A DNA stretch of 64,000 bases from Felis catus. Lineage: Eukaryota. How positions within the stretch are numbered: the stretch's first letter is position 1; each line of letters opens with the position of its first letter. A model generated the notes under the pieces. The model was not told the DNA's origin. It made no database searches and saw only the letters and a list, made by a program, of their open reading frames with translations. Location of the stretch: assembly GCF_018350175.1 (NCBI RefSeq), contig NC_058368.1, positions 89,530,001-89,594,000 on the forward strand, given 5' to 3'. The position numbers and the translations under genes were made by a program. Shown piece by piece: positions 1-64,000 of this stretch.

Positions 1-2250
1 GCATCTTTGCTAAAGCAAATCAACACAGCTCCTTGTGTGGAAAATAAGAATTTCTCCATATAAATCAGCAAGGATTGTCAAAAACAGTACAATTTCACTT
101 GAAATGGACAGTAGTATATTTTTATCATGTTTCCTCAGAGGTATCTCAACTCTTCTGTCTTTTGTCAAAATATAGTCCATAGAAACCCTGATCAAATAAA
201 ATCTTATAGTACATTGTGCTGTCCACTAGACATCAGGCCAGATGGATCTGATATGCATTGAATTGTGAGTATCTTATGCCTTCATAAAGTACATGCATGA
301 CAACAGGTAGGAGATAGGACCCATGAGCCTATCATTTCAAGGAAGAAATGCAGCATTCATTCATGTAGAGCATGAATAGACATCCCCTAAATCTCCTTTA
401 AAGCGAAAAAAAAGGTGCTACACTTGAACAGTTACCTGTAAGAAAGAGTCACAGCAGTGGCTGAGCCACTTTGGATTTGGAATGCAAGATATGCCATATT
501 TGGTTACGTTGCTCCAGGCCTCCCCCCCCCCCCATTAGTTCACATGACTGTCTCAATGCTGTATGGCAAATACAGGCTACAGTAAAAGCCAGTCTTCCAC
601 GTGGGTTTTAAGGACTAATAGATCCAACTCCAATGTTTTATAAGTTAGGGCAAATAGGGATTCTGGGTAGATCCTCTGAAAAAGCCCAATAGGTAAATAA
701 CACAAAAAGTCTTAGGGTTTTAGTGCAAAGTCATATCCTCTTCTGACATTTTCTTTTCAAGAAACAAATCCCAGATTGTTAATGGGCCCTGAGGAAGGTA
801 TATATAGAGAAGCTTCTAAGAAGAGGCACAGGAGGTGAGAATATTTCTGAGTATGTGGGTGGCTATCAGTCAGCCTCTTTCTTCAGCCACTCCAATAGTT
901 TCTCAGTGGGCCTGTGTATCAATTGGCAGGGGGGCTGGGAATGGAAGCTATGCACAAGCTCAGTGGCATAGATTTTTCTTTACTATGTTGATCTGCCTAC
1001 CACTAGATGTGAGGGCATTCACTGCAAAAACTAAAGTTTTACATGGAGCCCTAACTATCTGTCATTTCCTGAATCCTCAAGCTATCTTTCTAAGGGCAGG
1101 TTTATTCCAACATAAAAATTTTCATCACTGTAACAGGACATATTCTACATATGGATTTGCCTTCCTTCTCTGCTATGCTTCTGCATCATTATCTGTGGAC
1201 TTAAGGAATGCCTCATTCATCATCATGGTATTCCACATAGCACCCTTCCAAGCTCATTTCAACATAACAAAAATGTAACAATGACTTCATGTCCATAAAA
1301 GATATTGTTCTTTCCGTGTACCACAATATCTAGAAGTAAGTACCCTGATAGACAATTTGGATGACCTACTGAAAAAAATGTTATCTCATCAGCTTTGATG
1401 TAACATCCTATGGGTATATATATCATGTATTATATGCTTTGTATATCTAGTATACTTTTTCCCCAAAGACAGAATACATGGGTCTGGGAATCAAGGAGCA
1501 GAAATGAGTGTGAATACTTTCATCACCTAATATCCCACTTATGTTTTTCTTTCCATCCCCACAACCTTAAACTGTGCTGCTCTTGAGGGCTTAGTTCTCA
1601 AAAGATAAGTGTGTTAACAAGAGGACACAATGGTTATGACTTCACCTGGTGTGGTGGGCCCTCATGCCATGACTCCATTGAACTGACAATTAGTTAAGAG
1701 TATTGGTTTTTTATATGGGTTGCATGTATGCATGTATGTATAGGATGTGTTGCATCCTATACAATGAGGATAAGAAACACTATGTTTAGAACCCATGGAA
1801 TTCTCTGGGTAAGTCTTAGTACTGCCATGTTTGATAGCATCATTCAAAAACTATGACAGTCCAACAAAGGCTCATAGCTTCCAGAAACAAAAGGTTGGTA
1901 GACCAGGTAGTGTTTGAAAGCAAAAATAACATGAACTGGATCATAAAATCATGTGATTGAAATCAATACCAGCAGTGGTCTCATGACTCATTACAGGAAT
2001 GAAGACTGTGGCTGTTATGGATATTTTTATGTCTATATTAGCCAATTATATATATTTATATATTAGGCAATTATATTATATAGACCATCAACCCTGAGAA
2101 GTTACTCAGATGAGATGAAAAGTACAGTGGACAGTCCTGAAATAATGGGCTTGAGATGGACACAACTTGCAGGACATGTGGCCCCCTTGCTGGAGAGAGG
2201 TGGGGAGTTGCCTATGAAGGTGAGGGCCTGAATTTTCTATGAGAGGAAAT
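1..2250 (+). mobile_element. Ancient, highly decayed ERVL-type internal (pol) sequence
   Basis: cctcagaggtatctcaactct near 134-154 resembles the ERVL RT PQGYINSP-encoding segment; gggtctgggaatcaaggagcagaa at about 1479-1503 resembles the ERVL integrase 3' region. No open ORF; boundaries approximate. Confidence 0.6.
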
Positions 2251-2329
2251 ATTCATAGAAGGTAAGAATGGATGCAGAATGTAATAAAGATTAATGGTAA
2301 CAACCCTAAGCGTATTGGTCTCCAGATAC

Positions 2330-2801
2330 AGTTATTGCCCTTCCTTGATCTATTTAGTTTGTGGTGGGGTAGAGTGGGGATGGGATGAGGTGCTAATGAA
2401 CCTGCAGGCTGTATTTCCTTGGTTCCCATATCCATAGAATATCCGGGGAGAGAATAAAGGGATAAGGTGAGCTAGTACCCCCTCCAAGTCCACTTCAGGT
2501 GGCACCTCAGGCAGTAGTAGAGGAAGGCTGCTCCTGTTCCTGCAAGAGTGGCCTGCCATGTTGGTTGCAGTTTCTTCCAGATGACCCTGCCCCTTGGGTT
2601 CTTCTAATACCAACTCTCCTTCTATCTTAAGTCTAGGGATGTTAGCAACTTCATACTGTTACTAATCTCAGGGTTTCCTCAGTATCTCATGTTTGGATTT
2701 GCAGTTCTTTTATCACTTGTGTCACCAATGCTCTGCATTAAATGGCCTCCATTGTAAATATTTAAAGTTGTTTCTATTTTCCTAGTTAGACCCTTTCTGA
2801 C
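2330..2801 (+). mobile_element. Old ERVL LTR (LTR16/LTR33-like)
   Basis: The 3' end ...ctgcattaaa...ttgtttctattttcctagttagaccctttctgaca resembles ERVL LTR termini and follows ERVL internal sequence. The 5' boundary is uncertain. Confidence 0.45.
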
Positions 2802-2924
2802 ACCGAGTGATCACTGACTTCATAAAAACTCAAATGATATCAATTTACCTACTGTCATGAATATGTGGCCTTCATAAGTGTTATGTCTTTGATCAGAACA
2901 TCCATAATATTTATTTCTCTAATT

Positions 2925-3153
2925 TAGGGCTTCTCAACCTCAGTGCTGTTGACATTTGGGACTGGATAGTTCTTTGTTGTAGAAGACTATCCTGTGCATT
3001 GTACAATATTTAGCAGCATCCCTGGTCTCTACTTACGAGATGCCAGTAATACCTCCCTCCTAGGTTGTGATCACCAAAAATGTCTCTAGACATTGCAAGC
3101 ATCCCCTGCAAGGGTGGGAGTGGCGCAAAACTGCCTCTTGTTGAGAACCACTG
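2925..3153 (+). mobile_element. MER20-like hAT non-autonomous DNA transposon
   Basis: Termini tagggcttctcaac...gttgagaaccactg; perfect 8-bp TSD ctctaatt at 2917-2924 and 3154-3161. Confidence 0.9.
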
Positions 3154-4660
3154 CTCTAATTGAAAAGCTGTTAAAAACACTACAGTTTTTTTTTTCTCCC
3201 TTTGAACTAATGATTTTTATTTGGACTAATCCCTGCCTATTGTGATTTAGTGTGGTTATTACAATGGAGTTCAGTAGACATGGCTGCAGCTGGTCATATA
3301 TATGATAATTTTATTTTCAATCTGCACCTTTAGTCACTTGCCAATACAAAATGCTCGTCCTATAGAATGAAATGTTGCATGTAGCATTCTAAACTTTGAC
3401 ATCTTCCCATATCCATGCATTCATTCAGTCCATTCATTCATTCAGCCTATTAATTATTTACAGAGTGTTAGGCTCCTTTCTAAGCACATGGATGAGCAAT
3501 TTAAGAAAGTAATGCCTCCAGTCTATCGTAGCTGGGCATAATAGCATGACATCCAGAACCACACAAGAAAAGACTGTGCTCTTCTGAAAATGAGAGAGTG
3601 TTTTTCTCAAGTCTTGTTTTAATTAATGCAGACTTCCTCTTACAAGGATATGTCATTATACGCTGAGACAAACTTCAGAAAATTAGGATGCACTTGGGTC
3701 CCCTATTAGGCCACAGAATTACTGAGCAACTTGTTAATGCCAATGTGGATTTGGAACCACGGATTATTGTTGTGTGAAAACCATTGGATGTAGCTGTGCA
3801 AATCAAGCCCCCTGACTCCTTTTGCTTTCACTTCTGTACTCAAATAGTGCTTTTTAATTCTGCACTTCTCTCCTATGAAAGTAAGCAGAGAATTCTGTTT
3901 AGAATCTCATTGACATCAGTTGCCTTGTCTCTACTTAACTCACAGTTCTCTTTATTCAGTTTTTTTTGGTGATTTTAAAATTTACAAACTGTCTTATAGC
4001 TCCAGCAAGCGAACATGTTTATTCTTATTATTCAAACACTAAATTAGATAAAATTTGACATGTCCTAAAGCCTTGCCTTGAAGTCATGGTACTCCTTTCA
4101 ATTCTAAGAAACAGGATCCTTGGTATACTGTGTAGTCTCTGTCTACTTGATTCTTATTCTTTTTTCTTGTTCCACATATACTTATTCATGATGGACAAGT
4201 ATTGCATTGTATGTTACTGACTAAATCCTCCATTTTCCCAACTGTTTTGATGATGGTATAGTGAAAGTGGTGATGGAGAAAATGAAGAAACTTCTATGGC
4301 CATGTAGCTGCTTAATAAATGTAGCAGCGTGATCATCGGTGCTATTGTAACATCTAGGAGTATGTTTGGTGGCATTTGAATAAGCTAGTAACCATGCATT
4401 GAAAATAGAAAAACATTAACAGTGGGACACAGAATTACTTGCCAGGGGAGACTGCCTTGGCCAGAGGTTCCTTTAAGGGATGGTTAGGTTTCCTTCTGGT
4501 GAGTCCCCACCCTGTAAAGATCCCAGGAATAGCTAGAGAAGAGCACACAGCAGATTTTCCAACCCCCTCACAGAAACATAAAACAAGCGCAGTTAAAGCA
4601 AGTACACCACAAGTTGTGTCGCCAGTGGTTGCCTCACCTTTCTTCCCACTCTTGATCTCC

Positions 4661-5593
4661 CTATACCTGCTCTGTCCCCATCAAGCTCCTGACTGCTTTC
4701 TTCACATCCTTATTCCTCAGTGTGTAGACCAGAGGGTTGAGTGTGGGCGCAAGAATCATGTAAAGCACTGCCAGTGCTTTGCTCTGGTCCTGGGAGTAGT
4801 TGTCCTTGGGCTGCAGATACAAAAACATAATGGTCCCATAGAAGAGTGAGACTACCATTAGGTGGGAGGCACAGGTCCTAAAGGCCTTTTTCCTTCCCTC
4901 TGCTGAGCGCATTTTTACTACTGCCCTGGCGATGCACACGTAAGTGGTCAGGATGATGGAGACAGGCATGCCTAGGATGATTAGCCGGGCAATAAACATT
5001 TTAGATTCTGTCGGGCCAGTATCAACGCAGGAGAGTTTAACAATGATCAATAGTTCACAGAAGAAATGGTCCACACGCCGGTTTCCACATAGAGGCAGCA
5101 CCATGGCCATTGAGGACTGGAGAAAGGAGTTAGCAAAACCAGAGGACCAGGAAGCTGCTGCCAGGAGGTGGCACAGCCTGGGGTGCGTGATGGAGGTATA
5201 GTGTAGAGGCCAGCAAACTGCAACATAGCGATCAACTGCCATCACCGCAAGGAGCACACACTCTGTGGAGCCAAGTGCCAAGGCCACCCAGTACTGGACC
5301 ATGCAGCCAGCATAGCTGATCTTTTTGTTACCTCCCCACATGTTCACCAGCATCTGGGGCACAATGCTGGTGGTGAAGCAGAGGTCAAGCACAGAGAGGT
5401 TTCTGAGGAAGAAGTACATGGGTGTATGAAGTCCAGCATCCAGGATAGAAAGTAGGATTATGGCCACGTTGCCCACAAGAGTTATGGTGTAGAACATCAG
5501 GACAAAGAAAGAGAGGATCAGCTCTAACTTGGGCCACTCAGAGAAGCCCACTAAGATGAAATCCCCACCTGTGCTCTCATTAGCTGTTTCCAT
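4661..5593 (-). CDS. Olfactory receptor, class II, family 2-like (OR2W/2G/2C/2Y-related), intact 310 aa
   Basis: Single-exon ORF with OR motifs: N-terminal NES glycosylation site, GN in TM1, LHTPMYFFL, MAVDRYVAVCWPLHY, HFFCE, KAFRTCASHL, PTLNPLVYTLRNKDVK. The exact ortholog is not resolvable by eye. Confidence 0.96.
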   Translation of the reverse strand: METANESTGGDFILVGFSEWPKLELILSFFVLMFYTITLVGNVAIILLSILDAGLHTPMYFFLRNLSVLDLCFTTSIVPQMLVNMWGGNKKISYAGCMVQYWVALALGSTECVLLAVMAVDRYVAVCWPLHYTSITHPRLCHLLAAASWSSGFANSFLQSSMAMVLPLCGNRRVDHFFCELLIIVKLSCVDTGPTESKMFIARLIILGMPVSIILTTYVCIARAVVKMRSAEGRKKAFRTCASHLMVVSLFYGTIMFLYLQPKDNYSQDQSKALAVLYMILAPTLNPLVYTLRNKDVKKAVRSLMGTEQV

Positions 5594-6796
5594 CTCCTCT
5601 TCAGCCCTATCACTTCAGGAGATCCCACACCCTCTGTTGTGGGATTTAAGAATAATAAGTGGGTAATTAATACACATAATGGATTTAAAGGACAAGCATG
5701 GGTCCTTAGATGTGACCTAAATTCTACATTTTTGTTTTCTCTTGTCCTTTCCATCTATTTCCCCCTGCAACTGGATGAAAACTCCAGCAGATACATGACC
5801 TCCACAGTAATAAATGTATCACAACCAATTTCAGTTACAAACAGAATCTAAATCCACTAATTTGAAAACCCAGTCCCATGAATACCAACAACTGAAAGCC
5901 TCACTTAGCATTCAGTCTTGTCCTCCGCCAGCTATCACTCCTTCCAGGTAACCCCTTGTGCTTGAGGGATGGGCTGTGGGCAGCTTCTCTCTCTCCCCAC
6001 CCTTTCTCTGACAGCATGACAGTAGGGCCATAGGGTCTTCCTGTTTGGGCCATGCAAAGGGGGAGGAAAAGAGTTACAAAAAAGTTCTTACTCTTCCAAT
6101 CTGAGCCTGGGAGGTGTTTAAAGAGCTGACTCTTCTCTCATGGGAAAAGTGGTGGGTTCTTATAAGCCTCTTTACTGGGACAATGGGCCTGTGGGTCCCC
6201 AGCCTGGACTGGTGCATCTCCCATGAAGCTTACATCACCTTTTGCAGCTTCTGGAGATCCAGCATTCTCTCCCAGCATCGTGCTACTTTTTCCCTTTGTC
6301 CCTCTGGTGGCTCTAATGGATTAGACTCAGGACAACCCTGCACTAACTCTCCCTTCACCATCACCCTCCTCCAACACACAGGAAAGTCTCTTCCATCATT
6401 TGTCTCAGAAACATTGCAGCAACCAAGACTTTCTTGAATCTACCACTGTAGAAGCTATTGGCACTTTTCTCATCCCCCAGAATTTCCTGGTTTTTCTGCC
6501 CCTGATTCACTCTGTGCACTCCCAACTAAAATATGCAATTAGTGAAATCTCCAAGTAGCTCTGTTGAAGTCTCCCATCTGCACACCTATTAATGTAATGG
6601 GGCAGGTACTTTAAAACACCCTTTCCTGTTGGAAGGGGATGGTTTCAGACTCAAACTACTGCTTATTTCAAATGAATATTTGCAAATTCTCTCCCCTCCT
6701 CTTTACTCTCCTGACCTGTTTAATTTTTCATGTGGATGAAACTATTCTGGATGAATACTCCAAGAATCATACAACCATTTAAAAAATCATTTTCTT

Positions 6797-7026
6797 GGGC
6801 GCCTGGGTGGCGCAGTCGGTTAAGCGTCCGACTTCAGCCAGGTCACGATCTCGCGGTCCGTGAGTTCGAGCCCCGCGTCGGGCTCTGGGCTGATGGCTCA
6901 GAGCCTGGAGCCTGTTTCCGATTCTGTGTCTCCCTCTCTCTCTGCCCCTCCCCCGTTCATGCTCTGTCTCTCTCTGTCCCAAAAATAAATAAAAACATTG
7001 AAAAAAAATTAAAAAAAAATAAAAAT
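6797..7026 (+). mobile_element. Young SINEC_Fc (felid CanSINE)
   Basis: gggcgcctgggtggcgcagtcggttaagcgtccgact head with CpGs intact, CT tract and A tail; 16-bp TSD aaaaaatcattttctt (6781-6796, 7027-7042). Confidence 0.95.
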
Positions 7027-8923
7027 AAAAAATCATTTTCTTATAAATACTACATATGATTGAATCTTTCCCACCCTCTATAACATTTGAGCCAAATATT
7101 AGGCAGAGAGATTCATTTTAAAATACTGGTCCTTATGTACTAGAGGCAGTGGGACATTCAGTTTCGTGGGACAAAATTTTGTGGGACATCCACTTTTTGG
7201 GGGTAGCTTCTGTCCATACCTTTCAGGAAAGTCAAGTGATAATAAGGCAACAAATCTCAAATAAATGACCAAGAGGGTAAATTAATTTAAGCACTTATCT
7301 TAAATAGTAGTTATAAATAAAGGTACCAAGAAAGAAATCAAAATTAGATAACAAATTCACTCCACTTGAATAGAAGTTGAAGGAAAAATCAAATAGGCAA
7401 AAGGTTATTTCCATACATGTCACGAATAATTTCCATGTTGATTCTTTCTGTGATTTTTCCAGTTGTCCCTCTTCTGTTAAATAGAAATACATCATAGGAT
7501 TACCTTCGAGATAGATTGCCACTGACTTCAAGAAGCTTTGAGATATCCAGGTCTTCCAAATTTTATTTTCTCCTCTACTAATCACATTGTGTTCAGAAAG
7601 ACTTGTTCTTAATGACATTAGCCTTCCTCCTTGCAACAGTATCTCATCTCTCCATTGGTATACAGATCATTAGCTACACTCTTATTCATGCCTTTGCACA
7701 GAGCATATTGAGATGGTAAGGGCCGGGCCTTAGTGTCCTTGTCCACAGTCATCTTGCTTCATTAGAATTACTGGTTACACAAATTTGACAGGGAATGTTT
7801 TACATACTGTAAGGGTGAATAATTTTTTTACCAATTGATACTTAAATTTAAAAATCCATAATGAAAATTAGAACAAGAGAGAGGAGATAGGGGAAGTAAA
7901 ATTAAGTGGGAGTAATTTGGGATTACACAGAAGCAAGAGGGGTACACAAGGGATGTAATGGGAGAGCCAATTTATAAGTGAAAGATTGGGTTCCCAGACA
8001 CCCTGGGGATGGAGCTCAGAGATGCAACAGGGAGGAAACAGGAACATTTATTTTGTTCATCATTAAATCTCCATCAATTGTCAAGTGCCTGGCAAGTGAT
8101 AAGTGTATAGTCAGTTAATATCTGTCCACAGATCTCAAGTGTGTGACCTTTGAACCAAAGCTGGAAACTCCTATTTTGTTTGACTCAGATAAAACTTTTA
8201 AAATTAGGGGATTTTGTTAAACTATAATTTCTTGCACCTCATTTAAAAGTTTGTGACTAGTAGCACCAAGCCAATATCCATCTAACATGATAATTTACTG
8301 GAGATAAATTTTAAGCAGACATTTGTCTCCAGTTCCCAGTCTTCACTGCATCCCATCTGCCTCACACACCCAGGTTTACCCCATCTTCTATCTGTAGCCA
8401 TTTGAGCCTGAATTCCATACATCTGTTGTCTAAACCAGCATCTTGCCATCATGAGATTCTGTGTCTCAATCAGCTCCAGGGCCCACGAAGACTTTGCAAG
8501 TTGTTATGCTTTTAATTGCAAATAATTTCATGTTCTTCCTGGAAGCAGGCCTGACATATATTATAAATCTGAGTAATATTAACTTGGCAAACAGAGACCT
8601 GGAACAAAAACCCATATACAGGTGGAGAAAACTCAATTCTTCCTTTCTTTTGACTGTTTTGAAGTCTTTAAATATTACAAGAGCCAGCTGTAATAAAAAT
8701 GATCTGACAGTCGCTTTTTATTTTTTTATATCATGATAATCAAACTAAAAACTACCAATCAGTGTCTTTCTTATAGAAAACTGTTCAAATTCTCCACTGG
8801 GAGAATTAAGGAGACAAGAGAAAAGCAGTAATGGTGAAGAGAAAGGAATTAATTGCAATAAGAGGAACAACTTCATCAGGGAGTTGGAGAGGTTTGCTAA
8901 AATTTGATAAAGAATGAGGCTCC

Positions 8924-9069
8924 AGGGTGCCTTAATCAATTAAGAGTCTAACTCTTGATTTCAACTCAGGTCATAATCTCTCAGTTTGTAGGATAGAGCC
9001 TCCACATCCAGCTCTGTGCTGACAGTGCAGAGCCTGCTTGGGATTCCCTCTCTCTCTCTGCCTCTCCCC

Positions 9070-9138
<69 letters not shown>

Positions 9139-9178
9139 TCTTTCTCTCTGTCTCCCTCTCTCAAAATAAATAAATAAG
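8924..9178 (+). mobile_element. CanSINE, older copy with long (CT)n
   Basis: actcttgatttcaactcaggtcataatctc...gagcctgcttgggattc, (CT)n, aaaataaataaat tail. Confidence 0.85.
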
Positions 9179-9294
9179 GATTTTTTAATTGATAAAGGAA
9201 AGAACCAATGATGATGTTAAATTCATCATAATTGATGATAGATTAACTCACTAAGTGATTCTTGTTTGAATCAACTCAGGGAACTCATGAAAGC

Positions 9295-9470
9295 AAGGAC
9301 TCTGTCTGAATCGTGGATCAACCACTTACTACATGTATAAACTTGAGAAGGTCTTTAACCTTTATGCTCTTGGTTTACTCATCTGTAATATGAAAATAAC
9401 AATATCATAATATTCTTTTCATAGGGTTGTCTTGAAAATTACAAAAGATTATACATACAAAAGTTAAACT
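9295..9470 (+). mobile_element. MIR SINE remnant
   Basis: ccacttact...ctcatctgtaatatg...atagggttgt, the MIR core. Confidence 0.65.
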
Positions 9471-9514
9471 GTTATCCCATAGATAATAATAGTAACATGG
9501 AATAATAGGAATAA

Positions 9515-9760
9515 TGGTAACATTTCTCAAGCTTGCAATGTATGAAGTGCTTTATGTGCATTGCCTTATTTTATATTCATATATAATCTCTGAGGTCGTT
9601 AATATCACTGCCCCATTTTGCAGAGTAGAAAATTAAGCCTATGATGACTTCATCCTAAGGCCAAGTCCACATCCCCAATACATGGTAGAACTAGGACTTG
9701 AAGTCAGAACTCACTGGTTCCAAAGTTCATGATCACTAAACTATCATACAACACTGCCTG
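9515..9760 (-). mobile_element. MIR SINE remnant
   Basis: gtgctttatgtgcatt...ccccattttgcaga...aggccaagtccaca, MIR core in reverse orientation. Confidence 0.65.
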
Positions 9761-10639
9761 TATTATTGTAAGTAGCTATGCATATAATCCCTTTGTAGTT
9801 ATCACTCCCAATGCCTGGCACATACCAGGCACTCACTAAATGTTTACTGAGTGAGGAGAAAAGGGGGAACTACCAGTTATTCAACAAAACCACTGCCAAT
9901 CCTGTTCAGTCAGAATGATAGAGGGGAGGAAAGATTGAGGGTTCATCCCCAGGGGTCATCTTTATAAGCTGAAGTGTCCTTTTAATTAAGAAAAAAAACC
10001 TTCCTAGAACCTTAAAAGCATTAATAACCTAGTTTTATGCCAATGTAGAAAGTCTGATTTTGGTGCTCACAAGAACAGTCTTGGCTTTTCAGTCCTTACT
10101 AGCTACAACCTGGCATTCAGAGCAATTGAAAGCAAACAATACTCACCTCCACACACAGTTTTCAGTCTGGTGTGTTAAAAGTCATGTTCTTGTCATGCTC
10201 TTTATCATCGACTTAAAGTCCTAGTGTGGGTGTGAGATCTGAATTCTTGGGGAGAGGAGAAGGGAAGCTATGTTAGGGCTGTCTCAGACACACAGGTCCC
10301 TTTTCCCTGCTATAAACAAAATCACTGCCAAAGCAGAAAGATGCAGAACAGAGTTTTCTCCTTGCCAAGACTATCAAACCTTCAGATGGAGTAAAATGTA
10401 CCTGCCACACAGCAAGTTAGGACCAAAGATGCAAAGTGGGATTTGGCAAAAACTGCCAGCACCTTCCTTTGCTTCTCTTACTATTACTGTTTTCTGCTCT
10501 AGCCCACAAACTACTTGGTTTTGTCCTGCTTTCAGAAATGCTTATATGCACCCAAATCATGTACTTATCCTCTTTTCATTTCCTTACTGGGGGGTGGGGG
10601 GCCAATAAATTATCTTGAGTCTTAAAAAAAAAAAGGGAA

Positions 10640-10800
10640 GGGACATCTGTGCAGCTCAGCTGCTTAAGCATCCGAGTTTGGCTCAGATTATCTCAAGGTT
10701 TGTGAGTAGACCCCCACACTGGGCTCCTTGCTGTCAGCATGGAGTCTGCTTCAGATCCTCTGTCTTCCTCTCTCAAAAATAAATAAACATTTTTTTAAAA
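10640..10800 (+). mobile_element. Degenerate CanSINE
   Basis: gggacatctgtgcagctcagctgcttaagcatc...gcttcagatcctctgtct...ctcaaaaataaataaac. Confidence 0.8.
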
Positions 10801-11234
10801 AGGGGTTCTGTAATGGACCAAGGGTAATGTATATCTAGTACGGTTAGGGTTTCTATTAGCTAAATCAGTTTCTGGCACCTCTCAGCTGAAATCCTGTCCA
10901 TTGTGCCCAAAGACCCAGAAGACATTGATTTGACCTGGTGGCTGGGAGTTCCTTCTGCCTGTCCAAAAGACTTAGTTTGTAGTTGCAGGCAGCTTTTATA
11001 GCAAGTGCCTAGGGAGCTTTGAGAAACGTGTTGTCCCCACGTTTAAAAGCCACTGCAAACTTCACTTGTTTACTCTGCAGAAACATCTCTGGAGGAAGAG
11101 CCCCAAAGTGATCAATTATTGTAAGATAGTGAGGGGCTTAGGAATAAGGTAAAAGTAGCATAGGGGGATGGAGTTACTGAGGCACTAAAGCCTATTTCTC
11201 CACATCTCCTCTGAAGTTTAAAAATGTCTATATT

Positions 11235-11453
11235 GGGGCGCCTGGGTGGCGCAGTCGGTTAAGCGTCCGACTTCAGCCAGGTCACGATCTCGCGGTCCGT
11301 GAGTTCGAGCCCCGCGTCGGGCTCTGGGCTGATGGCTCGGAGCCTGGAGCCTGTTTCCGATTCTGTGTCTCCCTCTCTCTCTGCCCCTCCCCCGTTCATG
11401 CTCTGTCTCTCTCTCTGTCCCAAAATAAAAATAAAAAAAACGTTGAAAAAAAA
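11235..11453 (+). mobile_element. Young SINEC_Fc
   Basis: Nearly identical to the 6797 copy; TSD tgtctatatt on both sides. Confidence 0.95.
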
Positions 11454-11624
11454 GTGTCTATATTAAGAAACATGTTATTAAATGCTCAGGTGCATTTATG
11501 CAGTCACCAGAATTTTATTAGTTTGAATATGAAGAATAAAGCAGACACTGTTGGAGAACAAAAGAAAAGGAAAAGCCAAAAATCAAATGAGGCAGATTCC
11601 TTATTTGTAATAGTGTGTCATTTT

Positions 11625-11649
11625 ACTACTACTACTACTACTACTACTA
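11625..11649. repeat. (CTA)n microsatellite
   Basis: tactactactac... run. Confidence 0.9.
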
Positions 11650-11919
11650 AGTATGGTATTTATAGCAGTGATTTTTTGGTTGCATTTACACAAATAAGAT
11701 AGTTTGGAGGAGTAACAATAAAATAAAGCTAGTTTGCAAAATGGTTTCTGTTACATTATTCAACTTACCCAATAAAAATTATCATGATCTTCAATAATAC
11801 AATAATTTCCTCTGTATTGAGGCTATTTACTCACTATGCAGACATCTTGTTTTCAAAAAATCAGTTGTATCCAGTCAATTAGTATTTTCAGTTTAAAAAG
11901 TAAAAGGCCCAGCTAAACA

Positions 11920-12185
11920 TCACCTTATAATGTGACCCAGCAATCGCATTACTAGATATTTACCTGATTTCAAACCTTACACCCACGCAAAAAACCTGCA
12001 TGTGATTGTTGATACCAGCTTTTATTGTTAATCGCCCAAAACTAGAAGTAAGCAACATGTCCTTCAATAGGTAAATGATAAGGAAACTGGTACATCCATA
12101 TTTAGCAATTTTTTTAAGGCCAGCAAGCCAAACAAAAAAATGGATGAAGCTTAAGTTAATATGGGTAAGTGAAAGAAGCCAGTCT
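11920..12185 (+). mobile_element. Old L1M 3' fragment
   Basis: tgacccagcaatcgcattactagatatttacc...gtgaaagaagccagtc resembles the L1 ORF2 end and 3'UTR. Confidence 0.6.
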
Positions 12186-15100
12186 TCATTAAATTCTCCA
12201 AGCAGGCTCTCACCTTGAAATGGGAGTCTTCTCCTCATAGAATCTTCAGATGCAACAAAAAGTCTGGGTGTGACTCCATGACTACTTTATAAGTGGAGAG
12301 GTTTTAATCCTAGTAAGAGCATCTCACAGTTTGGGAATTCTGCTGTTACTGTTGATCAGCATCAAAGAGCAGAGGGTTGGGTACCTGCAGAGAAAAAGAC
12401 CCTGAGGCCCTGTCAAGTAAAATTCTCATGTAAATACCAAGAGTATAATGAAGAAAGAATTGCCTGAAGAAATAAAAACAGAACACGCCCAAGACAGAGG
12501 ATAGTTTGTGAGGCTTTCTTCGCTTCTCATAAATTGAACATTATTCTCTGTTGATGGTGGGCGGGGGGGCACTTCTTCTAAGCGCTGTGGTTCCCGCAAG
12601 GTTACTGAGGCTAGCGGCTGGAGAGATCCAACGTGGAGAAGTAGGGAGACCCAAAGTTCCCTCTCCTCTCAAACACAGCAGTGTTGAGGACAGAGGACTT
12701 GGAATTCCAAGAGTCGGAGCTGCAGAGTGACAGAGACATCTCCAGAGGCCCACGGGAACAACCTCATCAGCTGTAGGTGCATGATGCGTGATTGCCAACT
12801 GGGAAAGATAAAATGGGCAGCATAGGCATGGAGGGGAGGGATCCCCTTTTGTGGAGAGACAAAAGGAAGAGAAAGAGAGGCTGTGGAAGTGTAGAATTGT
12901 ATTTGGATAAGAGAAAAACCAGGAATTGGAAAAAAATGGAGAAAGATACAATGTCTAACTGCAGGGCTTTCTCCAGATGGGGCCAGCTGCCTTGTTTGTG
13001 CACCTGGGGAGGAGGGGAGCCAGCCCTGGGCTAGGTAACTAGCTCATAAGTGCAGTCCAGTGTGGGAAAGCAATCCCCTCCCTCCAGTGCTGTGGGAAGA
13101 AGGTAAATAACCGTTCAAAGGACAAAGACTGCCTGTGCCCGCCAGCCAGAGGCCCTTTATTGGTGGGGTGGAGCAGCACTTTCCTGAACCAAGAAACGTG
13201 GAGGGGGATCCCTTAAGACATCAGGATTTGAATCCCAGCCAAGCACTAAGGAGGCATGGGAGTCGACAGAATGGGACAAACCGCCTCCTTTGTGCATGCC
13301 GGGCACTGTGAGGAGCCAAAGGCCCTTCATCATTGGGGGAGTGGCACGGCACTTCCCAGGAACCGGAGTGCATGGAGCAGGATCCTTTAAGACATCGGGG
13401 TTTGAATCCCAGAGGATTGCCAGGGAGACAATGGAGACTGGAGCAAAAAAAAAAACAAAAAACAAAACAAAAAACACGGCCCACTTGCGCCTGTGCAGCA
13501 CTGTGAGGATGGTCTGAACAGGGTTTGGGACACCCAGTCTGGGGAGAAGAGACTGGGGTGTTGGCATTTTTCTCGCCATCACCAACAAGGTGGGGCTTCA
13601 GGGAACAAACAAGGGGGCACAGTGGAGGCGGGACCCGCCTACACAAGACCACGCCCCTCCACAGCTGGTAACTGTGTATCTACCAGAGCCGGATTGACGC
13701 TGACCAAGCAGACAGCCCCTCCTCCAGACCAGCACTGCCACTGGTTCCAAGAAACCCAGAGGTTTTGCATTTTCTGATCTAATTCTTGGACAATTCTTAC
13801 TATATATTTTCTCCCTTTCTCCTTCTTATTTCTCCCTTTCTCTTGTCTGGTTATTCTGGCTATTGGTTTGTTTAAGCAGACATATTTAATCTATTCTTTT
13901 TACACCTGTTCTCCTTTATTTTCCTCTCTCTCTCTGGATTAAGCCATATAGTTTCTCTGCCTGGTCAATTTTCTTTTATTTTCTTTTTTCCAGCCCCTGT
14001 CATTTCTCTCTTTTTATGGGATAAGGCCTTTTCCACCACCACCAACCCCGATTTTTTTTAAATTTTTTTTTCCTAGGGTTACTTCAATGAACAAATCAAA
14101 AAACACCTGGTGGAGGGTCCAAACAATCACTACGAGTAGGGAGATAAAGCAACCAGAGTCACAACAACACAGAGCAAGTAACACACTCCAAAAAACACCT
14201 CCTGAAGGGCCAGGCCCTGGACAGTTTATGATGCCTCTTTAATATAGTAGTGTTCACAGGTGCAGGACACATAACAAGTTTTTAAAACATATAAGGGACA
14301 GAAAACAGGCCAAAATGATGAAATGAAAGAATTCTCCTCAAAAAAATTCCAGGAAGAAATGACAGCTAAAAATTGCTCAAAACAGATATAACCAGTATAA
14401 CTGAGCAAGAATTTGGATTAATAGTCATAAGATTAATATCTGGGCTTGAAAAAGGATAGAAGACAGAAGAGAAACTATTGCTGCAGAGAACAAGGAACTA
14501 AAATATAGTCATGATGAATAAATAAATATTGAAGTGAGGTGCAAAATAAACTAAATGTGTTGACAGCAAGGATTGAAGAGGCAGAGGGGAGAAAAGTGAA
14601 ATAGAAGATAAAATTATGGAAAAAGATGAAGCTGAAATAAAGAAAGATTTAAGAAATTCTAGACCACAAGAGGAGAATTAGAGAACTAAGTGATTTAATG
14701 AAACATAATAATATCCATATCATAGGAGTTCCAGAAGAGAGAGATTAAGGGAAACAGAAGATAAATTATCGAAAATTATGAAGCGGGGAAAAAGAGAAAT
14801 AAAAAACTAGTAGACCACAAGGGAGAATCAGAGATAATAATATCCATATCCTAGGAGTTTTGGAAGAAGAAGAAGAGAGAGAAAGGGACAGAAAGCATAC
14901 TTAAACAAATCATAGCTGAGAACTTCCCCAATCTGAAGAAAGAAGACATTGAAATCCAGGAGGCAGAGAACTCCCTTCAGATGTAACAGGAACCAATCTT
15001 CTCCATGGCATATCATAGTGAAAATGGCAAAATACAAAGATAAAGAGAGAATTCTGAAAGCAGCTAGGGACAAACGGGCCTTAACCTACAAGGGTAAACA

Positions 15101-16843
15101 CATAAGGGTAGTAGCAGACCCGTCAACTGAATTTGGCAGGCCAGAAGGGAGTGGCAGGAAATATTCAAGGTTCTGAATAGGAAAAATATGCAGCCAAGGA
15201 TCATTTATCCAGCAAGGCTGTCATTCAGAATATAAGGAGAGATAAAGTTTTCCTACACAAACAAAAACTGAAGGAGTTCATCAACCATTAAACAAGCCCT
15301 ACAAGAGATCCTAAGGTGGACTCTGTGAGTGGAATGTTGCAAAGACTACAAAGGACCAGAGACACACCACAAGCATGAAACCTACAGATAACACAATGAC
15401 ACTAAATCCATATTTTTCAATAAAACGCTAAATATAAATGGACTAAATGCTCCAAAAACACGTATCAAAATGGATAAAAAACAAAGCCCATCTATATGCT
15501 GTCTACAAGAGACCCATTTTAGGCCTGAAGCCACCTTCAGATTGAAAGTGAGGGGATGGATAACCATCTATCATGCTACTGGAAGTCAAAAGAAAGCTGG
15601 AGTAGCCATATTTATATCAGACAAACTAGATTTTAAACTAAAAACTGTAACAAGAGATGAAGAAGGGTATTATATAATAATTAGAGTCTATCCATCAAGA
15701 AGAGGTAACAGTGATAAATGTTTATGCACACAATTTGCAAGCACCCAAATATATACATCAATTAATCATGAATATAAGCAATCTTATTGATAAGAATATA
15801 GTAATTGCAGGTGATTTTAATACTCCACTTACAACAATGGACAGATCATTGAGGCAGAAAATCAATAAAGAAACAATGGCTGTGAATGATACACTGGACC
15901 AGATGGACTTGACAGATATATTCAGAACTTCTCATCCTAAAGAAGCAGAATACACATTCTTCTCAAGTGCACATGGAACATTCTCCAAGATAGATCACAT
16001 ACTGAGTCACAAAACAGCCCTCAATAAATATAAAAGAATTGAGATCATACCATGCAAATTTCCAGATCACAATGATATGAAACTGGAAATCAACCACAGG
16101 AAAAAGGTTGGAAAGCCTCAAATCCCTGGAGGTTAAAGAAAATCCTACTAAAGAATGAATGGGTCAACCAGTCAAAGAAGAAATTTTAAAAATATATGGA
16201 AGCAAATGAAAATTAAAACACAACAGTTGAAACCCTTTGGGATGCAGCAAAGCAGTCCTAAGAGGAAAATACATTGCAGTCCAGGCCTATCTCAAGAAAC
16301 AATAAAAATCCCAAATACAAAATCTAACAGCACACCTAAAGGGCCTATGAGCAGAATAGGAAAGAAACCCCAAGGCCAGCAGAAGAAGAAAAATAATAAA
16401 GAGCAGAGCAGAAGTAAACAATATAGAATCCAAAACAACAGTAGAACAGTTCAGTGAAACTAAGAGCTGGTTTTTTGAAAAAATAAACCAAGTTGATAAA
16501 CCCCTAGCCAGACTTCTCAAAAAGAGAGAGAACCTAAATAGATAAAATCACAAATGATATTAGACATATCACAACCAACCCATCAGAAATACAAACAATT
16601 ATCAGAGAATATTATGAAAAATTATATGCCAACAAACTGGCAAATGGACAAACCAGAAGAAATGGACAAATTCCTAGACACACACACACACACACACACA
16701 CTACCAAAACTCAAACAGAAAGAAATAGAAAAATTTGAACAGACACATAACTAGTAAAGAAATTGAATCAGTTATCAAAAATCTCCCAAGAAATAAGAGT
16801 CCTGGTCCAGATGGATTCCCAGGGGAATTCTACCAGATATTTA

Positions 16844-19800
16844 TTTATTTATTTATTTATTTTTAAATTTACATCCAAATTAGGTAGCATATAGTGAACA
16901 ATGATTTCAGAGTAGATTCCTTAGTGCCACTTATCCCTTTTACCCCATCCAGCCTCCCAAAAACCCTCCAGTAACCCTCAGTTTCTTCTCTCAGTTGCCT
17001 TTTAGTTTTGCTGATTGTTTCCTTTGCTGTGAAGAAGCTTTCTATTTTGATGAGGTCCCAATAGTTCATTTTTGCTTTGGTCTCCCTTGCCTCCGGAGAC
17101 ATGTTAAGAAGTTGTTGTGGCCAAGGTCAAAGAGGTTTTTGCCTGCTTTCTCCTCGAGGATTTTGATGGCTTCCTGTCTTACATTGATGTCTTTCATCTA
17201 TTTTGAGGGTTTTTTTGTGTATGGTGTAAGAAAGTGGTCCAGGTTCATTCTTCTGCATGTCGCTGTCCAGTTTTCCCAGCACCATTTGCTGAAAACACTG
17301 TCTTTATTCCATTGGATATTCGTTCCTGCTTTGTCAAAGATTAGTTGGCCATACATTTGTGGGTCCATTTTTGGGTTATCTATTCTGTTCCATTGATCTG
17401 TCTGTTCTTGTGCCAGTACCATACTGTCTTGGTGATTACAGCTTTGCAATACAGTTTGAAGTCCGGGATTATGATGTCTCCTGCTTTGGTTTTCTTTTTC
17501 AAGATTGCTTTGTCTATTCTGGGTCTTTTCTGGTTCCATACAAATTTTAGGATTGTTTGTCCTAGCTCTGTGAAGAATACTGGTGTTACTTTGATAGGGA
17601 TTGCATTGAATATGTAGATTGCTTTGGGTAGTATCGACATTTTAACAATATTTGTTCTTCCTATCCAGGAGCATGGAATCTTTTTCCGTTTTTTTGTGTC
17701 TTCTTCAATTTCCTTCATAACCTTTCTATAGTTTTCAGTGTATAGATTTTTCACCTCTTTGGTTAGATTTATTCTTAGGTATTTTATAGTTTTTGGTGCA
17801 ACTGTAAGTGGGATTGATTCTTTCATTTGTTTCTGTGGCTTCATTGTTGGTGTATAGGAATGCAACTGATTTCTGTGTGTTGATTTTATATCCTGCAACC
17901 TTGCTGAATTCATGAATCAGTTCTAGAAGTTTTTTGGTGGAATCTTTTGGGTATTCCATATAGAGTATCATGTTATCTGAGAAGAGTGAAGTTTGACCTC
18001 CTCCTGGCTGTTTTGGATGCCTTTTATTTCTTTGTGTTGTCTGATTGCAGAGGCTAAGACTTCCAATACTATGTTGAATAACAGTGGCGAGAGTAGACAT
18101 CCCTGTCTTGTTCCTCACCTTAGGGGGAAAGCTCTCAGTTTTTCCCCATTGAGGATGATATTAGCGTTGGGTCGTCCATATATGGCTTTTATGATCTCGA
18201 GGTATGCTCCTTCTATCTCTACTTTCTTGAGGGTTTTTATCAAGAAAGGATGCTGTATTTTGTCAAATGCTTTCTCTGCATCTCTTGAGAGGATTATATG
18301 GTTCTTGTCCTTTCTTTTACTGATGTGATGAATCACATTGATTGCTTTCTGGGTACTGAACCAGCCCTGCATCCCAGGTATAAATCCCACTTGGTCGTGG
18401 TGAATAATGTTTCAAATGTAGTATTGGAGCCGGTTGGCTAATATCTTGTTGAGGATTTTTGCATCCATGTTCATCAGGGAAATTGATCTATTGTTCTCCT
18501 TTTTAGTGGGGTCTCTGGTTTTGGAATGAAGGTAATGCTGGCTTCATAGAAAGAGTTTGGAAGTTTTCCTTCCATTTCTATTTTTTGGAACAGTTTCAAG
18601 AGAATAGGTGTTAACTCTTCCTTAAATGTTTGGTAGAATTCCCCCAGAAAGCCATCTGGCCCTTCGGCTCTTGTTTTTTTGGCAGACTTTTGATTACTAA
18701 TTAAATTTCCTTACTGGTCTGTTCAAAATTTTCTATTTCTTCCTGTTGCAGTTTTGGTAGTGTATATGTTTCTAGGAATTTGTTCATTTCTTCCACATTG
18801 CCCATTTTATTGGCATATAATTGCTCTTAATATCCTCTTATTATTGTTTTTATTTCTGCTGTGTTGGTTGTGATCTCTCCTCTTTCATTTTTGATTTTAT
18901 GTATTTGCATCCTTTCCTTTTTCTTTTTGATCAGACTGGCTAGTGGTTTATCAATGTTGTTCATTCTTTCAAAGAACCAGCTTCTGGTTTCATTGGTCTG
19001 TTCTACTGGGGTTTTTGTTTGTTTGTTTTGGTAGCATTAATTTCTGCTCTAGTCTTTACTATTTCCTGTCTTCTGCTGGTTTTGGGTTTTATTCGCTGTT
19101 CTTTTTCCAGCTCCTTAAGGTGTAAGGTTAGGTTGTGTATCTGAGATCTTTCTTCCTTCTTTAGGAAGGCCTGGATTGCTATATACTTTCCTCTTATGAC
19201 CGCATTTGCTGCATCCCAGTGGTTTTGGGTTGTGGTGTTATCATTTTCAGTGTCTTCCATATACTTTTTAATTTCCTCTTTAACTGCTTGGTTAGCCCAT
19301 TCATTCTTTAGTAGGATGTTCTTCAGTCTCCAAGTATTTTTTACCTTTCTAAATTTTTTCTTGTGGTTGATTTCGAGTTTCATAACATTGTGGTCTCAAA
19401 ATATGCACGGTATGATCTCAATCTTTTTGTACTTACTTAGGGCTGATTTGGGTCCCAGGATATGGTCTATTCTGGAGAACATTCCATGTGCACTGGAGAA
19501 GAATGTGTATCCTGCTGCTTTAGGTCAAAATGTTCTGAATATATCTGGTTAAGTCCATCTGGTCCAGTGTGACATTCAAAGCATTGTTTCCTTGTTGATT
19601 TTTTGATTAGATGATCTGTCCATTGCTGTGAGTGGGGTGTTGAAGTCTCCTACTATTATGGTATTACTATCGATGAGTTTCTTTATGTTTGTGATTAATT
19701 TATTTATATATGTGGGTACTGTCACATTTGGCACATAAATGTTTACAATTGTTAGGTCTTCTTGGTGGATAGACCCCTTGATTATGATATAATGCCCTTC

Positions 19801-22800
19801 TGCATCTATTGATACAGTCTTTAAAGTCTAGATTGTCTGTTATAACTATGGCTACTCCGGTTTTCTTTTGTTGACCATTAGCATGGTAGATAAGGATCCC
19901 CGTATTTTCAATCTGAATCTTTAGGTCTAAAGTGGGTCTCTTGTAAACAGCATATAGATGGATCTTGTTTTCTTATCCATTCTGTTGCCCTATATCTTTT
20001 GATTGGAGCATTGAGTCCATTGACATTTAGAGTGACTACTGAAAGATATGAATTTATTGCCATTATGATGCTTGTACAGTTGGAGTTTGTGGTGGTGTTC
20101 TCTGGCCTTTACTAATCTTTGTTTCTTTTGGTATTTGTTTGTTTGTTTATATTTTCATCTTTTCTCCCCTCAGAAAGTCCCCCTTAAAATTTCTTGCAGG
20201 GCTGCTTTAGTAATCAGAGACTCCTTTAGTTTTTGTTTGTCTAGGAAATTTTTACCTCTCCTATTTTGAATGACAGCCTTGCTGGATAAAGCATTCTTGG
20301 CTGCATATTTTTCTGATTCAGCACATTGAATATATCCTGCCACTCATTTCTGGCCTCCCAAGTTTCCGTGGATAGTTCTACTACAAACCTGATCTGTCTT
20401 CCCTTGTAGGTTAGGGACTTTTTTTTTCCCTTGTTGCTTTCATGATTCTCTCCTTGCCTGAGTATTTTGTGAATTTGACTATGATAAACCTTGTTGATAG
20501 TCAGTTTTTGTTTAATCTAAAGGGGGTCCTCTGAGCTTCCTGGATTTTGATGTCTGTGTCTTTCCCCAGGTTAGGAAAGTGTTCCACTATTTTTTGCTCA
20601 CATAACCCTTCTACCCCCATTTCTCTCTCTTCCTCTTCTGGGACCCCTATGATTCTGATGTTGTTCCTTTTTAATGAGTCACTGATGTCTCTAATTCTTA
20701 AATTGTGCTCTTTTGCCTTAATCTCCCTCTTTTTTTCTGCTTCATTATTCTCTGTGTCTTCTATCTCACTGATTCTCTGTTCTGCCTCATCCATCCTTGC
20801 TGCTGCAGCATCCACCCATGATTGCAGCTGTTATAGCATTTTTTATTTCATTCTGACTAGTTTTTACTTCATTTATCTCTGCAGAAAGGGATTCTAATCT
20901 ATTTTCGACCCCAGCTAGTATTCTTATTATCATGATTCTAAATTCTGGTTCAGATATCTTGCTTGTATCTGTGTTGGTTAAATCCCTGGCTGTCGTTCCT
21001 TTGTGCTCTTTCTTTTGGGGTGAATTCCTTCATTTTGTCATTTTGAAGGGAGAAAAGGAATTAATGAGGTAGAAAAATTGAAATAAAAAAATTAAAATTA
21101 AAAAAATATTAAAATTAAACACACACACACACACACACACAAAATTGAATAAATGATGCTAGATCCTATGTGTGTTTTAGTCTAGGTGTTGAAAGTGGTT
21201 TGACAGATTAGAGGGAAAAAAAGAGGGAAAGGAAAAAAAGGAAATCATTTGAGAATTTGAAAAAATGAATACACTGAAATAGATTAAAATGAGATGATAG
21301 GAGTAAAATAGAATTTGAAAAAATTTACACAAATGTAAAGAATATAGTAGAAAAATTAAAGAAAAATATTTTTAATAAAAATTTTAAAAAATGAATTTTT
21401 CTCTTTCTGTATTCAAGAAAAAGAAATGAAAAAGAAAAAAGAGAAAAAATAAAAAGGAAATCGTTCGAAAATTTTAAAAAGTGAGTACTCTGTAGTAGAC
21501 TAAAATAAAATGATGGAAGTAAAATAAAATTTGAAAAGTTATACATAAAAGTAAAAAATATAGTAAAAAATTAAAGAAAAATATTTTAATAGAAATTGAA
21601 AGTAAAAATGAAGTTTTTCTCTTTCTGACTCAAGAAAAAAAAGAAAAAAGAAAAAATGTAAAAAAAAAAGGAAATCGTTTGAAAATTTGAAAAAATGAAT
21701 ACACTGAAGTAGACTAAAATAAAATGATGGAAGTAAAATAGAATTAGAAAAAATTTACACAAAAGTAAAAAATATAGTAAATAAGTTAAAAATATTTTTA
21801 ATAAAAATTGAAAATAAAAATAAAATTTTCTTTTTCTGTATTCAAGAAAAAGAAAACAAGTGAAAAAGAAAAAAAAAGAAAGAATTGAATACATGGACCT
21901 GCTAACAGATTAAAATAGGACCGAAATTACTTTGTTTTCCCTAGAAGTCAGACTATGAAGCACTTTATAGTCCTTAAACTAAGCAAGCAGTGAGACTTGT
22001 GTTCTTGAAGATCGAGATTGGCCCATTTGGGCAGGGCTCAGTGTAACGGCTCCGTTCTCCACTAGATGGCTCTGCTAGCCTACTGGGGTGGAGTGTTGTG
22101 GCATTCCTAGGTGGGAAAGCACATGCGTGGAAGCAGTGAAAATGGCACCACCCAGCTACCCAGTCTCTAGTACTGGAACTCTGCTCTCCCCGCTCAGCAA
22201 TTGCACACCCTTCCTTTGTCTTCAGCTTTCATCCACTCCCCGGTTTTTGTGAAAAAAAGCCCCAGGTAGTTCCTGTCTCCCAAGTTTTGTCTCAGATGCA
22301 GCTGTGTTCCCCGGCCCCTTACTTCTGAAGGACTGCGGCTTTGACCTGTCCCGCCCCTCTGTGGGAGGGTCTCACCAAGCAAAGGCCTAATGTTAGCTGC
22401 AACCAGGAATGCTTGCTGGACCCTGTTGCTGCCAGTACCTGAGACTACAGCCAGGTGCCAGCCTGCCCCAGAAAAAGTTTGTGATAGTGTAGCAGCAGCT
22501 TTCAGGGATTATGAAAAATCACAACACACATCTGGCACCAGGCTTCACCCTTAACAACCTTTTTCCAGCACCAGCAAATGTGGCCATTCTCTGGGATCTG
22601 TTGGGATCAGGTGGCTTCAACAGTCTCTACCAAATGTCCTTCCAGCAGTGTAACCACTTGTCCCTGTGTGGCCCAATAACCTCCCAGACCCCACTCTGCT
22701 CCTGGGGATTCACCCTTCCCACCAGAGCACCGCCAGGTATCAAGCTGCAGAGTTGCAGCCTTTGTGCTCCCCTTGTTTACAGTCTTAATGGAATTTAAAC

Positions 22801-23176
22801 CCTTTCTTTTCTCCTTTCTCCTTTTTCCCTTTTTAGTTTAGTCCCTGCAGCTGTTTCCAATTTTCCACTTTCTCTCCAGCTGTTTTTGGGGAGGGGTGCT
22901 TTTCCAGTATTTTCTCTCCCCCCCCCCCAGTCTCTGTCCTCTCTCCACCTGCAAATGCACCTCCCTGCCTGCCGTGGCTTCTCACTCCCCAAGTTCACCT
23001 CTCCATGCTGCATACCTGCTGAATTCTGTGGTTCAGGTTGTGCAGATTGTTGTGTTAATCCTCCAATCAGTTTTCTAGGTGTGCAGGATGGTTTAGTGTT
23101 GGTCTGGTTGTATTTCATGGATGCGAGACACACAAAAAACTTCCATGCTGTTCCGCCATCCTGGCTCCTCCTCATC
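16844..23176 (-). mobile_element. Near full-length antisense LINE-1 with both termini, nested in the previous L1
   Basis: 5' end gaggaggagccaggatggcggaacagcatgg (minus strand); ORF1 ATG about 21041, ORF2 ATG about 20063; A-rich tail at 16844-16865; 15-bp TSD tctaccagatattta at 16829-16843 and 23177-23191. Confidence 0.95.
21241..21885. repeat. Three-copy tandem repeat of about 215 bp in the L1 5'UTR
   Basis: Units beginning gaaatc(a/g)tt at 21241, 21457 and 21671. Confidence 0.85.
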
Positions 23177-25039
23177 TCTACCAGATATTTAAAGCAGAGT
23201 TAATACCTATCCTTCTCTAGCTGTTCTGAAAAAATAGAAATGGAAAGAAAGCTTCAGAACTCATTCTACGAAGCCAGCATTACCTTGATTCCCAAACCAG
23301 ACAGAGACCCTACAAAAAAAGGAGAATTACATGCCAATATCCCTGATGAACATGGATGCAAAAATTTTCAACAAGACACTAGCAAATTGAATTCAACAGC
23401 ACATAAAAAGAATTATTCACCATGATCAAGTGGCATTCATTCCTGGGATGCAGGGTTCAATATTTGCAAATCAATCAGTGTGATACATCACATTAATAAA
23501 AGAAAGGATAAGAACCATATGATCCTGCCAATAGATGCAGAAAAAGCATTTGACAAAATACAGCATTCTTTCTTAATAAAAACCCTCAAGAAAGTTGGGA
23601 CAGTAAAAACATACCTAAACATCATAAAAGCCATATATGAAAAGCCCACAGCTAGTATCATCCTCAATGGGGAAAAACTGAGAGCTTTCCTCCTGAGATC
23701 AGGAACACAACAGGCATGTCCACTCTCACCACTATTGTTTAACAGTGTTGAAAGTCCTAGTATCAGCAATCAAACAATAAAATGAAATAAAAGACATCAA
23801 AATTGGCAAAGAAGAAATCAAGTTTTCACTTTTTGCAGATGACGACATGATACTCTACATGGAAAACCTGAAAGACTCCACCAAAAGTCTGCTAGAACTG
23901 ATACATGAATTCAGCAAAGTTTCAGGACACAAAATTAATGTACAGAAATCGGTTGCATTTCTGTACACCAATAATGAAGCAACACAAAGAGAAATCAAGA
24001 AATCAAACCATTTACAATTGTACCAAGAACCATATTCCCTGCTGACGTATAATATTTAGATAACTACACCCAACAAAAAATGTTTATATCCACACTCTTC
24101 TGTATGTCTGGGATATTAGTTAGCATATTGATAGCCCAAAACAAGAGAAACAAGGGAAAAATAAAAACCGATGCTTTGATTTGATCTCTGCTAGGTGGCA
24201 GTTGCTGGGACTGGTGGTAATGACCTGGAATATATTCAGTAAATATGTTGGGCAAATAGAAAATTCTTTTTTCCCTTGGGAAACATATTATACCCATCAT
24301 CCAGAATATTTTGTAATCTAAAAGAATATTTTGGCTCTGGGTTCTCCTAAAATTTTTAATTAACATATTAGCTAAGGTCCACATAATCCCATTTGTGGAG
24401 TTCTTTGTTAAGCATGAATTAATAAGATATTAGTATAGATCATAAGCATCAATGAGTTACCGCAAAACCAAAACTATGTAGCATAGAAAAAATTCTGAAT
24501 ATCACATCACTTAAAATCATTTTCTTGGCGATATTGTTAAAAAGGAAGTAAAAAACTAAGAAATAACAAAATACCTAAAATAGAATCAGTAATTGTCAGA
24601 GATAATTAATACAAACTTCTACTTCTGGCCATGATAGAGTAGTTTTAGAAGAGCCATACTGGAACCCAGTAAAGCTAAAAATAAAGCAAAACAAAACAAA
24701 TCTTTGAAAAAACTGTTAATGACCAGTATTTGAAAAACCAAGATCATAGAGTAGAAAGAACTGCATGGTAATGGTCTAATAACTTATGAGAAACTTTTCC
24801 CCATGGGAATTATTCTAAACATTGGCATGAGACAAAAACTATGGATGTATTGAAAACCTCTTTTAATGAGTAGAAAAGCCAGGAGAGCTTTTGGTGACCT
24901 CATAGGACCAAAGAGACAAAATTGGAGGTCAAGCTCCTAAGACAGCCAGGATTTGAGTGACAGGAATTCCAAAACGTAGGATGACCCTGAAAAGTAATCC
25001 ATATTTACCCTAAGGAATTAATCAGTTCTTGCAATGTTT

Positions 25040-25265
25040 TTTGTTTTGTTTTTTTTATTTTTTTCTTAATGTTTATTTTTGAGAAAGAGAGAGAGAGAGA
25101 GAGCATGCACAAGTGGGACAAGGGTAGAGAGAGAGGGAGACACAGAATCTGAAGCAGCTTCCAGGCTCTGAGCTGTCAACATAGAGCCCAACTCAGGGCT
25201 CGGACTCATGAACCACGAGATCATGACCTGAGCCAAAGTCGGACACTTAACTGACTGAGCCACAG
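25040..25265 (-). mobile_element. CanSINE
   Basis: Reverse SINE; TSD tcagttcttgcaatgttt on both sides. Confidence 0.9.
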
Positions 25266-25911
25266 TCAGTTCTTGCAATGTTTAAGGAAAGAGACTAAGA
25301 AGCTAAGTAGAAAGTAGCCAAATGATTGAGAATAACGTTTGCCATTTCTATGGTACCTCAGGAATCAAATTTTTAGTTCAGTATTTATTAAAGAGAAGGG
25401 GCTTACTTTAAGAGTCTAGTATTTTATTTGTCTCTTTTTTTATTTGTACATTTGTTTTGTTTCTTAAATTCCACATAAGACTGACTTATTTCACTTATAC
25501 TACCTAGGTCCATCCATGTTGTTACGAACTCTTAGTTTCAAACCTAGGAATGGGAAAACCCAGTTCATCTGGTATTAACTAGCTTACCCAAAGCATATTG
25601 AACTATGATGGTCAAAGAAAATTAACACTAATTTTTGGGAAATAAAATAAATCATATTCTGTGCATTTGCAAAATATCTTATTTTGATTGCTATAACCTT
25701 AAACAACTTAGTTATCCCAAATGATTCAATGAATAAATTTCTCTGATTTTACCTTACTTAGAGTTCTTAAAAATAATTGGCCTTAGAAAGCCCTTTAACT
25801 GTACTACATACTAAAACAAAATGTACAGAAAACCTATTTGGAAAACCTATTCATAAAATATAAATTAAAAAGTGTGTCCTATTTTTTAAAAAGATAAAAA
25901 TTATATTAAAT

Positions 25912-27483
25912 GTAAATACTGCTTTGGGTAGAATAGGTATTTTAACAGTATTTGTTCTTCATGAGCATGGAATATCTTTCCATTTTTTGGTGTCATCTTC
26001 AATTTCTCTCATCAGTGTTTTATAGTTTCCAGAATACAGATCTTTCACTTCTTTGGTTAAGTTTATTCCTAGGTATCCTATTGTTTTTGGTACAATTGTA
26101 AATGAGATCGATTCCTTAACTTATTTTGTATTCTTCATTATTGGTTTATAGAAATATAACAGATTTCTGTATACTGACTTTGTATCCTATGACTTTACTA
26201 AATTTTTGTATTAATTTTTTGGTGGAATCTTTCAGGTTTTCTATGTGCAGTATCATGTCAGCTGAAAATAGTGAAAATTTTACTTCTTCCTTGCCATTTT
26301 TGAATGTCCGTTATTTCCTTGTGATCTCTGACTGCTGTGGCTAGTACTCCCAGTACTATGTTCAATAAAAATGGTGAGAGTGATATTCATGTCTTGTCCA
26401 TGACCATAAAGGAAAAGCTCTCAGTTTTTCTCCATTGAGGATGATGTTAGCATGGGTTTTTTACAGATAGCTTTTATTATATTGAGGTATGTTCCCTTTA
26501 ACCCTACTTTGTTGAGGACTTTTATCATGAATGGATGTTTTCCTAGTCAAATGCTTCTTCTGCATCTATTAAAATGTCTATACTACCCAAAGCAATCTAC
26601 ACATTTAATACAATCCCTATCAAAATACCAACCTTTTTCACAGAACTAGAACAAACAATCTTAAAATTTGTATGAAACCACAAAACATCCTACATAGCAA
26701 AAGCAATATTGAAAATGAAAGGAAAAGCTGGAAGCATCACAATTCCAGACTTCAAGTTACATTACAAAGCAGTAGTGATCAAAACAGTATCATACCGGCA
26801 CAAAAATAGACACACAGATCAATGGAAGAGAATAGAAAACCCAGAAATGAACCCATACTATACAGCCAATTAATCTTTTACAAAGGAGGAAAGAACATCC
26901 AATGGAAAAGGGAATGTCTCTTCAAAAAAAATGGTGTCGGGAAAACAGGACAGCAACATGCAAAAAATGAAACTGGACTACTTTCTGACATCATACACAA
27001 AAATAAACTCAAAATGGATTAAAGACCTAAATGTGAGAGCTGAAACCATAAAAATCCTACAAGAGAACATCAGCAGTAACTTCTTTGACATCGGTCATAG
27101 CAACGTCTTTCCAGATATGTCTCCTGAGGCAAGGGAAACAAAGGCAAAAATAAACTATTGGGACTTCATCAAAATAAAAAGCTTCTGCACAGTAAAAGAA
27201 ACAATCAACAAAACTAAAAGGCAACCTATGGAATGTGAGAAGATATTTACAAATGACATATCTAATAAAGGGTTATTATCCAAAATATATAAAGAACTTA
27301 TAAAACTCAAATAATCCCCCATATGAATAATCCAATTTAAAAATGGGCAGAAGATGAAGCACCTGTGTGGCTCAGTCACTTAAGTGTCTGACTTTGGCTC
27401 AGGTCATATGTCATAGTTCGCAAGTTCGAGCCCCGCTTAATTGGATTCTGTGTCTCCCTCTCTACCTCTGCCCCTCCACTGCT

Positions 27484-27535
<52 letters not shown>

Positions 27536-28332
27536 AATACATCAACATTTTAAAAAGTAAAATAAATAAATAAATATAAATAGGCAGAAGATATGAAGAG
27601 ATATTTTTCCAAATCAACAGCACAAGAAATAACAAGTGTTGGCAAGGATATGGAGAAAGAGGAACATTCTTACACGGTTGGCAAGTATGCAAACATATGC
27701 AGCCACTCTGGAAAACAGTATGGAGGTCCCTTAAAACTTTAAAAATAGAACTAACTTATGATCCAGCAATTGTACTACTAGGTATTTACCCAAAGCATAC
27801 AAAAATACTGATTCAAAGTGATACATTCACCCCAGTGTTTATAGCAGCATTATCTACAATAGCCAAACCATGGAAACAGCACAAGTGTCCACTGACTGAT
27901 GGATGGATAAAGATGTGGCATAGATAGATAGATAGATATAGATATAGATCTTATTCAGCTATAAAAAAGAATGAAATCTTGACATTTGCAATGATGTGGA
28001 TGGAGCTAGAGCAAATTATGCTAAAGGAAATAAGTCAGAGAAAGACAAACACCATATTATTTCACTCATATGTGGAATGTAAGAAACAAAGCAAATGCAC
28101 AAAAAGGAAACAAAGAAAGAGAAAAAGGCAAACCAAGAAACAGACTCTTAATTACAGAGAGAACAAACTGATGGTTACCAGAGAGGGGCATGGGTTAGTT
28201 GACAGGGATTAAGGAGGTCACTTGTGATAAGCACGGTTTAATATATGAAAGTGTTGAGTCACTAAATTGTACACCTGAAACTAATATTACACTGCATGTC
28301 AACTAACAAGAATTTGAATAACAATTAAAAAA
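25912..28332 (+). mobile_element. LINE-1 3' part with an inverted 5' segment (antisense 25912-26570, sense 26571-28332)
   Basis: Antisense ORF2 RT segment joined to sense ORF2 (aaaatgtctatactacccaaagc...) that runs through the 3'UTR to an A tail. Confidence 0.8.
27358..27578 (+). mobile_element. CanSINE inside L1 ORF2
   Basis: SINE head, (CT)n and tail; TSD ggcagaagat. Confidence 0.88.
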
Positions 28333-29020
28333 ATAAAAGATAAGAACCTTATTATCATTTCAGTAGATTCAGAAAAAACATCGGACAAAGTACAATATCT
28401 ATCCATGATAAAAATCCTCAACAAAGTAGGTTTAGAGAAGGGGCGCCTGAGTGACTCAGTCAGTTAAGTATCTGACTTCAGCTCAGGTCATGATCTCACA
28501 ATTCATGGGTTTGAGCTCCACATTGGGCTCTGTGCTGACAGCTCAGAGCCTGGAGCCTGCTTTGGATTCTGTGTCTCCCTCTCTGCCCCTCCCCTGCTCA
28601 TGCTCTGTCTCTCTCTGTCTCTCAAAAATAAATAAACATAAAAAATTATAAAAAGTTTAGAGGGAACACATCTCAAATTAATATAGGCCATATACAAAAG
28701 ACCCACAGCTAATGTCATCCTCAATGGGGAAAAACTGAGAACTTTTTGTCTATGGTCAGGAATATGACAGGGATGTCCACCATTTAACATAGTACTGGAA
28801 GTCTTAGCTTCAGCAATCAGACAACACCAAGAAATAAAGCATCCAGATCAGCAAGAAAGAAGTCAAACCTTCACTATTTGCAGATGATATAATATTCTAT
28901 ATAGAAAGCCCAAAAGACTCCACCAAAAAAAAAAAAACCTGCTAGAACTAATTGAGTAAAATCATGAATACAAAATCAATGTACAGAAATCTGTTGCATT
29001 TCTATACACCAATAATGAAA
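28333..29020 (+). mobile_element. L1 ORF2 RT fragment containing a CanSINE at 28441-28650
   Basis: atcctcaatggggaaaaactgaga, ctatttgcagatgat (LFADD); SINE flanked by gtttagag. Confidence 0.85.
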
Positions 29021-29144
29021 CATCAAATCTGATTTTAATTTCTCAAGGCTTAGCTATGTCTAATTTTTCATCTTAAAATATATTTCTTACTTTTTAGGTT
29101 GTCCTGGCTGCACTCTAAAGATATAAGAAGGTCATGAAGAGAAT

Positions 29145-29383
29145 GTTTTTTTGTTTTTGTTTTTTTTTTATTTTTTTAATGTTTAGTTTTTAGAGAGAGG
29201 GAGACAGAGAGACAAAGTATGAGCAAGGAAGGTGCAGAGAGAGAGGGAGACACAGACTCTGAAGCAGGCTCCAGGCTCTGAGCTGTCGGCACAGAGCCTG
29301 ATGTGGGGCTCAAACTCACGGACTGTGAGATCATGACCTGAGCCGAAGTCAGACGTTCAACCGACTGAGCTACCCAGGAGTCC
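29145..29383 (-). mobile_element. CanSINE
   Basis: Reverse SINE with T-rich tail; TSD aatgtttt. Confidence 0.9.
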
Positions 29384-30576
29384 CAGGACAATGTTTTAAA
29401 TGGACATGATTTTGAAGATTTTCTCGATCTCTAAAATTGACCTTGGGTTACTTGGGAACTCAATGAGCTTTTTTGTTATACATATAAACTTTCATAAGAC
29501 AGCCATTCAAAGGTCTGCAGACATGACCTCACCCATGTACTTTGCCAAATATCATGACAGATGGAATGTTGGCCTTCAGAATTAGACATATTTTTTTTTA
29601 ATAATTTTGGTTGTAAAGCTGTGATATTCTTTTAGTTTCCTGGGGTCTTTTTGTGTGAACAATTTATTTTCTAAGTACCTTTCAGACCATTACTATCAGT
29701 CCTAGTAACTGTAAGTGGGCATAGCTCAAACTCAAAATCTTAACATGGATTCCCTATCTCAAGCTCAAAATTTTAACATGGATGCCCTATTTCCTTTTCT
29801 TATGGATCATCAACATGCCAATCTATATTAAAATGATTAAAACAACAGTAACCATAGCAGCACCACTAATATTAGTCCTTGGTATCACCGTACTTATTGT
29901 AAAACCAAGCAGTTTGGACCTTACCAGGCATTGGCATTCCTAAATGCCATGTTCCTATGAGATTTCCTATGTATGTTCTTCATGACCTAGATCAGTGTCC
30001 ACATGGTGATGCTCTTTTACAGACAGCACAAGGCAATCCAGCATGCCAATAGGACCAGTCTCCACAATAGGACTGTATGTGCTCCTTAAACCAAGGTTAC
30101 TCACATGATCCTACTCCTGGTGATACATATATGAGAAAAGCCTGAGACTAGAGATTATCACTGGTTTTCTCTCATCTTGCTACCCATCCACCCTTGGATG
30201 CTGATTAAAACTGAAAGTACCATCTCCATACTGGTCTATGCATATTCAAAGATGAGAAATCCCTTTTCAAAGGGACAGTAGTGATGTAATAGATATCCCA
30301 CAGCCTTCTGCTGCAACTAAAGAGACTTTGTAATAATTTAGGAAAAAAAGAAAAAGTTCTTGGAAATGTTTTGAGTTTATTTACAACCACTATTTTACTA
30401 AGATAACATTCTGAGAATCAATTTAGAAGTATTCTATAAATTTTTTCTAGGCATAAAGTAATAGTTGAAAAGAATGCTTACAGTGTAACATATTTATAAA
30501 ATTTAATGTATGAATTATACTTTTGTAAAATTAATGTGGAAACATAAGCTATCACAAAAATAAATATAATATAATA

Positions 30577-30754
30577 AAACTACTCTATGATCCAGAAATT
30601 GCACTACTAGGTGTTTAAACAAAGGATACAAAAATACTGATTAAAAGGGATAAATGCTCCCTGATGTTTATAGCAGCATTATCAACAATACCCAAACTAT
30701 GGAAGCAGCCCAAGTGTCCACTGATAAATGAATAAAGAAGATGTGGTATATATG

Positions 30755-30797
<43 letters not shown>

Positions 30798-31235
30798 GAA
30801 TATTACCCAAACATAAAAAAGAATGAAATCTTGCCATTTGCAACAACGTGAATGGAGATAGAGAGTATAATGCTTTAGCAAAATAAGTCAGTCAAAGAAA
30901 GACAGATGCCATATGACTTCACTCATATGTGGAATTTAAGAAACATAACAATGAACATGGGGGCAGGGGAAAAAGGCAAACCATATACGCAGACTCTTAA
31001 CTAGAGAGAACAAACTGAGGCTTGCTGGAGGGGAGATAGGTGGGGTGATGGATTAAATAGGTGGTGGGTGTTAAGGAGTGCACTTGTGATGAGCAGTGGG
31101 TATTATATGTAAGTGATGAATCACTAAATCCTACACATGAAAATAATATTACACTGTATGTTAAGAAACTAATATTACACTGTATGTTAACTAACTGGAA
31201 TTTAAATAAAAACTTGGGAAAAAAAGAAAATTAAA
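30577..31235 (+). mobile_element. 5'-truncated carnivore L1 3' end with internal (CA)n
   Basis: tatgatccagaaattgcactactagg...ctggaatttaaataaaaac and A tail; (CA)n at about 30757-30794. Confidence 0.88.
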
Positions 31236-31397
31236 AAACAAAAAGAAAAATGTGGGCAGGATAAACACAAAATTCAGGAGTTGTTACTTTTGGGAGTGGG
31301 CTTTAGAGTTGAGGTGGAAAGGGGATATGATCAGGAAGGATAACAAGGGGGGTTTTATCTGGAACTTCATGTTTTACATTCTAAGAAGTTAGATCAT

Positions 31398-31600
31398 AGG
31401 GCACCTGGGTGGCTCAGTCGGTTAAGCACCCAACTTCGACTCAGGTCGTGAGTTCACAGTTCGTGGTTTCGGACCTCATGTCCAGCTCTGTGCTGACAGC
31501 TCAGAGCCGGGAGCCTGCTTCAGATTCTGTGTCTCCCTCTCTCTCTGCCCTTCCCCTGCTCACGCTCTTTCTCTCAAAAATAAGTACACATTAACAAAAA
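31398..31600 (+). mobile_element. CanSINE
   Basis: SINE head; TSD aagttagatcat. Confidence 0.9.
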
Positions 31601-31625
31601 AGTTAGATCATGATGTATAGATATT

Positions 31626-32147
31626 TTATTAGTCAGGGTTCTCTAGAGAAACAGAACCAATAGGATATTTATCTTTGTATGTATATGTGTATATTTATGT
31701 ATAAAAAAGATTTATTAGAAGATATTATACCACATGACTATGGAGGCTGAGAAGTATCATGATCTACTGTCTGCAAGCTAGAGACCCAGGAAACCAGCGG
31801 CATAGTTTGAAGACAGAGAGTCAATAATGTAGATGCCCAGTCCAAGTCTGAAGGCATTAAGAATCAGGAGCAGTAAGTGCAGAAGACTGATGTCCCATTT
31901 CAGTACTCAAGCAGAGCAAATTCAACCTTCTACCACTTTTTTGTTCTATCCAGCACAAATGTATCCTTCAATGTATGGGATGATATCCACCCACACTGAG
32001 GAGGGCCATCAACTTTATTCAGCCAACCAATTCAAATGTAAATCTCTTCCAGGGATACCCTCTCAGACACACCCGGAAATAATACTTAACCAGATATCTG
32101 GGCATCCCTTAGCCCACTCAAGTTGACACAGAAAATTAACCATCACA
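31626..32147 (+). mobile_element. MLT2-type ERVL solo LTR
   Basis: Starts tattagtcagggttctctagagaaacagaaccaatagga and ends aagttgacacagaaaattaaccatcaca, typical MLT2 termini. Confidence 0.85.
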
Positions 32148-33244
32148 GGTATTTACTCCTTATAACTTTTGTCAATCTGAAATATTTTATGATTAATAAA
32201 CACTAAAATAAAACATTTCCTTCAATTTATCTACATTATCAGAATATTGTTCACTTTATTATCCCATTTATTTTTTAAATTTATTTTTATTGAAATATAA
32301 TTGACATGTAACATGACACTTTTTGTGTTTTATCCATCTTATTCTCCTAACAACCCTTTACCATAAGGGTTATTACTATTCTTATATTATAAATAAAAAT
32401 GCTAACATTCAGAGAGGTAAATAGGTTGAAAAGACAGCTCATGAAGACCCAGGTCCTCCTTGCAATATCACATAGTGTCTGAAGAACTTTGGATCTGCCA
32501 TCCCCTGGTTCTATCTTAGGTGGGGAGACTGAGTCCCACAGAGGGAGAAGCCCTACCTGGAACCCAGGTGCTTAGCTCCCAGTTCATTGATACCAGCTTG
32601 AGCATGATGGAGTATCCCACCTACACTTCAATGATGGGAAAGTGTGGCATTGGCCAAAGATGGAGTCAACTAGGGAGCTGAAGGCACTGATGAGGGCCCA
32701 TGGGGTAGAGGACATACAGATCCTACTTGAGCTCTTTAAATCCAGGATTCATCACTTCAAACCTGGCCTCTGCATCTATCTGGTTGAAGACAGAGTCAAA
32801 GTGGGGCAAGGCTAGTCTCCCAGTGCTGACTCACGATTAGCTCATATCTCCAGGCCTTGTCACCACATTTAGCCACCAGTACAAGGTCTGCTGATCCCCC
32901 AGACACAGCATTATGTCTGATCAGTCTGCTTTGGGCACAGCCTGCATCTTCCCATTATTTTACAGCATCTTTTCTTATAACCACCTTTAACTCCAGCATA
33001 GTGTCTGCTAATCTCCCAATTGCTTACCACTCTGTGAGACCTTGGCTCCTGAACACTGTGCCCAGTGTCCTGACCTCCTTGGCCTGTGACCAAGGTCCCA
33101 CCTTGTGGACAATGCTCTCAGCATTGGCTCAGCAACTCACTTTATCCCAACTCAGACCTGTAGGCTTGGTGTCAACTGAATACCTCTTTCAGAGAAAAAA
33201 TTTTAAATCTGCCATCCCTGAAATGATATTTCTATAACATCTTT

Positions 33245-33281
33245 TTTTAATGTTTATTTATTTTGAGAGAGGGGGTGGAGT

Positions 33282-33317
<36 letters not shown>

Positions 33318-33442
33318 CCCAAGCAGGCTCCATGTTATCAGCGCAGAGCCAGACATGGGGCTCTATCTCACAAACCATGAGATCATGACGTGAACTGAAA
33401 CCAAGAGCCAGACACTTACCTGACTGAGCCACCCAGTGCCCA
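33245..33442 (-). mobile_element. CanSINE
   Basis: TSD atatttct(a/g)taacatctt. Confidence 0.9.
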
Positions 33443-33859
33443 GATATTTCTGTAACATCTTGATTATAGGCCTATTTCTGGCCTTTGCCCAACCATGTTG
33501 GAGAAAGGCAGAATGTAAGAAAATATGCCTATCAAGGCTTTCCTCCCCCAGCCAGATCAACAATAAGAACTCTCAGCATTAATCCTCAGCACTGTCTTCT
33601 GGACAGACCTCCAATTACCACTCACTGGTTTCTGTCGGGTTTTTTCTTGGAAAAACAGGAGGCCACGTCTGCACTCCCCTGCAGCCAGCCTGGCCATGTG
33701 ACTAATTTTGGCCAATGAGCTCTAAGCAGAATGTTGAGCATCTCTTCTGGGCCATCACTTGGGTAAACGCAAGGATGATGAGTGACCTCAGCATCATGGC
33801 AATGTGAGTTGCTTCCTATGTCTCTCTTCTTCAATTTACAACTACTAAGTCATCCATAA

Positions 33860-35420
33860 CCCAATGAAGGTTCTTCAGTATAACACACCAGGATCTTGGA
33901 GATATCCATACACCTGTACATCAGAAAGTGGGTGTACTGGATCTCATAAAGACAACATAACTGGGGAAGTAGCCACAGAAGCCACCATGACTCCAGTAGG
34001 TTCCAGCAATAGTGGCACCCATGACCCTTGCCCTTTCCTGAACCAGCAACCTCTGCAGCAACAGCACCTGCCACTCTGAGGGCACAAGCAGTGACTGCAA
34101 GAGCACCAGTGACACCTCTGCACAAGAGAGAGGAGGGTGGGAAGTGCAGGCTCCCAAATATATAGCTAGAAGGCAAATCAGAAAGGAAAAACCAAAAACT
34201 TGTGCTATAGTGCCATCTGCTAGAAAACAAAAGAAAGGCTTCCAATTGCCAGCCTGTTGAACTGTTAGAATCAAAGTAAACAAAGCTTTACCTAAGAAAA
34301 AAGTTGTTCACTGTTTCAAATGCACTGGTGGAGGCACCTCTATCTCATCAAACACCATGAAAAATCATAGTAATACTGTACCACAAAAAAAGGAAAGAAA
34401 ATTATCCGGCAATCAAACTCAAAGTCACAGAATATTGGGATCTGATATAGTATTAAAAATAGCTCTGGGGGTGCCTGAATGACTCAGTTGATTAAACATC
34501 CAATTCTTAGTTTTGGTTCAGGTCATGATCTTGTGGTTTGTGGGACTGAATTCCTCCTGGGACTCCTCACTGACAGCAGGGAACCTGCTTGGGATTCTCT
34601 CTCTGTCCCTTACTCCCTCTCTCTCTCTCTCTCTGTCCCTTCCCTGCTTGTGCACATTCTCTCACGTCTCTCTCTCTTTCTCTCAAAATAAATAAATAAA
34701 TTCTTAAAAACAGCTCCTATGAAGAAATTGAATGAGCTACAAGAAAACTCAGAAATGCAGGTCAATGAACTCATAAATAAATAAAGAACAGGAGTACTTT
34801 ACCAAAGAGACTGAAATTTTAAAGAAGAACCAAACATTAAAGAGTACATTATCATGATGAGCACTGAGTAATGTACAGAACTGTTGAATCACTATATAGT
34901 ACACCTGAAACTAATATAACACTGTATAACCTGAAACTAATACACTGGAATTAAAATTAAAAACATAATTTAAAAAAAGAACCAAACAAATTCTGGAGCT
35001 GAATAATTCAATACATGAGGTGAAGAATACATTCAAAAGCACAGAATAGAGCAGATCAGATGGAAGACAGAAAAAGTAATCTGGAAGATAAGAATCTAGA
35101 AATGATTCAGGAAGAAGAAGAGAGAGAAGTAAGATTTCAAAGAAGTGGAGAAACCCTATGACAGCTATCACACTCCATTGTAAGAGCTACCATAAAGGGG
35201 CACCTGGGTGGCTCAGTCGATTGAGTGTCCAACTTTGGCTCAGGTCATGATCTCACAGTTCGTGGGTTTGAGCCCCACATCAGGCTCTGTGCTAACAGCT
35301 CAGAGCCTGGAGCCTGCTTTAGATTCTATCTCCCTCTCTCAAAAGTAAATAAACATTTTTTTTAATTTTTTAAAAGAGGAGCTACCATGAAAATAATGGG
35401 TATACCTACCAGAAGAAGAG
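33860..35420 (+). mobile_element. Older L1 5'UTR/ORF1 fragment with two CanSINEs (34467-34700, 35197-35375) and a short L1 3'-end insert (34837-34975)
   Basis: ORF1-like atgaagaaattgaatgagctacaagaaaactcagaa; each insert has a TSD (aaaa(t/c)agctc; aagaaccaaaca; gagctaccat). The 5' boundary is uncertain. Confidence 0.7.
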
Positions 35421-35523
35421 AAGTAGACGGGGGCCTTTTGTTTTGGGAAACAATCCTAAAATATGTGTGGAACATATTGCAAAAGACTACAATTAGCCAC
35501 AACAATCCTAGGAAAATAATAGT

Positions 35524-38500
35524 GAGGGGAGCTAAGATGGCAATGGATTCGGAGGATCCGAGGCTCCTCTCCTCCTTTGAACACTAGTAGATAACTATCA
35601 AATAATTCTAAATAAATACCCCAGAAATCAACAGAAGACTAACAGAACAAACACCACAGCAATAGGGAGAGAAGAAGCCACATCAAAGAAGTTAGGAAGT
35701 GTGGAACCATGGTTTGCAAGAGAAACTGAATGGAGCCTGCGTGCTGCAGAGGGGATGGAGCCATGGTCTCAGAAAAAGGAGAGAGTATAGAGGAGAAGGA
35801 GACATGGTGGCAGAGAAAGGAGAGAAAAGAACACAGAGGAATGCACAAGAACATTTCCCCAGAGCCATTAGCTGGGGAAATGAGAGGGGATAATTTTCAT
35901 GAGTTCTTGCAACCTAGGGACTTAACACTGGAGCTTTAAAGGTCAGTAGGCTTTGCTGGGGTAGAGTCCAAAGGGTACTAGTCTGCTCCTGGAGAGAAGG
36001 CAGACAACCAGGGTCAGCCTGGAAACAGCATTCTGAAGAATGCCTGGGTCAGAGGGGAGATTATTCACTCCTCTAGGAGTGCCTCCCTGAGAGGCAGCTT
36101 TCACAGAGAGGCCTCTCTGGGGACAAAAAGCCAGCAGGCACCATTTCCCTCCCCAACCACTCAGCATGAACACAGAGCCACCTGCTGGAAACAACATAGC
36201 ACAACATTGGCTGCCTAACTTGCTTACACCAAGCCCAGCCCCCCTTTCTGGCAAGACTGCCCTTCTCAGACAAGTTTGCCTCTGTCCCAGCACAGTGGGC
36301 CTCTCCCCCAGAATACCAGCACAAGCTCTTGTCCACACCATGTCCCTAAAGCCTGTTGTTTTAAGAGCAGCAGACTTGGCTGGATTAGAGCCTGGAGGCC
36401 ACTGTGCTACTCCAGAAGAGAGGACAGGCAAACAGCCCAGATACATACAGTGTGGAAACAGCAATCTGAAAAATGCCTGGGAAACATAGAAGGGAGATTA
36501 TTGGCTCTTCTCAGAGTGCTTCCCTGAGACATAGCATTCAGACCCCATTGTCCTCCCCCGCCCCCAGCACAAACACAGAGCTACCTACTGTAACCAGTGT
36601 AGTGTCAACACTGGCTGCCTAATCTGTTTACACCAAGTCCTACACCCCCTGCACTCTGGTGGGACTGCCCCTCTCAGTCAAGCTTGCTACAGTCCCATTG
36701 CCATAGGCCTCTTTCCCAGAAGACAAGCTGAAACCTTGCCATGTCAAGTTTCCTAATCACAGAGTTCTACGGGGCTTCAATTCTAACAGAAATAGTATCA
36801 CGATTCATTTAACAAGCCAACCAAAGCAACGTGGCTAAAACACACCAAATTCTGGCCAAGGACCAACCACTACACACTGCGGGCAAGGAGAGCCTCTGCA
36901 GAGAACTGGCCTGAAGGATAGAGCAGCCAAAAAACAACAGTAGAGCACACTCAGCACACAGCAGAGGCACTTTCTTAAATGCCAACCCCTGGACACTACA
37001 TGACCTCCTCTTAATAAGGCCATCACTTACAGGAGCAGCAGATATAACTGGCTTTTCTAACACATAGAAATAGGCAGAGATTTAGACAAAATGCCAAGAT
37101 AAAGGAATTCATCCCAAATGAAAGAACAAGATAAGGACACAGCCAGAGATCTAATCAAAACAGACATAATTAATATGCCTAATGGAGAATTTAAAGCAAC
37201 AATCATAAAGCAACAATCACTGGGCTTGAGAAGAGTGGAAGACATCAGGGAGACCCTTACCACAGAGATTTAAAAAGTTAAAAAATAATCAGAAATGAAA
37301 AATGCAATAACTGAGACTGGAAACAACCTTGATGCATGAATAAAAAACTGGAAGAAGCAGAGGAATAAATAAGTGATACTGAAGATAAAATAATGGAAAA
37401 TAGGAAAGCTGAACGAAAAGAGAAAAAAGAAATACGAAACATGAGAATAGACATAGGGAACTCAGTGACTCCTTTAAACATAATAACATTCAAATTATAG
37501 GCATCCTAGGAGAAGAAGAGGAAAAAGAAGGAGGAGGAGGAGGAGGAGGAGGAGGAGAAGAAGAAGAAGAAGAAGAAGAAGAAGAAGAAGAAGAAGAAGA
37601 AGAGAGAAAAGATGGCAGAAAATTTATTTGAGGAACTCACAGCTGAAAACATCCTTAATCTGGGGAAAGACACATACATCCACGTCCAGGAGACACAGAA
37701 AACTCCCAACAAAATCAACAAAAGCAGGCCAACACAAAGACTTATTGTAAAGAAATTTGCAAACTATAGTGATAGCGAAAAAATCTTTAAAGCATCAAGA
37801 CAAAAGACATCTTTAATTTATAAGGGAAGACCAATAAAGTTAGTAGAATATCTCTCAGCAGAAACTTAGTAAACAAGAAGGGAGTAGTGTGATATATTCA
37901 ACGTGCTGACTGTGAAAAATCTGCAGCCAAGAATACTCTATCTAGCAAGGCTGGCATTCAGAATAGAAAAAGAGATAAAAAGTTTCACAAACAAAACTAA
38001 AGGAGCTCATGACCACCAAACCAGCCCTGCAAAAAATATTAAAGGGGACTCCTTGAGTGGAAAGGAAAGAACAAACGTGACAAAGATGAGAAAGGATCAT
38101 AGAAAATCTCCAGAAACAACCACAAAACAAGTAACAAAATGAAAATAAGTACATATCTATCAATAAGTACTCTGAATGTAAATGGACTAAATGCTCCAAT
38201 CAAAAGACATGGGGTGTCAGAATGTATAAAAAAGCAAAACTCATCTCTATGCTGCCTATAAGAGATTCATTCTAGACCTAACTACAACTGCAGATTGAAA
38301 GAGAGGGGATGGAGAAACTTTTATCATGCATGTGGACATCAAAGGAAAGCCAGATTAGCAATACTTATATCAGAAAAACTAGACTTTAAAATAAAGAATG
38401 TAACAAGAGATAAATAATCGATAATAAAGGGGACAACCCAATAAGAAGATTTAACAATTACAAATATTTATGTACTCAACATGAAAACCCCCAAATATAT

Positions 38501-39997
38501 AAAATAATCAATAACATAAAGGAACTCATTGATAATAATACAATAATAGCAGGGGACATTAATACCCCACTTACAACAATGGATAGATCATCTAAGCAGA
38601 AAACCAACAGGAAAATAATGGCTTTAAATGACACACTGGCCCAGATGGACTTAACAGATATATTCAGAACGTTCCACACTAAAGCAGCAGAAGACACATT
38701 ATGTTCAAGTGCACATGGGACATCCTCCAAAATAGATCACATACTAGGTCATAAATCAGGCCTCAACAAGTACAGAGTGAGATCATACCATGCATATTTT
38801 CTGACTACAATGCTGTGAAACTTGAAATCAACCACAGGAAAAAAATGGGAAAGACCACAAATACATGGAGGTTAAACAACATGCTATTAAACCATGAATG
38901 GGTCCACCAGGAAATCAAATAAGAAATTTAAAAAAGTACATGGAAACAAATGAAAATGAAAACACAATGGTCCAAAGCAGTTGGGATGCAGTAAAAATGG
39001 TTAAGAAGGAAGTACTAGCATTACAGGCATACCTAAGGAAGCAAGAAAAATCTCAAATAAACAACCTAACCTTACACCTAAAGGAGACAGGAAAAGAACA
39101 TAAACAAAGCCTAAATCCAACAGAAGGGAAATAATAAAGACAATAGCAGAAATAAATAATATGGAAACAAAAACAAAAAACAATAGACCAATGGGGCCAG
39201 AAGCTGGTTCTTTGAAAAAATCAATAAAATTGATAGCCCCCTAGTCAGACTTACCAAAAAGAGAACAAACGCAAATAAATAAAATCAAAAATGAGAGAGG
39301 AGAAGTAACAATCAACACCACAGAAATACAAACAACTATAAGAGAATATCATGAAAACTATATACAACAAATTGGACACCCTGAAAGAAATGATAAATTC
39401 CTAGAAACATATAAACTACCAAAACTGAACCAGAAAGACAGAAAACTTGAGTGTAACAATAATCAGCACAGAAATTGAATCAGTAATCAAAAATCTCCCA
39501 ACAAACAAAAGTCCAGGGCCAGACAGTTTCACAGGTGAATTTTACCAAACTACTTCTTAAACTACTCCAAAAATAGAAAAGGAAGGAAAACTTCCAAATT
39601 CATGCTATGAGGCCAGCATTACCCTGATACCAAAACCAGATAAAAACTTTACTAAAAAGGAGAACTACTAGCCAATAGACTGATGAACATGGATGCAAAG
39701 TTTCTCAATAAAATACTAGCTAGATGGATGAATGAATGAATGAATGAATGAATGAATTAATAAACAAAATGCTAGCAAAACCAATCCAACAGTACACTAA
39801 GAGAATCATCCACCATAATCAAGTGGGATTTATTCCTGGGCTGCTAGGGTGGTTCAAAATTCACAAATAAATCAATGTGATACATCACATTAATAAAAGA
39901 AAGCATAAGAATTCTATGATCCCTTCAATAGGTGCAAAAAAAGATTTTGACAAAGTACAACATTCATTCATGATAAAAACTTCCAACAAAATAGGAA
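35524..39997 (+). mobile_element. LINE-1 with 5' end, ORF1 (from about 37091) and ORF2, truncated in RT
   Basis: gaggggagctaagatggc start; ORF1 AENLFEELTAENILNLGK; endonuclease and RT fragments; ends after aaccaagtgggatttattcctggg-like and tttgacaaagtacaacattc segments. Confidence 0.9.
37528..37602. repeat. Compound (GGA)n(GAA)n microsatellite in L1 ORF1
   Basis: Direct inspection. Confidence 0.95.
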
Positions 39998-42900
39998 TTT
40001 TTTTTTTAAAACCTTAATGTGGAATTTTATTTCAGTTACTGTCTTTTATAATTTTATTTTTTTTAAATTTTTTATTAACGTTTATTTATTTATTTATTTT
40101 TTATATGAAATTTATTGACAAATTGGTTTCCATACAACACCCAGTGCTCATCCCAAAAGGTGCCCTCCTCAATACCCATCACCCACCCTCTCCTCCCTCC
40201 CACCCCCCATCAACCCTCAGTTTGTTCTCAGTTTTTAACAGTCCCTTATGCTTTGGCTCTCCCACTCTAACCTCTTTTTTTTTTTTTTCCTTCCCTTCCC
40301 CCATGGGTTCCTGTTAAGTTTCTCAGGATCCACATAAGAGTGAAACCATATGGTATCTGTCTTTCTCTGTATGGCTTATTTCACTTAGCATCACACTCTC
40401 CAGTTCCATCCACGTTGCTACAAAAGGCCATATTTCATTTTTTCTCATTGCCACGTAATATTCCATTGTGTATATAAACCACAATTTCTTTATCCATTCA
40501 TCAGTTGATGGACATTTAGGCTCTTTCCATAATTTGGCTATTGTTGAGAGTGCTGCTATAAACATTGGGGTACAAGTGCCCCTATGCATCAGTACTCCTG
40601 TATCCCTTGGATAAATTCCTAGCAGTGCTATTGCTGGGTCATAGGGTAGGTCTATTTTTAATTTTCTGAGGAACCTCCACACTGCTTTCCAGAGCGGCTG
40701 CACCAATTTGCATTCCCACCAACAGTGCAAGAGGGTTCCCATTTCTCCACATCCTCTCCAGCATCTATAGTCTCCTGATTTGTTCATTTTGGCCACTCTG
40801 ACTGGCGTGAGGTGATACCTGAGTGTGGTTTTGATTTGTATTTCCCTGATAAGGAGCGATGTTTAACATCTATCTTTTCATGTGCCTGTTGGCCATCCGG
40901 ATGTCTTCTTTAGAGAAGTGTCTATTCATGTTTTCTGCCCATTTCTTCACTGGGTTATTTGTTTTTCGGGTGTGGAGTTTGGTGAGCTCTTTATAGATTT
41001 TGGATACTAGCCCTTTGTCCGATATGTCATTTGCAAATATCTTTTCCCATTCCGTTGGTTGCCTTTTAGCTTTGTTGGTTGTTTCCTTTGCTGTGCAGAA
41101 GCTTTTTATCTTCATAAGGTCCCAGTAATTCACTTTTGCTTTTATTTCCCTTGCCTTTGGGGATGTGTCGAGTAAGAGATTGCTACGGCTGAGGTCAGAG
41201 AGGTCTTTTCCTGCTTTCTCCTCTAAGGTTTTGATGGTTTCCTGTCTCACATTCAGGTCCTTTATCCATTTTGAATTTATTTTTGTGAATGGTGTGAGAA
41301 AGTGGTCTAGTTTCAACCTTCTGCATGTTGCTGTCCAGTTCTCCCAGCACCATTTGTTAAAGAGGCTGTCTTTTTTCCATTGGATGTTCTTTCCTGCTTT
41401 GTCAAAGATGAGTTGGCCATACGTTTGTGGGTCTAGTTCTGGGGTTTCTATTCTATTCCATTGGTCTATGTGTCTGTTTTTGTGCCAATACCATGCTGTC
41501 TTGATGATGACAGCTTTGTAGTAAAGGCTAAAGTCTGGGATTGTGATGCCTCCTGCTTTGGTCTTCTTCTTCATAATTACTTTGGCTATTCGGGGCCTTT
41601 TGTGGTTCCATATGAATTTTAGGATGGCTTGTTCTAGTTTCGAGAAGAATGCTGGTGCAATTTTGATTGGGATTGCATTGAATGTGTAGATAGCTTTGGG
41701 TAGTATTGACATTTTGACAATATTTATTTTTCCAATCCATGAGCAGGGAATGTCTTTCCATTTCTTTATATCTTCTTCAATTTTCTCCATAAGCTTTCTA
41801 TAGGTTTCAACATACAGATCTTTTACATCTTTGGTTAGATTTATTCCTAGGTATTTTATGCTTCTTGGTGCAATTGTGAATGGGATCAGTTTCTTTATTT
41901 GTCTTTCTGTTGCTTCATTGTTAGTGTATAAGAATGCAACTGATTTCTGTACATTGATTTTGTATCCTGCAACTTTGCTGAATTCATGTATCAGTTCTAG
42001 CAGACTTTTGGTGGAGTCTATCGGATTTTCCATGTATAGTATCATGTCATCTGCAAAAAGCGAAAGCTTGACTTCATCTTTGCCAATTTTGATGCCTTTG
42101 ATTTCCTTTTGTTTTCTGATTGCTGATGCTAGAACTTCCAGCACTATGTTAAACAACAGCGGTGAGAGTGGGCATCCCTGTTGTGTTCCTGATCTCAGGG
42201 AAAAAGCTCTCAGTTTTTCCCCGTTGAGGATGATGTTAGCTGTGGGCTTTTCATAAATGGCTTTTATGATCTTTAAGTATGTTCCTTCTATCCCGACTTT
42301 CTCAAGGGTTTTTATTAAGAAAAGGTGCTGGATTTTGTCAAAGGCCTTTTCTGCATCGATTGACAGGATCATATGGTTCTTCTCTCTCTCTCTTTTTTTT
42401 TTTTTTGTTAATGTGATGTATCACATTGATTGATTTGCGAATGTTGAACCAGCCCTGCATCCCAGGAATGAATCCCACTTGGTCATGGTGAATAATTCTT
42501 TTTATATGCCGTTGAATTCGATTTGCTAGTATCTTATTGAGAATTTTTGCATCCATATTCATCAGGGATATTGGCCTGTAGTTCTCTTTTGTTACTGGGT
42601 CTCTGTCTGGTTTAGGAATCAAAGTAATATTGGCTTCATAGAATGAGTCTGGAAGTTTTCCTTCCCTTTCTATTTCTTGGAATAGCTTGAGAAGGATAGG
42701 TATTATCTCTGCTTTAAACATCTGGTAGAACTCCCCTGGGAAGCCATCTGGTCCTGGACTCTTATTTGTTGGGAGATATTTGATAACCGATTCAATTTCT
42801 TCGCTGGTTATGGGTCTGCTCAAGCTTTCTATTTCCTCCTGATTGAGTTTTGGAAGAGTGTGGGTGTTTAGGAATTTGTCCATTTCTTCCAGGTTGTCCA

Positions 42901-43465
42901 ATTTGTTGGCATATAATTTTTCATAGTATTCCCTGATAATTGTTTGTATCTCTGAGGGATTGGTTGTAATAATTCCATTTTCATTCATGATTTTATCTAT
43001 TTGGGTCATCTCCCTTTTCTTTTTGAGAAGACTGGCTAGAGGTTGGTCAATTTTGTTTTGTTTTGTTTTGTTTTGTTTTTCAAAAAACCAACTCTTGGTT
43101 TCATTGATCTGCTCTGCAGTTTTTTTAGATTCTATATTGTTTATTTCTGCTCTGATCTTTATTATTTCTCTTCTTCTGCTGGGTTTAGGCTGCCTTTGCT
43201 GTTCTGCTTCTCGTTCCTTTAGGTGTGCTGTTAGATTTTGTATTTGGGATTTTTCTTGTTTCTTGAGATAGGCCTGGATTGCAATGTATTTTCCTCTCAG
43301 GACTGCCTTCGCTGCATCCCAAAGCGTTTGGATTGTTGTATTTTCATTTTCGTTTGTTTCCATATATTTTTAAATTTCTTCTCTAATTGCCTGGTTGACC
43401 CACTCATTCATTACTAGGGTGTTCTTTAACCTCCATGCTTTTGGAGGTTTTCCAGACTTTTTCCT
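39998..43465 (-). mobile_element. Young 5'-truncated feline L1 (L1_Fc-like) with ORF2 broken by only two frameshifts
   Basis: ORFs 42338-43363 (341 aa), 40870-42372 (500 aa, LSLFADDM) and 40323-40796 ([18 protein letters not shown] zinc knuckle); G-rich 3'UTR, AATAAA at 40111-40116 and A-rich tail. Confidence 0.95.
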
Positions 43466-43535
43466 ATCAATTTTATTTTAATTTTTTTTTTCAAAGAATC
43501 AGCTCTTAGTTTTATTGATCTGTTCTACTGTGGGT

Positions 43536-43566
<31 letters not shown>

Positions 43567-45004
43567 GTTTTGCTTCTATTTCATTTCTTTCTGCTCTAAT
43601 ATTTATTATTTCCCTTCTTCTGCTGGGCTTAGGCTTTATTTTCTGGTCCTTTTGTAGCTCTTTTAGATGTAAGGTTGGAATGTGTATTTGGGGCCTTTCT
43701 TGCCTCTTGAGATAGGCCTGAATTGCAATATACTTTCCTCTTAGATCTGTCTTTGCAGCATCCCACAGAGTTTGGACTGCCGTGTTTTCATTTTTATTTG
43801 CTTCCATGTGTTTTGTTGTTGTTGTTGTTTATTTAATTCTCTAGCTAACCCATTCATTCTTTAGTAGGATGCTCTTTAACCATGTATTTAAGGGCTTTCC
43901 AAGTTTTTTCTTATGGTTAACATCAAGTTTCATAGCATTGTGAACTGAAAATATGCATGGTATGATTTCCACATTTTTATACTTTTTGAGGGCTGATTTG
44001 TGACCCAGTATGTGATCTATTCTGGAGAATGTTCCATATGCACTCAAGAAGAATGTGTATTCTGCTGCTTTAGGATGAAACAGTCCATCTAGTCCACTGT
44101 GACTTTCAAAGCCATTGTTTCCTTGTTGATTTTCTGCTTAGACAATCTGTTTATTGCTGTAAGTGGGGTGTTAAAGTCCCCTACTATTATTGTATTATTA
44201 TCAATGAGGTTTTTTAGTTTGTTACTAATTGTTTCATATATTTGGGTGTTTCAAATGGGGGGGCATATATTTACAATTGTTAGATCCTCTTGATGGATAG
44301 ACCCCTTAATTATGATATAATGCCCGTCTTCATCTCCTGTTAGTCTTTGCTTTACTTTATTAGTAGTATTTTTAGAGAGAGTGAGCACATGCAGGGGAGA
44401 GAGGCAGAGGGAAAGAGAGAGAATCCTAAGCAGGCTCCATGCTCAGTGCAGAATTTGAGCCTTGATCCCAGGACCCCAGAATCATGACCTGAGCCGAAAC
44501 CAAGAGTGGGACACTTACCCGACTGAGCCCCCCAGAGTCCTCTACAGTCTTTGTTATAAAAATCTAGTTTGTCTAAGGGGTGCCTGGTTGGCTCAATCAG
44601 GTAAGTGTCTGACTCTTGATCTCGGCTCAGGTCATGGTCTCATGTTTGTGAATTTGAACCCTATGTTAGGCTCTGCACAGTGAGGAGACTGCTTGGGATT
44701 CTCTTTCTCCCTCTGTCTCTGCCCCTCTCCTGCTTGCTGTCTCTCTCTCTCTCCCTCAAAATAAATAAACTTAAAAAAATAAAAGTTTAGTTTGTCTGAT
44801 ATAAGTATGGTTACCCTAGCTTTCTTTTGATGTCCACTAGCATGATAGATGGTTCTCCATTTCCTCACTTTAAATCTGTAGGCGTCTCTAGATCTAAAAT
44901 GAGTCTCTTGTAGGCAGCATATAGACAGATCTTGGTTTTCTTATCCATTCTGATATCCTATTTCTTTTTTGTTTTGTTTTGTTTTAATATATATATTTAT
45001 TTTT

Positions 45005-45036
<32 letters not shown>

Positions 45037-47160
45037 ATGAGAGGAGAAGAGAGAGAGGAAGACACAGATTCCAAAGCAGGCTCCCGGCTCTGAACTGTCA
45101 ACACAGAGCCAGATGCAGGGCCCAAACCCACAAACCATAGATCATGACCTGAGCCAAAGTTGGATGCTTAACCAACTGAGCCACCCAGGCATCCCTGATA
45201 CCCTATTTCCTTTGATTGGAACACTTAGTCTATTTACATTAAGAGAGACTTTTTTTCAAGCCCAACTAGTAGTGTTATGACTGTTGCTCTAAATTCTAGT
45301 TCATATATATTGCTTATATCTGTTTTGAGCAAGTCTCTGACTGTGATTTCTTCTTGACCTTTCTTTTGGGAAAAATTCCTCAATCTTGTCATTTGGGTGA
45401 AGTTTCTATCTTTTGCATGCTTTGAAAGCTTGTTATGTTTCCTGCATCTGAGATAATGCTATATTAAGAAAGGGTCATACACTGTCCAGGACCTGGGACT
45501 CCAGGACGTGTTCTGCTATATGTTGTGTGCACAGTGCTTTTGTATTTTGGCTGTTCTTTCCCACTGGTCAGTCCTCTGAAGAGCTCCTCCTTGCTTGCAG
45601 TGGGCAATGTTTGGACCTTTAACTAGGTGTGCTTTTATTTATTTATTTATTTATTTTGTTAAAATAAGCCTGGGGAAAAAAAGAGGGGAGAAAAAACCTG
45701 ATTCAAGAGAGAGAGAGAGAAGGAAAAAGAACAACAACAACAAAAAAGGAATCAAAAAACTTTAAGCCTGATTCCAAAGAAAAAGGGGGGGGGTGGGGAG
45801 AAAGAAAAAGGAAAAAAAAAGTCTGATCAAAAAGAAAAAAATAGAAAGAAAAAAAGAAATGAAAAAGCAGATAACTAACAAAAAACTATAAGCCTGATTC
45901 TAAAGGAAACAAAAGAAGAGGGGGTAAGCCTAGTCCTAATTCCACCAGAACTTCAGGTAATACTTTGAAGCACTCTATTTTCAGTACACTTGGTGCATGC
46001 AGGGTGTGGCCTGTACTGGTCTTCTGGATGAAAGGCCTTCTACACTGGCTCAGAGTCAGTCCTGCCCCCATAAATAAGTAGTTGCAGACATAGGGGAGCT
46101 GGATTCAATGTAAGTGGATCCTGCCTTCACTCATGGCTGCTATGTTGCTCTCTGAATTCCCATTGTGTTGGTGTTGAGGGGGAAATTGGAGACACCCCAC
46201 TCTTTTGTTCCAGGACAGGGGACTTCACAACTTCTCCCTGCCTCCCCCTCCCTGCCCCCCCCCCCCCCCCCGTTCATAAATCCCTCACAGAATAGCAATG
46301 GCAGGCAGCATCCACTGCACCACAGCTCACCTGAGTCTTTCTTTGGCGAGAGGCTGGGATTCAAAACACAAAATTGTAAAGGACCAAGCGCCATGCAGAC
46401 CTGCTCCCCTTGTCAAGAGTAGAGCCACTCTGCACCTTGTCTGATGTCCTTTATCCCAGAAAAACATTTCCACACCTTTGCCTTGCTCAGAATCCATGGT
46501 GTATCACTGCTAATAGCAGCAGCAACCAGGTTATCTGCCCTCTCTGGGCACCTCTGTCCCCTGCTTATGAAAGGCCTTTTGCTGGTGCCTAAAGGGTCTT
46601 TCGTCCTTGAAGATGCAATATACTCTCTTCCAAAAGTACTCCAGGAAGGGGAATGTTCTCCCCCAGAGTTCTCAGGAGATTCCTACACTGTACTATGCAC
46701 TCTGGGGCCCGCTCCCTCCTCTCCAGGAGCTCCTGCCACAGCTCCATATCAGAGAAAGTCATGCCCTTCCAAATCCTCAGAATTTGAGCTCTACGTGCTC
46801 TTTGCAAAAAACAAACAAACAAACAAAACAAAAAACAAAAAACCTGCAATGCTCAGTACCTCTCACTCCATATTCCATGGTCCCAAGAGGTTTTCCACTT
46901 ATGCAAAGTTAACACTGCACTCTCTGCACCTTTCTCTCTTTCTCTCCCTTTTGCCTCTCTACAGAAAGGGCTCCCTCTCCTCTCCCAATTCACTTGCACA
47001 CACCTCACACCTGCCACACTGTCTCCCTCTAACCATGGAGACCCTTCTGCCAGTGTGCAGATGGGTTTCCTGGGTGTTCCAAGTGATCTGACCTAAACAC
47101 AGCTGTGTTTGAGGGATGAGGAAAGCCCAGAGTTCCCCTACTTCACCATCTTAAATCCTT
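43466..47160 (-). mobile_element. Antisense LINE-1 with 5' end, most of ORF1 deleted (junction about 45247), 3'-truncated; contains three CanSINEs (44355-44540 -, 44577-44780 +, 44965-45195 -)
   Basis: 5' start aaggatttaagatggtgaagtagggg (minus strand); endonuclease fragments FSRIDHILGHK and WRTIYHASGHQKKA; SINE TSDs tagtttgtct and ctgata(t/c)cctatttc. Confidence 0.88.
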
Positions 47161-47303
47161 TGTTTCAGAATGTTTTATATTTTCAGTGTACAGATTGTTC
47201 ACCAGCTTGGCTTATTCCAAAGTATTTTATTCTTTTGGTACTATTGTAAAGGTTTTTTTAAATTTACTTTCTGGATTTTTTTAGATCCAGAGTCTATGAC
47301 AGA

Positions 47304-47321
47304 TGGTGACCCCGACGTGAT
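47304..47321 (+). other. Primer-binding site complementary to tRNA-Trp
   Basis: TGGTGACCCCGACGTGAT is the exact reverse complement of the recalled 3' 18 nt of vertebrate tRNA-Trp(CCA) and lies 2 nt after the LTR-terminal CA. Confidence 0.92.
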
Positions 47322-47521
47322 AGAGGAAAGGGGACTATGGGCTGAAATGGGCAAGGAGCCCACGTGGCCAGATGGTGCCACTGAAGGACTGCAGGACACC
47401 GGGGAACGGTTAAGGAGCTCCAAGAAAAAAATGCGCTGGGTACAGTCTCTACCTGACAAGGTAAGGGATAAAGTGAAACTATATTAGGATTCACTGCTGC
47501 AGAACTTTTGAGAGATCTATC

Positions 47522-48460
47522 ATGGGAAACTCCCTAGCCTCTGAACAAAAGTGCTATATTCAAATTCTTCAGTCCCTGGGAGACAGCAAGGACTAGTCTA
47601 AATTATAAGGCTCTCCTTAGATTATTGGCTGTCCAGCAAAATTGCCCTTGGTTCCCTTAAAGTGTGAGAATGAGCAGGAAAAACAGTAAAGGCCAGGCAT
47701 TCTAAAGGGGCTAACGTCCCCTCTAAAGTAATCCTCACCCGGTCCATTATCCGCACCACCCTTCCCTGCTTGAGCTCAGACTGTGTATATGAAGACCTAG
47801 AGTTATTTAAAAAGGAGGAAAAACCTCTTTCCCCCTATAGTCAGACTGAACTGACTGGTCTAGAGCCTCTGGCTCCTTTACAGCCAGAAGATACTCCTCC
47901 TCCCCCAGAAGGGTGGGACGATATGGAGCCTCTGAAAACCTCACCGACCAGCTCTGATAAAGTCCTCACCCCACTGCAAAAGTACATTTAAAAAGCCCAC
48001 AAGGCTGGTAAATTCCAGCTGTTTCCCATTGTCAGGCAAAATGGGCAATGTGGCCGTGAAGGGCTGGTCTTTCCAATTGTAAAAGAATTGCAAAAATCCG
48101 TTCACCTGTATGTCCATCACAGCCCTTTTACAATCGGTATTTTAGAAAATATTTGTGGCATTCATTCCATGTATGCCTGGGACTGGGGCTCTCTTATGAG
48201 CATCATTCGGACCCCAGCCCAGTATGCTGTCTGTGCTCAAGAGTTTAATGATGCTTGCATGACTCCTGCTTTGCAGAACTTTGTCACTGCTATTCAGGTG
48301 TCTTTTAAACAACTGTCTGACAAGGGGCAGTATCCCCAAACAAGGCAGTGAGCCCAACTTCCAATCACTGTCAAGTAAAACAATGCACTGAAATAGTGCA
48401 GTGGATTTTACACAGGCCATCCCTAATATAGGGGATTCTAACACTCTCTATCTTACTGTT
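47522..48460 (+). pseudogene. gag: ERV gag remnant (matrix to N-terminal capsid)
   Basis: MGNSLASEQKCYIQILQSL...VQQNCPWFP (beta-type matrix); FQLFPIV...KELQKSVHLYVHHSPFTIGILE...WDWGSL...PAQY (beta-type capsid). Stops and frameshifts; ends before the major homology region. Confidence 0.85.
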
Positions 48461-49429
48461 TCTATACACTCTTATTACTCTAACTATATGTGAGGGCTTC
48501 TCCCTCATTCATTCCCTGGATTAATAACCATGATAAGCCGACTGTCTCTGGCTAGTCTACCTCAGGATAGACATTTTAAGGAATATTCCCAAGCAGCTGC
48601 CGAAACTCCGTTTGTTTCAGGGAACTTCCCTGTCTTCTCTGGCCCAACATGGACTGCCTAATTCCACTAGTGGAAAACCAAACCAAACCAAACCAAAACA
48701 AAACAAAACAAGAATCAGTATCTGCTCATCTATCTGAGGTGATAGGCTTTAGGACTATGTGAACTCTTTTCTCTGCCCTCGGTGCCTCAGTCTGCCTTCT
48801 GGCCTCTCGGCAGCACTTCACCTTTTCTGCCTTCCCTTCCCCTTCCTCCTGTTTCTGCACTGCCTGGGGTGTGGCCTGCAAATCTGGCTCTTCAATGCCT
48901 CAGACAACATGCTGCTCCTTGCTCCCCACTCTGTCAAAAGGCAAAAAACACCCCCTTAAACTTTAAATTTCCTCACTGGTTCCATGGGGGAAAAAATTAA
49001 CAATGGTAAACTTTCAAGGGGGCGCAGATAAAATATTAAGACAGGCATGTCTTTTAAATTATAGAACTTTATTCTATTAAGGTTGACTAAAGGTCAAATA
49101 AGCTCACTTTATCTCTGTTCCAATTTGTTAGCAAAAGGATGACTTAAAGTAATGGTTAACTTTGCCTCATAGTTTTCATGGATAATTGTTAAGACAGATT
49201 TCAGGGTCTTTGGTAACCTAAAACTTTAACGTTTTGCTTAAATGGTAAATTGAATTAAGTTCTTTGGACATTTAGGCTTCTTTCAAATCAAATGGAATGC
49301 TGAAGCATTGCTTACTAAATAGGTTTATGCTTCTGACTTCTTATAATAAATAAATGAATAAATAAATAAACTGAGAATATTTAAATCCATGCTTTATGCT
49401 TAATGGATTCATAAGTCTACCACCTAAAA

Positions 49430-49870
49430 AATATTTTTTTTAATTTTTAAAAAAAAATTTTTAACATTTATTTATTTTTGAGAGACAGAGAGAACTAACA
49501 GGGGAGAGACAGAGAGAGACAGAGACACAAAATCTGAAGCAGGCTCCAGGCTCTAACCTGTCAGCACAGAGCCTGACATGGGGCTTGAACCCAAGAACCA
49601 TGAGATCATGACCTGAGCTGAAGTCAGTTGCTTAACTGACTGAGCCACACAGGTGCCCCCAATTTTTTTTAAGGTTTACTTATTTTTGAGAGAGAGAGAC
49701 AGAATGTGATCAGGAAGGGGCAGAGAGAGAGGGAGACACAGAATCCATAGCAGGCTCTAGGCTCCAAGTTGTCAGCACAGAGCCTGATGTGGTGCTTGAA
49801 CTCACGAACTGTGAGATCATGACGAGCTGAAGTCTGACCCTTAACTGACTGAGCCACCCAGGTGCCCCCC
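49430..49870 (-). mobile_element. Two adjacent CanSINEs (49430-49660, 49661-49870) inside the ERV
   Basis: Two reverse SINE units, each ending ...ggtgccccc. Confidence 0.9.
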
Positions 49871-50739
49871 AAAAATTTTTCTCATGTAACAAATAATTCA
49901 CAATTGGTCACTACTTAGGTTTTCACTGGAGACTAAAGTTTCTAAGAGTTAAAATTCTGCTAAGTGTAGTTAAAACTGGGGCAAAAATAACAAAAGCAAC
50001 TCTGTTATGTGGAAAAGTAGAAGATACAAAAGAAAGATATAAGAAATGGAAATATATTTTTGTTAAAGGTAAAATAAAGTAATTTTGTCTTAAATGAGAC
50101 TGGCTATTTTGAGAAAAATGGGTTGGGACAAAATCTAAGTGCAAAGAAAAGTTATAAAAGGTTCATGAGGGAAAATCTTTAAAAAGGAATTTTATGTGTG
50201 GTCAGGATGGACTAAGGTTAAAATAAATGGTTTTTAAAAGTACACAGGGTTAAAATAAAGATTCCTCCTCCTTTGATCCAAAGGCTGGGAAAATGATAAC
50301 AATACTCTTCATGCCAGCCTCCAAATCCTCCACATTTGCGTTGTTCCTGTTTGGCAAAGGAATGGATGCCATATAAGGGATGGATAATATATGAAGGGCT
50401 TTTACTAAGATACAAGGGAGCCATTTTACTAAACTTATCCCATTGTATGCCATAAATGGGTATCCATGTGACTGACACATACTTACATGGGTATTACTAA
50501 AAAAGACAGGAAAATAGACCTTAACTTTGGCTCTTTAGCCCCCTCCCTCAATGGCCAATGATCAATATGTAAGTTACTGCTGAGCAAAAATAAAATTAGT
50601 ACATCCTACAACAACCACACACACAAAAAATACATTATTGTTAATGGTGATAAATAAGCAAATAAATAATTTTAACAAAAAGGGTAAAACAACAGGACAA
50701 CACACCCTTTCAAGTTGTTTTACTTAAGCCTTGGTTAGA

Positions 50740-51095
50740 ATTAACCATTCCTTATAATCCACCAGGCCAAACAGTTGTAAAATGAGCACATGATGTGCTC
50801 AAAAACATGTTAAAAAACAAAAAGTGGGAGATACCCCTGGTTGTCTGCATTACAACCTCAGCTCCTTCTTGATCTTGCTAGGATTACTCTTAACTTTTTA
50901 AATCTCAATACTCAAGGACTAACTGCAGCTGAGTGACATTCTTCAAAATAAAATAAACCCTCTCACCCTATGGTGCCATGCAAAACCCCTGAAGGGGGGC
51001 CCTAATGGACTGGGCCCACAAACTTCTCATCTAGGGTCAAAGATATGATTCTGTTCTTTCAGATTCTGGACTTCTCTTGTTTGGTGAAGCCTTAC
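50740..51095 (+). pseudogene. pol: ERV integrase C-terminal remnant
   Basis: IPYNP..GQTVVK*AHDVLKNMLK..QK and LARITLNFLNLNTQGLTAAE*H resemble beta-type GIPYNPQGQAIVER and TLNFLN...TAAERH. Confidence 0.82.
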
Positions 51096-51096
51096 C

Positions 51097-53730
51097 ATGG
51101 CATCATGGAGACCTCCAGGATATCTTCCAATGAACCAACACTTCCAGAGAATGACTCTGAGTGAGCAGCCACTGGCCCCCTTTTTTCAAGATGGAAGAAG
51201 CCTCTTCATGGACTCCTCATCCTGAAGCCACTCCACAAATGCAAGTCCTTGCCCCTGATATAACATATAACATGGGGAATCCTTAAATGCATGTCTAACC
51301 AAGCTGACATCCTCTTACAACACAACGATATTGCATATACCCCTAATTCACATATGATGGCCATGATTTCTGTCATTAACAAAAATTCAATATGTGTAAG
51401 CCTGATTCTACTCCTTTCCTCTCATTTGTCCAGGCCAAGCTCAATATTCATATTGGGTTCATCTCCTTAACCCACCTATACTTGATAGCTTAACACTCCT
51501 AGCCTGAGATATTCCTATTAGCAATAATGACAAAGTTCATGGAAGGAGCCAATCTTAACCCGCCCTTCCAAACTGAACAAGAGCATTGACTTTATATGCC
51601 AAGACCTCAATGGTGGCTTACTTCAGCACCTCCTATGTGTGTTACTAAACTCAACAACTTTTCTGCTTGCCTCAAACTAAAAATCAGCTAGCTTTTGCAT
51701 GTACAGCCCATAACTTCTACAAGGCCAGAAAATTTTCCCTTTTTCTCAGCCATAAGCTTGATATACCTCAAAAAAACAAGCATATTTCATACTCCTAATG
51801 TTATAGCTTGCTCTAGTCTCAAATATTCAGACCACCCCTGGAATAATATTCCTTGGACAACCTGTTATGGAGAGACTGAGCATAATCTTCACTGGGGTAA
51901 TTGGACTATTATTGACAGGGGTCCTAGAGGACATCTTGAAACAAAATATTCAATAAGACCATATCCTTTGGCCAGCCTAGTAGGGAGGATAATTCTTGGA
52001 AAAACGGAGCCTTGTCTGGCCCTATAATTTCTGCACATAAGGGGAAATTAAAAGGACCTTGGCTTGAAAAAAAAAAAAAAAAAGCCTTGGCTTGTTAATC
52101 TTTAGAAGCTAGGTCTTCCCTTCTTTATTTGTACTATTAGCCACAGAGAAATTTATGTAAAACAACATGCTAACCTAACTTGGGCCTCCCTGTACAATAA
52201 CCAATTTACACGGACCACTATTTGTGTCCTTTCTCTCTACATTCTCTTTGCTACCTCCACCTTACAGAGCCAACAACTAGAAAATAATTTAATATCTCTA
52301 CCTCCCAAGGCTGGTTTATGTCCTGCATAAGTAATGATAACAAAAAATTAAAAATAGACCTACCCTATGACCCAGCAATAGCACTGCTAGGAATTTACCC
52401 AAGGGATACAGGAATGCTGATGCATAGGGGCACTTGTACCCCAATGTTTATAGCAGTACTCTCAACAATAGCCAAATTATGGAAAGAGCCTAAATGTCCA
52501 TCAACTGATGAATGGATAAAGAAATTGTGGTTTATATACACAATGGAATACTACGTGGCAATGAGAAAGAATGAAATATGGCCCTTTGTAGCAACGTGGA
52601 TGGAACTGGAGAGTGTTATGTTAAGTGAAATAAGTCATACAGAGAAAGACAGATACCATATGTTTTCACTCTTATGTGGATCCTGAGAAACTTAACAGAA
52701 GACCATGGGGGAGGGGAAGGGGGGAAAAAAAAAGAGGTTAGAGAGGGAGAGAGCCAAAGCATAAGAGACTATTAAAGACTGAGAACAAACTGAGGGTTGA
52801 TAGGGGGTGGGAGGGAGGGGAAGGGTGGGTGATGGGTATTGAGGAGGGCACCTTTTGGGATGAGCACTGGGTGTTGTATGGAAACCAATTTGACAATAAA
52901 TTTCATTTTAAAAAATTTTTAAAAAGTAATGATAACATCACCCAATTAAATATCTCCTCTTATTAGTACTTACTGCATCTCAACCTGGGTTCCTGTTAAT
53001 AGCACTGTACCGTATATACATCCATCAGGACTAGGTGCACTTTCCAAGCTTATTCGACACTGGCACTCTGCTGAAGGAAAAAAAAGATTTTTTGGCCTGT
53101 TAATCATGGGCATCCTCGCAGCAGTAGGTGTTATCACCTCTGCCACTGTAACTGCAGTCAATCTGCATCATACTATCCAAACGTTCCATGTCCTTAATAA
53201 ATTTATAGCCAACACTACCAAAGAATTTATAAGCCAAACTTCCATTGACAAACAAGCTTTGGCCCACCTCAAAGCTCTTGAGGCTGCAATGGAATTTATT
53301 GGGAAAAGACAAGAGTACTTGTTCCTCCACTCTAAACTGCCCTGTGACTCTACCAGCATATCTGCATGACTGGCATTCCTTCTAATCACTCCCAAGCTTT
53401 GGATGCTGTCCAGACACACCTTCGCAGTGTCCTGTCTTCCTATCTCTCTGACAATATAAAAGATTTAGATATGACTTTGCGCTAACAGCTACAATATGCA
53501 GAGGATCAGCTTAAAAATGAATGGGCTGATGCCTGGGAAATGTGGCGCGACCTAAATCCTTTCTCACTTATGGCTAGCACCCATCTCAAATTCTGGATAA
53601 CTTTGGGAAGCAGAATGCTTTTACTGTGTCTCTTTTTATGTCTTTGCAGAATCACCCTCCAAGCCAACTAAAAGCAAAAGAAGGACCAGGAGCTCATCAT
53701 GACAGTCCTCAAACACGAAACTAAAAAAAA
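51097..53730 (+). pseudogene. env: ERV env remnant (beta-type), interrupted by an L1 fragment
   Basis: Signal peptide with QRMTLSE and TWGILK; SU start YWVHLLNPP; WVPVN...GKKR/FFGLLIMGILAAVGVITSATV fusion peptide; SQTSIDKQ heptad; LPCD...C loop; DLNPF; hydrophobic anchor. Multiple stops and frameshifts. Confidence 0.9.
52343..52923 (+). mobile_element. 5'-truncated young L1_Fc 3' end inserted in env
   Basis: [19 protein letters not shown]...SLLCGS* plus 3'UTR; 14-bp TSD aagtaatgataaca (52329-52342, 52924-52937). Confidence 0.95.
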
Positions 53731-53789
53731 CAAAAACAAACAAACAAAAAAAAAAAACAAACAAAGAAAGAAAAACAAAAAGGGGGAAC

Positions 53790-54597
53790 TGTGGGGAATC
53801 AGCTTACAAACTCCCTGGGCTTACACCAATGGGTTAGCAAGGCATAAAGAATTGAAAGCCATAGGATGCTCACACCCAAGTTTGGGTAATCAAGACAAGG
53901 CAACCAAGAATAGGGAGGTGAAAGGCACCCCAGAACAGAAAGGGGGTGCAGAGCCCCCAGAATAGAGAGGGAGGGGCAAAGGCCCAAAAATAGGACGGTG
54001 CAAAGGCACCAATACAGAACATAGGTATATGAAATAAGCAAGATTAGATATTCAGGATGGAAGCACCCCCCAATTTAGTACTATAGCAGAAAGCTGCTTT
54101 CACAGGAAGAAAGGACCAAGAGAGGTAAACAGGTAAATTGGGCTACGGACCGCTGCACTGCAGGTGAAGTAGCCCAGAGCAGAAATGATTAATGAAAGAA
54201 AAGGTGCCTTGTTAACTCTGAGGCTATTTCCCCTACCTGTCTCATCCCCTAGACTAGCTAAGATGAACAGAGGTAGTGCCTTATGTCTCTGTAAACAACC
54301 TTCCACCAGACTGCCCGGCATTAGGTATTTGTTTTGTATTAACCCAAACCCCTAACTCTGAATATCTTCAAGACCCCCTTTCCCTCACATCCTCAAGTTA
54401 ATGTTCACAGATTCATTGTCTCTTTGTTCACAGCCATCACCATGTTTGTAAGCCTTCTGATCCTAATAAAAAAAGGGGCAAGGACTCTTATTCGGGGCTC
54501 TTGTCTTTTCCCAGACATTAGCCATCTCTCATGTTCTCATCCTGCATCCTGCTCTCTTGCTAGACAAGAGAGAACTTTAGACCCAGAGTCTACGACA
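53790..54597 (+). mobile_element. ERV 3' LTR (about 808 bp)
   Basis: Preceded by polypurine tract aaaaagggggaac; starts TGTGGGGA and ends TCTACGACA; AATAAA at 54465-54470; last 21 nt match the remnant at 47281-47301. Confidence 0.9.
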
Positions 54598-55699
54598 GAT
54601 TTTTCGTTTTTAGTATATAGAAACACAACTACTTTTTGAGTGTACTGTATCCTGAAACTTTGTTGAATTTGTTCATTAGTTGTAAGAGTTTATTAGTGGA
54701 TTCTTTAGGGCTTTCAACATACAAGATCGTGGCATCTGCAAAGATCATTTTACTTATTTCTTTCCAATTTCCTTTTATTTTTTCTTGTCTGATAGTTCTG
54801 GCTAGGATTTCCAGTACTATGTTGAACAGAAGTGGCAAGAGTGGGCACCATTGCCTGTTCTTAGAATAGTTCTCACTCCTCACCATTTATATGATGTCAG
54901 CTGTGGACTTTTCATACAAGGCCTTCATTATGTTGACAGTGTCCTATTCTTAGTTTGTTGAGTGTTTTTATCATGAAAGGGTGAATTTTGTCAAGTTTTT
55001 TTCTGCATCAACTGAGATAATGTAGTTTTTGGCTTCTCTAAATTAATGTGGTATATTTACATTGATTTATTTTTGTATGTAGAACCATGCTTATGTCCCA
55101 GGAATAAATTCCACTTTGTCATGGTGTAAAATCCTTTAAATGTGCTATTGGATTCAGTTTGGTAAGAATTTTGTTGACGTTTTTGCATTACAATTCATCC
55201 AGGACATCAATCCATATTTCCTTTTCTTATACTGTCTTTGTCTGGCTTTCATATCAGGGTACTGATGGCCTCATAAAATAATTTTAGGACTGTTCCCTAC
55301 TCTTCAATTTTTAGTAAGATTTTGCAAATCAGTTTAATTCTTCTTCAACTGTTGGGTAGAATCCTCCTAGAAGCCATCTGGTACTAGGCTTTTCTTTGTT
55401 GGGTTGATTACTGATTCAATCTCCTTACTTGTTATAAATTTGTTCAAATATTTTTATTTCTTAATGAATCAATATTTGTGGGTTGTTACTAGAAATTTAT
55501 CCATTCTTCAAGTTATCCAATTTGTTGGCATATGATTGTTTATAGTATTCAAATTATTTTTTATTTCTATGGCATCAGTTTTAATGTCCCCTTCCCACCT
55601 TCTATTTCTGATTTTTTTATTTGAGGCTTACCTCTTTTTTTCTTAATCTCGATAAAGGTTTGTCAGTTTTGTTTATATATTCAAAAAACTCTAAGTTAT

Positions 55700-58600
55700 G
55701 AGGAGGGAATAAGATGGCAGTGTGGTAGGGGGTCCTTGGGCTAATCTCGAACACAGCTAGATCAACATGAAATCATTTTAACACCTAGGAAATAAATCTG
55801 AGGATTAAGAGAACAATATGCAAAATTTGAGGGGATAGAACATGGCAGGTTCATGGTGTGGGGAAGGGATCTGGGGGTGAAAAAAGCCATGGTGGTGCAG
55901 AGGAGTGGGAACCCTTTTTGCAGAGAAGAGAGAGGTGGGGGAAGAGAGAGCAGCATGTCAGGTTTGTCAAGAAAAACACTCCCCACAACCATCGACAGGA
56001 ATCATGAGGAACTGAATATCACAAGTTTTGGCAAACAGTGGGGCTGAAATTCTGAGTTTTTGGAAGTCTGCTGGAGTAGATCCACAAGGACAGCGGTGCT
56101 CCTGGGGAGGAGGGGAAGCCTGGGAGTGGATTGGGGACAGTGTGATGTGGATATCCCCTGGGTCACACTCGGAGAGAAAGTTCCCCTTCCCTGAGTGCAT
56201 TTGGAAGAGGGTACATAGCCTCTCCAAGGACAAAAGACCCGGGTGGCACTTTTGAGTGGCTGTTCAACAACAGGGAACAAAGGCATGTACAGAGGGCTGA
56301 TAAAGTGGTCACACAGCTTTTCACTGTGCTCACCATAAATTCCAGGCACCTATGTGGCTGTGAGATGCATTTCCTGGGACAGAATAGCCTAGAATAGCAC
56401 TAAGCCTAGAATAGCACTAGGCTTGGTGCTGCAAGACTCTCCTCCAGAGGTGGGGAGCAGGTCCTCACCTTGCCAAGTCCTTTAATACTTGGAATTTTGA
56501 ATCCCCGTCACATGCTAGTGACAAAATACAAGAGAGCTGAGGCTCCAGGTGTGTCAATGTCCTGGGCACAGAAGGGTTAATTAAGGACAGGGATCTGACA
56601 GAAGTCTGGAACACAGGAGAAAAGACTGTCCACCTGTCTGTGAGGGGTACCTGAACAGTGGTGGGTGCCAGTTCCCCCACCCAGAATGGGACAGCATGGT
56701 GACACCACCTTCTCCTGCTCACCAGAATGGATGGACTTCAGTGAGTAACAGAGTGCCCACCCATCCAGGCTGGAGCTGCTTACACCAAGCTCCACCCCAC
56801 TGAACTCTACAGGATCATCTTTATAAGAGTAGGTCTGACTATGAGCCAGCACAGCAGGCCTATCCCCCAGCATACCAACAAAGAGCCGTCCTCATGCACC
56901 AAGTCTACTGATCATAGAGTGCTCCAAAGTGTAAGCTTCAGTTCTTCAGTTCTGGTGGAAATAGGACCAGGCTTATTATTTTTTTTAATCAGATTTACAG
57001 TTTCTTTGTTCATTTGTTTTTTTATTTCATTTTCTCGTTTTTTGCAACAGGCTTCTTTTTCTCCCCTTCCCTGTTTCTTCTTCTTTTTTGTGCTCTTTTT
57101 CTTTGGAATTAGGTGCATAGTTTTTGTTTGTATATTTGGGGTTTTTTTTGTTGTTGTTTCTTCACCTTTTCTTTCTTGGATAAGGCTTTTTTTTTTTTTA
57201 ATCAGGCTTATTTTAACAAATAAATCAAACCACACCTAAAGATCCAAACACTCCTCACTGTATGCAAGGAGGAACTCTGTAGAGTACTGACTGGGGCAAA
57301 GAGCAGCCAAATCACAGGACAGAGTGCACACAGCATACACTAGAAAACTCTGAGGTGCCAGGCCCTTGATGGTGTATGATTCCTTCTTCATATGGCATTA
57401 CACTCAGGGGCAGGAAACATAACAAGCTTTCATAACACGCAAAATACAGGCACCTAGACAAAATGACAAGACAGAGGAATTCTACACCAAGGAAAGATCA
57501 AGAAGAAACCACAGCCAGGGATTTGCTCAAAACAGATATAAGTAATATATCTCAACAAGAATTTAGAATAATAGTCATAAGAATACTAGCTGGGCTTGAA
57601 AGAAACATAGAAGACTCCAAGGAAATCCTTGTTGCAGAGATAAAAGACCTAAAAACTAGTCAAACTGAAATAAAAAATTCTATAACTGAATGTATAAAAT
57701 ATAAAAACTGGATGTAATCACAATAAGGATGGAAGAAGTATGAGGGTTGAATAGGTGATATTGAAAATAAAACTATAAAAAATAATGAAGCTGAAAAGGA
57801 GAGGAAAATAAAACTATTAGATCATGAATACAGACGTAGATAAATCAGCGATTCTATGAAGCACAGTAATATCTGTATCATAGTAGTCCCAAAAGAAGAG
57901 TGGGGAAAAGGAACAGAAGCTTTCTTTGAACAAATTATAACTGAGAACTTCCCTAATCTGAGGAAGTAAACAGGCATTCAGTCTGAGAGGCACGGAGAAC
58001 TCCCCTCAAAATCAACAAAAACAGGTCAACACCAAAACATATCATAGTGAAACTTGCAAAATACAAATTTAAAAAGAGAGTTCTGAAAGCACCTACGGAT
58101 GAAAGGCCCTTAACCTACAATGGTAGATACATAAGGTTAGCAGTAGACCTGTCCACAGACTTTGGCAGGCCAAAAGGGAGTGTCATGATATATTTAACAG
58201 GCTAAATGGGAAAAACATGCAGCCAAAAATTCTTTATCCAGCGAGGCTGTCATTCAGAATAGAAAGAGAGATAGAGTTTCCAAGACAAGCAAAAACCAAA
58301 TGAGTTCATGAACACTAAACCAGCTCCACAAGAAACAGTGAGAACAAAAGAGAGACCAAAAGCAACAAAGACTAGAAAAGAACAAAAACAATCTAAAAGA
58401 ATTCAACTTTACAGATAATACAATGGCACTAAATTCATATCTGTCAATAATTATTCTGAATGTAAATAGACTAACTGCTCCAATCAAAAGACATCGGGTA
58501 TCATAATGGATAAAAAAAAAAAAAAGATCCATTTATATCCTGCTTACAAGAGCTGATTTTAGACCCAAAGACACCCCCAGGTTGAAAGTGGGGGGATGGA

Positions 58601-60030
58601 GAACTATCTATCATGCTAATGGACATCAAAAGAAAGCTGGAGTAGCCATACATATATCAGACAAACCAGATTTTAAAACAAAGATTGTAATAAGAGATGA
58701 AGAAGAGCACTATATCATAATAGTAGGGGACATTAACACCCCACTTACAACAATGGACAGATCACTTAAGCAGAAAATCAACAAGGAAACAATGGCTTTG
58801 AATGACACAATGGATCAGATTGACTTGACATGTATATTCAGAGCATTTCAACCTAAAGCAGCAGAATACACATTCTTCTTGAGTGCACATGGAACATTCT
58901 CCAGAATAGATCACATACTGGGTCACAAATGAAGCCTCAACCAGTAGAAAAATATTGCAATGATACCATGCATATTTTCAGACCACAACACTATGAAACT
59001 TGAAGTCAATCACAAGAAGGAATTTGGAGGGATCACCAATGCATGGAGATTAAACAACATCTTACTAAAGAATGAATGGGCTAAACAGGAAATTGAAGAA
59101 GAAATTTAAAAATACACAGAAGCTGATGAAAATAAAAGCAGAACAGTCCAAAACCTTTGGTATGCAGCAAAGGCAGTCATAAGAGGAAAGTATATAGTAA
59201 TTCAGGCCTTCCTAAAGATGGAAGAAAAGTCTCCAATACACAACCTAACCTGACACCTAAACAAGCTGGACAAAGAACAGCAAATAAAGCCAAAACCAGT
59301 AGATGAATGAAGATAATAAAGATTAGAGCAGAAACAAATGATGTCGAAATAAAAAAAAAATCCAGAACAGATTAACAAGTCTAGGAGCTGGTTCTTTGAA
59401 GGAATTAACAAAATTGATAAACCCCTAGCTAGAATTATCAAAAAGAAAAAGGAAAAGACCCAAATAGAAAAAATCACAAATGAAAAAGGAGAGATCACAA
59501 CCAACACCACAGAATTACAATTATAGGAAACTATTATGAGCAATTATATGCCAACAAATTGGGCAACCTGGAAGAAATGAATAAATTCCTAGAAACCTAT
59601 AACTACCAAAACTGAAACAGGAAGAAACAGAAAAGTTAGAGAGACCCACAACCAGTAAAGAATCAGTAATCAAAATTCTCCCAACAAACAAGAGTCCAGA
59701 GCTAGATGGCTTCCCAGGGGAATGCTACTAAATATTTGAAGAAGAATTAATAGTTATTCTTTTGAAATGTGTTCCAAAAACAAACAAACAAACAAACAAA
59801 CAAAAGAAGAAGAAGAAATGAAAGGAAAACTCCAAACTCATTCTGCAAGGCCAGCATTACCTTGATTCCAAAACCAAAGACCCCACTAAAAAGGAGATTG
59901 CAGACCAATTTCCCACTAAAAAGGAGATTGCAGACCAATTCTCAACAAGATACTAGCAAATTGAATTCAACAGTACATTAAAAGAATTAGTCACCACAAT
60001 TAAGTGGGATTTATTTCTTGGATGCAGGGG
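55700..60030 (+). mobile_element. LINE-1 with 5' end, ORF1 (from 57463) and ORF2, truncated at the start of RT
   Basis: gaggagggaataagatggc start; MTRQRNST ORF1; WRTIYHANGHQKKAGVAI and FSRIDHILGHK; breaks at gtgggatttatttcttggatgcagggg. Confidence 0.9.
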
Positions 60031-60115
60031 TGCACAACTCTGTGAATATACTGAAAATATTGTACACTTTAAAAGGGTGACTTTTATGGTATATGAATTA
60101 CATCTCAATAAAGTT
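60031..60115 (+). mobile_element. Ancient L1M 3' terminus
   Basis: tgcacaactctgtgaatatact...tgtacactttaaaagggtga...gaattacatctcaataaag. Confidence 0.75.
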
Positions 60116-60154
60116 TTTTTTTTTTAAATCACACCCCCTTTAAAAAAAAGTATA

Positions 60155-60822
60155 CGAAAAATCAGACTTCATCATACTCTAGCTTTCCAGTTTCATGGAT
60201 TCTGGTAGAAGACCCCAGACTCCAGGGCCATAGAAAAGAGATTTTATTACTCATGACACAACAGACAACATGAGCTTCCTGCTCATGGTTCCCCCTATGC
60301 CCCAAGTGACATGGAGGATGGGATCAGGTGGATAGGTCACAATGGGTTTGTGTCACAGCTGAGAATCTCCAAGCCTAGAAAATCCCCAATCTTTTTACAG
60401 GGGCTACAAGCAAACCTACCCACACTTTGTCCTGGAGAAAGATATTCTCTATTATCCTGGAAACCAAACAAATCTTCTTTCTGCTCCAGAGGAAGACACT
60501 GCAAAGCTGCTTGTTTTTTTGTTGTTTTTATTTTTTTTAACGTTTATTTATTTTTGAGAGAGAGAAACAGAGTGTGAGCAGGGGAGGGGCAGAGAGAGAG
60601 GGAGACACAGAAACCAAAGCAGCCTCCAGGTTCTGAGCTGTCAGCACAGAGCCCAATGCAGGCCTCAAACCCACGTACTGTCAGATGATGACCTGAGCCC
60701 AAGTTGGATGCTTAACCAACTGAGCCACGCAGGCACCTCTGCGGAAGCTGCTTGTTAAACAAACCTTGAAAAGCTCATCCAAATGGAAAGACAAGAGCCT
60801 CCAGGAGACCTGTCTCCCACAC
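60155..60822 (-). mobile_element. ERVL LTR (MER76/MER77-like) with a CanSINE at 60510-60740
   Basis: Minus strand begins tgtgggagacagg and contains gagtaataaa...gtcttctaccagaatccatgaaactg; SINE TSD aagctgcttgtt. Confidence 0.6.
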
Positions 60823-61199
60823 CTGGAACTCTCTTCCATGTCTCTGCATTATTGGGTTCTATAACAAATATACAAATGTGACTCTGGACTCATTTTTCTC
60901 AGGAGTTCAATTTCTTGGAGGAAACAAAGGCTGAGTTTGAGTCCTCTATGCTAGTCCTGATGTCCTCTGTCCTCACAGACAAATAAATGAATTGTACACT
61001 TACAGTTCTATAAAGAACTCATGTTGTAACAAATGACCCAGAGAGAAAAATCAGACCACAGTTTGACTATCTCCTTGACAAGAAAAACCCCATTTTTCTA
61101 CTACTTCCCATGCCATGTTCACATCCACAGGGCATGTAGAGGGCCAGGAAACTGATACTGAAGCATCTCTATCCTGCAGTGGGGGTAGTGATGACCAAA

Positions 61200-62807
61200 T
61201 TGTCCTCTGTATATCCTAAGATGTGACTGCTAAATAAAGCCCCATCCATCCACAGTGCATGCAGACTGTTTCTCCCCTGAGCACATTCTATGTATGACAA
61301 AGACTTGCTTCCACCTAGAAAAATTTTTTTTTAATTTTTTTAATGTTTATTTTTGAGGGAGAGAGACAGAGTGCAAATGGGAGAGGGGCAGAGAGAGAGG
61401 GACACAAAATCTGAAGCAGGCTCCAAGCTGTCAGCACCAAACCCGATGCAGGGCTTAAACTCAAGAACTATGAGGTCATGACCTGAGCCGAAGTCGGATG
61501 CTTAACCAACTGAGCCACCCAGGCGCCCTAACACTTGCTTCCATCTAAAGCCTCCGCAACACTCCCACTAGTGTTTCCTCTGAAGTGTGACGAGATTTGA
61601 CTTCAGGCTGAAGCCTCACCCACACTTCTTAGACACCAAGGGCTTCTCTCCTAAGTGTCTGCTGGTGTCTGAAAGGGCCACCTTTCAGCTAAAACTTTTC
61701 ACTCATTCCCTACACACAAAGGGCCACTGCTCTTTCCCCGAGTGTGTTGTCTGGTGTCTGAAGAGATCTTCCCCCTTTAGAGCTGAAGCCCACATACCCT
61801 GCACACAAAGCGTTTCTCTCCCAAGTGTGTTCCCTGAGGTCTGACCAGGGCTGACTTACAGCTGAAGCCACACCCACACTCCGTGCACAGAAGGCACAAC
61901 ACAGCCACATGTGTGTACTGGTGCCTGAGGACCCCGAACCTCAGCCAGAAGCCCTGTCCATACTCCCTGCACAGAAAGGACTTCTGCTTCAAGTGTACTC
62001 TGTGGTGTTTCACAAGGATCGACAGCTGTCTAAAGCCATGCTCACACCTCTACACACAGAAGACTTCTACCCTGAATGCATCCTTGGATGTGCTATGAGG
62101 GTCAACTTCTCAGTAAAAATCCATCTATACTCACAGCACAGAAAACACTTCTCCCCTAAGTGTGACCTCTGATTTCTGCAAAGATTTGACTTCCAACTGC
62201 AGCTTCACCCACACTCAAGGCACACGCAGGGCCGCTCCCTCACATGCATCCCCTGGGGTCTCCAGAGGGATGACTCGTTGCCAAAGCCTGCCCATAAGGG
62301 CTTCTCCTCTGAGTGTGCCCCATACAAGGGAGGTTTAACTGCTGGCTAAGATCCCTTTCACACTCTGCCCAACTGACTGGTCCACATCCTGAAAAGTCTA
62401 CCCCCTTCAGCCCTCTGTCTCCTCAGGGATTGCCCTCTTTACCAGGCTGGGCTCTGTGCCTGCCACTCTGCTTATCTAGTTCCTTCCCTAAGGTGTAGAG
62501 GCTACCCCAGGGCTGGGCTGCAAAGTGCTGCTAGGACCCTCTGCTTTTACTTGTCCTCCATAACAAGGACTCGGTGTCTTCTGTCTCATGTGCTTCTGCT
62601 TGGCCACTCTAGCGGGTTTGTGCAGAAAGTTGTTGTTCTTGTGCCTTTGGATCCTCTTGGCAAATATCCCCTGGCTGAAGGTGGTTTCCTGCACCCAAGA
62701 CTGGGACGATCCTAGGGGGATGGCTGAGCCAAACATTTTGGCTGAGGAAAGGTTGACTGCAGAAAGCCAGAGGGCAATCAACAAAAAAATGGATTTCTGG
62801 CTTGGTT
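61200..62807 (-). pseudogene. Decayed terminal C2H2 zinc-finger exon of a PRDM9/ZNF133/HKR1(ZNF875)/ZNF169-related gene
   Basis: Acceptor ttctcttgagcag at 62808-62820, then KPEIHFFVDCPLAFCSQPFLSQNVWLSHPP...; roughly ten broken fingers (e.g. CTECGCGFSCKSALVRPQGTHLGEKRFVCRVCG); many stops and frameshifts; SINE insertion. Confidence 0.85.
61323..61528 (-). mobile_element. CanSINE inserted in the zinc-finger array
   Basis: TSD acttgcttcca(c/t)cta starting at 61303 and 61533. Confidence 0.9.
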
Positions 62808-63494
62808 CTGCTCAAGAGAAAGCAGTTTTTGTCAGAGCGGTCCTAGATGAAGCAGCCACTCCTCCGATCTGAAGACTTGCCCCTCCAAAACACACGTGGC
62901 AGGTTTCCAACAAAAGCTCTGTATCCCACCAATAAATCCTCTACAAAAATGATTTTTCTTTCCTCTTTTACCCATAACCGAAACCCAGAAAATTCATACC
63001 AGTAGAGTTTCTAAGTGTTAGTCAGACTGGGAATCTTTCACGTAAGCAGCAGAAGCCATTCTATAAATAGCTGTAATTATAGTCAGCCTTTTTGCCCTGC
63101 TACACTTATTTTATGATATAAATATCTGACACACTGTTTTCTCCTATTGAAGATAACTTCCTTATAAAAACAGTGACTGAGTGGCACAAAAGTTGCTTGG
63201 TCTGGAGGGACAATCTCCCCTCAAATATAATGTGTAAACTAAACCTGAATTGAAGTGTCCAGCCTCAAAACAATGTGAGGACCACTGAGGACATGTGGAC
63301 ATTCAAAAGACAGAGATGGTCCAGGGCCTGATTACTGAAAGGATTTGACTTCAGATGCCCACAGCAATTCTAAGACTCTTCTCCAATTTTTTACAAATCA
63401 AAAATTAAAAATCCAGCATTCCAGACTAGAACCTGGTCATAATGTGTGCCAATTCATATTGGATGAATAGGGGTTTCTGTTCTGTTTATTGCTT

Positions 63495-63697
63495 TTGCTT
63501 TTAAGTTTTTATTTAAATTCCAGTTAATATACAGTGTTTCAGATGTACAATATAGTGATTCAACACTTACATACAACACCCAGTGCTCATCACAAGTACC
63601 CTCTTTAATGCCCGTCACGTATTTCACCCATCCTGCCATGGCTCTCTACTTTGGTAACCATCACATTGTTCTCTACAATTAAGAGTCTGTTTCCTGA
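63495..63697 (-). mobile_element. Carnivore L1 3' end fragment
   Basis: ttaaattccagtt...gtacaatatagtgattcaacac...cccagtgctcatcacaag. Confidence 0.82.
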
Positions 63698-63965
63698 GGG
63701 GGCACCTGGGGGGCTTAGTGAGTTAAGCATCTGACTTCAGCTCAGGTCGTGATCTCACAGTCCATGAGTTTGAGCCCCACATCAGACTCTGTGCTGACAG
63801 CTCAGATTCTGTGTCTTCAGATTCTGTGTCTTCAGATTCTGTGTCTCCCTCTCTCTCTGCCCCTCCCCCACTCACACTCTGTCTCTCTCTCTCTCTTTCT
63901 GTCTCTCTCTCTCTCTCTCTCTCTCAAAAATAAATAAAACATTAAAAAAGTTAAAAAAAAAAGTT
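63698..63965 (+). mobile_element. CanSINE with internal 15-bp triplication
   Basis: gggggcacctgg head; tcagattctgtgtct x3; (CT)n; A tail. Confidence 0.9.
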
Positions 63966-64000
63966 AACACTCTGAATACTTACTATATACCAAAGACTGT

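Follow-up and report, generated by a model that had tools for sequence, protein, structure and literature searches.

The window, which is the whole stretch of 64,000 nucleotides of Felis catus DNA analysed here, contains a broken provirus of a class II endogenous retrovirus (ERV) family, inserted into an old L1. Its features are as follows, in window coordinates.

47150..47273, minus strand: left part of an old antisense L1, the insertion target of the provirus; flanks colinear in 5 other L1 copies
47274..47279, plus strand: left TSD GATTTT, 6 bp, identical to 54598-54603
47280..47301, plus strand: 5' LTR remnant, the last 22 nt (U5 end), remainder gone; 20/22 nt identical to the end of the 3' LTR
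47304-47321, plus strand: primer binding site (PBS) for tRNA-Trp(CCA), TGGTGACCCCGACGTGAT, exact complement of the host tRNA 3' end
47322..47521, plus strand: class II leader, common to siblings
47522..48398, plus strand: broken 5' gag (matrix and capsid NTD); Pfam Gag_p24 8.5e-14 for the capsid NTD; 76% DNA identity to sibling L083, ending at 48398
48399-48482 and 50618-50746, plus strand: short linkers flanking the filler
48483..50617, plus strand: non-coding filler taken from a tRNA-Pro class I ERV (its 5' leader), recognised by identity to class I loci
49434..49870, minus strand: two later SINEs (repeat families D1-D8), which we take to be carnivore-type; missing at the same place in siblings
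50747..51125, plus strand: broken 3' part of integrase; 77% to L083
51120..53740, plus strand: broken beta-type env (signal region, SU, TM); GP41 1e-3 and 3.6e-4; 84-86% to L083
52343..52923, plus strand: later L1 3' fragment in env; 93-94% to other L1 copies; 14-bp TSD 52329-52342 / 52924-52937
53777..53786, plus strand: polypurine tract, recognised from its sequence
53790..54597, plus strand: 3' LTR, 808 bp, TG...CA, AATAAA at 54465; 79-88% identity over long matches in the 40 scored of 1479 first-look candidates
54598..54603, plus strand: right TSD GATTTT, after which the old L1 resumes

Gag starts with MGNS at 47522. The beta-type signatures that an earlier, sequence-only reading had pointed out in gag, integrase (IPYNP, TLNFLN) and env (FFGLLI, SIDKQ) are all present, though broken by stops and frameshifts, and the 3' LTR coordinates it had given stand. 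NC, dUTPase, protease, RT and RNase H are all missing from the window copy. An exact 6-bp TSD flanks 17/27 family solo LTRs and a 4-bp TSD none of the 27. The window copy would have entered the old L1 roughly 20-45 My ago, would then have lost most of its 5' LTR through a deletion with T-run microhomology, and would later have gained the two SINEs and the L1 fragment. An assembly artefact at the 5' junction was considered and rejected: one 388-nt contig crosses it unchanged, with 0 differences, in 3/3 contig runs; the raw-read run, with 13 reads, was too thin to add much.

Database matches assign the genes to class II. The best PDB matches of the window capsid were the p27 chains 2v4x and 2kgf, presumably the capsids of JSRV and MPMV respectively, followed by HERV-K, with no alpharetroviral capsid among 11 PDB matches at E<=1; the window env TM best matched HERV-K TM (1.5e-5). 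Evidence on RT/Pol, dUTPase and NC comes from pol-bearing siblings, those regions being absent in the window copy. Sibling RT best matched 7sr6, which we take to be HERV-K RT (7.6e-60 vs 1e-21 for HIV), and sibling integrase matched 5cz1, assumed to be MMTV integrase, at 2e-12 vs 3.8e-6 for avian sarcoma virus. The pol-bearing L083 carries a dUTPase (2.8e-12) N-terminal of the protease and two NC zinc knuckle matches, and its integrase frame, 77% identical to that of the window, matches IN_DBD_C (1.1e-11) and rve (1.8e-9). The family thus shows the hallmarks of class II, namely RT/Pol clustering with alpha- and betaretroviruses, dUTPase before protease, a 6-bp TSD and a beta-type TM, and in the capsid, integrase and TM searches as in the Pol trees its genes stay inside class II, as had been proposed. 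It lacks two features of MMTV/JSRV/MPMV/HML2-type viruses, a G-patch at the protease C-terminus and a tRNA-Lys primer: pol-bearing siblings have no G-patch motif between the protease end motif and RT, and the protease-to-RT spacing is 82-96 nt in 7/9 Trp-clade loci vs 231-253 nt in 18/24 others. With alpharetroviruses it shares the Trp primer, but it possesses a dUTPase, and its capsid and integrase score better against beta chains.

A feature that the sequence-only reading had passed over, along with the absence of the G-patch and a published Trp precedent, is the chimeric make-up of the copy, which joins class I to class II sequence and has no pro-pol. The interval from the capsid C-terminus to mid-integrase is swapped for about 2.1 kb of leader from a tRNA-Pro class I ERV. 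The gag-filler junction occurs in 13 of the 20 loci fetched, the filler-integrase junction in 13 and both in 12, while two loci have the capsid CTD-RT region in place of filler; three chimeric copies (the window, L089 and L091) retain an exact 6-bp TSD. In class I loci the same sequence sits between a Pro PBS and gag, with matches to Gag_p30 (6.7e-8) and MLVIN_C (2.5e-11), a Pro PBS being in view in 5/20 donor-type loci. Identity to these loci is 79-86% in the 3' half of the filler; the exact donor was not found in the fetched donor family, to which the 5' half is only 67-69% identical. Capture of a host 3'-UTR, as in the primate ERV-Hako, was rejected as the origin of the filler, a repetitive sequence found within the leaders of class I elements. 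The filler-bearing L051 groups with pol-bearing copies, so the history of the chimera is not one clean event. Codon periodicity was absent from all 8 env/gag segments of the chimeric subfamily (p 0.18-1.0 in a weak test for coding selection). We infer that the chimera would have arisen when reverse transcription switched between class II and class I RNA templates packaged together; it would retain LTRs, PBS, leader and polypurine tract in cis, while class II enzymes supplied in trans would reverse-transcribe and integrate it. Since the enzyme genes are replaced in the window copy and in most sampled siblings, spread on the proteins of a helper virus is likely. As a separate observation, the same class I leader segment also occurs in another, Ser-primed class II lineage.

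The tRNA-Trp PBS had been described as perfect (18/18), and it is: ARAGORN predicts 6 host tRNA-Trp(CCA) genes whose 3' end, with CCA added, is complementary to all 18 nt, and the next-nearest tRNA differs at 5 positions within a partial host reference set (59 loci from an Rfam tRNA search). The chance expectation of such a match in the window is 5e-7; genome-wide there are 4 exact copies, each behind an LTR end, vs 0 for the control. The PBS adjoins the LTR end (...GACA), as had been reported, but begins two bases 3' of it, and that end is only the 22-nt remnant. A special meaning of the two retained CpGs, which had been singled out, was rejected: both are kept in 5/23 insertions. Tabulation across siblings, proposed at that stage, gave Trp as the nearest tRNA in 24/26 rows (from 25 distinct loci, three duplicates included), the others being one tie and one over-decayed site, and tRNA-Lys in 0/26; 27/62 sibling mismatches are CpG-type. 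The final base is T in 11, C in 11 and A in 1 of 23 insertions, whereas T>C occurs at 2/69 other T positions (Fisher p 1.5e-6); 6 host tRNA-Trp genes yield a last-base T and 2 yield C, and on the leader-gag tree the T/C states of 19 labelled rows require 6 changes. The split between two host isodecoders points to real priming: tRNA-Trp would have been the working primer, with both isodecoders copied into the PBS. In the same genome the primers of class II loci (n=41) are Lys3 in 16, Trp in 7, Ser in 5 and Asp-like in 2, with none found in 11.

We regard the locus, with good confidence, as a defunct member of an ancient class II (beta-like) ERV family in which nearly all copies have a Trp PBS. 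It belongs to a chimeric subfamily without pro-pol, likely spread by the proteins of a helper from within the family that carried pol. LTR-pair ages within the family conflict (K2P 0 to 0.16, 7 pairs), with near-identical pairs at L076 (0%), L089 (1.3%), L075 (2.1%) and L078 (4.2%). Recent activity was rejected as their explanation: terminal branches of the same copies measure 0.08-0.12 and their PBSs are mostly decayed. LTR homogenisation would be the likely cause. As to host range, the 20 holders among sequencing runs comprised only two coded organisms, which allows no dating. Every copy seen is decayed, with no sign of present-day function.

Phylogenetic placement was examined in trees without named MMTV, JSRV, MPMV, RSV or Hako sequences. 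The same genome contains a second Trp-primed lineage, with an unrelated LTR and about 54-57% RT identity, which is also without the G-patch region. P0488 and P0497 join the two Trp lineages in the long Pol tree (827 columns), P0488 having been labelled HML5-like by eye against the published consensus; the branch is unstarred in the careful tree (87/99) and reached SH-aLRT 95-96 in quick trees. By path length, the HML5-like row, a database RT that covers 25% of the Pol-tree columns, lies closest among the outside rows, at 1.5 substitutions per site. In Pol trees the family stands apart from HML2-like, IAP and Lys-primed beta sequences, and AU tests reject its union with HML2-like rows (5e-6) and with the Lys3 beta cluster (3e-4). 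The family would belong to a deep G-patch-less branch with HML5-like elements and the second Trp-primed lineage, and the Trp primer looks like a trait of that branch and not an aberrant primer change within a virus of MMTV/HML2 type.

Two other origins of the primer were weighed. That an ordinary Lys-primed MMTV/HML2-type betaretrovirus switched once to tRNA-Trp, leaving the primer without deeper phylogenetic meaning, is in keeping with the known instability of PBS type (PMC4724089; PMC1224870) and with the mixed primers of class II loci noted above. This account was already disfavoured, and we consider it very improbable: two lineages with unrelated LTRs are both Trp-primed and both without the G-patch region, and AU tests reject grouping not only with HML2-like rows but also with the Lys and Ser lineages of this genome (p 0.024, 0.049). 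Transfer of a bird beta-like retrovirus of avibeta1 type into a carnivore ancestor, bringing the Trp primer with it, seems unlikely, if less so. Its markers (W, two zinc fingers, dUTPase, no G-patch) equal those listed for avibeta1e in Table S1 of PMC3482500, whose Fig. S3 legend raises the possibility that an avibeta1d-like provirus passed from birds to felids. In the short RT tree the family clusters with bird and tortoise sequences (98/89), and AU rejected neither the bird grouping (p 0.12) nor a broad mammalian one (p 0.35). Yet the long Pol trees put all bird rows outside a branch, supported at 99-100, that contains the family, RT identity to bird proteins is only about 50-55%, and G-patch absence is not specific to birds, being found also in HML5 (PMC4724089 file 3).

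Among known relatives, Trp priming has a mammalian class II precedent in primate ERV-Hako (Frith 2025; PMC11905727), so that the lineage, which had been proposed as a little-described carnivore class II group with an atypical primer, is class II, Trp-primed and little described but not without parallel. As described there, ERV-Hako/HakoP is likewise a mammalian group II element with a Trp primer, a 5-6 bp TSD, an LTR beginning TGTGGGG and defective forms with foreign sequence; it differs, compared by description, in its simian hosts, 401-bp LTR (vs 808 bp), other 3' end, inserts of host 3'-UTRs where the family has class I leader, and about 47 LTR copies. Fig. S3 of the same source shows patchy similarity of ERV-Hako to HERVK22 (HML5). 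Like the family, HERV-K(HML5)/HERVK22 has a dUTPase in Pro, a protease ending directly before RT and no G-patch (PMC4724089 file 3). Avian avibeta1e/alphabeta ERVs, with W among their primers (K/W in avibeta1e; Bolisetty 2012, Table S1 of PMC3482500), share two zinc fingers, dUTPase (1e) and the absence of a G-patch, but have bird hosts, and the long Pol trees do not place them on the branch that holds the family. The same table lists W for the alpha clade, in agreement with the sequence-only reading, which erred in counting HERV-W as Trp-primed: the HERV-W primer is Arg (PMC11905727), and a host Arg(TCG) gene gives its PBS. Taken as a whole, that interpretation is partly supported.

HML5 has a primate host, unlike the family. 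It is primed by tRNA-Ile. Another parallel is recKoRV, a helper-spread element with the ends of one retrovirus and a middle from an unrelated retroelement. It differs in being recent and having a gammaretrovirus backbone; the chimera has a class II backbone and a class I leader, and retains env at full length. Elements of recKoRV type are named as defective forms in PMC11905727.

The balance tips slightly towards the family being already curated, whether in Dfam/Repbase or as FcERV-beta, RV-domestic cat/RV-cougar or the PyEM13001 clade, with only the PBS and chimera new, a matter of novelty and not of mechanism. The LTR is abundant, as its 1479 candidates attest, and felid class II elements are in print: three clades, one of which is placed, without support, at the base of alpha and beta (PMC4373062), and four FcERV-beta families cited in PMC4133949. 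FcERV-beta1-4, RV-domestic cat/RV-cougar and the PyEM13001 'alphabeta' clade are felid class II too, compared by description and represented by pro-pol fragments only. Against prior curation, the term 'PBS' does not occur in the main text of PMC4373062, RT identity to any database protein is <= 68%, and protein database searches returned no named close relative. The literature searched yielded no Trp-primed class II ERV or chimera in carnivores, though supplements, e.g. Table S1 of PMC3093408 (dog ERV PBS types), may list one. The observation itself is confirmed and, on the literature searched, moderately new.

These findings extend the few known Trp-primed class II ERVs to a second order of mammals. 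The chimera crosses classes, class I sequence having entered a class II element, and in our sample it is commoner than its pol-bearing parent; the T/C split at the last base of the PBS is a rare fossil record of tRNA isodecoders once acting as primers. As a tentative and rather doubtful extension, the class I leader may be a portable module that two unrelated class II lineages, Trp- and Ser-primed, each took up, leading to helper-dependent success, and Trp priming may mark an old G-patch-less mammalian branch (two carnivore lineages, Hako and HML5-like elements) in which the avian alpha/avibeta primer persisted, Lys and the G-patch coming later in other betaretroviruses. Because the Trp primer is tied to a structural marker, the absence of the G-patch, the order in which betaretroviruses gained primer and marker becomes testable.

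The primer binding site (PBS) in the provirus at 47280-54597, described in the sequence-only reading as a perfect match to tRNA-Trp, is present exactly as described at 47304-47321. The 18-mer occurs four times in the host genome, versus none for a control, and its last 15 bases have 10 matches, comprising six ARAGORN-predicted tRNA-Trp(CCA) genes and four sites behind LTR ends; in a comparison with a partial host tRNA set, the nearest non-Trp tRNA differs at five positions. The PBS region was included in 24 of 29 sibling leader-gag loci, which together with loci L002 and L004 provided 26 rows from 25 loci. Tabulated across these siblings, Trp was nearest in 24 of 26 rows, tied in one, and Lys in none, the remaining row being too decayed; mismatches were CpG-type in 27 of 62 cases. 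In this class II carnivore endogenous retrovirus (ERV) the Trp primer is real and family-wide, and primates and birds provide precedents for it.

Variation at the last PBS base was assessed in 23 rows: the window copy was added, and a twin row, the decayed row and two segmental duplicates were left out. T and C each occupy this position in 11 rows and A in one, versus C at only 2 of 69 other T positions (p 1.5e-6). A search with the C-form PBS returned three matches, two of them further tRNA-Trp genes, and the T and C states are intermixed inside subfamilies (six changes over 19 labelled rows of the tree). Since the primer is the template for the plus-strand PBS, we infer that both host tRNA-Trp isodecoders served as primers for this family. 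Segmental duplications with identical copies were seen for L046, L047 and L048 (contig C47, 83.05-83.28 Mb), for L028/L029, and for L064 and contig C43.

The provirus interrupts an old L1 lying in antisense orientation; in five other L1 copies the two halves of this element are colinear. The boundaries of the provirus, and features elsewhere in the window, are:

47274-47279 and 54598-54603: 6-bp target duplication GATTTT
3' LTR: 808 bp
45250-46000 and 56890-57605: related inverted repeats (~82%) flanking the provirus region
40100-43400 (-): large young L1 carrying long ORF2 frames, 94% identical to the fragment inside env
4661-5614 (-): 317-aa open frame, presumably an olfactory receptor gene from its motifs

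The 5' LTR is reduced to its last 22 nt, at a junction unchanged within one contig in three of three contig runs. Two SINEs inserted later, as did an L1 fragment flanked by a 14-bp target site duplication (TSD). None of the best 29 sibling LTR loci adjoined a PBS; TSDs of 6 bp were exact at 17 of 27 and had at most one mismatch at 23, with no 4-bp duplications at any of the 27.

Gag, integrase and env motifs also lie where originally located, though disrupted by stops and, in comparison with a sibling, by 4-12 frameshifting indels in each segment. A weak test, based on codon periodicity, gave no sign of selection on the genes retained in chimeric copies. Because the window copy lacks RT, class was assigned from pol-bearing siblings, all decayed; one of these, L083, retains capsid CTD, two zinc knuckles, dUTPase, protease, RT and IN. 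Beta-type chains ranked top in PDB comparisons for RT, capsid, IN, TM and dUTPase. Another pol-bearing member (L084/L132, contig C39:6.065-6.083 Mb) has gag apparently split by an opposite-orientation gamma-like provirus.

Most siblings aligned to L083 break at a common capsid point and restart at a common integrase point, between which the window copy carries a non-coding filler (48483-50617). Among 20 fetched loci, one belonging to a different family, the gag-filler junction occurs in 13, the filler-IN junction in 13 and both in 12; two have capsid CTD-RT instead. The filler recurs between a tRNA-Pro PBS and gag in a family that is abundant (40 loci scored out of 549 first-look candidates), and the loci bearing it match Gag_p30 and MLVIN_C, which places them in class I. 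Its native leader position there, and its absence from pol-bearing class II copies, suggest that it moved from class I into class II. Identity to the class I family is 79-86% in the 3' half but 67-69% in the 5' half, so the family fetched is probably not the exact donor of the latter. Chimeric copies have 6-bp TSDs, pointing to insertion by a class II integrase in trans. The window copy lacks a 450-nt piece that L075, L077, L080 and the Ser loci have, its place being marked by a 33-nt direct repeat at 49054-49086, and 49432-50626 is missing from other copies; the filler thus shrank stepwise. In a Ser(AGA)-primed class II lineage (L133, L147, L149 and L150, compared with L148), ~1.4 kb of gag is swapped for 1.1 kb of filler, 81-86% identical to that of L075, with pro-pol retained. 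L146 and L147, of this Ser clade, have a weak Asp-like PBS, possibly a primer switch.

PBS types at 41 class II RT loci were Lys3-type (16), Trp (7), Ser (5), weak Asp-like (2) and none (11), the Trp-primed loci belonging partly to the window's family and partly to a second lineage, whose LTR is unrelated. The latter (L088, L125, L144, L158, L163, L164; LTR end ...CCCACAAT) is without a G-patch region, and its RT is ~54-57% identical to that of the window's family. From protease end motif to RT, both Trp lineages measure 82-96 nt (seven of nine measurable loci), which leaves no space for a G-patch, versus 231-253 nt at 18 of the 24 remaining class II loci. In a 229-column RT tree both fell with RTs of birds and tortoise (98/89), whereas longer Pol trees, with low-coverage rows excluded, joined them to database rows P0488 and P0497, away from birds (95-96 SH-aLRT in two trees, 87/99 in a careful tree). 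The P0488 cluster resembles, by eye, the HML5 consensus, which likewise is without a G-patch (PMC4724089 file 3). AU tests rejected joining the window's family to HML2-like rows or the Lys3 beta cluster, and did not reject bird (p 0.12) or broad mammalian (p 0.35) groupings; given this, the dropped rows and a row set without named exogenous viruses, the deep placement is no more than likely.

The leader-gag tree has a star-like shape and terminal branches of about 0.10, and LTR pairs differ by K2P 0.09-0.16 (three) or 0-0.04 (four). At 2.2e-9 substitutions per year (PMC12323578, as excerpted), the estimated age comes out, loosely, at ~20-45 My. In L075, L076, L078 and L089 the 5' and 3' LTRs are 0-4% apart and the rest of the copy ~15-20% from siblings, probably through LTR homogenisation; such near-identical LTRs in diverged copies are a trap for LTR dating.

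The proposal of a little-described Trp-primed carnivore class II lineage stands in part. No such ERV, and no class I leader/class II chimera of this kind, appeared in the literature searched, a set outside Dfam, Repbase and most subscription papers; Trp priming itself has precedent. In the portions available, Frith 2025 (PMC11905727) describes the tRNA-Trp-primed ERV-Hako of simians, a group II element, includes dog and no felid among its genomes, and demonstrates an Arg primer for HERV-W, against the Trp primer given in the sequence-only reading. Avian avibeta1e, in the text seen of Bolisetty 2012 (PMC3482500), uses K/W primers and carries dUTPase plus two zinc fingers, and so resembles the window's family; birds are there without a G-patch, and bird-to-felid transfer is considered possible. 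Passages of Mata 2015 (PMC4373062) use pro-pol to recognise three clades of felid class II elements, of which one falls between alpha and beta, and contain no PBS data; dog beta elements, in excerpts of PMC3093408, mostly use Lys. What is newer is the isodecoder record, the association of Trp with a branch that has no G-patch, and the chimera with a class I leader.
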